Assembly (NCBI RefSeq): GCF_013167455.1 | Contig: NZ_CP038328.1 | Strand: one strand, 5' to 3' | Source of the DNA: Escherichia coli O157:H7 | GTDB taxonomy: Bacteria; Pseudomonadota; Gammaproteobacteria; Enterobacterales; Enterobacteriaceae | Length of the DNA stretch: 64,000 bases | In this document: positions 1 to 64,000 of the stretch, in pieces | Numbering within the stretch: the first letter of the stretch is position 1 | How the letters are laid out: every line of letters starts with the position of its first letter | The notes under the pieces: generated by a model | Database searches by the model: none | What the model was told of the DNA's origin: nothing | The model's input: the letters and a program-made list of their open reading frames with translations, nothing else | Translations under genes and position numbers: made by a program

Positions 1-57
1 ATATACGGTATCCGTGATAGCTTCTACCGAGGTCACTTTACAGCTTAAGGTTGTCAT
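1..57 (-). CDS. fre: NAD(P)H-flavin reductase Fre, 5' end only (gene runs off the window start)
   Basis: Reverse complement of 1-57 reads ATG ACA ACC TTA AGC TGT AAA GTG ACC ... = MTTLSCKVTSVEAITDT, the Fre N-terminus as I remember it; lies downstream of ubiD as in E. coli. Confidence 0.8.
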   Translation of the reverse strand, partial: MTTLSCKVTSVEAITDTVY

Positions 58-102
58 GCGCTTTCTCTGTCGGATCGATAAATAGGGCAAAACAAACGCG
101 CA

Positions 103-1596
103 TCAGGCGCTTTTACCGTTGTTAAAAATAGCCAGTTCATCCCAGATGGCGTCAATATGTGCGACAACATCTGGATCTTTTTTGATGGGACGTCCCCATT
201 CACGCTGGGTTTCCCCCGGCCATTTATTCGTGGCATCCAGCCCCATTTTTGAACCCAGCCCGGAGACAGGCGAGGCAAAATCCAGATAATCAATAGGCGT
301 ATTTTCTACCAGAACAGTATCCCGCGCTGGGTCCATACGGGTGGTAATCGCCCAAATCACATCGTTCCAGTCGCGTGCGTTAACGTCATCATCGCAAACG
401 ATCACAAATTTAGTGTACATAAACTGGCGTAAGAACGACCAGACGCCCATCATGACGCGCTTCGCGTGTCCGGCGTACTGTTTTTTGATTGTCACTACCG
501 CCAGGCGATAAGAGCAGCCTTCCGGCGGCAGGTAAAAATCGACAATTTCCGGGAACTGCTTTTGCAGAATGGGAACAAATACTTCGTTCAACGCCACTCC
601 CAGTACCGCGGGTTCATCTGGCGGACGCCCGGTATAGGTGGAATGGTAAATCGCATCTTCACGCTGGGTAATATGCGTCACGGTAAATACCGGGAAACTA
701 TCGACTTCGTTATAGTAACCAGTGTGGTCACCATACGGTCCTTCTGGCGCCATTTCGCCTTGTTCGATATACCCTTCCAGCACAATCTCCGCACTGGCGG
801 GCACTTCGAGATCATTGGAAATACACTTCACTACTTCGGTTTTGGTGCCACGTAGCAATCCGGCAAAGGCGTATTCCGACAAAGTATCTGGTACTGGTGT
901 GACTGCACCGAGAATGGTTGCCGGATCAGCGCCCAACGCCACAGAGATCGGGAAACGTTCACCTGGATGCGCCGCACACCACTCCTGATAATCCAGCGCG
1001 CCGCCGCGATGCGACAGCCAACGCATAATCAGCTTGTTTTTACCAATCAGTTGCTGGCGATAAATGCCCAGATTCTGTCGCTCTTTATGAGGGCCACGTG
1101 TAACGGTTAGCCCCCATGTAATCAGCGGCGCGGCATCTTCCGGCCAACAGGTCATAATGGGAATACGGTTGAGATCGACGTCATCGCCAGAGACGATTTT
1201 TTGTTGGCAGGGTGCACCGCGCAGTCGCTTTGTCGGCATGTTTAACACCTGCTTAAACTGCGGCAGCTTATCAAACAGATCGCGAAAACCTTTTGGCGGC
1301 TCTGGTTCTTTCAGAAATGCTAATAATTTACCGACTTCACGCAGTGCTGAAACATCTTCCTGGCCCATACCCATCGCTACGCGCTTTGGCGTACCGAACA
1401 AGTTGCACAGCACCGGCATTGAGTACCCTTTAGGGTTTTCAAACAACAGCGCAGGCCCACCAGCACGCAGCGTGCGGTCAGCAATTTCAGTGATTTCCAG
1501 ATGCGGGTCCACCGGGAGCGTGATACGTTTTAGCTCACCCTGCTGTTCAAGCAACGTCAAGAAGTCGCGTAAATCGTTATATTTCATGGCGTCCAT
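103..1596 (-). CDS. ubiD: 3-octaprenyl-4-hydroxybenzoate decarboxylase (ubiquinone biosynthesis)
   Basis: 497-aa [28 protein letters not shown]... recognised as UbiD; fre-ubiD-rfaH gene order. Confidence 0.95.
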
Positions 1597-1717
1597 TGTA
1601 GCCTCTTAATCTGCGCCCATTATACGGCGTTCATCTTTGCGATGCTGTAAATTTGTTAAATTAGCGTGAACTCTGACGGTATAACGCAAACCGGGGAATA
1701 TAATTAACTTAGCGTAA

Positions 1718-3030
<1,313 letters not shown>

Positions 3031-3071
3031 CCTGTACTCCATATGACAACCGCCCTGACGGGCGGTTGAAT

Positions 3072-3848
3072 TTATTCTTCAGTTTTTTCGCTTTCTGCTT
3101 CAGCGTCGTTTTCCTCTTCCCGATTTCGCCCTTTACCAACGTAAAAGCGTGAGAAGAAGACACCGATTTCAAACAGACAGTACATCGGGATCGCCAACAG
3201 CGTTTGCGAGAAGACATCCGGCGGCGTCAGCAACATCCCGACAACGAATGCACCAACCAGCACATACGGGCGTTTTTTGCGTAAGTCTTCTGGCGAGGTA
3301 ATCCCCATCCAGCACAGCAGCACAATTGCCACCGGCACTTCAAAGGAGACACCAAACGCCATAAACAGCGCCATAACGAAGCTTAAATAGCTGGCGATGT
3401 CGGTGGATACCTGCACCCCTTCCGGCGCGGTATTGGCAAGGAAGCCAAATGCCAGCGGAAAGACCACAAAGTAGGCGAACGCCATGCCGATATAAAATAG
3501 CAGAGAGCTGGAAACCAGCAGCGGCACCACCAGGCGACGTTCATGCTTATACAGCGCTGGGGCGATAAATGCCCACACCTGATAGAGAATCACCGGCGCT
3601 GACAGAATCAGCGACACCATAAAGGTCAGCTTGATCGGCGTAAAGAACGGCGAGGCCACGTCGGTGGCGATCATCGTTGAACCTTGCGGCAACTGCTTGA
3701 TCAATGGCGCGGATACCAGGTGATAGATGTCATTGGCGAAATAGACCAGACACAGGAATATCACGATCACCGCGATAATGCAGTTCAGCAGACGCTTACG
3801 CAGCTCAATCAGATGCGTGATAAGCGGTTGAGTATCTTCTACAGACAT
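3072..3848 (-). CDS. tatC: Twin-arginine translocase subunit TatC
   Basis: 258-aa polytopic membrane [23 protein letters not shown]...; tatABCD order. Confidence 0.95.
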
Positions 3849-3850
3849 GT

Positions 3851-4366
3851 TTACGGTTTATCACTCGACGAAGGGGAAGGTGCAGCGGTTTTCGGTTCAG
3901 CGTCCGCAGCAGGTTTTACCACCGGCTCTGGCGTGGTTTCTGGCTTCTGTTCCGGCGAACTGGCCTGCGTTTGTGCAGCGGCAGGCGTTACACCCTCATG
4001 CGCAGCTTCATTATCTTTCACCACCGGGTTATGGATGGTGTGCGCTTCATCGCTCGCCTTTTCAGGATCGTTTGCAACGTAGGAACGCTTCATCGACTCC
4101 GCGGCCTGGCGTAGTTCATCCATCGACGCTTTCAGTTCGGGCGTCAGGTTAGTGAGGCTCGCCTTTTCAACCTTTTTCAGACTGTCCTGAAACTCCTGGA
4201 GTTTTAACTCCTGGGTCAGTTCGTTCTGCACCGTTGTCGCCAGTGAACGCAACGCGCGAATCCAGCCCGCTACCGTTTTTACCGCCACAGGCAGTCGTTG
4301 CGGCCCCAGAACGACGAGGCCGATGATGAACACCAATAGCAGTTCGCTAAAACCGATATCAAACAC
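3851..4366 (-). CDS. tatB: Twin-arginine translocase subunit TatB
   Basis: 171-aa [29 protein letters not shown]... Confidence 0.95.
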
Positions 4367-4369
4367 GGA

Positions 4370-4639
4370 TTACACCTGCTCTTTATCGTGGCGCTTCGCG
4401 TCTTCTGTTTTAGCCTGTTCCTGATTCGTATCCGCCTGCTTATCGGCGATAGTTTTCGCAGTAAAATCAGCATCCTGACTGGTTTTATCCTGCTTTGGTT
4501 CATCATCGCTCATTGCTTTTTTAAAGCCTTTGATCGACGCACCAAGATCGGAACCGATGGAGCCGAGCTTTTTGGTGCCAAAAAGCAGTACAACGATGAC
4601 GGCAATAATCAATAACTGCCAAATACTGATACCACCCAT
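4370..4639 (-). CDS. tatA: Twin-arginine translocase subunit TatA
   Basis: ORF track gives 103 aa; the known TatA start [25 protein letters not shown] is the internal Met (89 aa), so the start is set at 4639. Confidence 0.9.
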
Positions 4640-4717
4640 ACATGTTCCTCTGTGGTAGATGATGATTAAACAAAGCCGCATTATACGTTACACGGCCCGC
4701 CTTGAGCGATGAAAAAA

Positions 4718-6960
<2,243 letters not shown>

Positions 6961-6973
6961 TTCCGGTCTCCTG

Positions 6974-7729
6974 TCAGAACTTATAACCACGATGCAGCGC
7001 CACAACCCCTGCCGTCAGATTGTAGTAGTCGACACTTTCGAATCCGGCATCCTGCATCATGGCTTTCAGGGTATCCTGATCGGGATGCATACGGATGGAT
7101 TCTGCCAGATAACGGTAGCTGTCGGCGTCGTTCGCGACCAGTGAGCCAATACGCGGCAGCACATGGAAGGAGTATGCATCATAGGCTTTGCTCAGCGGCT
7201 CGATAATTGGCTTCGAGAACTCAAGCACCAGCAGGCGGCCGCCGGGTTTCAGCACGCGATACATTGAACGCAGTGCTTTATCTTTGTCGGTGACGTTACG
7301 CAGACCAAACGAAATGGTGATGCAATCAAAGGTGTTATCCGGGAACGGCAGCGCCTCAGCGTTCGCCTGAACATACTCAACGTTGCCAATCACACCGATA
7401 TTACGCAGCTTCTCGCGGCCCATTTTGAGCATGGATTCATTGATATCAGCAAGGACCACTTTGCCAGTTTCTCCGACCAGGCGGGAGAATTTCGCTGTCA
7501 GGTCGCCGGTGCCACCAGCCAGATCCAGCACGGTCTGCCCACGGCGTACGCCGCTGCAATCAATCGTGAATCGCTTCCACAAACGATGAATACCAAATGA
7601 CATCAAATCATTCATGACATCGTATTTTGATGCCACGGAATGGAAAACGTGGGCGACCATATCCGCTTTTTGTTCCTTCGCGACGGTCTGAAAACCAAAG
7701 TGCGTCGTTTCTTGTGACTTATCCACCAT
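6974..7729 (-). CDS. ubiE: Ubiquinone/menaquinone C-methyltransferase UbiE
   Basis: 251-aa ORF with SAM-methyltransferase glycine-rich motif ([11 protein letters not shown]); recognised as UbiE. Confidence 0.95.
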
Positions 7730-7823
7730 CTCAATGCCTGCTCATCAAAAAATTGTTCCAGAAGTGTAACAGATTGGGCGTCGATGCCCTAGATTTCTAC
7801 CCGGCTTAACTACTCCCAATGGG

Positions 7824-9251
7824 CTAGCGCGACTGCTGATTATATTCATCATCGCGTTGATAAGCTTCATCATTCGGCTGCTCCGGAACCGACCGAAGTC
7901 GATACTCTTCATCCTGGCTCACCGCCTGTTCAGCCAAATCCGGATTAATCTCGCGTTTAATTTCTACTCCTAAACCGCGAAACGCTTCTGCCTGCGCCAG
8001 CACATTTCCGCGCCCTGAAGAGAGTTTTTTCATTGCCTGCCGATAGTTATCCTGCGCTTTGTCGAGACTTTGACCAATCGCGGACATGTCATCGATGAAC
8101 AAACGCATCTTGTCGTACAGCTTGCTGGCACGATCGGCGATTTGCTGGGCGTTGCGGCTTTGATGCTCATAACGCCACAGGTTGGCGATAGTGCGCAGCG
8201 CCACCAGCAGCGTAGTCGGGCTAACCAGCATGATATTGTTTTTCAACGCTTCGGTGATCAGCTCCGGCTGGCGGTCAAGCGCCAGTAAAAAAGCGGGTTC
8301 AACGGGAATAAACATCAGCACGTAATCCAGAGTTCGCAGCCCCGGCAGCTGTTGATAATCTTTGCGTCCCAGCAAACGGATATGGTTACGCACCGACGCG
8401 ATATGTTCCTGTAGCGCGCTTTCGCGGGTGTAGTCGTCTTCGGCGTTAAAATAGCGTTCATAGGCGACCAGCGTCATTTTGGCGTCGATCACCACATCTT
8501 TTCCCTGCGGCAGCCGCACGATGACATCCGGCTGCATCCGCGAGCGGGCGTCATTTTCGATGCTGACCTGGGTTTCATATTCATACCCTTCACGCAGACC
8601 GGAAGCCTCCAGCACCCGCGTCAATACTACCTCGCCCCAGTTGCCCTGGGTTTTATTGTCGCCTTTCAGCGCGCGCGTCAGGTTGATCGCTTCCTGGGCC
8701 ATTTGCGCGTTGAGTTGCTGGAGATTGCGAATTTCGTGGGTCAGGGTATGGCGTTCTTGTGCTTCTTTACCGAAGCTGTCCTGAACCTGACGGCGGAAAC
8801 CGTCCAGTTGTTCACGTAGCGGCGACAACAGGCTGTTCAGACTCTGACGGTTTTGCTCATCAACCCGGCGATTGCTGTGCTCAAAAATACGGTTGGCGAG
8901 GTTTTCAAACTGCTCACTGAGGCGCTGCTCGCTGTTAATCATCTGGCGAATTTTATCGTCAGCATGTTGCTGTGCGGCTTCCATCCGCGTGGTTACTTCA
9001 CGCAGATCGGCCTCCAGAGAGGTGTTAATACTTTGCAGGCTGCGCACTTCGTTATTGAGTAACTCGCACTCTGCACGCCAGTGCTCGCTTTGGGTAATTT
9101 GTTGTTTTACCGCGCTTAACTCCGCGACCATCTCTTCACGTTCAGCTAATTGCTCGGCTTTTTGCTGCGCATGTTGATAACTGGCAAACAGCCAGCCAAT
9201 TGCCACACCCACCAACGCAATAACTGCGTAAACCATGATTGAGAAATCCAC
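7824..9251 (-). CDS. rmuC: DNA recombination protein RmuC
   Basis: 475-aa ORF with N-terminal membrane anchor and long coiled-coil region; position between udp and ubiE. Confidence 0.9.
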   Translation of the reverse strand: MDFSIMVYAVIALVGVAIGWLFASYQHAQQKAEQLAEREEMVAELSAVKQQITQSEHWRAECELLNNEVRSLQSINTSLEADLREVTTRMEAAQQHADDKIRQMINSEQRLSEQFENLANRIFEHSNRRVDEQNRQSLNSLLSPLREQLDGFRRQVQDSFGKEAQERHTLTHEIRNLQQLNAQMAQEAINLTRALKGDNKTQGNWGEVVLTRVLEASGLREGYEYETQVSIENDARSRMQPDVIVRLPQGKDVVIDAKMTLVAYERYFNAEDDYTRESALQEHIASVRNHIRLLGRKDYQQLPGLRTLDYVLMFIPVEPAFLLALDRQPELITEALKNNIMLVSPTTLLVALRTIANLWRYEHQSRNAQQIADRASKLYDKMRLFIDDMSAIGQSLDKAQDNYRQAMKKLSSGRGNVLAQAEAFRGLGVEIKREINPDLAEQAVSQDEEYRLRSVPEQPNDEAYQRDDEYNQQSR

Positions 9252-9391
9252 AACGCCTCCTGACGCAACAACTTACCCGCACAAAATAGAATTGTGCTGT
9301 ACAAACGTCCAGTTGGAAAGGCATTTCCTGCGAGGCGCTACGCAAAAATACAAAAGGCCGAACGCGTCGGCCTTCAGACAGGAGAAGAGAA

Positions 9392-10153
9392 TTACAGCAG
9401 ACGACGCGCCGCTTCCACCACGATTTTCACCGCTTGGCTTTCAGTTTGTTTCATCGTCTCAGCATTCGGGATCTCTTGCTGGGTGCGGTTAACGATAACA
9501 CCCGCTACCATACCGGCACGCAGGCCCTGACTTGCACACATGGTCAGCAGGGTTGCAGATTCCATTTCATAGTTCATTACGCCCATCGCCTGCCACTCTT
9601 CCATAGAACCTTTAAAGTGACGAACTACGCGACCAGAGTAAGTATCGTAACGTTCCTGACCTGGGTAGAAGGTATCAGAAGAAGCTGTCACGCCAACGTG
9701 AGTTGTCGCGCCAATGGATTTCGCAGCTTCAACCAGCGCAGTCGTACATTCGAAATCAGCGACAGCCGGGAATTCCAGCGGTGCGAAGTGCAGGCTCGCG
9801 CCATCCAGACGGACAGACGCCGTGGTAACCAGGACATCACCCACATTAATATGCGGCTGAATAGCGCCCGTTGTACCGATACGCAGGAAGGTGCGAATGC
9901 CCAGCTGTGCCAGCTCTTCAACAGCAATAGAGGTAGACGGGCCGCCGATACCGGTAGAGCAGACGATAACAGGTTTACCATCCAGCTCTGCACGCCAGGT
10001 AGTGAATTCGCGGTGAGATGCCAGCTTAACCGGCTTATCCATCAGCGCGGCGATCTTTTCCACACGATCCGGGTCGCCAGGGACGATGGCAAGCGTAGCC
10101 CCTTGTAAATCGTTTTTAGTGAGGCCGAGATGAAAAACATCAGACTTGGACAT
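9392..10153 (-). CDS. udp: Uridine phosphorylase
   Basis: Recognised Udp sequence ([31 protein letters not shown]...); start at second Met of the ORF (253 aa). Confidence 0.95.
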
Positions 10154-10414
10154 ATACAACTCCTCTGTGAATCGGTTTAGTCAGAAGAAGCAAAAAGACA
10201 CTTTACCGAAGGGTTTAACATTTTTTCGTGATACTCATCACCATGACGCAAATGCGTTGCATAAATTTACCCACCAAAGGTGATGCAAATCACATAAATC
10301 ACTCTTCATTCTGCAGGACTGCATAAAAGATGAGCCGATTCAGGCAATGTGATTTGTTGCATGCTGACTATAGTTAACATTGCGCAACATTTTTATAAGG
10401 GTACGGAGAATACC

Positions 10415-11230
10415 ATGGCAACAACACAACAATCTGGATTTGCACCTGCTGCATCGCCTCTCGCTTCGACCATCGTTCAGACCCCGGACGACGCGATTGT
10501 GGCGGGCTTCACCTCTATCCCTTCACAAGGGGATAACATGCCTGCTTACCATGCCAGACCAAAGCAAAGCGATGGCCCACTGCCAGTGGTCATTGTAGTG
10601 CAGGAAATTTTTGGCGTGCATGAACATATCCGCGACATTTGTCGCCGTCTGGCGCTGGAGGGGTATCTGGCTATCGCACCTGAACTTTACTTCCGCGAAG
10701 GCGATCCGAATGATTTTGCCGATATCCCCACGTTGCTTAGCGGTCTGGTAGCAAAAGTGCCTGACTCGCAGGTGCTGGCCGATCTCGATCATGTCGCCAG
10801 TTGGGCTTCCCGCAACGGCGGCGATGTTCATCGTTTAATGATCACCGGATTCTGCTGGGGTGGACGTATCACTTGGCTGTATGCCGCGCATAATCCACAG
10901 CTAAAAGCCGCAGTGGCGTGGTACGGCAAACTGACGGGCGATAAGTCGCTGAATTCACCGAAACAACCTGTTGATATCGCAACCGATCTTAACGCGCCGG
11001 TTCTCGGCTTATATGGCGGTCTGGATAACAGTATTCCGCAGGAGAGCGTTGAAACCATGCGCCAGGCGCTGCGGGCTGCTAATGCGAAAGCAGAGATTAT
11101 CGTGTACCCGGACGCCGGGCATGCATTCAACGCTGATTATCGCCCGAGCTATCATGCCGCATCTGCAGAAGATGGCTGGCAGCGTATGCTGGAATGGTTT
11201 AAGCAGTATGGTGGGAAGAAGTCGCTGTAA
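10415..11230 (+). CDS. ysgA: Dienelactone hydrolase-family protein (carboxymethylenebutenolidase-like)
   Basis: Start at MATTQQSGF... with GGAGAA ribosome-binding site just upstream (271 aa); alpha/beta-hydrolase GFCWGG motif. Confidence 0.85.
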
Positions 11231-11237
11231 TGAGAAA

Positions 11238-11270
11238 AGACCGGGTGGTATTACCACCCGGTTTGGATTT
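11238..11270 (+). terminator. Hairpin terminator between convergent ysgA and metE
   Basis: Inverted repeat accgggtgg / ccacccggt followed by a T-rich run on the + strand, immediately after the ysgA stop. Confidence 0.5.
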
Positions 11271-13531
11271 TACCCCCGACGCAAGTTCTGCGCCGCCTGC
11301 ACCATGTTCGCCAGTGCCGCGCGGGTTTCTGGCCAGCCGCGCGTTTTCAGGCCACAGTCCGGGTTGACCCACAGGCGCTCTGCCGGAATGCGTTTTGCCG
11401 CTTTCTTCAGCAAGGCTTCAATCCATTCCACGCTCGGTACGTTTGGCGAGTGAATGTCATAGACGCCTGGACCGATTTCATTCGGATAATCAAACTCTTC
11501 GAACGACTCCAGCAACTCCATGTCAGAACGCGAGGTTTCGATGGTGATGACGTCTGCGTCCAGTGCCGCAATCGAATCCATGATGTCGTTGAACTCGCAA
11601 TAACACATGTGAGTGTGGATTTGTGTGTCATCTTTCGCCACGGCGGCGTTGATACGGAAGGCCTCCACGCCCCACTGGAGATATGCATCCCAGTCGCTAC
11701 GACGCAGCGGTAAACCTTCGCGCAGCGCCGGTTCATCAATCTGGATGATGCCAATTCCTGCGGCTTCCAGGTCCGCCACTTCATCACGCAGCGCCAGCGC
11801 AATTTGTTTGGCGATGGTTTCACGGCTGACATCTTCACGCGGGAACGACCAGCAGAGAATGGTCACCGGGCCAGTCAGCATCCCTTTCACCGGTTTATCA
11901 GTCATAGATTGCGCATACTTCGCCCACTCCACGGTAATCGGTGCCGGGCGACTAACGTCACCAATAACAATCGGTGGCTTCACGCAGCGGGAACCGTAGC
12001 TCTGTACCCAACCGTTTTGCGTAAAGACAAACCCGTCGAGGTGCTCGCCAAAGTATTCCACCATGTCATTACGCTCGGCCTCGCCATGTACCAGCACATC
12101 CAGTCCCAAACGTTCCTGTTCAACAATGGCCTGCCTGATATGTTCCGCAATGCCCGTGCGGTAGTTATTGGCGTCGAGATTGCCCTTTTTGAAATCCAGA
12201 CGCAGGGTACGAATTTCCGTGGTTTGCGGGAAGGAACCAATCGTGGTGGTCGGCCACGCTGGCAGTTTAAAACGCGCACGCTGGGCTTCAGCACGCACTT
12301 CATAGACATTCGCACGCTGGCTGTCCTGGGCGGTGATCGCCGCCAGACGCTTTTCTACCGCCGGATTATGTACACGAGTAGAGTGACGACGCGCCTGAAT
12401 TGGGGCGCTCCACTCTGCCAGAGCTGCCGTGTCACCACTGTTCAGCGCATCGCGCAGCAGTGCCAGTTCATGGCATTTTTGTAGGGCGAAGGCAAACCAG
12501 CTTTTCACTTCTGCATCAAGACGCGTTTCCACGCTCAGGTCGATGGGGCTGTGCAGCAACGAGCAGGAAGATGCCACCCACAAATCACGTTTGCCGACAA
12601 TGTCCTTAATTTGCACATATTTCTCAGTAAGATCGGCGCGCCAGACGTTACGACCATTGATCAGACCCGCAGACAGCAGCCAGTCAGAAGGCAGGCGCTT
12701 GTGCAGTTCAACAACGTCATCTTTACCATGTACAAGGTCCACATGCAGCCCCTGAACAGGCAGCGCAGTAATCGTGTCGAGATTTGGCGTTACGCCTTCA
12801 AAATAGGTGGTCAGCAGCAGTTTCACCTGTCCCTGGAGCGCGTCGTAAGCGGGTTTGTATGCGTCCAGCCACGCCTGTGGTAGTTCCAGTACCAGCGCGG
12901 GTTCATCAATCTGTACCCACTCGATGCCACGTTTCGCCAGTTCTGCCAGCACTTGCTGATAAACCGGCAGAATGTCGTTCAGCAGGCTCAGGCGGTCAAA
13001 CTGTTCACCTTTCACTTTCCCCAGCCACAGCCAGGTAATCGGCCCCAGCAGCACAGGTTTCACCTTGTGGCCCAGCGCCAGCGCCTCGTCCACTTCGTCC
13101 AGCAGCTGCGTCCAGGTCAGTTTGAACTGTTGGCCTTTAACGAACTCCGGCACCATGTAGTGATAGTTGGTGTTAAACCATTTGGTCATTTCCGCTGCCG
13201 CCGCAGGTTCGCCAGTCGGCGCACGTCCACGACCAATACGGAACAGGGTGTCGATATCTACCGAACCATCTTTGTTCTGATGACGCGCCGGAACGTTACC
13301 CAGCAGCAGACTGGTGGTCAGTACATGATCGTACCAGGCAAAATCGCCCACCGGCAGCAGGTCGATACCCGCTTGCTTTTGTTGATCCCAGTGACGAGCA
13401 CGCAATTCACGCCCTACCGCCAGCAGTTCTTCACGCGTGGAGTTCCCCGCCCAATAACTCTCTTGCGCTTTTTTCAGCTCGCGACGCAGGCCAACGCGAG
13501 GGAAACCGAGGGTGTGATTCAATATTGTCAT
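11270..13531 (-). CDS. metE: Cobalamin-independent methionine synthase
   Basis: 753-aa [33 protein letters not shown]... recognised as MetE. Confidence 0.97.
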
Positions 13532-13766
13532 TTTTCTTCCTCTAATTATATGTAAATCCTATGGATTTTGAATTTAGGGAAGGCGGCAAGTTTATTCATC
13601 CCCGGGAGCTTACTGAAGTAAGTGACCGGGGTGGAGAAACGCAGCCAACGCACCATAAATTTAAAAGACGAAGGATTTTAGCCGTCCAGATGTTTACACA
13701 TCCATAATTGGCGGTTACTGTATATTCCTCAAGCGCAAATTATTCATGCCGAAGTGAAGGACTTTC
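13532..13766. promoter_or_regulatory. Divergent metE/metR control region
   Basis: 235-bp AT-rich spacer between divergent metE and metR; in E. coli this region is known to carry MetR and MetJ operators; a met-box-like stretch agatgtttacacatcc lies near 13688-13703. Confidence 0.5.
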
Positions 13767-14720
13767 ATGATCGAAGTAAAACACCTGAAAACGCTACAAG
13801 CGTTGCGGAACTGCGGCTCTCTCGCAGCCGCTGCGGCGACGTTGCATCAAACGCAATCCGCCCTGTCTCACCAGTTTAGCGATCTGGAACAACGCCTTGG
13901 CTTCCGGCTATTTGTGCGTAAGAGCCAGCCGCTACGCTTTACTCCACAGGGGGAAATCCTGTTGCAACTGGCAAACCAGGTGCTGCCGCAAATTAGCCAG
14001 GCGCTGCAAGCCTGCAATGAACCGCAACAGACGCGCCTGCGCATTGCCATTGAGTGCCATAGCTGTATTCAGTGGCTGACGCCCGCATTAGAAAATTTCC
14101 ATAAGAACTGGCCGCAGGTGGAGATGGATTTTAAATCGGGCGTAACGTTTGACCCGCAGCCTGCGTTGCAGCAGGGCGAGCTGGATCTGGTGATGACCTC
14201 CGATATTCTGCCGCGTAGTGGCCTGCATTATTCGCCGATGTTCGACTATGAAGTGCGTCTGGTGTTAGCACCTGACCATCCACTGGCGGCGAAAACGCGA
14301 ATCACGCCGGAAGATCTCGCCAGCGAAACGCTGTTGATTTATCCGGTGCAGCGTAGCCGACTGGATGTCTGGCGGCATTTTCTCCAGCCCGCAGGCGTTA
14401 GCCCGTCGCTGAAAAGCGTCGATAACACCTTATTGTTGATTCAGATGGTTGCCGCGCGGATGGGTATTGCCGCGCTACCACATTGGGTAGTAGAGAGTTT
14501 TGAGCGCCAGGGTCTGGTGGTGACCAAAACCCTGGGCGAAGGCTTGTGGAGCCGACTGTACGCCGCCGTGCGCGATGGCGAGCAGCGTCAGCCAGTTACG
14601 GAAGCGTTTATTCGCTCAGCGCGCAATCACGCCTGCGATCATCTGCCGTTTGTGAAGAGCGCGGAGCGACCCACTTACGATGCACCCACAGTGAGGCCAG
14701 GATCACCAGCGCGCCTGTAA
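13767..14720 (+). CDS. metR: LysR-family regulator of methionine biosynthesis MetR
   Basis: 317-aa ORF with N-terminal helix-turn-helix ([28 protein letters not shown]); recognised as MetR. Confidence 0.95.
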
Positions 14721-15507
14721 TAAACGTTGGCCAGTGCGGCTGTTGGTGCCAGATAGCCAGGTTAACCAGCAGCCCTGCCGGAACGTGCATATTATTCATA
14801 ATGCCCAGCGTTCCGGCGTCTACTTGGGTTGCGCCGTAGTTCCACATAAAGTAGCCAATCCCGGAAGCCACCACGCCAAGAAACACCAGAATGCCCCATT
14901 GCAACGTGGTTTGCGGCATTTTCTGCGCATTTCCCAGCAAGAACCATGCAATTACCGCCACCAGGAACGCGCCAAGATAGAACCACGCAAAGGCGTTATG
15001 CTGCGGCATCGGGCGAGTTTCCATCAGGCGTTTGTAACCCACCATGCCGATGGCAAAAGTGATATTGGAGAGTTGCACCAGCAACAAGCCAGTCCAGAAA
15101 TGGTCGGTGACCTGATCATAGCGAATAATCCCGGCACCAATCACCGCCAACAAGGCACTAAAAGCATATCCCCAGCGCAGACGGCGCTTACTCATGATGT
15201 CATAAATCAGCGTGATGTAGAGCGGCGTCAGTACGGTGAACAGCAGCAGTTCGGAAACCGTCAGGTAGAGATAAGCGCGGAAACTCAGCATATACATCAC
15301 GCCGAGCTGCATCGCGCCCACCAGCATATACAGGCCGACTGTTTTCAGGCTATTGCCACGGGTACGCAGAAACGGCAGAAAAACGAGTGCCGCCAGGCCA
15401 ACGCGCACCAGCACCGCAAAATAGCTATCGACGTGCCCCGCAAGGTACTCGCCATAAAAGCTAAAGGAGAAGGCCCACAGAATCGTGGTGATGATAAGTA
15501 GCGCCAC
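14608..15507 (-). CDS. yigM: EamA-family inner-membrane transporter YigM
   Basis: 299-aa polytopic membrane ORF; 3' end overlaps the metR 3' end by 113 bp. Confidence 0.85.
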
Positions 15508-15582
15508 AATGGAAAACTCTTTGATTAACGAGTATCCATTGTAGCGAAGTATCAGGTTGACAACTGACCAAATAAAGAACGA

Positions 15583-16383
15583 TTACGATAAATAGAGTTT
15601 ACGCAGATAATGCGGCACCGCGTCGTCGGCATTAGTACCAATCACTTCCAGCTCGGGATGAAGGTCTTTCAGACGCTGGTGCGCACTGCCCATAATGCAG
15701 CCTTTCCCCGCCATCGACAGCATTTCGGCATCGTTCATCCCGTCACCAAACGCAATACAATCCTTCAGGCTGTAGCCCAGTTTCTTCGCCACCGCTTCCA
15801 GCGCATGGCCTTTTGAAACGCCGCCCGCCATCACTTCCAGACAGGTTAAGGTAGAGAAACTGACGTTGACGCGATCGCCCCAACGAGCGTTAATCGCCTG
15901 CTCCAGCGGCAGCAGTTGTTCATGGGAATCGCAGGTGAAGAACACTTTGCTGACGCCTTCCGGCTCCAGTAATCCAGGCTCATACAGCGCATATTTGAAC
16001 ACCGCTTCTTTAAAAAAGCGCATCTCTTCCGGGCGATGGCGATTCATAAACCATTCGTCGTCGCGATAAACGTTAGTAATGATGTCCGGATTGTCGTTGA
16101 CTACGCCAAACAGATCGCTGGCAATGTCGCGATCCAGGTTATGAGCAAAAATCAGATTACCATCCAGATCGTGAACGCGCGCACCATTGGAGGTAATCAT
16201 GTAAGACTTAATCTCCAGATTATCGCGAATTTGCCCCACATCAACGTGGTGACGACCGGTCGCAAACACAAAGTTGATGCCGCGCGCGGTGAGCAGCTTC
16301 AGGGGTTCTTTGGCGTAAGGGGATAATGTATGGTCGGGAGAAAGTAACGTGCCATCTAAATCAGACGCAACAACCTGGTACAT
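15583..16383 (-). CDS. yigL: HAD-superfamily sugar phosphatase YigL (Cof-like)
   Basis: Start set at internal Met MYQVVASDLDGTLL (HAD motif I DxDGT), 266 aa; the ORF track's upstream extension overlaps pldB. Confidence 0.85.
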   Translation of the reverse strand: MYQVVASDLDGTLLSPDHTLSPYAKEPLKLLTARGINFVFATGRHHVDVGQIRDNLEIKSYMITSNGARVHDLDGNLIFAHNLDRDIASDLFGVVNDNPDIITNVYRDDEWFMNRHRPEEMRFFKEAVFKYALYEPGLLEPEGVSKVFFTCDSHEQLLPLEQAINARWGDRVNVSFSTLTCLEVMAGGVSKGHALEAVAKKLGYSLKDCIAFGDGMNDAEMLSMAGKGCIMGSAHQRLKDLHPELEVIGTNADDAVPHYLRKLYLS

Positions 16384-16390
16384 AAGAAAT

Positions 16391-17413
16391 TTAAACCTCT
16401 GTAGAGCGGTTTCCGCTGGGTGAGTTATGCCTGTTGAAAAAATCAACGATGGCGTGGAGCGCAACTGAGCGCATTGCGTCCTTTTCAAAAAGGATCTCAT
16501 GGTACGCACCTTTAATTACCAGCGGTCGTCCCCCTTCGACAGGATGGCCCGCGGCGGTGCGGAGTTCACAAAAACGGTCATGAATGCGGTTATCCACCAC
16601 GCGTTCCTCTTCAGCCTGCAAGAGAAGCGTTGGCGTGGCGTCATCACCCGCACCGGCTAACACCTGTTCGCCAGCCAGAATACTTTCGCGTACCCAATGG
16701 TAGGTCGGCCCACCGACGCGAATCGTTGGGTCATCAGCATAGAAGCGTAAGTTACGTCGATATCGCTGTCTGCTGTGGGTCAGTACGTTGATAGCAAACG
16801 GCAACGCGCGCCAGCGCCCGGTGCCTATTGCATAGCCATCACGGAAACGTGGATGCGCTTCGGCCCAGTTGAGGATCTGCCGTGCCATAAATGACGGCAT
16901 ACGAATCACGATCCCAAACATTGGCGCAGTTAGCGCAATGGCGTCACATACACCTGGATGGCGTTGCAGAAATAATGTGGAGATCGCACCGCCCATCGAA
17001 TGTGCCAGTATATAGCGTTTACGCCACGGACCGGGCTGGACCTCCTGTTGCCAGAATGCCGCCAGATCATCAACATAATCATTAAAGCGATTAACATGCC
17101 CGAGATGCGGATCGGCTAACAGGCGACCGGAACGTCCCTGCCCGCGATGGTCGATGATTAAGACATCAAACCCCAAATGGAACAAATCGTAGGCCAGTTC
17201 CGCATATTTTACGTAACTCTCAATACGCCCCGGGCAGATGACTACCACCCGGTCATGGTGCTGTGCGCGAAAACGGACAAAGCGCACCGGAATGTCATCC
17301 ACACCAGTAAACTCTGCTTCATCACGCTGACGCCAGAAATCAGTCAGCGGTCCCATGGTAAAAGCAGCAAACGCGTTTTCTCTTGTTTCCCAGTCTTTTT
17401 GCTGCTGAAACAT
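16391..17413 (-). CDS. pldB: Lysophospholipase L2
   Basis: 340-aa ORF with alpha/beta-hydrolase GxSxG motif (AHSMGG); pldB-yigL order. Confidence 0.9.
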   Translation of the reverse strand: MFQQQKDWETRENAFAAFTMGPLTDFWRQRDEAEFTGVDDIPVRFVRFRAQHHDRVVVICPGRIESYVKYAELAYDLFHLGFDVLIIDHRGQGRSGRLLADPHLGHVNRFNDYVDDLAAFWQQEVQPGPWRKRYILAHSMGGAISTLFLQRHPGVCDAIALTAPMFGIVIRMPSFMARQILNWAEAHPRFRDGYAIGTGRWRALPFAINVLTHSRQRYRRNLRFYADDPTIRVGGPTYHWVRESILAGEQVLAGAGDDATPTLLLQAEEERVVDNRIHDRFCELRTAAGHPVEGGRPLVIKGAYHEILFEKDAMRSVALHAIVDFFNRHNSPSGNRSTEV

Positions 17414-17523
17414 CGGGTAATCTGCCTCTTAAACCACGTAAAATCGTTTTTTTTAGCGTGCCTGACACAACGCTGCGACAGTAGCGTATTGTGGCACAAA
17501 AATAGACACACCGGGAGTTCATC

Positions 17524-18144
17524 ATGACCTTAGAATGGTGGTTTGCCTACCTACTGACATCAATCATTTTAAGCCTGTCGCCAGGCTCTGGTGCAATCAA
17601 CACTATGACCACCTCGCTCAACCACGGTTATCGCGGCGCGGTGGCGTCTATTGCCGGGCTTCAGACCGGACTGGCGATTCATATTGTGCTGGTTGGCGTG
17701 GGGTTGGGGACGCTATTTTCCCGCTCAGTGATTGCGTTTGAAGTGTTGAAGTGGGCAGGCGCGGCTTACTTGATTTGGCTGGGAATACAGCAATGGCGCG
17801 CCGCTGGCGCAATTGATCTTAAATCGCTGGCCTCTACTCAATCGCGTCGACATTTGTTCCAGCGCGCAGTTTTTGTGAATCTCACCAATCCCAAAAGTAT
17901 TGTGTTTCTGGCGGCGCTATTTCCGCAATTCATCATGCCGCAACAGCCGCAACTGATGCAGTATATCGTGCTCGGTGTCACCACTATTGTGGTCGATATT
18001 ATTGTGATGATCGGTTACGCCACCCTTGCTCAACGGATTGCTCTATGGATTAAAGGACCAAAGCAGATGAAGGCGCTGAATAAGATTTTCGGCTCGTTGT
18101 TTATGCTGGTGGGAGCGCTGTTAGCATCGGCGAGGCATGCGTGA
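17524..18144 (+). CDS. rhtB: LysE-family homoserine/homoserine-lactone exporter RhtB
   Basis: 206-aa membrane ORF recognised as RhtB. Confidence 0.9.
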
Positions 18145-18152
18145 AAAATAAT

Positions 18153-18182
18153 GTCGGATGCGGCGTAAACGCCTTATCCGAC
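18153..18182. repeat. REP (repetitive extragenic palindrome) element
   Basis: gtcggatgcggcgtaaacgccttatccgac matches the E. coli REP consensus; lies between convergent rhtB and rhtC. Confidence 0.8.
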
Positions 18183-18205
18183 TTACTCTGAAGACGCGTC
18201 TGGCA

Positions 18206-18826
18206 TTACCGCGAAATAATCAAATGAATGCCAAATCCGGCAAATAACGCCCCGGCAAAACCATCAATCCACTTCGCCAGACGTTGATAACCACGGCGCA
18301 TTTGCGGCAGGGCAAACAGGCTGGCCACCACAGTAAACCACGCCAGCGTTTCGACAATAATCAACGCGAAAATGCCCCAGCGCGCGGTAGTGCCAACGTT
18401 ATCACCGACAAACAATGAGAACACCGAGCCAAAGTAGATAATCGCTTTCGGATTAGCGAGATTGGTCAGTAAACCTTTCAGGAAACTGCGCCCACTTTTC
18501 GCCAGCTCGACCTGTGGCGCAGGTGCAGAAACCGCCTCTTTTTTCAGCGCGCCGCGCAGCATCTGGTAACCCATCCAGCAGAGATACAGGCCACCGCCAA
18601 CCATAATCAGCGTATGCAGCCAGGCCATTTTTTCGATAATCAAATGCAGGCCAAGCAACGCAATCCCTGCCCAAACCATAACGCCGCAGGTAATACCCAG
18701 CACGCCCATCATCGCTTCTTTACGGGAACGACTGACAGCGGTCTGAGAGACAAAAAAGAAATCGGGACCGGGACTCATAAGCGCCACAATGTGCACCATG
18801 GCGACGGTGAGAAATAACATCAACAT
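18206..18826 (-). CDS. rhtC: LysE-family threonine exporter RhtC
   Basis: 206-aa membrane ORF recognised as RhtC. Confidence 0.9.
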   Translation of the reverse strand: MLMLFLTVAMVHIVALMSPGPDFFFVSQTAVSRSRKEAMMGVLGITCGVMVWAGIALLGLHLIIEKMAWLHTLIMVGGGLYLCWMGYQMLRGALKKEAVSAPAPQVELAKSGRSFLKGLLTNLANPKAIIYFGSVFSLFVGDNVGTTARWGIFALIIVETLAWFTVVASLFALPQMRRGYQRLAKWIDGFAGALFAGFGIHLIISR

Positions 18827-18889
18827 ACATTTGACTCGCGGGGGAAACGTTTACGGAGTCTTCATCCTGGCACTTTTTTATGCTGCTGA

Positions 18890-20725
18890 CTACTCTTCGT
18901 CGTCGCCATCGACATGCGCACGAATCAGCGCCATAAACGGTTTACCAAAGCGTTCCAGCTTGCGCATCCCAACGCCGTTAACGCTGAGCATTTCGCTGGC
19001 GGTGATCGGCATCTGTTCAGCCATCTCAATCAAGGTTGCGTCGTTAAACACCACGTACGGCGGGACATTACTTTCATCGGCAATCGATTTACGCAGTTTG
19101 CGTAATTTGGCGAACAGTTTGCGATCATAGTTGCCGCCGAACGATTTCTGCATCGCTTTCGGTTTGAGCGCCACGATACGCGGCACGGCAAGTTGTAAAG
19201 AGGATTCGCCGCGCAGCACCGGGCGCGCGGCCTCTGTCAGTTGTAGGGCAGAATGCTGGGCAATATTTTGCGTCACCAGGCCGAGGTGAATCAGCTGGCG
19301 GATCACGCTCACCCAATGTTCATGGCTTTTATCACGGCCCATGCCATAGACTTTCAGTTTGTCATGACCATAGTCGCGGATACGCTGGTTATTAGCACCA
19401 CGAATCACTTCCACCACATAACCCATCCCAAACCGCTGATTCACACGACCAATGGTGGAAAGGGCAATCTGAGCATCGGTTGAACCGTCGTACTGTTTCG
19501 GCGGATCGAGGCAGATATCGCAGTTCCCGCACGGCTCCTGACGCCCTTCGCCAAAATAGTTCAGCAATACCAGACGACGGCAAGTTTGCGCTTCGGCAAA
19601 CGCGCCCATCGCATTGAGTTTGTGGCGCTCGATATCCTGCAACTGCCCCTGCGGCTTCTCTTCCAGACAACGGCGCAGCCACGCCATATCAGCTGGATCG
19701 TAAAACAACATCGCTTCCGCAGGCAGGCCATCACGCCCGGCGCGACCGGTTTCCTGATAATAGGATTCGATATTGCGCGGAATATCAAAGTGGACCACGA
19801 AGCGAACGTTTGGTTTATTGATGCCCATGCCGAACGCCACCGTCGCCACCACAATTTGCAGGTCATCGCGCTGGAATTTCTCCTGCACGTCGGCGCGGAC
19901 ATTATTTTCCAGCCCGGCATGATAGGCCGCCGCGCTAATACCCTTGCTTTGCAGGCGCGCAGCGGTGTCTTCTACTTTCGCCCGGCTGTTGCAGTAGATA
20001 ATGCCGGACTTACCGCGCTGTTCCTGCACGTAGCGCATCAACTGATCGAGCGGTTTGAATTTCTCCATCAGCATGTAGCGAATATTCGGACGGTCAAAAC
20101 TGCTGATTTGAATCAGCGGATCGTTCAGCCCCAGCAGGCGCACGATATCCTGGCGCGTGGTGTCGTCGGCTGTGGCGGTCAGCGCCATAAACGGCAGCGT
20201 CGGGAACCGCTGGCGCAACTGACCGAGCGCGGCATATTCCGGGCGGAAATCGTGGCCCCATTGGGAGATACAGTGCGCTTCATCAACGGCTAATAACACC
20301 GGATTCCAGTGCGCCAGATGCTCAAGAAAGTTATCCAGCATCAGGCGTTCCGGGGCGATATAAAGCAGACGAATTTGCCCGGTGCGGCAGCCTGTCATCA
20401 CTTCAAGTTGCTGTTCGCGGGTTTGCGTCGAGTTAAGGCACGCCGCCGCCACGCCGTTGGCTTGCAGTTGATCCACCTGATCTTTCATCAACGAAATCAG
20501 CGGTGAAACAACCACGGTAAGGCCGTTTAGCAATAAGGCAGGAATTTGATAGCAAAGGGATTTTCCGCCACCGGTGGGCATGACGACCAGGCAATCGCGA
20601 CCGGAAAGCACAGTGTCGATAATTTCTTCCTGGCCGGGGCGAAACTGTTGGTAGCCAAAGGTTTCTTGTAAAACCTGTTTAGCTCCGGACTCCAGATTCA
20701 ACACTTCCGCCTGCGCCACATTCAC
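18890..20725 (-). CDS. recQ: ATP-dependent DNA helicase RecQ
   Basis: Helicase motifs present (Walker [16 protein letters not shown] box [14 protein letters not shown]), zinc-binding cysteines and C-terminal HRDC region; ORF starts at GTG, and the true start may be the GTG two codons downstream (20719). Confidence 0.95.
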
Positions 20726-20740
20726 CCCGATTGCCTGAAA

Positions 20741-20768
20741 TAAAAACAGGCGCTATTTTCAGCGCCTG
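20741..20768 (-). terminator. Intrinsic terminator downstream of pldA
   Basis: 8-bp stem caggcgct / agcgcctg followed by a T-run on the minus strand. Confidence 0.55.
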
Positions 20769-20851
20769 CGCGAGAAACTGCAATGCTTTTAGTCTCTGAG
20801 AGGGTAATCCTGGATGCTGGATTCCAGATTTGCCAACCACTCAACCGTTCA

Positions 20852-21721
20852 TCAAAACAAATCGTTTAGCATAACCCCCACACCGACACGGGTCTGGTTG
20901 AAGTTATAGTCGATGAGCGATTCGCCATAGCCGCTGTAAACCTGAGTATAAAGGCGCACATGTTTGGTGATCGGGTAACTTAAGCCTAACTCCGCGCCGC
21001 CGTAGCCGGTGTTCCAGTTGTACTGTCCTTTCGCACTGAGCACCGCATCACCGAGGTGATAGCCGATTTTAAGCTGGTAGTAACCCATATATTTGGTGAT
21101 ATCCGGGTTATCGTCAGTATTACCCACCACATACCACGGCTTCACTTCTACCAGCCAGTTACCGTTTTCTGCCATCAGGCGAGTATAAAGGCGGTTCCAG
21201 CTGCGGGAGGTCGGGTCTGAACGCCCGTTAGAGTCGTGGTTATACCCCATCTCCACATCGCGCAGCGTCCAACCTGCAAAACGGTAATCGGTGGCAAAAC
21301 CGAGGAACAATTGCGGTTCGTAGTTGGTTTCACGAAACGGTGAAGACTCTTCGCTATTGGACAGTTGCCACCAGGATTTTTGCGTATAAGACGCACCCAA
21401 CACCGAGTTCGGGCCTAAAATCCCACGCCACAGCGGAAATGCCAGGCTCAACTGAAACTTTACTTCATCCTTACGCGCATTTTCCGCCCAGTCGTAACTG
21501 GCAATCGCTTCTTTGTTCAGATCGCTGGTTTGGGTGTAGATGAGGTAGTTGGTGTCATAAGGATAGAGCGTGAACGGATTGTCATGCTCCTGCAGCATAT
21601 TGGCGATAATACTGCCACGCACCGCTGGCGCGTCATGCACCTCTTTCACCGTTGCCTCTTGTGCATATACTGCCATAGGCAACATAAACACCGGCAACAA
21701 CCAGCCCTGCAGAGTCCGCAT
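20852..21721 (-). CDS. pldA: Outer-membrane phospholipase A
   Basis: 289-aa ORF with signal peptide (MRTLQGWLLPVFMLPMAVYAQE); recognised as PldA. Confidence 0.95.
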   Translation of the reverse strand: MRTLQGWLLPVFMLPMAVYAQEATVKEVHDAPAVRGSIIANMLQEHDNPFTLYPYDTNYLIYTQTSDLNKEAIASYDWAENARKDEVKFQLSLAFPLWRGILGPNSVLGASYTQKSWWQLSNSEESSPFRETNYEPQLFLGFATDYRFAGWTLRDVEMGYNHDSNGRSDPTSRSWNRLYTRLMAENGNWLVEVKPWYVVGNTDDNPDITKYMGYYQLKIGYHLGDAVLSAKGQYNWNTGYGGAELGLSYPITKHVRLYTQVYSGYGESLIDYNFNQTRVGVGVMLNDLF

Positions 21722-21885
21722 CGGTCGTGTTCTCCGTAACGAATTATTGATAAGGTGAATGTTTTTCTGCGGGGTATTTTACATACTTAACTCCATTGCC
21801 GTTAGTTATCCCTTCCTAAAGTAGAAACCAACAACAAAGAATCATAAAATCAACATTTCATTAACCAATGAAGTGTAAGGATGAT

Positions 21886-22353
21886 ATGTCTGCCGTACTG
21901 ACCGCTGAACAAGCCCTGAAATTAGTGGGTGAGATGTTTGTTTATCACATGCCATTTAACCGCGCATTGGGGATGGAACTGGAGCGTTACGAAAAAGAGT
22001 TCGCACAGCTGGCCTTTAAAAATCAGCCAATGATGGTGGGCAACTGGGCGCAAAGCATTTTGCACGGCGGGGTCATTGCGTCGGCGCTGGATGTCGCCGC
22101 CGGTCTGGTGTGCGTAGGAAGTACCTTAACCCGCCACGAAACCATCAGTGAAGATGAACTACGCCAGCGGCTATCGCGGATGGGGACCATTGATCTTCGC
22201 GTCGATTATCTGCGCCCAGGCAGAGGCGAGCGTTTTACTGCTACCAGTAGCCTGTTGCGTGCAGGCAATAAAGTCGCCGTCGCCCGCGTTGAATTACACA
22301 ATGAAGAACAGCTTTATATTGCCAGTGCCACCGCCACCTATATGGTAGGTTGA
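21886..22353 (+). CDS. yigI: Hotdog-fold thioesterase YigI
   Basis: Start at internal Met [18 protein letters not shown] (155 aa); position between pldA and rarD. Confidence 0.8.
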
Positions 22354-22404
22354 AGACATAAAAGCAGGTAAACTGCTGTTACCAATTAAAAATGAGTATT
22401 CCCG

Positions 22405-23292
22405 ATGGATGCAAAACAAACGCGGCAGGGCGTATTACTCGCTCTTGCCGCTTATTTTATTTGGGGTATAGCCCCAGCGTACTTCAAGTTGATTTACTAC
22501 GTGCCCGCCGATGAGATCCTGACGCATCGCGTGATCTGGTCGTTTTTCTTTATGGTGGTGCTGATGAGCATTTGCCGCCAGTGGTCCTATTTAAAAACGC
22601 TGATTCAGACGCCACAGAAAATTTTTATGCTGGCAGTCTCTGCCGTGCTGATTGGTGGCAACTGGCTACTGTTTATCTGGGCGGTGAACAATCACCATAT
22701 GCTGGAAGCGAGCCTTGGTTACTTTATTAACCCGCTGGTGAACATTGTGCTGGGGATGATTTTCCTCGGCGAGCGATTCCGCCGGATGCAATGGCTGGCG
22801 GTGATTCTGGCGATATGTGGCGTGTTAGTCCAGCTGTGGACTTTTGGTTCGCTACCTATTATCGCGCTGGGGCTGGCATTTAGTTTTGCCTTCTACGGCC
22901 TGGTGCGCAAGAAGATTGCGGTAGAAGCACAAACCGGCATGTTAATTGAAACCATGTGGCTGCTGCCCGTGGCGGCGATTTACCTGTTTGCTATTGCCGA
23001 CAGCTCAACCAGCCATATGGGGCAAAACCCGATGTCGCTGAATTTACTGCTGATCGCCGCCGGTATTGTCACTACCGTACCGCTGTTGTGTTTTACCGCC
23101 GCTGCCACGCGCCTTCGTCTCTCAACGTTAGGCTTTTTCCAGTACATTGGCCCGACGCTGATGTTCCTGCTGGCTGTGACGTTTTATGGTGAAAAACCGG
23201 GTGCCGATAAGATGGTGACTTTCACCTTTATTTGGGTGGCGCTGGCAATTTTTGTGATGGATGCGATTTATACGCAGCGTAGAAAAAGTTAA
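22405..23292 (+). CDS. rarD: EamA/DMT-family transporter RarD
   Basis: 295-aa polytopic membrane ORF MDAKQTRQGVLLALAAYFIWGIAPAYFKL... recognised as RarD. Confidence 0.9.
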   Translation: MDAKQTRQGVLLALAAYFIWGIAPAYFKLIYYVPADEILTHRVIWSFFFMVVLMSICRQWSYLKTLIQTPQKIFMLAVSAVLIGGNWLLFIWAVNNHHMLEASLGYFINPLVNIVLGMIFLGERFRRMQWLAVILAICGVLVQLWTFGSLPIIALGLAFSFAFYGLVRKKIAVEAQTGMLIETMWLLPVAAIYLFAIADSSTSHMGQNPMSLNLLLIAAGIVTTVPLLCFTAAATRLRLSTLGFFQYIGPTLMFLLAVTFYGEKPGADKMVTFTFIWVALAIFVMDAIYTQRRKS

Positions 23293-23338
23293 GAATTAAC
23301 ATGGGTAGGCCGTTTAAAGAGCCTACCCACTGACTTAT

Positions 23339-23653
23339 TTATCTTTTTTTGAAAAAAATTAAGATAAGAAAAAGAACAATATTTGTTACAGGAAATCCCC
23401 CCAAAACTCCCCAGTACTTACTCCATCCTAGAGACATCGTATATCTACCAAGGATTTGACAAAACCCAAAACTTAACCCTATACCTATACTTCTTAAATT
23501 TAATGTCGTAGTCAGGCTTAAAATAAATAGAACAAGGATGGTAATAGCCCACCACAATAACCATGCCTTAACAAAATCAGATTTTTTGCTGTAAGGTTCT
23601 TTACCCAAGAACAACTGCCAAAAGTTACCATTTCCCATATAGAATCCATTCAC
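23339..23653 (-). CDS. Hypothetical small membrane protein (104 aa)
   Basis: ORF in AT-rich DNA with two clear hydrophobic segments (WLLWWAITILVLFILSL; FPVTNIVLFLILIFF); no family recognised; this is where E. coli K-12 has yigG, but I cannot confirm equivalence. Confidence 0.45.
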   Translation of the reverse strand: MNGFYMGNGNFWQLFLGKEPYSKKSDFVKAWLLWWAITILVLFILSLTTTLNLRSIGIGLSFGFCQILGRYTMSLGWSKYWGVLGGFPVTNIVLFLILIFFKKR

Positions 23654-23853
23654 CCAAGATATTGTTTATAGAATAAAAATACATTCCAATTATATTTAAT
23701 TAAAATATACCCCATCAATAAAAACTTACACACTCTAAATTACTACTGTATAGTTATCAATGCAAAGACTGCTATATTGCATATATATATGCAAACCACA
23801 TAATTCAGGTAATATATATTCAAAACAATTATATATATAAAACAATGTAAAAA

Positions 23854-24240
23854 ATGTTCAAATCATCCATCAGAAATATATTCTACCCATCCAAGCTTGA
23901 GCGTTTATCACGCTTTCAGTTCATAATCTATACATTAACATCATGGTCAATATTAATAACTTTGAATGATATCAACCTGGCTTTGAGTTTTATTCTGGTT
24001 ATTAATAATACCTATGTAAATATCAATATTGGAGCAAAAAGAATAAGAGATACTGGATGTAAGGCAATCTACTTTGTATTGATTTCATTGGGTTTGACAC
24101 TTTTTTCTATTATCTCTGCAGCAATTGAAGGGGTGAGATGTGAGTCATTAAGCGTCCAACTCAACGTGGCATGGATATTATTCACAACAATTATGTTATC
24201 TGCGATTCCCTCTGCTAAAATGTCGCTGTCAGCACACTAA
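23854..24240 (+). CDS. Small inner-membrane protein, DUF805-like (possible yigF/yigG equivalent)
   Basis: 128-aa ORF in AT-rich DNA; motifs LERLSRFQF and KRIRDTG...IYFVL resemble the N-terminal R-rich and RRLHDxxxSxWW signatures of DUF805 proteins as I remember them; tentative. Confidence 0.55.
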   Translation: MFKSSIRNIFYPSKLERLSRFQFIIYTLTSWSILITLNDINLALSFILVINNTYVNINIGAKRIRDTGCKAIYFVLISLGLTLFSIISAAIEGVRCESLSVQLNVAWILFTTIMLSAIPSAKMSLSAH

Positions 24241-24264
24241 CTTACTCACAGCGACATCGTATAG

Positions 24265-24408
24265 TTACAGCCAGTTCTTGCGCTTAAAGTACAGATACGG
24301 TGCCAGGCCCGCGAGGATCATAAAGATAATCGCGCCTGGGTAGCCGAAACTCCACTTCAGTTCTGGCATAAACTCAAAGTTCATGCCATAGCTGGAGGCA
24401 ATCGGCGT
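24265..24408 (-). pseudogene. Orphan duplicate of the corA 3' end (last ~44 codons, including stop)
   Basis: 24265-24384 is near-identical (about 2 mismatches in 120 bp) to 25976-26095, the 3' end of intact corA, and encodes [44 protein letters not shown]; similarity decays over the next ~25 bp. ORF track shows this as part of a 67-aa ORF 24265..24468. Confidence 0.85.
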
Positions 24409-24597
24409 AGGAAAAAGTTTCCTAATCGGTAAATTCAATATTTTGTTATTAACAATGAGCAAGACCAATCATTAACGACGTTCTCTTCAGAGATGTAATG
24501 AAAAAATGTGAAGTGTACTTCTTTTTTAAATATTTTTTTACCCTAGCATTTGTTCTCAAATTGATATTGAGCTTAAATATAACCAAGGAAAATGTAA

Positions 24598-25446
24598 ATG
24601 AATAACACATTACTTCCATCAATTAATATTCCCTGTACACTTTTCGAAACTATTAGTTTATTTGATAATTATTCTGCTGATGATATGCAATATGGTGATA
24701 TGGTAGAACAAGATTTTCTCTCACTCGGCCTAAGCGATATCTCAGCAAAAGTTGATCCTTACAGACTTATTAAATACCATTTCCCTGGCCCAGGTTCTAT
24801 TAATGTTGCTTTTAGTGCCTCAAGTTCCGGAACAAAAATATCACAACGTGAATGCACTGATATTTTATTTGCAGAAATGAAAGAACTAGCAAAAATGTTT
24901 TCCTTTTTTGGACAATATAAAACACTTATCGAAGATCTGATTGAACATTTTAGATATGGAAATGGCAGCAATTTTCATAGCCAACAATTAAATTTATCTT
25001 TTCATGAAAAAATAAATAAATATGGTTATAATAGTCCAATACGAATAATCAAAGAATGTATCGAAAATGGCATTAATTCAACTCCCTCGACAGGATACCA
25101 ACCTCTTATCCTGCAAAGCATTAAAACCAAATTACTTTCATCAAGACTAAATAAATTTAATGACTTCGAGGACAGTTTTAATGGCTTAGGAATCAGTGTT
25201 CATGATATTTCAGCTCAAAAAATATCTCTTTTAAGTTTTCAAAAATACGCTATAGGATGGAGTGCAACAATTCATTTTGTAGCACAGGACCACTTCGGTC
25301 TTGATGTAACTGATATCAAAAACAAGACTTACAGCAAATATAGATTTTTTCGCATATGGTTCTTTTTACAACGGCATAAAGACTTTGCTTTCAAACCTTT
25401 TTTCACCAATTTTAACACTATCGAAAGAATCGAAAATTATCTATGA
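24598..25446 (+). CDS. Hypothetical protein, 282 aa, no export signal, family not recognised (cassette gene A)
   Basis: Long ORF in strongly AT-rich DNA (by eye about 30-35% G+C; not computed), where chance long ORFs are unlikely; AAGGA Shine-Dalgarno about 8 nt upstream of the ATG; stop overlaps the start of the next ORF (ATGA at 25443-25446); no N-terminal hydrophobic segment. Confidence 0.75.
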   Translation: MNNTLLPSINIPCTLFETISLFDNYSADDMQYGDMVEQDFLSLGLSDISAKVDPYRLIKYHFPGPGSINVAFSASSSGTKISQRECTDILFAEMKELAKMFSFFGQYKTLIEDLIEHFRYGNGSNFHSQQLNLSFHEKINKYGYNSPIRIIKECIENGINSTPSTGYQPLILQSIKTKLLSSRLNKFNDFEDSFNGLGISVHDISAQKISLLSFQKYAIGWSATIHFVAQDHFGLDVTDIKNKTYSKYRFFRIWFFLQRHKDFAFKPFFTNFNTIERIENYL

Positions 25447-25934
25447 AAAGCAAACTCCAAAAAATTATATTATGTTTATTTCTTCTATGCTGCATCTATA
25501 ATTTATGGACATTGCGTCCTGTACAGATTTTGTATACATACTCTGATGCTGGCAATTCAGTCTTTCTGGTCGTTGATCATCTGCCATGGACTGACAGCGA
25601 TAAAATAAATTGGTATCTGAAGCATCAGAATGAAATTAAAAATCAACATCCCCTACCAGAAGGTAGTTGGCATACCTGGTATGTCATTGATATCGGTAAT
25701 GGCTTCACTGACTATAAAAAATATATCGAAGGGCCGTATGAAGATCTCTACTGTTTCCCGACAATTAAGAGCAATGATAATTGCATCACGAAAAATTACT
25801 TAATGGTTATTAATGAATACCCTTATCGTAACACTCATATTGGTATTAACGATTTTACTGAGTATCAATTAACACAAGAAAATAAAATAGAGCAAGTTTT
25901 CAATCCGCATAACTTTAAAAAAGACAATTTTTAG
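25443..25934 (+). CDS. Hypothetical exported or membrane-anchored protein, 163 aa (cassette gene B)
   Basis: ATG overlaps the stop of gene A (translational coupling); N-terminus MKSKLQKIILCLFLLCCIYNLW has a basic n-region and about 15-residue hydrophobic core (signal peptide or signal anchor); same low G+C as gene A; family not recognised. Confidence 0.7.
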   Translation: MKSKLQKIILCLFLLCCIYNLWTLRPVQILYTYSDAGNSVFLVVDHLPWTDSDKINWYLKHQNEIKNQHPLPEGSWHTWYVIDIGNGFTDYKKYIEGPYEDLYCFPTIKSNDNCITKNYLMVINEYPYRNTHIGINDFTEYQLTQENKIEQVFNPHNFKKDNF

Positions 25935-25940
25935 AAATAA

Positions 25941-25968
25941 GCCGGATAAAAAAATAGCTTTATCCGGC
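25941..25968 (-). terminator. Hairpin terminator immediately downstream of corA
   Basis: 10-bp inverted repeat gccggataaa / tttatccggc with 8-nt loop; on the minus strand it is followed by a T-rich tract, so it reads as the corA terminator; on the + strand it follows cassette gene B without a T-run. Confidence 0.6.
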
Positions 25969-25975
25969 ACTCATA

Positions 25976-26926
25976 TTACAACCAGTTCTTCCGCTTAAAG
26001 TACAGATACGGTGCCAGGCCCGCGAGGATCATAAAGATAATCGCGCCTGGGTAGCCGAAACTCCACTTCAGTTCTGGCATAAACTCAAAGTTCATCCCGT
26101 AGCTGGAAGCAACCAGCGTTGGCGGCAGGAACACGACGGATACCACCGAGAAAATTTTGATGATGCGGTTCTGCTCGATGTTGATAAAACCCATTGCCGC
26201 CTGCATCAGGAAGTTCACCTTCTGGAACAGGGATTCGTTATGCGGCAGCAGGGATTCGATATCTCGCAGGATTTCACGCGCCTGCTCCAGTTGCCCACCC
26301 GGTAAGCGTGCTTTACGTACCAGGAAGTTGAGCGCGCGCTGGGTATCCATCAGACACAGGCGCACTTTCCAGCCGATATCTTCCAGTTCCGCCAGAGTGG
26401 AGAGCGCCTCGTCGTACTCATCGCCCTGATGCCCTTCCATAATCACCCGGCTCAATTGCTCCAGGTCGCTATAGATATTTTCAATTTCATCTGCCAACTG
26501 TTCGATTTTGGTTTCGAACAGATCCAGCAGCAACTCGTAGGCGTTACCGTCTACCATCGACTGGCTACGGGCACGCATACGATACAGACGAAAAGCGGGC
26601 AGTTCACGCTCACGCAGAGTAAACAGACGACCATCACGGATGGTAAATGCCACAGTGGAGTTACCGGCGTGATCTTCCGCATCTTCAAAGAAGAAGAAGG
26701 AGTGAATATGCAGGCCGTCATCGTCTTCAAAGAAACGTGCCGATGCTTCGATGTCTTCCAGTTCCGGGCGGGTTGCCAGGCTCTGGCCAAGTTCAGATTG
26801 TACGCGCAGTCGCTCGTCGTCGTCCGGTTCGACAAGATCAATCCATACTGCATTTACAAGGGGTTGTGACTCTTCGACTTCCAGCCGGGTCAGTCGGTTA
26901 TTTTCCAGTTGAAATGCGCTCAGCAT
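25976..26926 (-). CDS. corA: Magnesium/cobalt transport protein CorA
   Basis: Recognised CorA sequence ([31 protein letters not shown]... [11 protein letters not shown] ...KRKNWL, 316 aa); start at internal Met of the 321-aa ORF. Confidence 0.95.
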
Positions 26927-27295
26927 GACCGGGACTCCCAATGCTTAAAATATCGGACAGTTCGGTGGGCACACAGAAACAAATTGGGTTTCAGACCATT
27001 AAACAGCCTGACTCAGCGCGACGGGAAAAATTGAGGTCGCTGACAACCGCTAAGGCTATCAGCAAAAAGGGATAGCCTTAGGAGTTGATCCTGGATGACA
27101 GGATAGTGAGCCAGTATCTACTGGGTGTGTCCAAGGCGAATGTCCTCTTAGAGTGATCGTGCGCGCATGTTACGCCAGCAAAATTTTGCCGTCAACACGC
27201 AACAGAACACCACAGAACAATAGTTGAACTTCGCGCTTTTTGGTACTCGTCAAGGTCGCTAACAGGATAAAAAAATCCCACATCCAGGACCTATA

Positions 27296-28060
27296 ATGGC
27301 GCATCGGCTACTCATTGGTAAAGGAATGATCACCTTGAATCTCAAACGGATTTTTCTCGCCCTCACCTTACTTCCCTTGTTTGCTGTTGCCGCTGATGAT
27401 TGCGCACTCTCAGATCCAACGCTGACCGTACAGGCGTATACCGTTAATCCTCAAACAGAGCGGGTGAAAATGTACTGGCAAAAAGCCAATGGCGAAGCGT
27501 GGGGAACTTTACATGCTCTGCTGGCGGATATGAATAGTCAGGGTCAGGTGCAGATGGCGATGAACGGCGGCATCTATGATGAAAGCTATGCGCCGCTCGG
27601 TTTGTACATCGAAAACGGTCAGCAGAAGGTGGCGTTAAATCTCGCTTCAGGTGAAGGGAATTTCTTTATCCGTCCTGGCGGCGTGTTTTATGTCGCGGGA
27701 GATAAAGTCGGCATCGTTCGTCTGGATGCCTTCAAAACCAGTAAAGAGATTCAGTTTGCGGTGCAGTCAGGGCCAATGTTGATGGAAAACAGTGTAATTA
27801 ATCCGCGTATTCATCCCAACGTCGCCTCACGTAAAATTCGTAACGGTGTTGGAATTAATAAACATGGGAATGCCGTGTTTTTGTTGAGCCAGCAGGCGAC
27901 AAATTTTTATGATTTTGCCTGTTATGCCAAAGCGAAACTGAACGTTGAGCAGCTGCTTTATCTTGATGGCACGATTTCACATATGTATATGAAAGGCGGG
28001 GCAATCCCGTGGCAACGCTATCCTTTTGTCACCATGATTTCCGTCGAGCGGAAAGGTTAA
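27296..28060 (+). CDS. yigE: Uncharacterised exported protein YigE
   Basis: 254-aa ORF with N-terminal signal-like segment (LKRIFLALTLLPLFAVAADD); matches E. coli YigE as I remember it; divergent from corA. Confidence 0.85.
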   Translation: MAHRLLIGKGMITLNLKRIFLALTLLPLFAVAADDCALSDPTLTVQAYTVNPQTERVKMYWQKANGEAWGTLHALLADMNSQGQVQMAMNGGIYDESYAPLGLYIENGQQKVALNLASGEGNFFIRPGGVFYVAGDKVGIVRLDAFKTSKEIQFAVQSGPMLMENSVINPRIHPNVASRKIRNGVGINKHGNAVFLLSQQATNFYDFACYAKAKLNVEQLLYLDGTISHMYMKGGAIPWQRYPFVTMISVERKG

Positions 28061-28142
28061 GCATTGTACACTCGAGGAGGCCAGACAAACTGGGGCTGGC
28101 TACACAGCTGGAAAATCATCAGATAAATGAAGGGAAACAAAA

Positions 28143-29045
28143 ATGAAAAAAACGCTCGCAACGTTATTTTTATTAACGTGTCTGGGATCATCATCCGCTT
28201 ATGCGGATAACGCTTTGATTTTACAAACTGATTTTAGCCTGAAAGATGGTGCCGTCTCGGCGATGAAAGGGGTCGCATTCGGTGTTGACCATAATCTTAA
28301 AATATTTGATTTAACACACGAAATTCCACCGTATAACATCTGGGAAGGCGCTTACCGCCTGTATCAGACCGCCAGTTACTGGCCGCAAGGTTCGGTATTT
28401 GTCAGTGTGGTCGATCCGGGCGTAGGCACTGACCGTAAATCGATAGTGCTGAAAACCAAAAACGGTCAATACTTCGTTTCACCGGATAACGGTACGCTCA
28501 CTTTGGTGGCGGAATCGCTGGGTATTGAGAGCGTCCGGGAAATCGACGAAAAAGCTAACCGCCTGAAAGGTTCTGAAAAGTCATATACCTTCCACGGTCG
28601 TGACGTGTATGCCTACACCGGTGCACGTCTGGCTTCCGGGGCGATCACGTTCGAGCAGGTGGGGCCTGAGCTTCCTGCAAAGGTTGTCGAACTTTCTTAT
28701 CAGAAAGCAAAAGCAACAAAAGGTGAAGTGAAGGGCAATATCCCGATTCTCGATATTCAGTACGGCAACGTCTGGAGCAATATCAGCGACGAGTTGCTGA
28801 ATCAGGCGGGGATCAAACTCAACGACACGTTGTGTGTGACCATTTCCGAAGGTTCCCGGCAAAAATACGCAGGGAAAATGCCGTATGTCGCAAGCTTCGG
28901 CGATGTGCCGGAAGGACAGCCGATGGTGTATCTGAACAGCTTATTGAATGTTTCCGTGGCGCTGAATATGGATAATTTCGCGCAGAAACATCAGGTTGCG
29001 TCTGGTGCTGACTGGAATATTGATGTGAAGAAATGTGATAAGTAA
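28143..29045 (+). CDS. Exported SalL/DUF62-family protein (SAM-dependent halogenase / SAM hydroxide adenosyltransferase-like)
   Basis: 300-aa ORF with Sec-type signal peptide MKKTLATLFLLTCLGSSSAYA; mature region aligns by eye with the chlorinase SalL: LILQTDFS~IAFLSDVG, MKGVAFGV~CKGVMYGV, IFDLTHEI~IVDITHDV, YGNVWSNI~FGNVWTNI, SFGDVPEGQPMVYLNS~TFGEVDEGQPLLYLNS; GAAGGGA ribosome-binding site upstream. Confidence 0.8.
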   Translation: MKKTLATLFLLTCLGSSSAYADNALILQTDFSLKDGAVSAMKGVAFGVDHNLKIFDLTHEIPPYNIWEGAYRLYQTASYWPQGSVFVSVVDPGVGTDRKSIVLKTKNGQYFVSPDNGTLTLVAESLGIESVREIDEKANRLKGSEKSYTFHGRDVYAYTGARLASGAITFEQVGPELPAKVVELSYQKAKATKGEVKGNIPILDIQYGNVWSNISDELLNQAGIKLNDTLCVTISEGSRQKYAGKMPYVASFGDVPEGQPMVYLNSLLNVSVALNMDNFAQKHQVASGADWNIDVKKCDK

Positions 29046-29055
29046 GGTGCTGATG

Positions 29056-29084
29056 CCGGATGCGGTGTGGCGCACCGCATCCCG
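29056..29084. terminator. Hairpin between convergent DUF62-family gene and uvrD (terminator or REP-like)
   Basis: 10-bp inverted repeat ggatgcggtg / caccgcatcc with 5-nt loop, between the 29045 stop and the uvrD stop at 29090. Confidence 0.45.
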
Positions 29085-29089
29085 CAACG

Positions 29090-31252
29090 TTATACCGTCT
29101 CCAGCCGGGCGTATGCCGCCACCAGCCATTTAATACCCTGGCCCTGGAATGCCACCTGCAAACGGCTATGCTCGCCGCTGCCTTCCATATTGACGATAGT
29201 GCCTTCACCAAACTTAGCGTGGCGTACACGCTGGCCGAGCTTGTAGCCGCTGTCGTTCTCGACCATCGGCGTACCCATACGCTGATGGCTGACCGGGCGG
29301 CTTACCGTGGCGCGCAGGCGCACCTCTTCCACACACTCTTCCGGCAACTCACCGATAAAGCGCGACGGGCGATGGTAAACCTCTTTGCCATACAGACGGC
29401 GAGTTTCCGCGTAGGTCAGCGTCAGTTTCTGCATCGCGCGGGTTACACCAACGTAGGCCAGACGGCGTTCTTCTTCCAGACGTCCGCCTTCATCCAGCGA
29501 CATCTGGCTTGGGAACATGCCCTCTTCCATACCGACGATAAACACCTGCGGGAACTCCAGGCCTTTCGCCGAGTGCAGCGTCATCAACTGCACTGCATCC
29601 TGCCAGGTATCCGCCTGCCCCTCGCCCGCTTCCAGCGCCGCATGGGAGAGGAACGCCTGCAGCGGCATTAAATCTTCGTCTTCTTCGTTGTAGCTGAATT
29701 GGCGCGTTGCCGTCACTAGTTCCTCTAAGTTTTCGATACGCGTCTGACCTTTTTCGCCCTTCTCCTGCTCGTACATGGTACGCAGGCCGGAGTCTTTAAT
29801 TACCCGGTCAGTCTGTACATGCAGCGGCATATCGGCAGTTTCCTGCGCTAAGGCGTCGATCAGTTCCATAAACCGCTGTAAGGCGCTGGCAGCACGTCCG
29901 GCGAGGGCTTTTTCCTGCAACAGTTCACGACATGCCTGCCAGAGTGTTAACTGGCGATCGCGCGATGTCTGACGTACCACGTCCAGCGTCCGGTCACCAA
30001 TACCCCGCGTTGGCGTATTCACCACACGCTCAAAGGCCGCGTCGTCGTTGCGGTTGGCAATCAGGCGCAGATACGAGAGCGCATCTTTGATTTCCTGGCG
30101 TTCGAAGAAGCGCATCCCGCCGTAAATACGGTACGGCATACTGGCCTGCAATAACGCCTCTTCGAGCACCCGCGACTGGGCGTTGCTGCGGTAGAGAATG
30201 GCGCACTCGGCGAGCGCCCCACCGTTGTCCTGCCAGGTTTTGATGCGGTTAACGACAAAACGCGCTTCATCGAGTTCGTTAAAAGCGCAATAGAGGGAAA
30301 TAGGCTCACCGTCCGCGCCATCGGTCCACAGTTTTTTACCCAGACGCCCGTTGTTGTTTTCAATCAGGGCGTTCGCGGCGCTCAGAATGTTACTGGTAGA
30401 ACGATAGTTCTGCTCCAGACGGATAGTTTCGGCACCGGGGAAATCATTGAGGAAACGCTGAATATTCTCCACCTGCGCCCCGCGCCAGCCGTAGATTGAC
30501 TGGTCGTCATCACCGACGATCATCACTTTGCCGGTGTCGCCCGCCAGCAGGCGGATCCACGCGTACTGAATGTTGTTGGTATCCTGGAATTCGTCCACCA
30601 GGATGTTGGTAAAACGTTCGCGGTAGTGTTGCAGGATATGCGGCTTGTTAAGCCACAACTCGTGAGCGCGCAGCAGCAGCTCGGCGAAGTCCACCAGGCC
30701 TGCACGATCGCACGCTTCCTGATACGCCTGATACACCTTCTGCCAGGTCTGCTCCACCGGATTACCGTAGCTTTGAATATGATGCGGACGCAGGCCTTCA
30801 TCTTTCTGGCTGTTGATGTACCACATTGCCTGGCGCGGCGGCCACTGCTTCTCGTCGAGGTTCATGGCTTTGATCAGACGCTTAAGCAGGCGTAGCTGGT
30901 CTTCGCTATCGAGGATCTGGAAATCCTGCGGCAGATTGGCGTCCATATGGTGCGCACGCAGCAAACGGTGCGCCAGCCCGTGGAAGGTGCCGACCCACAT
31001 GCCGCCCTGGCTGGTGCCCATCAGTTGCCCGATACGATGACGCATCTCCGCCGCCGCTTTGTTGGTAAACGTCACAGCCATAATCGAGTATGGCGAGCAG
31101 TTTTCCACGCTCATCAGCCAGGCGATACGATGCACCAGTACGCGCGTCTTACCACTGCCCGCGCCCGCCAGCACCAGAAGGTTGCTGCGCGGCGCGGCCA
31201 CCGCTTCGCGCTGTTTGTCATTAAGGCTGTCGAGCAGGTAAGAAACGTCCAT
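29090..31252 (-). CDS. uvrD: DNA helicase II UvrD
   Basis: Start set at MDVSYLLDSLNDKQREAV (720 aa); Walker A GAGSGKT; recognised as UvrD. Confidence 0.95.
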   Translation of the reverse strand: MDVSYLLDSLNDKQREAVAAPRSNLLVLAGAGSGKTRVLVHRIAWLMSVENCSPYSIMAVTFTNKAAAEMRHRIGQLMGTSQGGMWVGTFHGLAHRLLRAHHMDANLPQDFQILDSEDQLRLLKRLIKAMNLDEKQWPPRQAMWYINSQKDEGLRPHHIQSYGNPVEQTWQKVYQAYQEACDRAGLVDFAELLLRAHELWLNKPHILQHYRERFTNILVDEFQDTNNIQYAWIRLLAGDTGKVMIVGDDDQSIYGWRGAQVENIQRFLNDFPGAETIRLEQNYRSTSNILSAANALIENNNGRLGKKLWTDGADGEPISLYCAFNELDEARFVVNRIKTWQDNGGALAECAILYRSNAQSRVLEEALLQASMPYRIYGGMRFFERQEIKDALSYLRLIANRNDDAAFERVVNTPTRGIGDRTLDVVRQTSRDRQLTLWQACRELLQEKALAGRAASALQRFMELIDALAQETADMPLHVQTDRVIKDSGLRTMYEQEKGEKGQTRIENLEELVTATRQFSYNEEDEDLMPLQAFLSHAALEAGEGQADTWQDAVQLMTLHSAKGLEFPQVFIVGMEEGMFPSQMSLDEGGRLEEERRLAYVGVTRAMQKLTLTYAETRRLYGKEVYHRPSRFIGELPEECVEEVRLRATVSRPVSHQRMGTPMVENDSGYKLGQRVRHAKFGEGTIVNMEGSGEHSRLQVAFQGQGIKWLVAAYARLETV

Positions 31253-31335
31253 TGGCACCGCCGCGTAAAAATAGGTTGGGCGGAGAAGCGCAACGCCCTC
31301 CGCCAAAAAGCTGGGTATATATACAGATTTGCTGA

Positions 31336-32052
31336 TTATATCAGCGAGGTCAGAGATGCCAACCGGGAAATTTCCAGATGCGGGAGTAAACGGCTATCCC
31401 AGGTTTGCATCAGATCGCCATTTTCCGGTCTGATCCAACAGGCCTGCATTCCGCTGCGAATTGCCCCACCCACGTCAGTGGTGAGATCGTCACCTACATG
31501 TAAGATCTCGCCGATCGGCACGTTGAGTTTTTCCGCCGCCAGGAAGTACATATCGCTGAACGGTTTCGAGCGCCCGTGCGGGCCAGCGCGCAGCACAAAC
31601 TCAAAATAATCCCCCAAACCAAACAGTTCCGGCTGAGCGTTACCGTTGGTGATCGCCACCAGCGGCCATTTCTTCGCCAGCTGTTTTAAGGTGTCGTGGG
31701 TTTGCTGCGGGACGTCGATCCTGCTGCGCCATTTAGCAAAGTTGATCATTGCCGCGTGTGCGCCTGCACTGGCTTCTTCCGCGCTCAATCCGGCGTCAAG
31801 CATCGCTTGTTCTATTGAGCGAAAACGCCAGCGCGTCACGTCGTGATAAATCTCGGGTTCCGCTTCCCGTACCGCCTGGCGCAGGCGTTGCAGATCTTCA
31901 TTCTGGAAGCTGCGCAGCGCCGGATGGTAATTTTGCACAAAGGTAAGCGCCTCCTGCTCGGTGCGCAAAATCACCGGACGGTTATCGTAAAGGGTATCAT
32001 CCAGGTCAAAGGTGAGCGCCGAGATGCGCCCCAAAGGCCGGTAAAAACGCAT
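31336..32052 (-). CDS. yigB: HAD-family phosphatase YigB
   Basis: 238-aa ORF with HAD motif I (FDLDDTL); xerC-yigB-uvrD order. Confidence 0.9.
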
Positions 32053-32948
32053 TATTTCCCCCGTTTGGCGCGTGGATGCGCCGCATCGTACACCGAGGCA
32101 AGGTGTTGAAAATCAAGATGAGTATAGATTTGCGTGGTGGAGAGGTTGGCATGACCCAGCAGCTCCTGCACACCACGAAGATCGCCGCTCGACTCCAGCA
32201 TATGCGTAGCGAACGAGTGACGTAATTTATGCGGGTGAACGTGATTATTCAGCCCTTGTTTTATGCCCCATTCGGCAAAGCGTTTCTGCACATTACGCGC
32301 GGAGATACGCTTGCCCAGTTTCGACAGAAAAAGCGCGTCGTCTTCGCTACCAAACAGGTCGCGCAAATCAAGCCAGTGCTCAATCCATGACAAAGCGTTA
32401 CGACCAATCGGCAGGCGGCGCTCTTTGCTGCCTTTCCCCATCACCCACACTTCGCCGGACTCCAGGTCGAGGTGTTTGATGTCCAGCCCCACCAGCTCGG
32501 AAAGACGCAGGCCCGCGCCGTACATCACTTCCAGCATTGCACGGTCGCGCACAGCGAGGGGATCGTTGATATCAATATCCAACAGGCGATTTATATCATC
32601 GACGTCGATATTTTTCGGCAGATGACGTGGCGTTTTCGGTGCCGAAACACCTTTCGCCGGGTTAGCTTTGAGTTCGTTCTGGCTGACCAGCCAGTCAAAA
32701 AAGCTACGTAGCGCAGAGAGGCGTAATGCGAGGCTTGCCGCGCCCAGCCCTTTACGGCGACTGCGTACAGCAAAATTGCGCACCATCGCTGCATCGCATT
32801 GCTGCCAGTTTTGCAGGCCGTTTTCGCTGGCAAAATTGATGATCGCCTCAAGCTGTCGCTGGTAGTTAAGCAGAGTTATCGGACTAAGCTGCCGCTCCAC
32901 GCTCAGATAACGTAGGTAGCGTTCTACATCGGTGTGTAAATCGGTCAT
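32052..32948 (-). CDS. xerC: Tyrosine site-specific recombinase XerC (chromosome dimer resolution)
   Basis: 298-aa ORF recognised as XerC; C-terminal catalytic region HxxR...Y ([12 protein letters not shown] ... TTQIYTHL); chromosomal housekeeping recombinase, not a mobile-element integrase. Confidence 0.95.
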
Positions 32949-33652
32949 ACGCGTTCAATCCAACGCTCCAGAAGCTCCGGCAACATCAGCGCAATTTCAT
33001 GAAGTAACTGCGTTCCCTGCCCTTGTTGATAGTGACTGGCATCGCGGCTGGTGAACAGCACCACGCCTAAATCAGCATCGCTTCCCAGCATCGACATCGC
33101 CACCGATCCCACCGCTTTCGCTTCCGGTAGTACCACCAGCAGCTCCGGTCCGTTAAGCGGCCCCAGATAATGCTGCTCCTGCCCCAGACGCTGAATACGC
33201 AGCGGTTCGAAAGACTGACGGCTTAATGCCAGATGAGTGTGGTTCGACGGCGCACCTAAGCGCCAGCGATCCGGAAACAGGCGCAGACTCGCACCTGCCA
33301 GGCCGAGATCACGCGCCCAGCGGTGAAAGCGCATCAGCATATCATCAAGACTGCTGGCGGCGGTGAGACTGCGCTGCAGGTAGAGTAAGCGATAAAACAG
33401 GCCTTCGTTGGCGATAGCCTGTTCCATCAACAGCGCCATGTTCTCTTCCAGAACATGAATATGATTACGTGCGCGGGCCATGTGCCACTCGACCAACGAA
33501 ACGGTACCGCGTACCGGATGCGGCACACGTATCGCTTCTACTGCGCGCGCATTGCGGATAAAAAACTCAGGATTTTTAATCAGATAATCGACAACCACCC
33601 GGTCATCAAGCTCCGTGAGTGTTTCCTGCAGTTCTTCCCCTGGTTGCTTCAT
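32945..33652 (-). CDS. yigA: DUF484-family protein YigA
   Basis: 235-aa ORF in the dapF-yigA-xerC-yigB operon position; overlapping start/stop with neighbours. Confidence 0.85.
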
Positions 33653-34473
33653 AGATGAATAAATCCGTCGTAGACATGTACCGCCGGGCCAGTCATATAT
33701 AACGGGTGACCCGGACCTTTCCAGGCGATATCAAGACGACCGCCTGGGAGTTCCACGCGTACTTCTTCGGCCAGCAAACCTTGCTGAATCCCTACTGCAA
33801 CCGCCGCACATGCGCCGCTGCCGCAGGCCTGGGTTTCTCCTGCCCCACGCTCATAAACGCGTAAACGAATATGCTCGCGCTTAACCACTTGCATAAAACC
33901 GATATTGGCGCGCTCCGGAAAACGCTCGTGGCTTTCCAGAACAGGCCCCAGTGTTTCTACCGCCGCAGTATCGACATCATCGACCTGAATCACGCAATGT
34001 GGATTTCCCATCGACACCACGCCGCATAAGATTGTCTGCTCGGCGGCGCGCATAATATAGGTCTTTTCCGCTTTGTTAGCGCGAAACGGCACGGCAGAAG
34101 GTTCGAAGTTGGGTTCGCCCATATTTACGCGGACCAGATCATCATCGGTGACGGTAAGAACCATCCGCCCGTTGGCGGTGCTGACGCGGATATCGCGCTT
34201 ATTGGTCAGCCCTTTCAGACGCACAAAACGGGCAAAGCAGCGTGCGCCGTTGCCGCACTGCGCCACTTCACTGCCATCAGCATTGAAAATGCGATAGTGA
34301 AAATCCAGTTCAGGATCATACGGCGGCTCAACCACCAGCAGTTGGTCAAACCCTACCCCCAGGTGCCGATCAGCTAGGCGACGAATCAGCTCCGGTGAAA
34401 AAAAGACATTCTGCGTTACCGCGTCGACGACCATAAAATCGTTGCCAAGGCCATGCATTTTCGAGAACTGCAT
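33649..34473 (-). CDS. dapF: Diaminopimelate epimerase
   Basis: Recognised DapF ([17 protein letters not shown]..., 274 aa, start at second Met of the ORF). Confidence 0.95.
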
Positions 34474-34509
34474 CATTTACTCCAATCACGCGGGTACAGA
34501 AACTGACTT

Positions 34510-34713
34510 TTAGTAATTCACCTGGGATGGACCATCGCCAGTGGCGCGATCGTTTTTATCCGGCACCGTGGATTGCGTTTGCGTCTCTACCGGTTTGGTC
34601 GGCGGCGGTGCATTTTTATCTGCAGGCGGGAAATAGAGCGGACCTTTCAGACCGCAGCCCGTCAGGCTGAAGAGAGTAAGTAATACAGTGAGTGCCTTAA
34701 ACACGTTTTTCAT
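34510..34713 (-). CDS. yifL: Small lipoprotein YifL
   Basis: 67-aa ORF with lipobox LTGC in MKNVFKALTVLLTLFSLTGC; immediately upstream of dapF. Confidence 0.85.
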   Translation of the reverse strand: MKNVFKALTVLLTLFSLTGCGLKGPLYFPPADKNAPPPTKPVETQTQSTVPDKNDRATGDGPSQVNY

Positions 34714-35175
34714 TATGGATTGCCTGTAAAGTTCATCGCTTTCTGCTTTCTATCATCGCAGGAGAAGGCGTAAAAGCAAGCGTTTAGCGACTCTTTATGA
34801 AGTCTGAAAAGTGAGGAAATGCTGCGAGTATAACGCTTACTCGTGAGGATTTATGTTCTGCTGGCAGTTTCGTGATCAACACCTCACGCCAGGATGGCTT
34901 TATGCACTATCGCAATGTGGTTTGTTTGTTGGCTTTTTTAGTTCCGTCAGCGTGAGGATGCTCGCTCGGTAAACCTGATCATAATGTTTACCAGAAACAG
35001 GGAAAGGCGTGGTGTAACTGCGCCCTAATGAAGAGACAAATCTTTCGCTACACAGAGACATCATTATTCCGGTGACGGATGAATCATGCCGTAACGCAGC
35101 CGCAGAGGTGCAAACTTTGAAGCCCTGACCCCATGCCGCTATACTGCCGCCATCACTTAAAAACAGGATACAACA

Positions 35176-35496
35176 ATGAACGACAGTGAATTTCATCGCC
35201 TGGCTGATCAACTGTGGCTGACCATTGAAGAGCGTCTGGACGACTGGGATGGCGACAGCGATATCGACTGCGAAATCAACGGCGGCGTGCTGACCATTAC
35301 CTTTGAGAATGGCAGCAAAATCATTATCAACCGCCAGGAACCGCTGCACCAGGTATGGCTGGCAACCAAACAAGGCGGCTACCATTTTGATCTGAAAGGC
35401 GATGAGTGGATTTGCGATCGCAGCGGCGAAACCTTCCGGGATTTGCTGGAACAGGCGGCGACGCAGCAGGCGGGTGAAACAGTCAGTTTCCGCTAA
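35176..35496 (+). CDS. cyaY: Frataxin homologue CyaY
   Basis: 106-aa [36 protein letters not shown]... recognised as CyaY. Confidence 0.95.
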
Positions 35497-35535
35497 GATT
35501 GCATGCCGGATAAGCCTCGCTTTCCGGCACGTTCA

Positions 35536-38082
35536 TCACGAAAAATACTGCTGTAATAGCGGCGTATCGTGATCCTGATTGGCAGGCGGCATGTTACCGA
35601 TAGATTTTGTGCGGAACGGAATCACCTGTTCACGACCATCAACCTTCACAATCTGATAGAACTGCGGCAGGTTGAAGTTGATGAAGCTTGAGCCGTAGGT
35701 AAAACGGTCATGCGATGACGAGTAGAAGCGACTGACGTCACGTACCAGCTCCTCTTTGCTGCCTTCGCAGTGGTGATACACCTCAACCCGATTGCTTTCG
35801 TCGAGAATGTAGATATTAAAGCCATTCTCATCTTGCGTTTCTTCGAAAAAGAACTGGATGATCCCTTCGCTGGCAAAGCCGTCCACCACCGCCGGTAATT
35901 TGACGTGATTGGTTTCAACCTGCACTGACAGGCCGTGCAGTTTGTTATGCGAAATAGCGCCATAAAACTCGATGGCGTTCTCCAGTTTCTGTACCGATAC
36001 ATTCAGGCGTTCGAAGAACAAGCCCCAGGTTTGACCAGAAACGCGCAGCGCCTTGAAACGCCCGGTTTCCTGGCGGGTGCTGGAAAGACGCAATTCAATA
36101 CACTCAGAAACCAGTTGCTGCACGCGAGTACGAATTAAGCCGCGCAGATGCTGGCTATAACAGAAGACTTCCACGCTATCTGGCGGTGCGGCGTCCTGAT
36201 GCATTTTGCCGAGAATAGTTTTCAGGGCTTCGATCATCGATTGCTCGCCGTTGAAGTGCAGCGTACGCACTTCATTCCACGAGTTGCGATACAGCAGGTC
36301 AACGCTACCTACCAGGCAATTTTGATTCTCGCCAAAGCTGAAGACATCCAGCTTACGGAAATCAAAATGCACCACCTGATTGCGGAACGCAGCTGTCGGG
36401 TCATATTCCAGGTTAACGATAATCGCCAGATGGCGGATCTCACACGGGCTGTAGAGCGCCTTCGGTGTCGGTGCAGGTAAGCGCAACGGGAAATGGTGCG
36501 ACACGTCGGCGACCATCTCCTGCAACTTAGGCAAATCGACAATGCCGTTACCTTTAATATACAAGCGGGTGCGCGAGGTCAGCAGGCCGTTAAACCATGC
36601 CCACGCCACCAGTTTATTCAGGTAACGGTTATATTCCAGCGGCTGATGGCTGATGATCGACTCAATATTTGGCGCGCGGTTATACAGATACCAACCTGAA
36701 CGGTTAGCCCGGCCCGGCGGCACATAAATAAAGGTCAGATTCGGTTCCGAGAGATCGGGTGAAATCTGCGGGTTTACCAGCGTCACTTTACCTGGTAATG
36801 CTTCAAACGCGGCATACAGCTTACGCGTCAGCACGCCGATATCCTGCGGACTGGCGGAGACGCTAAGGTTATTGCGACGCGCAAAGCGGATCAGATTACG
36901 GTAGCTCTGCATCATCGCGTCGAGCAACTCGTTGTGCGCCTCACGCACCTGATCAATCTTCCAGTTAGCGCGGTTATCGAGCATTGCCAGACGAGCTTCG
37001 TCCCACCCCCACTCGCTCACTAACTGGCTCAACACTGCGCGACGCCAGCCTACGCAGGCGCGTTCACGGCTGAGCTTTTCGCACACTTTTAAATAGAAGC
37101 AGCGACGTACTAAATCCAGACGGGTGAAATCTTCAATCGCCGTCAGGTATTCAGTAACACGCTCCAGCATCATGCAGTAAGGATCGAGGCCAAACGATAC
37201 AATCTCGCCGTCGTGCAAACGCTGTTTGATATCTTTCGCCAGCAGGCGTGGGTTCGGGTATTCCCAGGAATAGGCTTCCAGCAGCAGTGTCTTCAGCACC
37301 GCTTTGTATGGAGAATCGATACTCTTGTAGAGTTGCCAAAGGCTGGCACCGAAGTATTCTTCAGCGGAAAGCGAGCTTAAGCCGCCGAGATCCAGCCATT
37401 CATTTGGCGTCAGCACGCCTTGTGCGTAGAGCGTCATTACGTAGTCATCGTAATGCTCTTCTTCGTCGCACGGCACCATATTCCACAGAATACGCTTACC
37501 GGCGAGACGCACGGCGGTACGATAAAATTCATCAAGCAGCAGTATATGCTGGGTGGAGCCACAATCTTCGCCCCCCAGACTGCCACTCTCGTTGTGGCGA
37601 AAACGGTTTTCATCAATCAGGAAGAAGCTAACTTCCACACCCAGCGAGGCGGCCCAGCTTTCCAGCAGGCTGCATTTACGTTGTAGCAACTGGCGCTCTT
37701 CGCTATCGAGCCAGGATTGATGACAGACCCAGATATCCAGGTCAGAGGAACAACTTTGCCCTACGGACGAGGTGCTGCCCATGGTGTATACACCAGTAAT
37801 TGGAAGCTCACCTTTCGGCGGGTCCTGTACTGACATTCCACGATACAGTTCAAGCTCGTTCAGGTAGTGGCGTTGAGTTTCATCAGGCGTGTAAAGGCAA
37901 ATGCCTTTGGGAACGTTACCATCAAGGTAACCCGGCATTAGCGGATGGTGATAGTGCAACAATGTCGGCAGTAGACTGTAGACCTGTTGGAATGCAGGCC
38001 CCATAGCAGCAAGCGCGCGATCCACACGCAATTGATTTATGGCATCCAGTCTCTGTTTCAGAGTCTCAATATAGAGGTACAA
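35536..38082 (-). CDS. cyaA: Adenylate cyclase (class I)
   Basis: 848-aa ORF recognised as CyaA; the start codon at 38080-38082 is TTG on the coding strand, as is known for E. coli cyaA. Confidence 0.95.
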
Positions 38083-38468
38083 GACGTATCGCCTGATTTG
38101 CTACCCGTCATGACTGTGATTCCGCCAACATCAACGGTAACACGCGGCATTCGGGATATTTCGTATGTCAAAGGTAACCGTTACCACTTTTCGCGCCTGG
38201 TTTTTTTAGTTTCACGACGAAAAAATGGTCTAAAACGTGATCAATTTAACACCTTGCTGATTGACCGTAAAGAAAGATGCGCTACATACAAGTGTAGCAC
38301 CGTTTATTCTCTGTAAATTCCTTATTACGACGGCGTGAAACGCCTGTCAGGATCCACTGCCAGACCTCATTTTACGGTTTGCGCAGGCGTCTACGTTTCA
38401 CCACAACACTGACATCACTCTGGCAAGGATGTTAGGATGGACCACGGATGATAATGACGGTAACAAGC

Positions 38469-39410
38469 ATGTTAGACAATGTTTTAAGAATTGCCACACG
38501 CCAAAGCCCACTTGCACTCTGGCAGGCACACTATGTCAAAGACAAGTTGATGGCGAGCCATCCGGGCCTGGTCGTTGAACTGGTACCGATGGTGACGCGC
38601 GGCGATGTGATTCTTGATACGCCGCTGGCGAAAGTCGGCGGAAAAGGCTTATTTGTAAAAGAGCTGGAAGTCGCGCTCCTCGAAAATCGCGCCGATATCG
38701 CCGTACATTCAATGAAAGATGTGCCGGTTGAATTCCCGCAAGGTCTGGGCCTGGTCACTATTTGTGAGCGTGAAGATCCTCGCGATGCCTTTGTGTCCAA
38801 TAACTATGACAGTCTGGATGCGTTACCGGCAGGCAGTATCGTCGGGACGTCCAGTTTACGTCGCCAGTGCCAACTGGCTGAACGCCGCCCGGATCTGATT
38901 ATCCGCTCCCTGCGCGGCAACGTCGGCACTCGCCTGAGCAAACTGGATAACGGCGAATACGATGCCATCATTCTTGCCGTAGCCGGACTAAAACGTTTAG
39001 GTCTGGAGTCCCGCATTCGCGCCGCGTTGCCACCCGAGATTTCTCTTCCGGCGGTAGGACAAGGTGCAGTCGGTATTGAATGCCGCCTTGATGATACACG
39101 CACTCGCGAGCTGCTTGCCGCGCTGAATCACCACGAAACTGCACTGCGCGTTACCGCAGAACGCGCCATGAATACCCGTCTCGAAGGTGGATGTCAGGTG
39201 CCAATTGGTAGCTACGCCGAGCTTATTGATGGCGAAATCTGGCTGCGTGCGCTGGTCGGCGCGCCGGACGGTTCGCAGATTATTCGCGGTGAACGCCGCG
39301 GTGCGCCGCAAGATGCCGAACAAATGGGGATTTCGCTGGCAGAAGAGCTACTGAATAACGGCGCGCGCGAGATCCTCGCTGAAGTCTATAACGGAGACGC
39401 CCCGGCATGA
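38469..39410 (+). CDS. hemC: Porphobilinogen deaminase (hydroxymethylbilane synthase)
   Basis: Start at [20 protein letters not shown] (313 aa); recognised HemC. Confidence 0.95.
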
Positions 39411-40147
39411 GTATCCTTGTCACCCGCCCGTCTCCCGCTGGAGAAGAGTTAGTGAGCCGTCTGCGCACACTGGGGCAGGTGGCCTGGCATTTTCCGCTGA
39501 TTGAGTTTTCTCCGGGTCGACAATTACCGCAACTTGCTGATCAACTGGCAGCGCTGGGGGAGAGCGATCTGTTGTTTGCCCTCTCGCAACACGCGGTTGC
39601 TTTTGCCCAATCACAGCTACATCAGCAAGATCGTAAATGGCCCCGACTACCTAATTATTTCGCCATTGGACGCACCACCGCACTGGCACTACATACCGTA
39701 AGCGGACAGAAGATTCTCTACCCGCAGGATCGGGAAATCAGCGAAGTCTTGCTACAATTACCTGAATTACAAAATATTGCGGGCAAACGTGCGCTGATAT
39801 TACGTGGCAATGGCGGTCGTGAGCTAATTGGGGATACCCTGACGGCGCGCGGTGCTGAGGTCACTTTTTGTGAATGTTATCAACGATGCGCAATCCATTA
39901 CGATGGTGCAGAAGAAGCGATGCGCTGGCAATCCCGCGAGGTGACGACGGTCGTTGTTACCAGCGGTGAAATGTTGCAGCAACTCTGGTCGCTGATCCCA
40001 CAATGGTATCGTGAGCACTGGTTACTACACTGTCGACTATTGGTCGTCAGTGAGCGTTTGGCGAAACTCGCCCGGGAACTGGGCTGGCAAGACATTAAGG
40101 TCGCCGATAACGCTGACAACGATGCGCTTTTACGGGCATTACAATAA
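39407..40147 (+). CDS. hemD: Uroporphyrinogen-III synthase
   Basis: 246-aa ORF overlapping the hemC stop by 4 bp; hemCDXY operon order. Confidence 0.9.
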
Positions 40148-40168
40148 CTCTCATAACAGGAAGCCATA

Positions 40169-41428
40169 ATGACGGAACAAGAAAAAACCTCCGCCGTGGT
40201 TGAAGAGACCAGGGAGGCCGTGGACACCACGTCACAACCTGTCGCAACAGAAAAAAAGAGTAAGAACAATACCGCATTGATTCTCAGCGCGGTGGCTATC
40301 GCTATTGCTCTGGCGGCGGGCGTCGGTTTGTATGGCTGGGGTAAACAACAGGCCGTCAATCAGACCGCCACCAGCGATGCCCTGGCTAACCAACTGACGG
40401 CATTGCAAAAAGCCCAGGAGAGCCAAAAAGTCGAGCTGGAAGGCATTATTAAGCAACAAGCTGCACAGCTTAAGCAGGCGAATCGTCAGCAAGAAACGCT
40501 GGCAAAACAGTTGGATGAAGTCCAACAAAAGGTCGCCACCATTTCCGGCAGCGATGCTAAAACCTGGCTGCTGGCTCAGGCCGATTTTCTGGTGAAACTC
40601 GCCGGACGGAAGCTGTGGAGCGATCAGGACGTCACGACCGCTGCAGCGTTGCTGAAAAGTGCAGACGCCAGCCTGGCGGATATGAATGACCCGAGTCTGA
40701 TTACCGTTCGTCGGGCAATTACCGATGATATCGCCAGCCTTTCTGCAGTATCGCAGGTGGATTATGACGGCATCATCCTTAAGCTTAATCAGCTTTCAAA
40801 TCAGGTAGATAACCTGCGTCTGGCCGATAATGACAGCGATGGTTCGCCGATGGATTCCGACGGTGAAGAGCTTTCCAGTTCCATCAGCGAATGGCGTATC
40901 AATCTGCAAAAAAGCTGGCAGAACTTTATGGACAACTTCATTACGATTCGCCGTCGTGATGACACCGCCGTACCGCTGTTAGCGCCAAATCAGGATATCT
41001 ATCTGCGCGAAAATATTCGCTCTCGCCTGCTGGTCGCAGCACAAGCTGTACCGCGTCACCAGCAAGAGACTTATCGCCAGGCGCTGGAGAACGTCTCCAC
41101 CTGGGTACGTGCTTACTACGATACTGATGATGCCACCACCAAAGCGTTCCTCGACGAGGTAGACCAGTTAAGCCAGCAAAATATCTCGATGGATCTTCCG
41201 GAAACCCTGCAAAGCCAGGCGATGCTGGAAAAACTGATGCAGACTCGCGTGCGTAACCTGCTGGCACAACCGGCAGCGGGGACAACGGAAGCTAAACCTG
41301 CACCTGCACCTGCACCTGCACCTGCACCTGCACCTGCACCTGCACCTGCACCTGCACCTGCACCTGCACCTGCACCTGCACCTGCACCGCAAGCTGATAC
41401 TCCGGCAGCCGCGCCGCAAGGAGAATAA
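40169..41428 (+). CDS. hemX: HemX membrane protein, with (Pro-Ala)15 tract near the C-terminus
   Basis: 419-aa ORF with N-terminal membrane anchor and coiled-coil region; recognised as HemX; longer than the ~393 aa I recall for K-12 because of the PA repeat. Confidence 0.9.
41297..41386 (+). repeat. Perfect hexanucleotide tandem repeat (CCTGCA)x15 within hemX
   Basis: 15 uninterrupted copies of cctgca, in frame, encoding (PA)15. Confidence 0.95.
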
Positions 41429-41430
41429 CC

Positions 41431-42627
41431 ATGCTAAAAGTGTTATTGCTCTTTGTGTTGCTGATTGCGGGGATCGTGGTTGGCCCGATGATTGCCGGTC
41501 ATCAGGGTTATGTGCTGATCCAGACCGACAACTACAATATCGAAACCAGCGTCACGGGCCTGGCGATCATATTGATTCTGGCGATGGTAGTGCTGTTTGC
41601 CATTGAGTGGCTACTGCGGCGGATCTTCCGCACTGGCGCGCACACCCGTGGGTGGTTTGTCGGGCGTAAGCGTCGCCGTGCACGTAAGCAGACCGAACAG
41701 GCGCTGCTGAAACTGGCGGAAGGCGATTATCAGCAAGTTGAAAAGCTGATGGCGAAAAATGCCGATCACGCTGAACAACCGGTGGTGAACTATCTACTGG
41801 CTGCCGAAGCCGCGCAACAACGTGGTGATGAAGCGCGCGCCAACCAACATCTGGAACGCGCAGCGGAGCTGGCCGGCAATGACACCATTCCGGTAGAAAT
41901 CACCCGTGTACGTCTGCAACTGGCCCGTAATGAAAACCATGCTGCACGCCACGGCGTGGATAAGCTGCTGGAAGTTACGCCACGCCATCCGGAAGTATTA
42001 CGTCTGGCGGAACAGGCGTATATCCGCACAGGTGCATGGAGTTCGCTGCTGGATATTATCCCATCAATGGCGAAAGCCCATGTTGGTGATGAAGAACATC
42101 GTGCAATGCTGGAACAACAGGCATGGATTGGCCTGATGGATCAGGCGCGTGCCGATAACGGTAGCGAAGGTTTGCGTAACTGGTGGAAAAACCAAAGCCG
42201 GAAAACGCGTCATCAGGTAGCGTTGCAGGTGGCAATGGCGGAACATCTTATTGAATGTGACGATCATGATACTGCCCAGCAAATTATCATCGATGGCCTG
42301 AAACGCCAGTACGACGATCGCCTACTGCTGCCGATTCCTCGACTGAAAACAAACAATCCGGAACAGCTGGAAAAAGTGCTGCGCCAGCAAATCAAAAACG
42401 TCGGCGATCGCCCGCTGTTGTGGAGCACACTGGGCCAGTCACTGATGAAGCACGGAGAATGGCAGGAAGCATCGCTCGCCTTCCGCGCAGCGCTGAAACA
42501 ACGTCCGGACGCCTACGATTACGCATGGCTTGCCGACGCGCTGGACAGACTGCACAAGCCGGAAGAAGCTGCAGCGATGCGTCGCGACGGTTTGATGTTA
42601 ACGTTGCAGAACAACCCACCACAGTAG
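41431..42627 (+). CDS. hemY: HemY (TPR-containing inner-membrane protein)
   Basis: 398-aa ORF starting 2 bp after the hemX stop; recognised HemY. Confidence 0.95.
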   Translation: MLKVLLLFVLLIAGIVVGPMIAGHQGYVLIQTDNYNIETSVTGLAIILILAMVVLFAIEWLLRRIFRTGAHTRGWFVGRKRRRARKQTEQALLKLAEGDYQQVEKLMAKNADHAEQPVVNYLLAAEAAQQRGDEARANQHLERAAELAGNDTIPVEITRVRLQLARNENHAARHGVDKLLEVTPRHPEVLRLAEQAYIRTGAWSSLLDIIPSMAKAHVGDEEHRAMLEQQAWIGLMDQARADNGSEGLRNWWKNQSRKTRHQVALQVAMAEHLIECDDHDTAQQIIIDGLKRQYDDRLLLPIPRLKTNNPEQLEKVLRQQIKNVGDRPLLWSTLGQSLMKHGEWQEASLAFRAALKQRPDAYDYAWLADALDRLHKPEEAAAMRRDGLMLTLQNNPPQ

Positions 42628-42674
42628 TTCCTTCTCACCCGGAGGCAAGCACCTCCGGGACCTTCCTGACACAT

Positions 42675-42881
42675 AAAAAAACGCCTGCTCTTATTACGGA
42701 GCAGGCGTTAAAACAGGTCTGTATGACAACAAGTGGGTGCTTCACTCAACGTTGTGTCCATGGTGTCTGATGAGGCATAAGCGACATCTGTCAGTGGACG
42801 ATAAGCACCGTAAACGGCTCTGCGTCATTCCGGAGTTTATGAGGCACTAAGGCGAACATAAGAGATGGAATGAGCATCTAC
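42675..42881 (-). ncRNA. glmZ: GlmZ small regulatory RNA
   Basis: Reverse complement begins GUAGAUGCUCAUUCCAUCUCUUAUGUUCGCCUUAGUGCCUCAUAAACUCCGGAAUGACGCAGAGCC... and ends in a terminator hairpin AACGCCUGCUCCGUAAUAAGAGCAGGCGUUUUUUU, matching GlmZ as I recall it, in its known hemY-aslA intergenic position; the same hairpin on the + strand sits 50 bp after the hemY stop. Confidence 0.8.
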
Positions 42882-43305
42882 TCGTTTATTATGCCACAGA
42901 GAATCGGGAAATAACATCCCTTAACACTTGTTATGAGATAATTCTGTAATCCTCTTTGCTTCCTGAGTAATAACTTCCTGAGTGAATATTTAACCTGAGC
43001 TTGATCCTACACATACTTATTATGAATGATAAAATTCATTCAATTAATAACACATATATTAATTGCCGTTAAAACTAAAAACAGCATCAATAATCAACGC
43101 GATATAATAAACCTGCCTTACATATCAACTGCGCCAGAGGTAGGATTGAAAACGCTCTCCTGATTTTTAAATTCATTTCTTGGATAAATAAATAATTTAT
43201 TTTTATCACTATTATTTATGTAATCATCCTGTCAGGGAGAGGGATCTCAATTATCAATGCTTAATTACGTCATCATTTTGTTGACATGAAACCGGAGCAT
43301 TTTGC

Positions 43306-44961
43306 ATGGAATTTTCGTTTTCACCCAAACTTCTTGTTGTTGCTGTCGCCGCCGCTCTTCCTCTCATGGCCAGCGCAGCAGATACCCCGTCAACTGCCAC
43401 CGCGCGCAAAGGCTTTGCCGGATACGATCACCCAAACCAGTATCTGGTTAAACCGGCGACCACTATTGCCGACAACATGATGCCAGTAATGCAGCATCCG
43501 GCGCAGGATAAAGAACCCCAGCAGAAGCTGGCAGAACTTGAGAAAAAAACCGGTAAGAAACCGAATGTGGTTGTTTTCTTGCTGGACGATGTGGGCTGGA
43601 TGGACGTCGGTTTTAACGGTGGCGGCGTGGCGGTGGGTAACCCTACACCAGATATCGACGCCGTTGCCAGCCAGGGGCTGATTTTAACTTCGGCGTATTC
43701 TCAACCAAGCTCTTCCCCAACCCGCGCCACCATTCTCACCGGACAATACTCCATCCACCACGGCATTCTGATGCCGCCAATGTACGGGCAACCGGGCGGG
43801 CTGCAAGGGTTAACCACGCTGCCGCAGTTGCTGCACGATCAGGGCTACGTCACTCAGGCCATCGGGAAATGGCATATGGGGGAAAACAAAGAGTCGCAGC
43901 CGCAGAACGTTGGCTTTGATGATTTCCGTGGCTTTAACTCGGTGTCTGATATGTACACCGAATGGCGCGACGTTCACGTCAATCCGGAAGTGGCCCTGAG
44001 TCCGGACCGTTCTGAATACATCAAGCAATTACCATTTAGCAAAGATGACGTTCATGCGGTGCGCGGCGGCGAACAACAGGCCATTGCCGACATTACGCCG
44101 AAATATATGGAAGATCTGGATCAACGCTGGATGGAATATGGCGTTAAGTTCCTCGACAAGATGGCGAAGAGTGATAAGCCTTTCTTCCTCTATTACGGCA
44201 CTCGCGGCTGTCACTTCGATAACTACCCGAACGCCAAATATGCGGGTAGCTCTCCGGCACGCACCTCGTATGGCGACTGCATGGTGGAAATGAACGATGT
44301 GTTCGCTAATCTGTATAAAGCACTGGAGAAAAACGGTCAGCTTGATAACACGCTGATTGTCTTTACCTCCGATAACGGACCGGAAGCCGAAGTACCGCCG
44401 CACGGACGCACACCGTTCCGTGGTGCGAAAGGATCTACCTGGGAAGGCGGCGTTCGCGTACCGACTTTCGTTTACTGGAAAGGCATGATCCAACCGCGTA
44501 AATCTGACGGTATTGTTGATCTGGCAGATCTCTTCCCAACAGCACTGGATCTGGCGGGGCATCCTGGTGCGAAAGTGGCGAATTTAGTGCCGAAAACCAC
44601 CTTTATCGATGGTGTGGACCAGACATCTTTCTTCCTGGGAACAAATGGTCAGTCTAACCGTAAGGCCGAGCACTACTTCCTCAACGGTAAACTCGCTGCT
44701 GTGCGTATGGATGAATTCAAGTATCACGTCCTGATTCAGCAACCTTACGCTTATACCCAGAGCGGATATCAGGGTGGATTCACCGGCACAGTAATGCAAA
44801 CAGCCGGATCGTCGGTGTTTAACCTCTACACCGATCCGCAGGAGAGCGACTCTATCGGCGTGCGCCATATTCCGATGGGTGTACCGCTACAGACCGAAAT
44901 GCACGCGTATATGGAGATCCTGAAAAAGTATCCACCACGCGCGCAGATTAAATCTGATTAA
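43306..44961 (+). CDS. aslA: Arylsulfatase-like protein AslA (Ser-type sulfatase)
   Basis: 551-aa ORF with signal peptide and sulfatase signature [12 protein letters not shown] (Ser at the formylglycine position). Confidence 0.95.
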
Positions 44962-44989
44962 GCCGGCGCTATCGCTGAGATCTGCCTTT

Positions 44990-45093
<104 letters not shown>

Positions 45094-45128
45094 AATCAAC
45101 CGCAGGCGACCACAAAATGGCCGCTTTT

Positions 45129-46364
45129 TTACTTACTCACCACCAGCAAATGCGCCTGCATAATGTCGCTGGCCGGGCGACCGTGCGCCAGCAAATCAGC
45201 CATTGCTTTAAGATATGGCGGTAGATGGCGGAAATAACGCTGATACCCGGCACACAAATAATTCAGTCCCGGTTTGCCGCTGGCATCGAGCATGAAGCGG
45301 TGTTTCGGGCAGCCTCCCCAACATGCTTTTAACACGTTACAACTGCGACACTGCGCCGGTAATTGCTTAAATTTATCTTCACCAAACACCTGCTGTTGCG
45401 GGGAATCGATCATTTCTGCAATTGTTTGCTGGTGCATATTCCCCAGTCGATATTGCGGATAAACATAGTGATCGCAGGCGTAAACGTCGCCATTGTGCTC
45501 AACAATCACCGAGCGCCCACAGGTTGGCTGATGATGGCAAACCGCACCCGGCGCACCGACAAAATTGGCAAACGCCCATTCGATATTCATCACGAAAATC
45601 TTGCCGACGTCGCGTTTAATCCAGTGGTCGAATATCGCCACCAGAAATTCACCAAATTCATCGGGGCGCACAGACCATTCCGTCAGTTCCCCCTGAATAT
45701 CACCAGGCGCATGTAGTTTCAGTCCTTCGCGGGCAGTCGTTTCATCAGCCAGGCGCTCGACCACCGGAATAAACTGGATGAATTCGACTCCCGCATCGCA
45801 CAAAAAATCATAAACCTGTAACGGTTGCTGCGCGCTGGTGCGGTTGACGCAGACCAGCACGTTATAGTCGACATGATGTTTTTGCAGGAGCGTCAGGGCA
45901 CGCATCACCAGTTTATGCGTGGGTCTGCCGCCTTTTGTCACGCGATATTGATTGTGGATCTCAGCCGGACCATCCAGCGATAACCCAACAAGAAAATGAT
46001 TTTCTGCCAGAAATGCACACCATTCATCATCGAGCAGTACGCCGTTAGTCTGGAAGCTGTTACTTATCTTCCTGCCAGCACCATATTTCGCCTGTAGCGC
46101 CACGGCACGGCGGTAAAACTCCAGCCCGAGTAGCGTTGGTTCGCCGCCCTGCCAGGTAAAAGCCACTTCGTTTTGCGGTTCGCTGGCAGCGATATAGTGA
46201 CGGACATACGCTTCCAGCGTGTCATCGTCCATATGCGTGACTGGCTTTTCGCGGTAAAGGGATTGTTTTTCGAGATAAAAACAGTAGTCACAGTTCAGAT
46301 TACAATCGGAACCGCTCGGTTTCGCCATCACATGAAAAGCACGCGTTGGAACCTGTTGCAGCAT
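45129..46364 (-). CDS. aslB: Anaerobic sulfatase-maturating enzyme homologue (radical SAM)
   Basis: Start at MLQQVPTRAFHVMAKPSGSDCNLNCDYC (411 aa); CxxxCxxC radical-SAM cluster motif. Confidence 0.95.
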   Translation of the reverse strand: MLQQVPTRAFHVMAKPSGSDCNLNCDYCFYLEKQSLYREKPVTHMDDDTLEAYVRHYIAASEPQNEVAFTWQGGEPTLLGLEFYRRAVALQAKYGAGRKISNSFQTNGVLLDDEWCAFLAENHFLVGLSLDGPAEIHNQYRVTKGGRPTHKLVMRALTLLQKHHVDYNVLVCVNRTSAQQPLQVYDFLCDAGVEFIQFIPVVERLADETTAREGLKLHAPGDIQGELTEWSVRPDEFGEFLVAIFDHWIKRDVGKIFVMNIEWAFANFVGAPGAVCHHQPTCGRSVIVEHNGDVYACDHYVYPQYRLGNMHQQTIAEMIDSPQQQVFGEDKFKQLPAQCRSCNVLKACWGGCPKHRFMLDASGKPGLNYLCAGYQRYFRHLPPYLKAMADLLAHGRPASDIMQAHLLVVSK

Positions 46365-46474
46365 GGTCGCTCCTTGCCTGAAGTCATCCTTCAATACGTT
46401 AAGGGCGAAATCATACCGTGGGGCAATGAGTTATTACGGGCGTTTATTGCGAAGGGAGGGTGACGAAATGCACA

Positions 46475-46502
46475 GAAAACAAAAAACCCCGCCGAAGCGG
46501 GG
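46475..46502 (-). terminator. Intrinsic terminator of the tRNA operon
   Basis: On the minus strand: hairpin ccccgc-uucg-gcgggg followed by a run of T residues, just downstream of tRNA-Pro. Confidence 0.8.
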
Positions 46503-46510
46503 TTCAAAAT

Positions 46511-46587
46511 TGGTCGGCGAGAGAGGATTCGAACCTCCGACCCACTGGTCCCAAACCAGTTGCGCTACCAAGCTGCGCTACTCGCCG
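46511..46587 (-). tRNA. proM: tRNA-Pro (anticodon UGG)
   Basis: Reverse complement = CGGCGAGTAGCGCAGCTTGGTAGCGCAACTGGTTTGGGACCAGTGGGTCGGAGGTTCGAATCCTCTCTCGCCGACCA; full cloverleaf, encoded CCA. Confidence 0.95.
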
Positions 46588-46629
46588 AAATACTGCTTTT
46601 TGAATTTTTAGTTCAATTCTTTAAAGTCG

Positions 46630-46716
46630 TGGTGCGAGGGGGGGGACTTGAACCCCCACGTCCGTAAGGACACTAACACCTGAAGCTAGCGCGTCTACCA
46701 ATTCCGCCACCTTCGC
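46630..46716 (-). tRNA. leuT: tRNA-Leu (anticodon CAG), copy 1
   Basis: Reverse complement = GCGAAGGTGGCGGAATTGGTAGACGCGCTAGCTTCAGGTGTTAGTGTCCTTACGGACGTGGGGGTTCAAGTCCCCCCCCTCGCACCA. Confidence 0.95.
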
Positions 46717-46735
46717 ATTGTCACAACTTCTAATA

Positions 46736-46812
46736 ATGGGGTGGCTAATGGGATTCGAACCTCCGACCCACTGGTCCCAAACCAGTTGCGCTACCAAGCT
46801 GCGCTACTCGCC
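46736..46812 (-). pseudogene. Hybrid pseudo-tRNA: tRNA-Pro 5' portion fused to tRNA-His 3' portion
   Basis: Minus-strand sequence is identical to proM from the 5' end through the 5' T-stem (CGGCGAG...GGGUCGGAGG) and then continues as the hisR T-loop, 3' T-stem and 3' acceptor strand (UUCGAAUCCCAUUAGCCACCCCA); the acceptor stem (CGGCGAG vs UAGCCACC) and T-stem (GGAGG vs CCCAU) cannot pair. Confidence 0.85.
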
Positions 46813-46854
46813 GAAATACTGCTTTTTGAATTTTTAGTTCAATTCTTTAAAGTC

Positions 46855-46941
46855 GTGGTGCGAGGGGGGGGACTTGAACCCCCACGTCCGTAAGGACACT
46901 AACACCTGAAGCTAGCGCGTCTACCAATTCCGCCACCTTCG
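46855..46941 (-). tRNA. leuT: tRNA-Leu (anticodon CAG), copy 2
   Basis: Identical to copy 1; part of the tandem duplication. Confidence 0.95.
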
Positions 46942-46962
46942 CATTGTCACAACTTCTAATAA

Positions 46963-47039
46963 TGGGGTGGCTAATGGGATTCGAACCCACGACAACTGGA
47001 ATCACAATCCAGGGCTCTACCAACTGAGCTATAGCCACC
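46963..47039 (-). tRNA. hisR: tRNA-His (anticodon GUG)
   Basis: Reverse complement = GGTGGCTATAGCTCAGTTGGTAGAGCCCTGGATTGTGATTCCAGTTGTCGTGGGTTCGAATCCCATTAGCCACCCCA. Confidence 0.95.
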
Positions 47040-47096
47040 ACTACAAATCTTGTTACGCGGTATTACTACCACCGCAGCTCAAGCGCCGGGACTAAA

Positions 47097-47173
<77 letters not shown>

Positions 47174-47275
47174 TTAGCGCCGTTGCGGGGGTGGATAATA
47201 CGGACTTCCCCCCCCTCTGTCTAGTCCCTTTTTAAATAAATTGCGCGTTTGGTTACGGTTTGTGCGTTTTGCTGC

Positions 47276-48661
47276 TTATTCCTCCAGTTTATGCGCTTTC
47301 CCGTGGCGATTAAGGCCAAAAACTTTATAAATCGCCGTCACCGCCAGCATAAAGATGATGCCAACAAACAGCGACATACGCGTATCTTCATTAAAGTACA
47401 TGCCGATCAAAACGCAAATCAGGAATGCCATTGTTACGTAGTTGGCCCACGGGAACAGGATTGAGCGGAACGGATGGCTGGCAATCGCCGCTTTATGTGC
47501 ACGCCGAAAACGCAGCTGGCTTATCAATATCACAAACCATGGCACCATCCCCGGAAGCACGCTGGCACTGTAGACGTAGACAAACACACGCTGCGGATTG
47601 GGAATGATGTAGTTCAGGCATGAGCCAATTAGCAGAATAGCAATAGATACTGCCACACCCGCAACCGGTACGCCGTGACGGGAAACTTTCGCCATCGCCG
47701 CCGGTAACTGACGGTTTTTCGCCAGTGCGTAGAGCATACGTCCGCAACTGTACATGCCGCTGTTACAGCCAGAGAGCGCAGCCGTCAGCACCACAAAGTT
47801 GATAATGCCCGCCGCTGCGGTAATACCGATTTTGGCAAAAGTCAGTACGAACGGGCTGCCGTTGCTGCCTATTTCATTCCACGGGAAGATGGTGACGATA
47901 ACGAAAATCGCGCCAACGTAGAAAATCAGGATCCGCCACAGCACCTTGCCTACGGCACTGCGCAGCGTCACCTGCGGATTCTTCGCTTCACCGGCAGTAA
48001 TGCCAATCAGCTCCACGCCCTGGTAGGACGCCACCACAATACACAGCGCGGTCAGGAACCCTTTCCAGCCACCCGCAAAGAAACCGCCATGCTCTGTGAG
48101 ATTGCTAAAACCAATCGACTGCCCGCCATTGCCAAAGCCAAAGAAAATCACGCCCAGGCCAATGACAATCATCACGATAATCGTGGTGACTTTGATCATC
48201 GCGAACCAGAACTCGATTTCGCCGTACAACCGCACCGCTGCCAGATTCGCCAACGCCACCAGCGCCACTGCGATCAATGCGGGTATCCACTGCGCCATCT
48301 CCGGGAACCAGAACTGGACATAAACGCCAATGGCGGTGATTTCAGAGATCCCCACCGCCATCCACATAAACCAGTAAGACCAGGCGGTGAGATAGCCAAA
48401 GAACGGGCTCATATAACGATGCGCATAAACGGCGAACGAACCGGTAACCGGTTCGAGGAACAACATTTCGCCCATTGAACGCATGATGAAAAAGACGAAC
48501 AGCCCGGCGATGATATAGGCCAACAATACGGATGGCCCGGCCCATTTCAGGGTACTGGCGGCCCCCATAAACAGGCCGACGCCAATGGTGCCCCCCAGGG
48601 CGATGAGTTCGATATGTCGAGCTTCCAGCCCACGCTGTAGCTCTGGTTTGTTATCTGCCAT
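47276..48661 (-). CDS. yifK: APC-family amino-acid permease YifK
   Basis: 461-aa polytopic membrane [36 protein letters not shown]... recognised as YifK. Confidence 0.9.
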
Positions 48662-48851
48662 AAATCCTCGTGTTGTGTTTGCATGCTTTCCGGTGTTACC
48701 GGTTATCGTTATGGGTACATCGAGTGTTGCGAATGTTTTCGTAATTCAGGAGAAATGGCAAATAAAGCATTAAAAATTTGAATGCTTTGTGTAATAAAAA
48801 AGCAGACAGGCGACGGAGTGACCACTCCGTCGCTTTACAAAGAGAGGAAAA

Positions 48852-49592
48852 TCAGAGGTTGCCGGTGTAATGCCAGCGTAAATAACGCAGCAAACGAAGC
48901 TGACGCTTAATGCGGCTCGGCTGCGAAAGCAGGCGGTAGAGCCACTCCAGCCCCAGCGTTTGCCAGATTTTCGGTGCGCGTTTTACGTGACCGGTGAAAA
49001 CATCGTAAGTCCCGCCAACGCCCATATACAGCGCATCTGGATGCACCAGACGGCAGTCGCGCATGAAGATCTCCTGCTTTGGCGATCCCATCGCAACGGT
49101 GACGATTTGCGCTCCGCTGGCATGAATGCGTTCAAACAGCGCCTGACGCTGCTCGGGTTTAAAATAACCATCCTGACTGCCAACGATATTCACATTCCAC
49201 TGGTTGCGCAGTTTAGCTTCAGTTTGCGCCAGCACTTCAGGTTTACCGCCCACAAGAAATACCGTCGTCCCTTCTTTGCCTGCGCGCGCCATCAGCTCTT
49301 CCCAGAGATCGGCACCGGCAACGCGGGAAACCTGCGCCTGCGGGTACTTTTTACGTACTGAACGTACAACGCTGATGCCATCCGCATATTTAAATTCGGC
49401 AGCGTTAATTAACTCCCTGACCTCGGCGTTCTCTTCAATGGTCAGCATTTTTTCAGCATTAATGGCAACCAGCGTTCCCTGCTTAAGCTGCCCGTCAGCA
49501 AACAGATAATCGAGGGCATGCTGCATATCACGCCAACCAATCAACTGTAAGCCACGCAGCGTATAGGTCGGTGCCGTGGTGTTGTTATTCAT
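48852..49592 (-). CDS. wecG: UDP-N-acetyl-D-mannosaminuronic acid transferase (ECA biosynthesis)
   Basis: 246-aa ORF; last gene of the wec (enterobacterial common antigen) cluster. Confidence 0.9.
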
Positions 49593-49594
49593 TG

Positions 49595-50947
49595 TTATCC
49601 TTCAACCTGCGTCCGGAGCGATGATTTTGTACGTTTATGAATGAGTCCGGCGCTTTCAAAAAGCCAGTACAACAGTTTTGCGATCATCAGACATGCGCCG
49701 AAGACCACGATAAAAAAGACCACGCGTGAGACAAACGAATCCAGCCCTTCACGCGCCAGCACGATCATATTGAAGATCGCCCCAAAGCAGAAACTGTGCA
49801 ATATCGCAGCCTTATAGCGATTAGTTTCGCGGTTGCCCAGCTCATACAGCCAGTCGAACCATTTGATGATCAGTCCAACCACAATCGCCCCGAGCGGGAT
49901 GAACAACGCGCCGCCCATCACCACCAGTGAGCCTATAAGCGTAGGCGAGATCGCCAGTCCGGAGTGGTTATTCAGCACTTCCCAGGTAAAGTAGTTGGCT
50001 GAGTTCAGCACCATACTCGGGCGACCCGGCCACAGCCAGGAAGGGATAAAGACATAGAAATCGCGGACAATTGGCGCCAGGCCCTGGAAGTCGATGTTGT
50101 CGTAGTTCTGCAACAGCAACGCCAGATTCTCCCACGGCGAGAAGGTGTCGCGAGTGAGATAGAGAAACGTATAGAACGCTTCATCGCCGCTCACATTCAT
50201 TCCATAGCGTTTTAGCGCCAGCCAGAACATGCCAACAATCCCCAGCACGCCCGCCGCCGCCAGCATCCACAACGAAATCCAGCCGCGAATAATGCCAATA
50301 AACAGGAAGATAGCGAATGCGATGATGATATTGGCGCGAGTGCCGCCGACAATCATATAAGTCAGCAAGCCAAAGGCGACCGTGCTGACGAGGAAAAACA
50401 GCCACGCTTTGCTGTCCTGGCGCAGAAAGTAGACCACCAGCATCGCCGGGATGAAAAAGTAAAAGAAGCGTTTTAACGCCACGCCGGAGACTTCACTGGA
50501 AAAGATCTGACTGTAGGAGTTAAGCCGGAACAGCAAAAAGCCGTTGTGCATGAAGAAGATGCCGACGCTTACCAGCGCGATACCCATCAGGATCACCCAC
50601 GTAAGATTGGTTTCCACGCGGTTCATGGTAAACAGCGGACGGCGCGGTACATCAGCAACGCGTTTGCGTAGGCGGGTTTTGTAGGTGACGTAGTAAACCG
50701 CGTAGAAGCAGCCCGCAGAAAGCAACGCCTGCAACAGGATTTCTGGCGGCGCGACACCAACATCAAAGCGAAACACCAGCACGCTGGTCAGCGGGAAGCC
50801 AAAGAAAAAGGTGAGCAGAAACAGCAATGAAAAGAATACATTGAAGTTAAAGCGCACACGACGAAACTCAAACCAGGTCAGCGTGGCAATAAACAGCGTG
50901 CAGAGCAGCCAGACAACAAACAGGCCACTGAATTGCAGCAGACTCAT
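49595..50947 (-). CDS. wzyE: ECA polymerase
   Basis: 450-aa polytopic membrane ORF between wecF and wecG. Confidence 0.9.
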
Positions 50948-52023
50948 GCGACCTCCCCGGCGGCAATCGCCAACGCCCGCTGCCAGCCTTGTAGATAGTT
51001 AGGGCTAAAGAAGGCAATGGTGTTTTTATCCACCGACGCCAACTGGCGCTGCGCTTCACGCACAATATCCTCGTTGAGATCGTCGGTAGTAAACAGCACC
51101 GGTAAATGCTGTTCCGTCATATCCTGCCAGAACGGATTTTCCCGGTTAAGCACACAAGGAATGCCCGCCTGAATCAGTAAGCACAGCGTACCAATGCCCT
51201 GCTGGCGGGCAAAAATAAAGTAACCAAGATCGCACTGACGAAGTAGCGTCAGATAGGCGTCAAATTCCAGTTTTTCACTCAGAACTTGCAGATTTTCTTC
51301 GCTGAATAACTCCAGCCCCGCCTGACGAACTTCCTCGATGTACGCTTCGTTATGAGGCGGATATCCCATCGGCACCACCACTTTTACCGTATCGCCAAAT
51401 TGCTGATGAACGGCGCGCAAGGCAGCAATATGCTCATTGCTGCGGTCGCCGGAGTTCCCCACCAGAATGGTCATTTTCCCTTCACGTTGCCGATCGTTCG
51501 CCATCGTATTGAGAGAAGCATCCATCCGCGTCGGGAAGTACAGCAGTTCGCCCCGCACCTTTGGGTGCGTTTTGGCAAAAAAGCTCAAATCACCACGGGT
51601 GGCAAATACACAGCCGACTCGCTTTTGCGCCAGGCGACGTAGTGGGTAAAAAAGCTTATATCTCAAGCCACTGGAAAGCTCGTACAGGTCTGCCCCCCAG
51701 ATATGCCAGTAAAACTGGCTGGGCTTAATGCCACCACTCAGCAGAGCCAGCCACAGTGTGGGATTGAACTGACCGTGGAAGAAAAAACGCTGCTGACGGT
51801 TAGCTTTTGCTTTCGCGATGACCGCTTCCGCCAGCGATTTTTTCCCAGGGAAAAATTGCACAGAAAGCGCCGGACAGCTATCACTTAAGCCGTCGTCCTT
51901 GCCAACAACCATAAACTCGCGCGCGTGCTCGCTCGTCGCGGCCAGCGCGTCATTGAAAAACCGCAAAACGGTTCGGTTATGGTGAGGGATATCCGATCCC
52001 AGTACGTGAATCAGTACAGTCAT
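50944..52023 (-). CDS. wecF: TDP-Fuc4NAc:lipid II Fuc4NAc transferase
   Basis: 359-aa [26 protein letters not shown]...; wec cluster order. Confidence 0.9.
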
Positions 52024-53270
52024 GCCCGCCTACGCCAGAGTAAAAACACGCCACAACAAAGAGAAAAATAGACGATATAGGTTGCCATATATGCCTGTGC
52101 CGCGCCCAGCGCGCCGTGCGTAGGGATTAGCCAGTGGGCAAATACCATCAATAAAGTGAACTGGCTGACTTCCGCCAGAATATAAAACCGCAGTGAAGCT
52201 TTGGCGATCACCAGATAACCAAAGACATAAGCGCCCACTTTTAACACATCACCCACCAACTGCCAGGCAAAGAGATCGCGCATAGCGGTAAATTTATTCG
52301 ACAACAGCAGCCAGATAGCAAAATCACGCAGCAACCAGACGGTAAAACTCGCCGCCGCCACTGCCGGTAAGACGAATTTCAGCGATTTAACCACTTCCCG
52401 GGTGATATCGCGCTTTTCCGTTAGCCGCGACAACGTGGGCAGCAAATATACGCTGAACGATGCCGTAATAAATTGCAGGTAGGCATCGGAAATACTGCTC
52501 ACCCCTTGCCAGATCCCCACCTCATCCCAGCTATACTGCGCCGCCAGCAGTTTACGCATCATGATGTAAGCAACAGGCAAGGTCACCGACGTAATCAACG
52601 TCATGAGCGTAAATTTGCTCAACTGCCCTGCCAGACCGTTATCCCAGCTGGGTTTCAGATAGCTTAACGGGATAGCACCACGCTTAATTAACATGACGGC
52701 GGCAGGAATCACCACCAGCGCGGGAATCAACGCCAGACCCAGCAACGCCCCTTCATATCCGCCCAAACGGTAACTGACGTAGTACGCAAGAACGCCAATC
52801 AAGCTGCCAACAATCAGAGATAACGCATTACCTGCGGCATCGCGAAAGCCTTTCATCAACGCCAGTAACAGGTTGCCCCAGGCGATCCCCATTTGCACCA
52901 GCGCCACTAAACGCACCAGCCCCTGATAGTCGTGATTACCAAACAATCCCAAGCTGATTGGCGCAGCTGCCAGCACAAAAACCAGCGCCATCAGCGTAGA
53001 GAAGCCAAGTACCATCGCTGATGAAGTGCCGACCACGCGGCGCAGCTGTTGCGGATTATCATGGTACTGGGCAACGTATTTGGTTACACCGTTAAAGATG
53101 CCAGCCCCGGCAAGCACGCCGAGCACGGTAATCAACTGGCGGAAATTTGCCGCCAGCCCAAGCCCCGCCGGACCAAATGACACCGCCAGCAACTTACCGA
53201 CCAGTAACCCGGCACCAATCTTGACCAGTGTACTGGCCGCCGTCCACAAGGACGCTTTTGCCAACGACAT
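52020..53270 (-). CDS. wzxE: ECA lipid III flippase
   Basis: 416-aa polytopic membrane ORF; wec cluster order. Confidence 0.9.
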
Positions 53271-53271
53271 A

Positions 53272-54402
53272 TCAGGAGAAGTAGTTCAACAAAGTCGCAA
53301 TTACCGTACGCTGATTGACGGGCGACAGGTTGTAGAACAGCGGCAGGCGCAGCAGGCGCTCGCTCTCTTTGGTGGTGTAGCGATCTTCACCGTGGAACTC
53401 ACCAAAGCGTTCCCCCGCAGGGCAACCGTGCAGCGGAATGTAATGGAACACCGCCATGATTTCCGCTTCTTTCAGAAAGTTAATCAACGCGCTCCGGTCA
53501 CCAATATCCCGCAGTTTAATGTAAAACATATGCGCGTTCTGCAAGCAGCCATCGGGAATCGACGGCAGCTCGATACGCCCGGCTTTCGCCAGAGGTGCTA
53601 ACGCATCGTAGTAGTTTTGCCACAGCGCCAGACGTTGCTGGTTGATACGATCCGCTGCTTCCAGTTGCGCCCACAGGTACGCAGCTTGCAGATCGGACAT
53701 CAAATAGCTGGAGCCGATATCGCGCCAGGTATATTTATCGACCTGACCACGGAAGAACTGGCTGCGGTTTGTGCCTTTTTCACGGATGATCTCGGCTCGT
53801 TCGATCAACGCTTTATCGTTAATCAGCGTCGCGCCGCCTTCACCGCCCGCCGTGTAGTTTTTGGTTTCATGGAAGCTAAAGCAGCCAATATGACCAATGG
53901 TTCCCAGTGCACGCCCTTTGTAAGTGGACATCACGCCCTGAGCAGCATCTTCCACCACAAACAGATTATGCTTTTTCGCCAACGCCATAATGGTGTCCAT
54001 TTCGCAGGCCACGCCCGCGTAATGCACCGGCACGATAACGCGCGTTTTGTCGGTGATCGCCGCTTCAATCAACGTTTCGTCGATGTTCATGGTGTCCGGG
54101 CGAACATCCACAAAAACGATTTTTGCGCCACGCAGCACAAAGGCATTGGCGGTGGAGACAAAGGTGTAGCTCGGCATGATCACTTCATCGCCAGGCTGGA
54201 TATCGAGCAGCAGCGCCGCCATCTCCAGCGAAGCGGTGCAGGACGGCGTCAGTAACACTTTGGCGCTGCCAAAACGTTGCTCCAGCCACTGCTGGCAGCG
54301 ACGGGTAAAACCGCCATCGCCACACAGTTTGCCGCTACCCATTGCCGACTGCATATAGTCGAGTTCGGTTCCCACCACCGGCGGTGCGTTAAATGGAATC
54401 AT
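53272..54402 (-). CDS. wecE: dTDP-4-amino-4,6-dideoxygalactose transaminase
   Basis: 376-aa ORF of the DegT/aminotransferase type; wec cluster order. Confidence 0.9.
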   Translation of the reverse strand: MIPFNAPPVVGTELDYMQSAMGSGKLCGDGGFTRRCQQWLEQRFGSAKVLLTPSCTASLEMAALLLDIQPGDEVIMPSYTFVSTANAFVLRGAKIVFVDVRPDTMNIDETLIEAAITDKTRVIVPVHYAGVACEMDTIMALAKKHNLFVVEDAAQGVMSTYKGRALGTIGHIGCFSFHETKNYTAGGEGGATLINDKALIERAEIIREKGTNRSQFFRGQVDKYTWRDIGSSYLMSDLQAAYLWAQLEAADRINQQRLALWQNYYDALAPLAKAGRIELPSIPDGCLQNAHMFYIKLRDIGDRSALINFLKEAEIMAVFHYIPLHGCPAGERFGEFHGEDRYTTKESERLLRLPLFYNLSPVNQRTVIATLLNYFS

Positions 54403-54406
54403 GTGA

Positions 54407-55081
54407 TCACCTGTATAACCAGTACGCGGTGCTTTCTACATTCGCACCACTTTGTATGTATCGTTTAAGCGCGGCGGTGTTGCCCATTTGGGTCGCCACC
54501 CGCAAAGTTGTTTTACCGCGAGCATACGCCCAGTTTAGCGCCGTTTGCATCAGCTCAGCACCTGCACCGCGTCCAGCCAGCAGGCCAATTCGCGCATCTG
54601 TAGCATTGAGTTCCCGTAAAGAGACATAACCGCGAATATCGCCGGACGCCGCACGTAAAATCAGACATTGATGATCAAAGGTGCCGCGCACGGCATTTTC
54701 AATCCACTGTGCATAAAAGCGACTGCTGGCGTCAGGCGCATACCACGGCGCACGAAAACGGCTTTGCGCAAATGCGGCGCTGGCTAACTGACGTAATGCG
54801 GGAATATCGGTCTCTTGTGCCACTACAGCACCGCTATCACTGGCATTGTTCACGGGTAGCGCCAAATCAACTTCACCTTCTACCAGGGAGAATCCCAGCT
54901 GTTGCAGGGCATCCAGTTCCCCCGTATTTGATGCCGCAATTTTGGCCTGCACCCGTGACCACGGCGCTAACGCGTCTGGCGTCAGGAACGGTGCTTCAGA
55001 CGTAATGCGCACGATGGCGCTGTTAACACCAAAGAAGGCGTTTTCCCAGGTTAGTGGCTCAATACTGGCGCGGACGGGCAC
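54407..55081 (-). CDS. wecD: dTDP-fucosamine acetyltransferase
   Basis: 224-aa ORF in the wec cluster; start overlaps the rffH 3' end by 23 bp, so the exact start is uncertain. Confidence 0.8.
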
Positions 55082-55940
55082 GAAGTAACTCCAGCAGATA
55101 TTGGCCGTAGCCAGTTTTCGCTAATGAACTGGCAGCACGCTTCACACCCTCGTCATCGAGCCAGCCGTTACGCCAGGCGATCTCTTCCAGGCAGGCAATC
55201 TTAAAGCCCTGGCGTTTTTCCACCGTCTGTACAAAGGTGCTGGCTTCAATCAGGCTGTCGTGAGTGCCAGTGTCCAGCCAGGCAAATCCGCGCCCGAGCA
55301 GTTCAACGGTCAGGTTGCCCGCCTCGAGGTACATCTGGTTGATGGAGGTAATCTCCAGTTCACCACGCTCCGACGGCTTCACCTGCTTTGCGTACTCCAC
55401 GACTTTACTGTCGTAGAAATAAAGCCCGGTCACCGCCCAGTTTGATTTCGGCTGTTTTGGCTTTTCTTCCAGCGAGATAGCGCGGAAATTATCGTCAAAC
55501 TCCACCACGCCAAAGCGTTCCGGGTCCATCACCTGATAGCCAAAAACCGTCGCCACTTCCGTGCGCGCCGCAACATGACGCAGCTTCGGACTGAAGCCCT
55601 GACCGAAGAAGATGTTATCGCCCAGCACCAGACAAGAAGGTTCACCATTAAGGAAGGTTTCACCGATGATAAAGGCCTGCGCCAGACCGTCCGGGCTGGG
55701 CTGTTCGGCATATTCCAGCTGGATACCGAACTCACTACCATCGCCCAGCAGGCGCTGGAAATAACCTTTATCTTCCGGCGTAGTGATGATGAGAATTTCG
55801 CGGATACCGGCCAGCATCAGCACCGACAGCGGATAGTAAATCATTGGCTTATCGTAAATCGGCAACAGTTGCTTCGATACGCCGCGCGTAATCGGATGCA
55901 ATCGGGTACCGGAACCGCCCGCCAGGATAATACCTTTCAT
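55059..55940 (-). CDS. rffH: Glucose-1-phosphate thymidylyltransferase 2
   Basis: 293-aa [42 protein letters not shown]... (RmlA-type). Confidence 0.95.
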
Positions 55941-55958
55941 GTTTGCCTCCGCTGAAAA

Positions 55959-57026
55959 TTAGCCTTTCAGACCTAAACGCTCGCCCTGATAGCTGCCGTC
56001 CTGCACCTGCTTCCTCCAGCTTTCATTAGCCAGATACCACTGCACCGTTTTACGCATTCCACTTTCAAAGGTTTCCTGCGGCAGCCAGCCAAGTTCACGG
56101 GCAATTTTCGAAGCATCAATGGCATAGCGCAGATCATGCCCCGGACGGTCAGCGACAAAGGTGATCAAGTCACGATAATGCACCACGCCTTGCGGCTTGT
56201 TCGGAGCCAGTTCTTCCAGCAGCTCGCAAATGGTTTCCACAACATCGAGATTCTTACGCTCGTTGTGACCACCAATATTATAGGTTTCACCGACTTTCCC
56301 GGTGGTCGCCACGCAATACAGCGCGCGGGCGTGATCTTCAACATACAGCCAGTCACGGATTTGCTGCCCGTTGCCATATACCGGTAGCGGTTTACCCGCC
56401 AGCGCGTTGAGGATCATCAGCGGGATCAGTTTTTCCGGAAAGTGGTAAGGACCGTAGTTATTCGAGCAGTTGGTGATAAGCGTTGGCAGACCATAGGTTC
56501 GCAGCCAGGCGCGCACCAGATGGTCGCTGCTGGCTTTTGACGCGGAATAAGGGCTGCTCGGCGCATACGGCGTGGTTTCGGTGAAGAAATCATCCGTCGA
56601 GTGCAGGTCACCATATACTTCGTCAGTGGAGATATGATGAAAACGGAACGCTGATTTTTTATCTTCCGTCAGCGCATTCCAGTAAGCCCGCGCCGCTTCA
56701 AGCAATGTATAAGTCCCGACAATGTTGGTTTCAATAAACGCTGCCGGGCCGTCAATAGAACGGTCAACATGGCTTTCGGCTGCCAGATGCATGACACAGT
56801 CTGGCTGATGCTCAGTGAATACGCGCGCCAGTTCTGCCCGATCGCAGATATCAACTTTCTCAAAGGCAAAGCGCTCGCTTTGCGCGACCGGTGCCAGCGA
56901 CATCAGGTTTCCGGCGTAGGTCAGCTTATCGACCACTACCACCGCGTCGCTCGTTTCGTTGATGATATAACGCACCAGCGCCGAGCCAATAAACCCGGCA
57001 CCGCCTGTTATCAGAATCTTTCTCAT
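55959..57026 (-). CDS. rffG: dTDP-glucose 4,6-dehydratase 2
   Basis: 355-aa ORF with NAD-binding GGAGFIGS motif. Confidence 0.95.
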
Positions 57027-58288
57027 CAGCGCCAGACTCCTTTAGCATCGACGACATACTGCTGATGGACATTGTCGCCATTGATAACTTTGAACTGACT
57101 ATGATCGACCAGCATCACCAGCACGTCTGCCGTTGCCAGCGCCTCGTCAAGCTGCGCCAGAGTACAAAGCCCGGTCAGTTTTTTCGGCAACTGGTGGATG
57201 TTAGGCTCAACAACCAGAGTTTCGCCGCTATGCCACTGGGCGATCAGTTCAGCGATTTCCATCGCCGGGCTTTCGCGCAGGTCATCAATATTCGGTTTAA
57301 ACGCCAGACCAAAGCAGGCGATTTTCAGTTCACTGGCGCGTTTATCGGTAGCCGCCAGGCAATCAGCCACCGCCGCTTTCACCTGATCGATAACCCAGAA
57401 CGGTTTGTGATCGTTCACTTCGCGCGCGGTACGGATAAGCCGCGCCTGCTGGGGGTTCTGTGCCACGATAAACCACGGATCAACAGCAATGCAGTGACCG
57501 CCCACGCCAGGGCCAGGCTGAAGAATATTAACGCGAGGGTGACGATTCGCCAGGCGAATCAGTTCCCAGACGTTAATCCCCTGATCGGCACAAATCAGCG
57601 ACAATTCATTAGCAAAAGCGATATTCACATCGCGGAAGCTGTTTTCGGTGAGCTTACACATTTCCGCCGTCCGCGAGTTAGTGACGACACACTCACCTTC
57701 GAGGAAAATTTTGTACAGTTCGCTGGCGCGGGCCGAACAAACCGGCGTCATACCACCAATCACGCGATCGTTTTTAATCAGCTCGACCATAACCTGGCCC
57801 GGTAACACGCGTTCCGGGCAGTAAGCAATGTTGACGTCCGCCTGCTCGCCCACCTGCTGTGGGAAAGTGAGATCCGGACGCATCTCTGCTAACCATTCTG
57901 CCATCTTCTCGGTTGACCCCACCGGCGAGGTGGATTCAAGGATCACCAGCGCGCCTTTTTTCAGCACTGGCGCAATGGAGCGAGCAGCCGATTCAACGTA
58001 GGTCATATCTGGCTCATGATCGCCTTTAAACGGCGTGGGTACAGCAATCAGCCAGGCATCCGCTTCAACTGGCGTCGTGCTCGCTCGTAAAAAACCGCCT
58101 TCTACGGCAGTTTTTACTACGCTCGCCAAATCAGGCTCGACGATATGGATTTCGCCACGATTGATGGTATCAACCGCGTGTTGGTTGATATCGACACCAA
58201 TCACCTGTTTTTGCCGTGAGGCAAACGCTGCTGCTGTAGGCAGCCCGATGTAACCCAGTCCGATAACAGAAATGGTCGCAAAACTCAT
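57026..58288 (-). CDS. wecC: UDP-N-acetyl-D-mannosamine dehydrogenase
   Basis: 420-aa ORF with N-terminal NAD-binding GLGYIG motif. Confidence 0.95.
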
Positions 58289-59415
58289 AGTGATATCCGA
58301 TTATTTTTTAACGCTTCCAGAATGCGAGAGCATGCCTGACCATCACCATACGGGTTATGGGCGCGGCTCATAGTTTGATATTCGTTTTCGTCTTTTAAAA
58401 GACGCGTCACTTCCTCGACAATTCGCTGCTTATCCGTGCCTACCAGACGCACCGTACCCGCCGTCACCGCTTCCGGACGCTCAGTGGTATCGCGCATCAC
58501 CAGCACCGGTTTCCCCAGCGAAGGCGCTTCTTCCTGAATGCCGCCTGAGTCGGTCAAAATCAGCCAGGCGTGGTTCATCAGCCAGACAAACGGTAAATAC
58601 TCCTGAGGATCGATCAGAATGACATTTTTCACATGCCCCAGAATGCGATTGACCGGCTCTCTGACGTTCGGGTTGAGATGCACCGGATAGACAATCTGGA
58701 TGTCCTGGTGCGTGGTGGCGATGTCTGCCAGCGCGTGGCAGATTTCTTCAAAGCCACGACCGAAGCTTTCACGCCTGTGACCGGTCACCAGAATCATCTT
58801 TTTATCGGGGTCGATAAACGGGTAATTTGCCGCAAGTTCTGAACGCAGCGTGTCGCTGCTCATCACCTGGTCACGCACCCATAACAGTGCATCAATGACT
58901 GTATTACCGGTAATGAAGATTCGGCTATCTGCAACGTTTTCACGCAGCAAGTTTTGCCGGGAAGTTTCGGTTGGAGAGAAATGATACATCGCCAGATGCC
59001 CGGTCAATGTACGGTTAGCCTCTTCCGGCCACGGCGAATAGAGATCGCCCGTGCGTAAACCAGCCTCAACGTGACCAACAGGAATACGCTGATAAAACGC
59101 CGCCAGGCTGGTTGCCAGCGTCGTCGTTGTGTCGCCGTGAACCAGCACGACGTCTGGTTTGAACTCGGCAAGAATAGGTTTTAGCCCTTCCAGAATCCGA
59201 CAGGTTATCTCTGTCAGGCCCTGTCCTGGCTGCATTATGTTGAGATCGTAGTCAGGTACAATGGAAAAGAGTTTCAGCACCTGATCGAGCATCTCCCGAT
59301 GCTGCGCAGTGACGCAAACTTTAGCCTCAAAAAAAGGATCTTTTGCCAACGCATGCACCAACGGAGCCATCTTGATGGCTTCCGGGCGCGTACCAAATAC
59401 AGTCAGTACTTTCAC
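58285..59415 (-). CDS. wecB: UDP-N-acetylglucosamine 2-epimerase
   Basis: Known WecB N-terminus (M)[19 protein letters not shown] begins at a GTG at 59413-59415 (376 aa); the ORF track extends to 59457. Confidence 0.9.
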
Positions 59416-59470
59416 ATCGATTCTCTTCGAATAAGCGGCGAGCGCCTTTGCGCTCACCGCAGCAGTGTTG

Positions 59471-60517
59471 CTATTTCGAGCAACGGCGGGTTAATGCGAC
59501 ACCAGCCCCGATCAGCCCCCCGACAATGCCCCACATAATCATCAGGAAGGCACGACGTGGGCTATCGCGTTTTACCGGTTCTTCCGGCGTACGCAAATAG
59601 CGATAGGTCTGAAAACGCGGATCCAGGGTTGGACCAACATTCAGGGTGTTTAACATGGCCCGATTCTGATCATAGTCGAGATCAAAGGCCGGACCGACGG
59701 CCTGTAAATTTTCCAGTCGAGCCTGGAGCATTGGACGCCCAAGCAGGAACATTTCTGAATCAGGTAATTCCTCGGCAGGCACATCTGTCGCACTGCGCGA
59801 AATATTATGCTGCTCAGCAATTTTCAGCGCCTGCTCAATGCTGTTCATCCGGCGGTCGTAGATGGCTTTCGCCACCTCTTCCTGACGCTTCACCTGTGCT
59901 TTCATCTGGATGGTACGCGCCGCCCATGCGCCTTTCAGCTCATCATTCAGATGGCTGGCTGCACGCTGGCTGGCAAAAGCAACATACTGACGTAACAGGT
60001 TATTAGCGTCAGGCGCGGTTTCGGCAATAAGCTTCACGCTGTCATTGACCGCGCGGGTAAAGTCTCCGGGGATAAACTGGATGTTGTTAATCATTTCATC
60101 CAGCAACGCCGCATCGGCTTTGCTGTTGCCCACCATCCGCTGCTTGTAATAGTCGGTTTGCAGCCAGAACTCTCTGCGGGTATCCCACGAGGCCAGTTGC
60201 ATAACAAACTCTTTATAGGCTTCGTCCATGACCGATGGTTGGTCGGCAGAAGCCATGTTTGAACGGACATCCAGGTTACGCAAAAATTGCTGCTGCGAGT
60301 AATATCCCCCCAGCATATTCACCGTTGGACGATCGGTAATCGCCGTCGAGCTCCACTCCTGACGAGCAAAAAACGTATACGCCAGCGCGATTAACGCAAA
60401 CGCCAGCCCCATGCCAATAATCCATAGCTTCCCAGCCCACAAGGTACGAAACAACCCACGAATATCCAGTTCATTTTCAGCGTCTTCGGCCGGTTTCCCA
60501 GGCATTGGTTGTGTCAT
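59471..60517 (-). CDS. wzzE: ECA polysaccharide chain-length modulator
   Basis: 348-aa ORF with TM segments at both ends (Wzz topology). Confidence 0.9.
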
Positions 60518-60528
60518 CACATCCTCAT

Positions 60529-61632
60529 TTATTTGGTTAAATTGGGGCTGCCACCACGATTTCTACGCAGTCTGCGTTTTACGCGCTTAATAAAGCGAGC
60601 AACTTTCCAGGCACGCTTAATGCAATATCCATAGAGGAGGAATGCTAGCAAAAAGAGCACCAACATGACCCACTCCGGGACAAAATGAGAATATTCTGCC
60701 AGCACGCCAATGGAAGCGAGCAGTGCTGCGGCAAGGGTAATCAGCACAAACGCCTGGCGGGAAGTAAACCCGGCACGCATGATCAAATGGTGAATATGCT
60801 GACGGTCAGGAGAGAATGGGCTCATGCCTTTACGCAGGCGACGGTACATAATCGCCACCATATCCATTAGCGGAATGGCGATTATCCACAAAGCGGTAAC
60901 CGGGCTGATGGGATGGGTTTTGCCTTGGGTCGTTTCGAGCAGGATCCAGATCACGGTAAAACCAATCAGCGTACTGCCCGCATCACCCATAAAGACTTTG
61001 TAGCGGCGACCCAGGATACCAAGGTTAAGCATGATATATGGCAGGATGGCGGCGATCATCGCAAAGCACCAGATTGCGAGGCTGGTTTGCCCGTCGAACC
61101 ACAAAATCATACCGATTGCTGCAAACGAGACGCAGGACAACCCGCCCAGCAAGCCATCAATGCCATCAACCATGTTGAACGCATTAATGGCCGCCCAGAC
61201 GGCAAATAGCGTCAGGAAGTAACCAAACGGTCCGAGCACCATCTCCCAGGAGCCAAAGATATAACCCAGGCTACTGAGATAAAGGTTGCCAAACACCATC
61301 ATAACAATGCCAACAGCGGCCTGTATGGTGGCACGGATTTTTACGCTGATATCAAAACGGTCATCCAGCGCGCCAATGAAAACAAGCACACCGGCACAAG
61401 CGAGATAGAGAGATGCATGCGGAATATAGTAATCGACAATTCCGAACGTGAAGCAAATCCCTGCGTAAACCGAAATACCCCCAACGAGTGGTATCAACCC
61501 CTGGTGACGTTTGCGGAAGTTTGGTTTATCCACTAAACCGACTTTTTTTGCCACCTTACGGGCAAAAAACAGAAACAGTGTCGTGAATAAAAAAATACTG
61601 ATGAGATCAGTACTCACTGTCAGTAAATTCAC
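60529..61632 (-). CDS. wecA: UDP-GlcNAc:undecaprenyl-phosphate GlcNAc-1-phosphate transferase
   Basis: 367-aa polytopic membrane ORF (MraY/WecA family); first gene of the wec cluster. Confidence 0.95.
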   Translation of the reverse strand: MNLLTVSTDLISIFLFTTLFLFFARKVAKKVGLVDKPNFRKRHQGLIPLVGGISVYAGICFTFGIVDYYIPHASLYLACAGVLVFIGALDDRFDISVKIRATIQAAVGIVMMVFGNLYLSSLGYIFGSWEMVLGPFGYFLTLFAVWAAINAFNMVDGIDGLLGGLSCVSFAAIGMILWFDGQTSLAIWCFAMIAAILPYIMLNLGILGRRYKVFMGDAGSTLIGFTVIWILLETTQGKTHPISPVTALWIIAIPLMDMVAIMYRRLRKGMSPFSPDRQHIHHLIMRAGFTSRQAFVLITLAAALLASIGVLAEYSHFVPEWVMLVLFLLAFLLYGYCIKRAWKVARFIKRVKRRLRRNRGGSPNLTK

Positions 61633-61824
61633 AATGCATGCTCTCAGAGAAAATTATTAGCAGAAGTATAACCACGAAGACCTTTATTCAGAAGGGAAAG
61701 TCCGTTCCGAACCCACCAGTCCTGTGCAAAAATTAACCATTTGATATGCAAATTGCATAACATGCCAGCAAATTCCAGGAATTTTCCTAACATCGCCAGC
61801 GCGGCATTAAGATTACAGATATAA

Positions 61825-61860
61825 AAGCAAAACGCCACGTAAACACGTGGCGTTTTTGGC
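61825..61860 (-). terminator. Intrinsic terminator downstream of rho (bidirectional hairpin)
   Basis: 10-bp stem aacgccacgt / acgtggcgtt with 4-nt loop, flanked by T/A runs on both strands, 12 bp after the rho stop. Confidence 0.8.
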
Positions 61861-61871
61861 ATAAGACAAAT

Positions 61872-63131
61872 TTATGAGCGTTTCATCATTTCGAAGAAAT
61901 CGTCATTGGTCTTGGTCATTGCCAGTTTATTAATGAGGAATTCCATTGCATCGATTTCGCCCATCGGGTGAATGATTTTGCGCAGGATCCACATTTTCTG
62001 CAGTTCTTCCTGAGTCGTGAGCAGCTCTTCTTTACGGGTACCGGAACGGTTGTAGTCGATAGCCGGGAAGACGCGTTTTTCAGCGATCTTACGAGAGAGG
62101 TGCAGTTCCATGTTGCCTGTACCTTTAAACTCTTCGTAAATAACTTCGTCCATTTTAGAACCGGTATCGATAAGCGCCGTCGCGATAATGGTCAGGCTGC
62201 CGCCCTCTTCCACGTTACGCGCCGCACCGAAGAAGCGTTTCGGACGATGCAGGGCGTTGGCATCCACACCACCGGTCAACACTTTACCTGACGCCGGAAC
62301 AACGGTGTTGTAAGCGCGCGCCAGACGAGTGATGGAGTCGAGCAGAATGATAACGTCTTTCTTGTGCTCAACCAGGCGTTTCGCCTTCTCGATCACCATT
62401 TCCGCAACCTGAACGTGGCGAGATGCGGGTTCGTCAAAGGTAGAAGCAACAACTTCACCTTTTACCAGTCGCTGCATCTCGGTTACTTCTTCCGGACGTT
62501 CGTCGATCAGCAGAACCATCAGCACACAATCCGGGTGGTTGTAAGCAATGCTCTGAGCAATGTTCTGCAGCAGCATGGTTTTACCGGCTTTCGGCGGTGC
62601 CACAATCAGACCACGCTGACCACGACCGATAGGTGATGCCAGATCCAGTACGCGAGCGGTTAAATCTTCAGTAGAACCGTTACCACGTTCCATACGCAGA
62701 CGAGAGTTTGCGTGCAGCGGGGTTAAGTTCTCAAAGAGGATTTTGTTGCGGGCGTTTTCAGGTTTGTCGAAGTTAACTTCGTTAACTTTCAGCAGCGCAA
62801 AATAGCGTTCACCTTCTTTCGGCGGGCGAATCTTACCAGAGATGGTATCACCAGTGCGGAGGTTGAAACGGCGGATTTGGCTAGGGGAAACGTAGATGTC
62901 ATCAGGACCGGCGAGGTAGGAGCTGTCTGCGGAACGGAGGAAACCAAATCCATCCTGCAATATCTCCAGTACGCCATCACCAAAGATATCTTCGCCACTC
63001 TTTGCGTGCTGCTTCAGGATGGCAAAAATAATGTCCTGCTTACGCATACGAGCCAGGTTTTCCAGCCCCATATTTTCGCCGAGAGTGATCAGCTCAGAAA
63101 CCGGCGTATTCTTTAATTCGGTAAGATTCAT
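61872..63131 (-). CDS. rho: Transcription termination factor Rho
   Basis: Recognised Rho sequence starting [36 protein letters not shown] (419 aa); the ORF track's 24-codon upstream extension is not part of Rho. Confidence 0.97.
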
Positions 63132-63215
63132 AGTGGTGTGAGTTCTTAAACTTGGGGTAAATCTCGAACTTAATGTTGTGAATGGTATGGCAGGATCATC
63201 CATGCCTGTTTACGG

Positions 63216-63317
63216 TCATCGACTCATGTCTTTTCGCTGCCTGGTCACAGGAGAGTACGCAGAACTGAAACGACAAGACGGATTGAGTGACGAGCCAGAA
63301 ATCTGTTCACTTCGCAT
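63216..63317 (-). CDS. rhoL: rho operon leader peptide
   Basis: Minus-strand ATG at 63315-63317 opens a 33-codon ORF MRSEQISGSSLNPSCRFSSAYSPVTRQRKDMSR ending at a TGA; matches RhoL as I recall it; too short for the ORF track. Confidence 0.75.
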   Translation of the reverse strand: MRSEQISGSSLNPSCRFSSAYSPVTRQRKDMSR

Positions 63318-63457
63318 TTAAGATAAAACGGGAAGCGTTGGAAATTACAAGATTCAAACTTAATAAGGTATGTTTAATACGAAGTCAACACTAAGTTAGC
63401 ATGACTCACGCCGGGCGTCCAGTTTTTAGCGACGGGGCACCCGAACATGAAATTCCC

Positions 63458-63787
63458 TTACGCCAGGTTAGCGTCGAGGAACTCTTTCAACTGACCTTTA
63501 GACAGTGCGCCCACTTTGGTTGCCGCCACTTCACCGTTTTTGAACAGCAGCAGAGTCGGGATACCACGGATGCCATATTTCGGCGCAGTGCCAGGGTTTT
63601 GATCGATGTTCAGTTTTGCAACGGTCAGTTTGCCCTGATATTCGTCAGCGATTTCATCCAGAATCGGGGCGATCATTTTGCACGGACCGCACCACTCTGC
63701 CCAGAAATCGACGAGGATCGCCCCGTCCGCTTTGAGTACATCCGTGTCAAAACTGTCGTCAGTCAGGTGAATAATTTTATCGCTCAT
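63458..63787 (-). CDS. trxA: Thioredoxin 1
   Basis: Recognised TrxA ([41 protein letters not shown]..., 109 aa, CGPC active site); start at internal Met of the 144-aa ORF. Confidence 0.97.
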
Positions 63788-63918
63788 ATATAACTCCACA
63801 GGAATAAGCCTGGCGTGTTGGTTTCGTTGTTGGTGTAACATTAACCAACTAAAGGTTGACTTTATTTCACCGGATACGCTTTCGTAAAGCAATAGTAAGC
63901 TGATATTCTACCACACTA

Positions 63919-64000
63919 TGAGCAAAACACATTTAACAGAACAGAAGTTTTCCGACTTCGCCCTGCATCCGAAGGTTGTAGAAGCCCTTGAAAAAAAAGG
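63919..64000 (+). CDS. rhlB: ATP-dependent RNA helicase RhlB, 5' end only (runs off the window end)
   Basis: ATG at 63919 followed by codons for [27 protein letters not shown], the RhlB N-terminus; divergent from trxA. Confidence 0.8.

Follow-up and report, generated by a model that had tools for sequence, protein, structure and literature searches.

The hexamer repeat of hemX in Escherichia coli O157:H7 is the typing locus CVN014 and encodes a length-variable Pro/Ala tail of HemX

Described VNTR loci and the identity of the hemX repeat

The generic E. coli MLVA scheme was reportedly set up by Lindstedt et al. in 2007 as GECM-7, with CVN014 among its loci, and is said to have been widened to GECM-10 by Lobersli et al. 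in 2012. CVN014 serves for the sub-typing of ESBL-producing and Shiga-toxigenic E. coli, and more often than any other locus it splits MLVA profiles which are otherwise identical. It has been ranked first for variability or polymorphism (PMC3877011); among non-O157 STEC it was the most polymorphic locus, where 9 alleles covering 4-15 units gave a Nei value of 0.83 (PMC3519732). The largest variation was also observed at CVN014 in a further study (range 2-12), where a three-locus mini-scheme was built around it (PMC5217547), and within ST131 most of the single-locus variants fall at this locus (PMC3407997). No gene name for CVN014 is given in the MLVA papers found.

Other 6-bp VNTRs are known in the same organism: TR3, TR4, TR7, O157-3, O157-10, O157-37, and Vhec are likewise hexamers, are specific to O157:H7 and belong to the PulseNet, Noller, Keys, and Lindstedt MLVA schemes. 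During serial passage, 6-bp O157:H7 VNTRs gained or lost whole units at rates of 4.4e-5 to 1.8e-3 per generation, and alleles above 13 units changed faster (PMC3777172). The locus described below lies outside the nine O157:H7 VNTR loci studied there. The putative sequences of 16 O157-specific PulseNet MLVA primers had no site in the window with up to 4 errors allowed, and the hemX repeat is probably not one of these markers.

The window, i.e., the whole stretch of 64 kb of E. coli O157:H7 DNA analyzed here, carries hemX together with its neighbors (Table 1). Direct reading of positions 41100-41600 gave 15 unbroken CCTGCA units on the plus strand, all of them perfect, and Tandem Repeats Finder placed the array at 41296-41388 (period 6, 15.5 copies, 100% matches, score 186). 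No other repeat array in the 64-kb window exceeds about 2 copies, so that the tract is far beyond chance. It is in frame within the 419-aa ORF and codes for (Pro-Ala)15, corresponding to HemX residues Pro377-Ala406, after which the translation has 13 more residues and then the stop codon. The sequence-only reading had described a perfect (CCTGCA)x15 array at 41297-41386, in frame near the 3' end of hemX, and the sequence, Tandem Repeats Finder, and the ORF all bear this out. A minus-strand ORF at 41168-41419 (83 aa, (Arg-Cys)n) is the reverse-frame image of the hemX repeat and was rejected as a gene.

The two CVN014 primers listed in Table 1 of PMC8143711 match the window exactly, are convergent and are unique in it, where 0 matches are expected by chance. 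The amplicon which they delimit in the window (41273-41473) is 201 bp long, of which 201 - 90 = 111 bp are non-repeat; the published rule, whereby the number of repeats equals (product size - 111)/6 (PMC8143711), gives (201-111)/6 = 15. The primers, the 6-bp unit with its 111-bp offset and the polymorphism among E. coli all agree, and there is no sequence-level difference between CVN014 and the locus in the window: the hemX repeat is CVN014, a VNTR of the generic E. coli MLVA scheme, and the window carries allele 15. Literature searches for a repeat in hemX found nothing on this locus, the only mention of hemX in the VNTR literature found being an unrelated Salmonella SNP. The placing of CVN014 in the C-terminal Pro-Ala tail of HemX, by means of the primer matches, is thus an assignment made here. 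The proposal that the repeat could serve for strain typing was right as far as suitability is concerned, although it was not a new idea, since the locus is already CVN014 and has been in routine use since 2007. The tract is real, highly variable, and already known under that name; what is added here is its location in the HemX C-terminal tail and a range of 0-25 units in complete genomes, vs. 2-15 in the typing studies cited.

Table 1. Positions in the window of the hemX repeat, the CVN014 primer sites and the surrounding features.
Feature	Position	Strand	Basis
hemD, neighbor on the other side of hemX from hemY	39407-40147		ORF list
hemX CDS, 419 aa; stop codon TAA at 41426-41428	40169-41428	+	ORF, PF04375, NF008173
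Predicted single TM helix of HemX, about residues 35-57	40271-40339	+	Hydrophobic stretch in the translation
CVN014-R primer site, GCAGCRGGGACAACGGAAGC	41273-41292	+	Exact match; primer in PMC8143711, Table 1
(CCTGCA)x15 array, variable portion of CVN014	41297-41386	+	Reading, Tandem Repeats Finder, allelic series 0-25
Final 13 codons of hemX before the stop	41387-41425	+	Reading, orthologue alignment
Putative hemY Shine-Dalgarno sequence AAGGAG, overlapped by the final hemX codons	41418-41423		7 nt before the hemY ATG
hemY CDS, 398 aa, starting 2 nt past the hemX stop	41431-42627	+	ORF, RefSeq annotation under the matches
CVN014-F primer site, TCCCCGCAATCAGCAAMACAAAGA, inside the 5' end of hemY	41450-41473	-	Exact match; PMC8143711, Table 1

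HemX and its C-terminal tail

The product of hemX scores above the curated cut-offs of both models of the HemX family: PF04375 (HemX) matches residues 130-363 (E=5.7e-108; 360.4 bits against a cut-off of 25.9), and the NCBIfam model NF008173 matches the full length of the protein (E=9e-217; 719.6 bits against 313). In a Pfam scan at E <= 0.01 no methyltransferase domain (TP_methylase, as in CysG/CobA) was detected in HemX; the scan gave only HemX, plus two sub-threshold matches to membrane proteins. In RefSeq the product of hemX is named "uroporphyrinogen-III C-methyltransferase". According to a 2008 review, the methyltransferase name stems from a proposal of 1988, and HemX is poorly characterized (PMC2704936). 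This name looks like a historical misnomer, without domain support.

HemX has been described as a distant homologue of Mic60 that is widespread in Gammaproteobacteria and does not have the C-terminal mitofilin domain, and the ancestral function of Mic60 was perhaps the formation of envelope contact sites (bioRxiv 10.1101/2022.06.14.496148). Like the Mic60/mitofilin of alphaproteobacteria and mitochondria, HemX is membrane-anchored and, in a low-confidence model, largely helical, whereas E. coli HemX has the variable Pro-Ala tail where Mic60 has its mitofilin domain. In a CRISPRi study published in 2025, a hemX deletion was less sensitive to gentamicin (PMC12282077). The repeat is mentioned neither in this study nor in the 2008 review or the Mic60 preprint.

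The predicted TM helix of HemX is preceded by the basic stretch EKKSKNN, and according to the positive-inside rule the N-terminus would be cytoplasmic and the remainder of the protein, including the Pro-Ala tail, periplasmic. The AlphaFold2 model of HemX, based on a 14-sequence alignment, is of low confidence (mean pLDDT 41, pTM 0.31), too low for comparing folds; it has helices as far as residue 364, one of them at residues 31-63, and no secondary structure after that point. A profile search of the PDB sequences with HemX gave no match at E <= 1.

Inter-domain linkers rich in Ala and Pro occur between the lipoyl domains of pyruvate dehydrogenase E2 and in the hinge of OmpA. Their composition is like that of the hemX tract, with alternating Pro and Ala residues, and both are expected to be extended, without any regular secondary structure. 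The E2 and OmpA linkers join two folded domains, however, whereas no domain is detected in HemX past residue 363. Since the Pfam HemX domain ends at this residue and only 13 residues follow the tract, with nothing folded beyond it, the tract is a variable-length Pro/Ala-rich C-terminal tail of HemX; the initial description of a linker does not hold. That the tract is flexible is plausible, and its composition and low conservation, mainly, suggest that the tail is disordered.

In Citrobacter and Salmonella the Pro/Ala tail of the orthologue is short and imperfect and varies in length before the conserved AAPQGE end, as in C. koseri, C. rodentium, C. sedlakii with its variable (AAP) run, and Salmonella. 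Salmonella HemX has no PA repeat run, its tails being APATQTD or EAPATR. In the 14-sequence HemX alignment the body shows 86% identity per column, length and sequence both vary from residue 368 onward, and residues A413, P416, Q417, G418, and E419 are invariant. Conservation of this end may be due to the DNA, since the codons include the motif AAGGAG, which, at 7 nt before the ATG of hemY, is the putative Shine-Dalgarno sequence of that gene.

Some further variation was observed in this part of the protein. Of two HemX sequences of C. sedlakii (P0008 and P0010, 400 vs. 394 aa), the longer has two more PAA units, the tails being AAPAPAAPAAPAAPQAE vs. AAPAPAAPQAE, so that another species has a small length-variable repeat of its own at this place. 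In a Citrobacter-like HemX from JGI (P0088, 435 aa), a frameshift lies inside the Pro/Ala tail and the protein continues into hemY sequence, which reflects either out-of-frame indels in the tail region or a sequencing error in a metagenome contig. An E. coli HemX of 485 aa from ENA (P0001), known from a single contig, carries an internal tandem duplication of 86 aa (HQEETYRQ...TTEAKPA), which could be real or a misassembly. The Pro-Ala tract of this protein is short and interrupted (PAPAPAPTPAPAPAP); it was considered as a very long VNTR allele and rejected, its length being due to the 86-aa duplication.

Copy number across E. coli and within the O157:H7 lineage

The 701-nt region around the tract, used as a query, matched 5,425 of 5,426 complete E. 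coli genomes, and the RefSeq annotation at these matches is always hemX and hemY. For the survey, 60 records evenly spaced down the ranking of the 5,425 matching genomes were taken; most of the copy numbers were obtained from alignment spans, and 10 sequences, including the window, were read letter by letter. The spans in the 60 records differ by multiples of 6 nt and correspond to 2-13, 15, and 17 units, i.e., to 14 repeat alleles (Nei diversity 0.90), one further record having a different deletion. Copy number is therefore not identical across E. coli, with 14 alleles and a deletion in a sample of 60 out of 5,425, in agreement with the high polymorphism that the typing studies found at CVN014. 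With a query carrying 30 units as bait, the longest alleles were retrieved, and the spans among the matches listed imply up to 25 units.

Nine loci were read directly, namely those with 2 (K-12), 5, 7, 17, 17, 18, 23, and 25 units and the deletion in NCTC11023, so that with the window the alleles confirmed by reading are 0, 2, 5, 7, 15, 17, 18, 23, and 25 units. Every repeat run read (2-25 units) is perfect. The hemX CDS of the K-12 derivative is 1182 nt long (393 aa) and has 2 CCTGCA units; the earlier estimate of a protein about 26 residues longer than K-12 HemX is exact (419 vs. 393 aa; 15 vs. 2 units). In NCTC11023 (locus L002, NZ_LS483297.1) the tract is gone, owing to a 27-nt in-frame deletion relative to K-12 which takes out both PA units plus PQADTPA. 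In the 180 records listed, the length offset from the window is a multiple of 6, with the exception of one 27-nt in-frame deletion, and among the E. coli records examined no frame-breaking hemX allele was found, whether read or implied by the span. The expectation that the copy number varies in 6-nt steps which keep the frame was thus confirmed, over a range of 0-25 units across complete genomes. HemX proteins of 384-439 aa are repeat alleles and not distinct proteins, which calls for caution in annotation and protein clustering.

For the O157:H7 lineage, the two 1,500-nt flanks of the window were joined without the repeat and used as a query, and the 60 best-ranked genomes were taken (59 of O157:H7 type and one O55:H7). 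Both flanks, amounting to 3 kb, are 100% identical to the window in all 60. The commonest alleles have 6 units (15 genomes), 7 (17), and 8 (12), followed by 9 (5), 10 (3), 11 (3), 12 (3), 16 (1), and 17 (1). Nine alleles of 6-17 units, most often 6-8, are therefore present on a substitution-free 3-kb background in these best-ranked genomes, the query being blind to alleles of <=5 units, since BLAST bridges such gaps and ranks those records lower. The presence of nine alleles without any substitution in 3 kb indicates that change in the array far outpaces the accumulation of point mutations. The copy number is the same among close relatives: strain 86-24 and its two NADC derivatives have 6 units each, as do three FRIK isolates, and SS17 and SS52 have 8 units each, from which it can be concluded that the locus is stable over short descent. 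Since O157:H7 genomes with identical 3-kb flanks differ at CVN014, the marker is informative but prone to homoplasy at the outbreak scale. The 15 units of the window are a long allele for this lineage.

Origin of the variation and alternative explanations

Loops of 6 nt are expected to escape efficient MutS-dependent repair in E. coli, and CCT is a non-preferred proline codon in this species. The CVN014 tract is a hypervariable in-frame VNTR that is useful as a marker; very probably its variation arises by slippage and the Pro/Ala tail that it encodes is near-neutral in length. During replication, the perfect CCTGCA units would misalign by slipped-strand mispairing, with the gain or loss of whole units, and the resulting 6-nt loops would be too large for efficient MutS-dependent mismatch repair. 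As the unit consists of two codons, each change would add or remove Pro-Ala pairs and never shift the frame. HemX would thus end in a Pro/Ala tail of varying length, past the HemX domain and presumably in the periplasm, and with little or no constraint on its length the variation would amount to near-neutral mutational noise.

Replication slippage in a perfect hexamer array is the most likely origin of the alleles, judging from the one-unit steps, the perfect arrays at all the lengths read and the many alleles found on identical flanks, and also from the similar behavior of the published 6-bp VNTRs of O157:H7. The perfection of every array is what would be expected if slippage keeps homogenizing it, and the CCT codons of the tract fit an origin by slippage rather than by selection on translation. 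The repeat unit holds the self-complementary tetranucleotide TGCA, and for the repeat as RNA a long but imperfect hairpin with UGCA:UGCA stems is predicted (-58.8 kcal/mol, z = -2.05), although 6 out of 200 shuffles fold equally well. One may speculate that a similar structure in the DNA favors slippage. This hairpin, 40 nt ahead of the start of hemY, and the non-preferred CCT codons might conceivably also influence how hemX or hemY is expressed. The least secure step of the mechanism is the neutrality of the tail, whose length looks near neutral in view of the breadth of the natural alleles (0-25 units).

The length of the tail might instead be functional and under selection, the Pro-Ala tract acting as a semi-rigid, adjustable rod that sets the reach of the periplasmic C-terminus of HemX, e.g., toward the peptidoglycan or the outer membrane, with a length that lineages could tune. 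This reading is unlikely. It accords with the description of HemX as a distant homologue of Mic60, for which a part in envelope contact sites has been suggested (bioRxiv 10.1101/2022.06.14.496148), and with the invariance of the AAPQGE end in Escherichia, Citrobacter, and Salmonella, whereby the tract separates two conserved elements; yet this conservation can be explained at the DNA level by the codons of the hemY Shine-Dalgarno sequence, and Salmonella does without the PA repeat run. Typical lengths also differ between lineages, with 6-8 units in O157:H7, 2 in K-12, and mostly 4 to 6 in ST131, depending on the study (PMC3407997, PMC3877011). However, alleles of 0-25 units coexist and nine different lengths are found in a single clone whose flanks are identical, a pattern that is better explained by drift at a hypermutable site.

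It is quite unlikely that the tail length is non-neutral in a wider sense, either setting the reach of the HemX C-terminus or modulating the translational coupling of hemY, with reversible slippage as a "rheostat". If this were true, slippage would provide E. coli lineages with a heritable and reversible means of adjusting a haem- or envelope-related function.

That the repeat is a contingency (phase-variation) locus, or that it regulates hemY through mRNA structure or translational coupling, is very unlikely. A repeat that ends 44 nt before the hemY ATG, in a gene separated from hemY by 2 nt, and that is predicted to form the hairpin mentioned above is well placed for such an effect, but the z-score is modest, the 6 equally well-folding shuffles out of 200 count against it, and the hairpin would be unwound by the translating ribosome. 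Phase variation would involve a shift of the reading frame or of promoter spacing; with a 6-nt unit and with all the sampled alleles in frame, the hemX repeat gives no on/off switch. Taken jointly, the adjustable rod and the effect on hemY keep a small but appreciable probability, and neither is required by the observations.

That an error of assembly or sequencing produced the 15 copies, the true allele being shorter, is hardly credible: assemblers can mis-size perfect repeats, and 15 units are unusual where most of the sampled O157:H7 genomes have 6-8, but the tract is only 90 nt long, well inside one read, the 701-nt sequence of the window is 100% identical in the O157:H7 strain Z885, the spans imply 15 units in Z887, Z1626, and CEC13002 (the last sequenced independently), other O157:H7-type genomes have 16, 17, and 18 units, and PCR fragment sizing has given CVN014 alleles of up to 15 units (PMC3519732).

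Elsewhere in the window, a tRNA cluster was observed on the minus strand at 46511-47173, with the order Arg(CCG)-His(GTG)-Leu(CAG)-Pro(UGG)-Leu(CAG)-Pro(UGG). It includes a perfect 226-bp tandem duplication (46525-46987) by which the Leu-Pro tRNA pair is doubled. The query covering this tRNA region had 289 records in the band of >=99% identity. In a sample spread over E. coli genomes, the full 1001-nt match was found in only two records, both of O157:H7, while 27 others span about 775 nt, i.e., 226 nt less, and 1 is partial; the leuT-proM duplication thus looks specific to the O157:H7 lineage.

Follow-up and report, generated by a model that had tools for sequence, protein, structure and literature searches.

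The closest described relative of the RNA examined here is GlmZ of Escherichia coli K-12, also known as SraJ or RyiA (Rfam family RF00083). Members of this family combine two large imperfect stem-loops, a single-stranded linker and a Rho-independent terminator, and glmZ is linked convergently to the hemCDXY operon (PMC3045617). In E. coli, the gene is transcribed from a single constitutive σ70 promoter that GlrR does not bind; deletions and point mutations in K-12 established that the interval from -40 to +32 is sufficient, that the -35 and -10 elements are required, and that nothing upstream of -40 is needed (PMC3045617). The glmZ genes of Salmonella and Yersinia encode the same sRNA in the same convergent linkage to hemCDXY and are transcribed from promoters that depend on σ54 and GlrR. 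RapZ binds to the central stem-loop of GlmZ, and a processed form of about 151 nt has been described together with the mechanism that generates it (PMC4152352).

Two further systems provide points of reference. GlmY (RF00128, clan CL00011) shares a homologous fold, with two stem-loops and a terminator, and is bound by RapZ through its central stem-loop; it lacks the glmS pairing site and serves as a RapZ decoy, whereas the RNA described below carries that site. The second is the bidirectional intrinsic terminator of convergent genes, in which the stem must, on a given strand, be preceded by an A-run and followed by a T-run. The locus studied here likewise places a GC-rich hairpin between two convergent units, but it departs from such terminators in that both flanks of the hairpin are U-rich in the GlmZ sense, two hairpins are used, and the mapped 3' ends lie apart.

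We examined this locus in a window of 64,000 nucleotides from the E. coli O157:H7 chromosome (contig NZ_CP038328.1). The features are collected in Table 1.

Table 1. Features around glmZ in the O157:H7 window (window positions; strand relative to the sequence as presented)
Feature	Position	Strand	Basis or remark
hemY, last gene of hemCDXY, convergent with glmZ	41431..42627	+	ORF list and RefSeq annotation of the identical O157 chromosome
hemY 3' hairpin H1 (CCCGGAGG-caagca-CCTCCGGG, 42638-42659) with 7-nt tail ACCUUCC	42638..42666	+	Fold and K-12 Term-seq
GlmZ sRNA gene, 207-nt primary transcript	42675..42881	-	Rfam RF00083 and K-12 identity; +1 = 42881, +207 = 42675
GlmZ intrinsic terminator, one-directional	42675..42709	-	11-bp stem with 8-nt loop (42680-42709), then U7 (42675-42681)
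glmS-pairing site, nt 149-170, in single-stranded linker	42712..42733	-	RNAduplex against the K-12 glmS leader
RapZ/RNase E processing site; ends +151, +152, +154	42728..42731	-	K-12 Term-seq, mapped to the window
GlmZ central stem-loop 2, nt 73-146	42736..42809	-	Rfam alignment; putative RapZ-binding element common to GlmY
GlmZ stem-loop 1, nt 1-65	42817..42881	-	Rfam alignment structure line; single-sequence fold agrees
glmZ σ70 promoter, -40..-1	42882..42921	-	Identical to K-12 and to primer BG184
aslA-glmZ intergenic region, AT-rich	42882..43305		GC 0.285-0.33, no credible ORF
aslA	43306..44961	+	RefSeq annotation of the identical chromosome

The glmZ gene and its surroundings in E. coli O157:H7

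A scan of the whole window against Rfam at gathering thresholds returned a match to RF00083 (GlmZ_SraJ) that scores 218.4 bits (gathering score 60; E = 3.4e-56), spanning model positions 1-214 of 214 and thus the full length of the family. The preliminary description had placed GlmZ here from the sequence alone and had named a covariance-model search as the check; the ends of the match agree exactly with the coordinates it gave. The RNA scores best as GlmZ, an overlapping lower-scoring match of the same clan having been dropped by cmscan.

The alignment with K-12 MG1655 is free of gaps (window position = 42881 - (K-12 position - 3986432)) and contains 12 differences in 1101 bp, none of them in 42675-43167, so that all 207 of 207 nt of GlmZ and the 40 bp of its promoter are identical to K-12. 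Two differences, at 42660 and 42670, lie just downstream of GlmZ, and several more fall in the AT-rich region. Published primers for the K-12 gene (PMC2377431), BG184 for glmZ -39..-1 and BG185 for +207..+248, were found at the expected places, their sole mismatches being the differences at 42660 and 42670 inside the +207..+248 site; these matches therefore fix +1 and +207 as given in Table 1. Many E. coli O157:H7 chromosomes match the surrounding 1-kb stretch at 100% identity, and of 5426 complete E. coli genomes 5425 contain it; both the ORFs and the RefSeq annotation place hemCDXY in the convergent orientation typical of GlmZ. Judged by its sequence, the feature is the already known glmZ gene of E. 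coli O157:H7. It agrees with K-12 in its position between hemY and aslA, its three stem-loops, its pairing and processing sites and its U7 terminator; only flanking SNPs and the annotation differ.

The annotation itself varies between records. In the RefSeq record of the identical O157:H7 chromosome, glmZ is not annotated, and the K-12 RefSeq record gives a glmZ of 172 nt (3986432-3986603) that ends just before the terminator, the length in the literature and in Rfam being 207 nt.

The Rfam alignment, the fold and the terminator scan agree on the architecture of the RNA: stem-loop 1, stem-loop 2, a single-stranded linker, and a terminator at nt 173-202 followed by the U-tract. What discriminates GlmZ from GlmY is a linker that can pair with the glmS leader ahead of the Shine-Dalgarno sequence, and such a linker is present: an RNAduplex comparison restricted to the linker and the K-12 glmS leader gave -19.2 kcal/mol for pairing between nt 149-170 and glmS -41..-21, a value reached by 25 of 1000 shuffles. 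An earlier comparison of whole-length GlmZ with the whole glmU-glmS spacer gave an end-to-end duplex that was worse than shuffles and was set aside in favor of the restricted test. The family match, the K-12 identity and the glmS pairing thus bear out the description of this RNA as an established feature and a known regulator, an activator, of glmS.

The K-12 Term-seq data also list GlmZ 3' ends at 3986582, 3986583 and 3986585 (+), which correspond to the three processed ends in Table 1 and lie in sequence identical to that of the window. The promoter, the 3' ends and the mechanism involving RapZ, RNase E and Hfq are carried over from K-12 experiments and would apply to O157 by analogy. According to the K-12 literature, transcription from the constitutive σ70 promoter would yield an RNA of 207 nt in which two large stem-loops are followed by a single-stranded linker and a terminator of its own. 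With Hfq, the linker would pair with the glmS leader and open a hairpin that masks the ribosome-binding site, so that more GlmS is made. With abundant glucosamine-6-phosphate, RapZ would deliver GlmZ to RNase E for cleavage at about +151-154, with loss of the pairing site, and GlmY would oppose this cleavage by sequestering RapZ.

In the promoter, a -10 hexamer CATAAT at 42888-42893 and a TG at 42895-42896, which together form an extended -10 element, can be read from the sequence. A generic σ70 scan did not detect this genuine glmZ promoter because its -35 element is weak; the assignment therefore rests on identity to the promoter dissected in K-12. The glmZ promoter of the window is thus of the E. 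coli type, unlike the σ54/GlrR type of Salmonella and Yersinia.

Beyond the promoter, the preliminary description had noted an AT-rich, ORF-free stretch of about 420 bp upstream of aslA, and this description is accurate: the region measures 424 bp, its core has the low GC content given in Table 1, and it contains only mechanical ORFs, the longest of 45 and 40 aa, with nothing annotated there in the K-12 RefSeq record. An Rfam scan of 42500-43400 at a low threshold found GlmZ and, besides it, only a snoRNA match (E = 0.19) that we judge spurious. In K-12, promoter deletions showed that the AT-rich region beyond the first 40 bp is dispensable for glmZ expression (PMC3045617).

The scans also recovered other RNAs elsewhere in the window. 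The argX-hisR-leuT-proM tRNA operon (46511-47173, minus strand) contains a perfect 226-bp tandem duplication (46525-46976) and carries six tRNA-like genes, against four in the K-12 operon. The middle "tRNA-Pro" (46739-46813) is chimeric, joining the 5' 63 nt of proM to the 3' end of hisR (CCCATTAGCCACCC), and the junction lies in T-arm sequence common to both (GGTTCGAATCC); its Rfam score is low, at 34.6 bits, and it is unannotated in the identical O157 RefSeq record. A match to RF02757, "Erse small RNA" (6355-6606, minus strand, 316 bits), lies wholly inside the 3' end of a 216-aa ORF (6355-7005, minus strand) and ends at its stop codon; it may correspond to the reported EsrE sRNA inside ubiJ/yigP. 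RF02773, the TrxA 5' UTR thermometer, matches at 63758-63857 (minus strand) with 78.8 bits against a threshold of 58.

Polarity of the GlmZ terminator

The preliminary description had proposed that the GlmZ hairpin, lying about 50 bp after the hemY stop and flanked by A/T runs on both sides, is shared with the end of hemCDXY and acts bidirectionally. The distance is accurate, the GlmZ 3' end lying 47 nt and the start of the stem 52 nt after the hemY stop. The flanking runs are also present, but they lack two-way symmetry: on the plus strand both consist of A (A7 at 42675-42681 and A4 at 42710-42713), so both are U in the GlmZ RNA. Read as GlmZ, the order is UUUU, hairpin and U7, a canonical intrinsic terminator in which the first two U of the U7 pair into the stem. 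Read in the heme direction, the order is A7, hairpin and AAAAC, and the RNA therefore lacks a U-tract, with no U in the 8 nt that follow the stem (AAAACAGG). A consensus terminator scan of 42400-43400 accordingly reported a single terminator-like site, on the minus strand.

Transcript data from K-12 show how this terminator performs in its own direction. In Supplementary file 2 of Adams et al. 2021 (PMC7815308), which lists DirectRNA-seq reads upstream and downstream of a position with and without bicyclomycin (BCM), the GlmZ-strand entry at K-12 3986668 (window 42645) falls from 1924 to 30 reads across the GlmZ terminator in untreated cells and from 1745 to 76 with BCM, with a Rho score of 2.8. 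The drop in untreated cells indicates that the terminator is efficient for GlmZ.

Comparison across relatives gave the same polarity. One DNA-pattern scan of GTDB species representatives yielded 120 loci, with hemY convergent with glmZ in 106 of them; three further convergent loci were left out after the automatic hairpin finder failed, and the other 11 were mostly truncated. Since the finder misfired on about 9 of 109 convergent loci (three dropped and about six kept with an implausible hairpin), the counts that follow are approximate. Across the 106 enterobacterial loci, the tail of the hairpin contains on average 6.4 U of 8 in the GlmZ sense. In the heme sense, the tail of the same hairpin has no U in 51 loci, one in 33, two in 13, three in 5 and four in 4; a tail with at least 5 U in 8 nt occurs in 0 of 106, and a two-way design is thus not conserved. 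The GlmZ terminator is built for the GlmZ direction only, which corrects the reading of a shared terminator.

The 3' end of the hemCDXY transcript

Between the hemY stop and GlmZ lies a separate hairpin, H1, which the preliminary description did not mention. It folds at -16.9 kcal/mol (z = -4.1), and its motif occurs only once in the window, so it is not a repeated element there. In the K-12 Term-seq data of Adams et al. 2021 (PMC7815308, Supplementary file 1), the "primary" 3' end of hemY is listed at 3986647(-), which corresponds to window position 42666, in three of three conditions (LB OD 0.4, LB OD 2.0 and M63). The sequence printed in that file covers -50..+10 around each end, a reading for which the CCA end of proM served as control. 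The hemY end falls 7 nt after H1, with an 8-nt gap before the 3' end of GlmZ. These 3'-end data come from K-12 and not from O157, and the SNPs at 42660 and 42670 lie in the H1 tail and in the spacer, the tail reading GCCUUCC in K-12 and ACCUUCC in O157.

No heme-strand 3' end past the GlmZ hairpin, antisense to glmZ, is listed in K-12 Term-seq in any of the three conditions. The name "glmZ" appears six times in that file, for three internal ends and for three antisense labels on hemY rows. As this curated list gives processed GlmZ ends and not the full-length 3' end, the 8-nt gap depends on the Rfam match and on the published length of 207 nt. Mapping of 3' ends on both strands had been suggested as a check of the shared hairpin, and the published K-12 data go against it: the hemY end lies before the GlmZ hairpin and after a hairpin of its own, with no overlap between 42666 and 42675. 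The dominant convergent transcripts therefore neither overlap nor use one hairpin.

Relatives point to the same arrangement. In 74 of the 77 spacers that could be examined, hemY is followed by a separate hairpin with a folding energy of -8 kcal/mol or better; 22 of these 74 hairpins are followed by at least 5 U, as in canonical terminators, and 34 by at least 4 U. Examples are the hemY terminators of Enterobacter cloacae (AAGGAGGCC-AGAC-GGCCTCCTT followed by TTTTT) and E. whittamii (ATATCGCCTC-GTTCA-GAGGCGATAT followed by TTTTTTT). The H1 stem is kept within Escherichia, in E. albertii through a compensatory change from G-C to A-U, and the tail in that species (GCUUUUCU) is richer in U. Taken together, the terminators of relatives and the retained stem suggest that H1 is a local, somewhat degenerate, hemY-specific terminator.

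The spacing between the two genes varies among relatives. At eleven loci from Enterobacter, Leclercia, Phytobacter and relatives, glmZ and hemY are kept apart by an insert of about 1.45 kb, against a spacing of 47 nt in E. coli, and E. whittamii has an insert of about 265 bp together with its canonical hemY terminator. At the other extreme, 0-19 nt separate the hemY stop from the GlmZ U-tract in about 7 of the 106 species, and in one of them the stop overlaps the U-tract. With no room for a separate hemY hairpin, these species must have heme transcripts that end within glmZ or past it, and they too lack a heme-sense U-tract at the GlmZ hairpin.

On the heme strand, the Rho data of Supplementary file 2 contain an entry at K-12 3986596(-), window position 42717 (+), with 175 reads upstream and 52 downstream in untreated cells and 154 and 473 with BCM (Rho score 10.3, p = 4e-44). 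Rho thus represses transcription past the hairpins on this strand in K-12, and the position of the region indicates that some heme-strand transcription crosses the GlmZ hairpin when Rho is inhibited. The downstream reads with BCM are threefold more numerous than the upstream hemY reads, so a large part of the Rho-sensitive signal starts downstream; this suggests that Rho-silenced transcription begins in the AT-rich region upstream of aslA, in aslA, or antisense to glmZ. For the same reason, we did not take the score of 10.3 as proof of Rho-dependent termination of hemY, for which it is ambiguous.

We consider it very likely that glmZ has a one-directional terminator and that hemCDXY ends separately at H1, with Rho as a back-up. 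The hemCDXY transcript would stop at its own GC-rich hairpin, leaving two facing 3' ends with an 8-nt gap between them and no hairpin in common. Mechanistically, H1 is most likely an intrinsic terminator of low strength whose U-tract is degenerate (3 of 8 nt are U, poor for intrinsic termination), and Rho would clear the read-through. The likeliest alternative supposes that H1 does not terminate at all: polymerases would read through both hairpins, Rho would stop them further on, either antisense to glmZ or within the AT-rich region, and 3'-to-5' exonucleases would trim the transcript back to H1, which protects the end. This is a possible but rather unlikely reading. It draws on the poor U-tract of H1, on the strong heme-strand Rho region at 42717, and on the exonuclease processing of Rho-generated 3' ends that Adams et al. 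describe (PMC7815308). However, the end lies exactly 7 nt past the stem, which is the usual distance for intrinsic termination; the excess of downstream over hemY reads with BCM means that much of the signal is not read-through from hemY; the more stable GlmZ-antisense hairpin downstream should halt trimming first, yet no end is listed there; and related species have canonical U-rich terminators at the same position.

A terminator shared between the two units, with the GlmZ hairpin ending hemCDXY as well, is not supported and appears extremely improbable, since it fails on the polarity of the base runs, on the published 3'-end positions and on the comparative test. The hairpin is about equally stable in both senses (-21.6 kcal/mol in the plus and -19.8 kcal/mol, z = -5.5, in the minus sense), it lies close behind the hemY stop, and it is the sole hairpin after hemY in the roughly seven close-spaced species. 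These points are outweighed by a plus-sense tail devoid of U, by the absence of U-rich heme-sense tails among the 106 loci, and by the K-12 hemY end upstream of the hairpin in all three conditions, data that already contradict this reading. Moreover, the bases upstream of the stem (CCUGUUUUAAC in GlmZ) are not free to become an A-tract because they lie in the glmS pairing site or next to it. Termination driven by collisions, of the Ju/Wang type, in which heavy glmZ transcription would block heme polymerases head-on and set both 3' ends, is also quite improbable here. The model has been described for convergent E. coli pairs, the genes do converge, and glmZ is by far the more strongly transcribed (1924 against 175 upstream reads); that class, however, is defined by 3' ends overlapping over one hairpin and by independence from Rho, while at this locus the ends lie apart, the heme strand carries a strong Rho signal, and the GlmZ terminator is canonical and efficient, so that collisions are unneeded. 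Separate termination at H1 therefore remains our preferred reading.

Implications for the GlmZ system

A regulatory link between the heme pathway and GlmZ can also be conceived, in which heme transcripts that escape H1 and are normally suppressed by Rho would run antisense through the GlmZ terminator and the glmS-pairing site, coupling the pathway to GlmZ and GlmS by cis-antisense RNA or transcriptional interference. We regard this as highly speculative and very improbable; the Rho signal may come largely from transcripts starting in the AT-rich region. If true, such a link would help explain why the convergence of glmZ and hemCDXY has been kept across the Enterobacterales while the other flank varies.

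All that this analysis adds is a correction, namely that the terminator of GlmZ acts in one direction and that hemY is followed by a 3' hairpin of its own. It is useful for annotation, given that glmZ is missing from the O157 RefSeq record and stops at 172 nt in that of K-12, and it leaves the understanding of the system unchanged. GlmZ is established as controlling the production of GlmS, an enzyme whose activity commits cells to the construction of their envelope, and in enterohaemorrhagic E. coli both GlmY and GlmZ have been linked to the regulation of virulence genes (PMC3903284).

Follow-up and report, generated by a model that had tools for sequence, protein, structure and literature searches.

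An exact 226-bp tandem duplication in the argX-hisR-leuT-proM tRNA operon is typical of Escherichia coli O157 and leaves a probable Pro/His pseudo-tRNA

The argX-hisR-leuT-proM tRNA operon of Escherichia coli O157:H7 carries an exact 226-bp tandem duplication, which adds to it a second leuT gene and a chimeric tRNA-like sequence made of the 5' body of proM and the 3' end of hisR. The duplication was analysed in a 64,000-nt stretch of the chromosome (GCF_013167455.1, NZ_CP038328.1), hereafter the window. Judged from the genomes compared, it is the normal and already annotated state of E. coli O157:H7; the locus is already known, the O157:H7 reference annotation having included it from the Sakai genome onwards, and the rearrangement is of an ordinary, known kind, that is, recombination among clustered tRNA genes. 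The reading proposed here, which comprises a lineage-typical duplication, its origin, the processing of its transcript, later changes in unit number and a net of three tRNA-Leu(CAG) genes, is given a probability of about 0.88 as a whole.

Tandem Repeats Finder reports a single array at the locus (46525-46987), with a period of 226, about 2.0-2.05 copies, 100% matches, 0 indels and a score of 926. The two 226-bp units, to which no strand is assigned, occupy positions 46525-46750 and 46751-46976; they are 100% identical and lie head-to-tail with nothing in between, and by its sequence alone a repeat of this exactness is impossible as a product of chance. The first-pass annotation had placed a tandem 226-bp duplication at 46511-46962, which is confirmed, the array comprising the same 452 bp in another phase. 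The block common to hisR and proM is exactly 11 bp long, GGTTCGAATCC (GGATTCGAACC on the plus strand), and is also present in the chimera; its plus-strand positions are 46525-46535 (proM), 46751-46761 (the recombination junction, which forms the first 11 bp of repeat unit 2) and 46977-46987 (hisR). Around the junction the identity amounts to 11 bases, or to 15 of 17 when extended over the flanking GTCG, and the sequence that spans the chimera junction reads …GGUCGGAGGUUCGAAUCCCAUUAGCC…. The junction is located, as had been claimed, in T-loop sequence common to tRNA-His and tRNA-Pro.

Direct reading of the minus strand gives the order argX, hisR, leuT, Pro 5'/His 3' chimera, leuT, proM, and ARAGORN reports six tRNA-like genes at the operon, all on the minus strand, the chimera being called tRNA-Pro(tgg); the gene order stated previously is borne out by both. 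Transcription would start from a pArgX promoter-like site (47195-47223, minus strand; TAGACA, a 17-nt spacer and TATTAT, with 10/12 consensus matches), a promoter-like sequence that may be the single promoter of the whole tRNA operon. It is followed by argX, tRNA-Arg(CCG) (47097-47173; ARAGORN, Rfam tRNA 64.1 bits), and by an intact hisR, tRNA-His(GUG) (46963-47038; ARAGORN, Rfam 69.7 bits), the donor of the 3' end of the chimera. The original copy of the A/U-rich, 20-nt hisR-leuT spacer (46943-46962) separates hisR from the upstream leuT copy, a tRNA-Leu(CAG) gene named leuT1 in Sakai (46856-46942), and the first copy of the 42-nt leuT-proM spacer (46814-46855) leads to the chimera (46737-46813; 46739-46813 in the ARAGORN call), which corresponds to tRNA51 of Sakai. 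Beyond it lie the duplicated copy of the hisR-leuT spacer (46717-46736, also 20 nt, located by direct reading and Tandem Repeats Finder), the downstream leuT copy, again tRNA-Leu(CAG) and named leuT2 in Sakai (46630-46716), the second copy of the 42-nt leuT-proM spacer (46588-46629) and an intact proM, tRNA-Pro(UGG) (46511-46587; ARAGORN, Rfam 65.8 bits), the donor of the 5' body of the chimera. The other three spacer copies were also located by direct reading, and both leuT copies, which are identical in sequence, are supported by ARAGORN, Rfam and the Sakai record. An intrinsic terminator (46474-46505, minus strand) closes the operon with a 9-bp G+C-rich hairpin (46505-46484) and a T run. 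All six tRNA-like units, each of them on the minus strand as are the spacers, are thus bracketed by one promoter-like site and one intrinsic terminator. Matches over the locus to rsmX, PrrF, istR and other Rfam families scored far under their gathering thresholds and were rejected as noise from the terminator and tRNA hairpins.

The arrangement is readily compared with the K-12-type argX-hisR-leuT-proM operon, which corresponds to the studied pArgX operon (PMC5137449). The promoter-like site, the four tRNA sequences, the spacers and the terminator are the same, as are the neighbours, thrP/yifK upstream and aslB downstream; the difference is that six tRNA-like units are found here instead of four, the 226-bp duplication having supplied the extra leuT and the chimera. 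For the K-12-type operon, processing by RNase E and RNase P has been characterised: in the argX precursor RNase E cuts in the single-stranded, A/U-rich spacers, just 3' of each tRNA and inside the leuT-proM spacer, and RNase P then generates the 5' ends (PMC2190699, PMC3985628). Since both spacers, the 20-nt one between hisR and leuT and the 42-nt one between leuT and proM, are duplicated in full, leuT keeps its native flanks at each copy and RNase E sites lie on either side of the chimera. By analogy with the characterised precursor, both leuT copies should mature normally, giving two tRNA-Leu(CAG) per transcript, and the chimera should be excised as an orphan fragment that would be unable to fold as a tRNA and would then be degraded.

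The chimera takes its 5' part from the downstream gene and its 3' part from the upstream one: bases 1-63 of proM, through GGTTCGAATCC and including the UGG anticodon arm, precede the final 14 bases of hisR (CATTAGCCACCCCA). The fusion of a Pro 5' body to a His 3' end, as first described, is what the sequence contains. That it is a pseudo-tRNA is, in our assessment, very probable, and the opposite reading, a working tRNA-Pro(UGG) as implied by the Sakai label "tRNA51: tRNA-Pro", is very improbable, even if some of the evidence speaks for it. The D arm and the anticodon arm are intact and identical to those of proM, ARAGORN makes the call already mentioned, and the Rfam tRNA model gives 34.6 bits, which exceeds the gathering score of 29 and falls well below the 65.8 bits of proM and the 69.7 bits of hisR. 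That score, however, is reached only with the acceptor register shifted by one base and with a gapped T stem; the shifted acceptor, GGCGAGU/AUUAGCC, forms 6/7 pairs and leaves an A at the discriminator position. In the standard register only 14 of the 21 cloverleaf pairs can form (acceptor 2/7, T stem 3/5), against 21/21 for proM. The register shift also leaves one base, not two, between the acceptor and D stems, and places a G:C pair where E. coli tRNA-Pro has C1:G72; C1 of E. coli tRNA-Pro has been described as important (PMC8860583). The shifted cloverleaf, at -12.4 to -14.7 kcal/mol, is about 10 kcal/mol worse than the non-tRNA MFE fold at -24.4, with T-stem pair probabilities of about 0.006, while the cloverleaf of proM (-28.9 kcal/mol) comes within 2.5 of its own MFE fold (-31.4). 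MFE folding is a weak guide for tRNAs, the cloverleaf being missed for argX and leuT too, so that the pair counts and the covariance score outweigh the energies. Lastly, PGAP lists both leuT genes in EDL933, strain 319 and NJS001, the other genomes examined, and leaves the chimera unannotated. The hybrid had been expected to be probably non-functional, which is supported by the pair count and by a score about half that of proM; the stronger statement that it cannot form a proper acceptor stem or T stem is accurate for the standard register, and "cannot" goes too far in view of the shifted acceptor. Because the chimera passes the Rfam gathering threshold, is called by ARAGORN and pairs over most of that shifted acceptor, some residual tRNA-like behaviour is conceivable.

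The distribution of the duplication was followed with a 39-nt query centred on the junction and chosen to find no 28-nt seed in genomes that lack the chimera. Matches of 100% identity, all of them chromosomal, were obtained in 287 of 5,426 complete E. coli genomes, leaving 5,139 without the junction. Among the matches listed (about 115 of the 287), every serotyped genome was O157, mostly O157:H7, so that "all O157" for the whole set is an extrapolation from the genomes listed by name; carriers include Sakai, EDL933, EC4115, TW14359 and the sorbitol-fermenting strain 493/89. Over the 3,039 bp compared, the window matches Sakai and EDL933 at 100% identity, and the Sakai record (NC_002695.2) annotates the six features argX, hisR, leuT1, tRNA51 (tRNA-Pro), leuT2 and proM2. 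The related O55:H7 strain CB9615 has the plain four-gene operon argX-hisR-leuT-proM and is otherwise 99.5-99.97% identical to the window across the roughly 44 kb aligned. Because CB9615 is single-copy while 493/89 and O157:H7 carry the junction, the event would date to the O157 stem lineage, after the split from CB9615 and before that between sorbitol-fermenting O157 and O157:H7. The founding event appears to be unique: a 52-nt query from the Pro 5' body found 5,719 places in 5,425 genomes, only four of them beyond the 290 chimeras, and the 27-nt core of the junction had no match in 100,044 species-representative genomes. These four, one of them carried by a plasmid, may represent other rearrangements of the operon; in one genome the proM 5' body was found at 4 places. 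Strain NJS001 (NZ_CP114130.1; pig gut, China; 5.1 Mb) carries the O157-typical junction with 1 SNP relative to the window in 6 kb, and is probably an O157-lineage strain with few prophages.

Two other accounts of the extra unit can be weighed against these data. The first-pass annotation had allowed that the locus might hold a single proM-leuT unit expanded in assembly. Short tandem repeats are prone to miscounting, and as deposited two O157:H7 assemblies have one unit and three have an extra one; miscounting, nonetheless, cannot create the junction sequence itself, and this sequence recurs in 287 complete genomes assembled independently, by many laboratories and on many platforms, the two reference strains Sakai and EDL933 among them. 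An artefact is excluded for the lineage on this evidence and would be an extremely improbable explanation of the extra unit in the window. Hardly any weight can be given either to the proposal that the duplicated operon, instead of being formed in place, came by recombination from a different species or lineage. No support for it was found among the genomes compared: the flanks are nearly identical to those of the single-copy sister lineage O55:H7, at the percentages given above, the units show 100% identity both with each other and with the resident genes, and the junction is missing from other E. coli lineages as well as from the 100,044 species representatives.

Formation in place is best explained by one event on the O157 stem lineage, in which the T-loop of proM would have been joined to the T-loop of hisR at the shared 11-bp block. 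Unequal crossing-over between the two genes had been proposed, and the product does fit an exchange between hisR and proM. The minimal homology requirement of RecA is about 20-30 bp or more, and the identity at the junction (11 bp, or 15/17 in the extended form) falls short of what classical RecA-mediated unequal crossing-over needs. Because 11 bp is very short for RecA, such an exchange is considered the less likely route, and slipped or template-switch mispairing between sister strands would be the most likely one; unequal crossing-over is no more likely than slippage or template switching at microhomology, the end product of the two being identical and the mechanism not readable from it. 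In either case the product is argX-hisR-leuT-[Pro 5'/His 3' chimera]-leuT-proM between the pArgX promoter-like site and the intrinsic terminator. In the reciprocal deletion leuT would be lost and hisR joined to proM, so that both hisR and proM would be destroyed; this deletion should be lethal because these two genes are single-copy in nearly all E. coli genomes (hisR, effectively single-copy, was found at 5,429 places in 5,425 genomes), which would explain why only the duplication is seen.

The effect of the duplication on tRNA-Leu(CAG) gene dosage depends on a second locus, leuV-leuP-leuQ. All three genes of this cluster are present in CB9615; in Sakai a single gene remains, with the upstream flank of leuV and the downstream flank of leuQ (NC_002695.2 5464566-5464652). 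A 207-nt query for this single-gene leuQPV form, at a coverage of at least 80%, matched 424 of the 5,426 complete E. coli genomes, and the first 60 matches listed were O157-type genomes, among them 493/89; the copy number of leuV-leuP-leuQ thus appears to vary across E. coli. The leuT sequence occupies 4 places in the median E. coli genome, against 3 in the listed O157:H7 strain PV15-279 and in most of the O157 rows among the matches listed. The ancestral total is therefore 3 + 1 = 4, as in CB9615, and that of a typical O157:H7 genome 1 + 2 = 3, three and not four because two of the three leuV-leuP-leuQ genes were lost. The doubling of tRNA-Leu(CAG) dosage suggested earlier holds within the operon only; genome-wide, the count is 3 in O157:H7 and 4 both in CB9615 and in the median E. 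coli, and the duplication does not double the dosage but at best offsets half of the loss. Two genomes deserve separate mention. FORC_044 is missing from the perfect-match list, its leuQ being 86 nt long, one base under the usual 87 nt, which is likely a homopolymer sequencing error. TR01 (NZ_CP033605.1), with the duplication and a two-gene leuQPV, was considered as an O157 intermediate and rejected as probably a recombinant or error-rich stretch. About 45 kb around its leuQPV (5522001-5545000) hold many protein accessions unlike those of the other O157 genomes examined, which suggests a segment recombined from another lineage or a locally error-rich assembly; among the differing genes are tsr, dnaC, fhuF, yjjZ and creBCD, together with others, and bglJ has an internal stop.

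Once formed, the perfect 226-bp repeats would offer ample homology, so that they could now expand and collapse by ordinary repeat recombination, and variants with one, two and three units are seen. The search of the 5,426 genomes with the junction 39-mer found two junctions in 3 genomes. Taking unit counts from the assemblies as deposited, strain 319 has three units and two junctions (argX-hisR-leuT-leuT-leuT-proM) and a total of 4 tRNA-Leu(CAG) genes, O157:H7 MB9-1 has a single-copy operon with one unit and a total of 2, and Xuzhou21 has only 2 tRNA-Leu(CAG) places in the whole genome. MB9-1 would have reverted to a single unit.

It can be asked whether the two copy-number changes are coupled, the duplication of leuT having restored supply after the leuV-leuP-leuQ collapse, or having come before it and made the loss tolerable. 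We consider this possible but doubtful, and the duplication may partly compensate for the loss. Both changes concern the same tRNA species and both map to the same short branch, which runs from CB9615 (4 genes) to the common ancestor of sorbitol-fermenting O157 and O157:H7 (1 + 2); the leuT duplication is, moreover, otherwise essentially unique among the 5,426 genomes. Deletion of leuVPQ has been reported to alter the tRNA pool, and losing frequently used tRNAs such as those for leucine to be costly when nutrients permit rapid growth (PMC9981150), which is consistent with a need for compensation. A laboratory precedent is provided by Pseudomonas fluorescens, in which duplications readily evolve to make up for a deleted tRNA gene (PMC7661048). 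On the other side, the genomes reached show both changes (493/89), the duplication (NJS001) or neither (CB9615), and give no ordering of events. About 135 non-O157 genomes (the 424 minus the O157 genomes) have a single-gene leuQPV, yet almost no extra Pro 5' body is found outside O157, and MB9-1 and Xuzhou21 apparently live with 2 genes. O157:H7 is also a young clone, in which a neutral change could be near-universal through descent alone. If the coupling were true, the locus would be a natural, lineage-wide case of compensatory evolution of tRNA gene dosage in a major pathogen, and the variation between one, two and three units would tune the supply of the tRNA for CUG, which is the commonest codon of E. 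coli.

Apart from the operon, the window holds several other features. In hemX (minus strand), a perfect hexanucleotide repeat, (ACCTGC) x 15.5, lies at 41296-41388, where the alignment between the window and CB9615 breaks; hemX is 1,206 nt long in O157:H7 MB9-1 and 1,182 nt in CB9615, a difference of 24 nt or 4 units, and on these sequences the repeat is an in-frame variable-number repeat inside a coding gene. Two 150-bp segments, 24261-24411 and 25973-26122, are 94% identical and correspond to the corA 3' end and a partial corA copy; between them lie two small genes, encoding a DUF943 protein and a YPO3983/DUF3289-family protein, in an arrangement shared with O55:H7 that looks like an old insertion by which the end of corA was duplicated. 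The Rfam gathering score was exceeded by matches to the GlmZ sRNA (42675-42881, minus strand, 218 bits), the "Erse" small RNA family (6355-6606, minus strand, 316 bits) and the trxA 5'-UTR thermometer (63758-63857, minus strand, 79 bits), all of which look like ordinary features of this chromosomal region.

Rearrangements of this type have several parallels. The closest is the Sakai locus itself, identical over the length compared and sharing all six features; no sequence difference separates it from the window, and the record labels the chimera plainly as "tRNA-Pro", leaving its hybrid nature unmentioned. The leuV-leuP-leuQ collapse and thrX, the latter being, according to Ardell and Kirsebom, a chimera whose covariance score is low (PMC1183518), likewise illustrate that recombination between tRNA genes changes copy number and can leave chimeras; the present case differs in that the genes involved, Pro and His, serve different amino acids, that they share 11 bp and that the resulting chimera is structurally broken. 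The duplications known from P. fluorescens SBW25 (PMC7661048, PMC10954465) are similar in their tandem tRNA gene gain and unstable copy number, but they are large-scale laboratory events with demonstrated selection, whereas that of O157 is a single 226-bp duplication, natural, lineage-typical and known from genomes. In McDonald et al. (2015), O157 tRNA copy number is treated only for the phage-borne argO (PMC4539685). A literature search found no paper describing the duplication or the Pro/His chimera, its reach not extending to Withers et al. 2006. That comparison, by Withers, Wernisch and dos Reis (RNA 12:933), reportedly covered the tRNA genes of K-12, CFT073, EDL933 and Sakai.

Recombination among clustered tRNA genes has long been recognised as a source of copy-number change and of chimeras, and the consequences of the present example for biology at large are small. 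Within O157 it has practical uses: the 39-nt junction offers a clean marker that nearly all the O157 genomes examined possess and O55:H7 CB9615 lacks, and the Sakai feature "tRNA51: tRNA-Pro", very probably a pseudo-tRNA, is best left out of tRNA gene tallies. Counting tRNA-Leu(CAG) genes at the duplicated locus alone would mislead, as O157:H7 has 3 of them against the E. coli norm of 4, and it is this three-gene count that is relevant to models of codon usage and tRNA supply in O157:H7.
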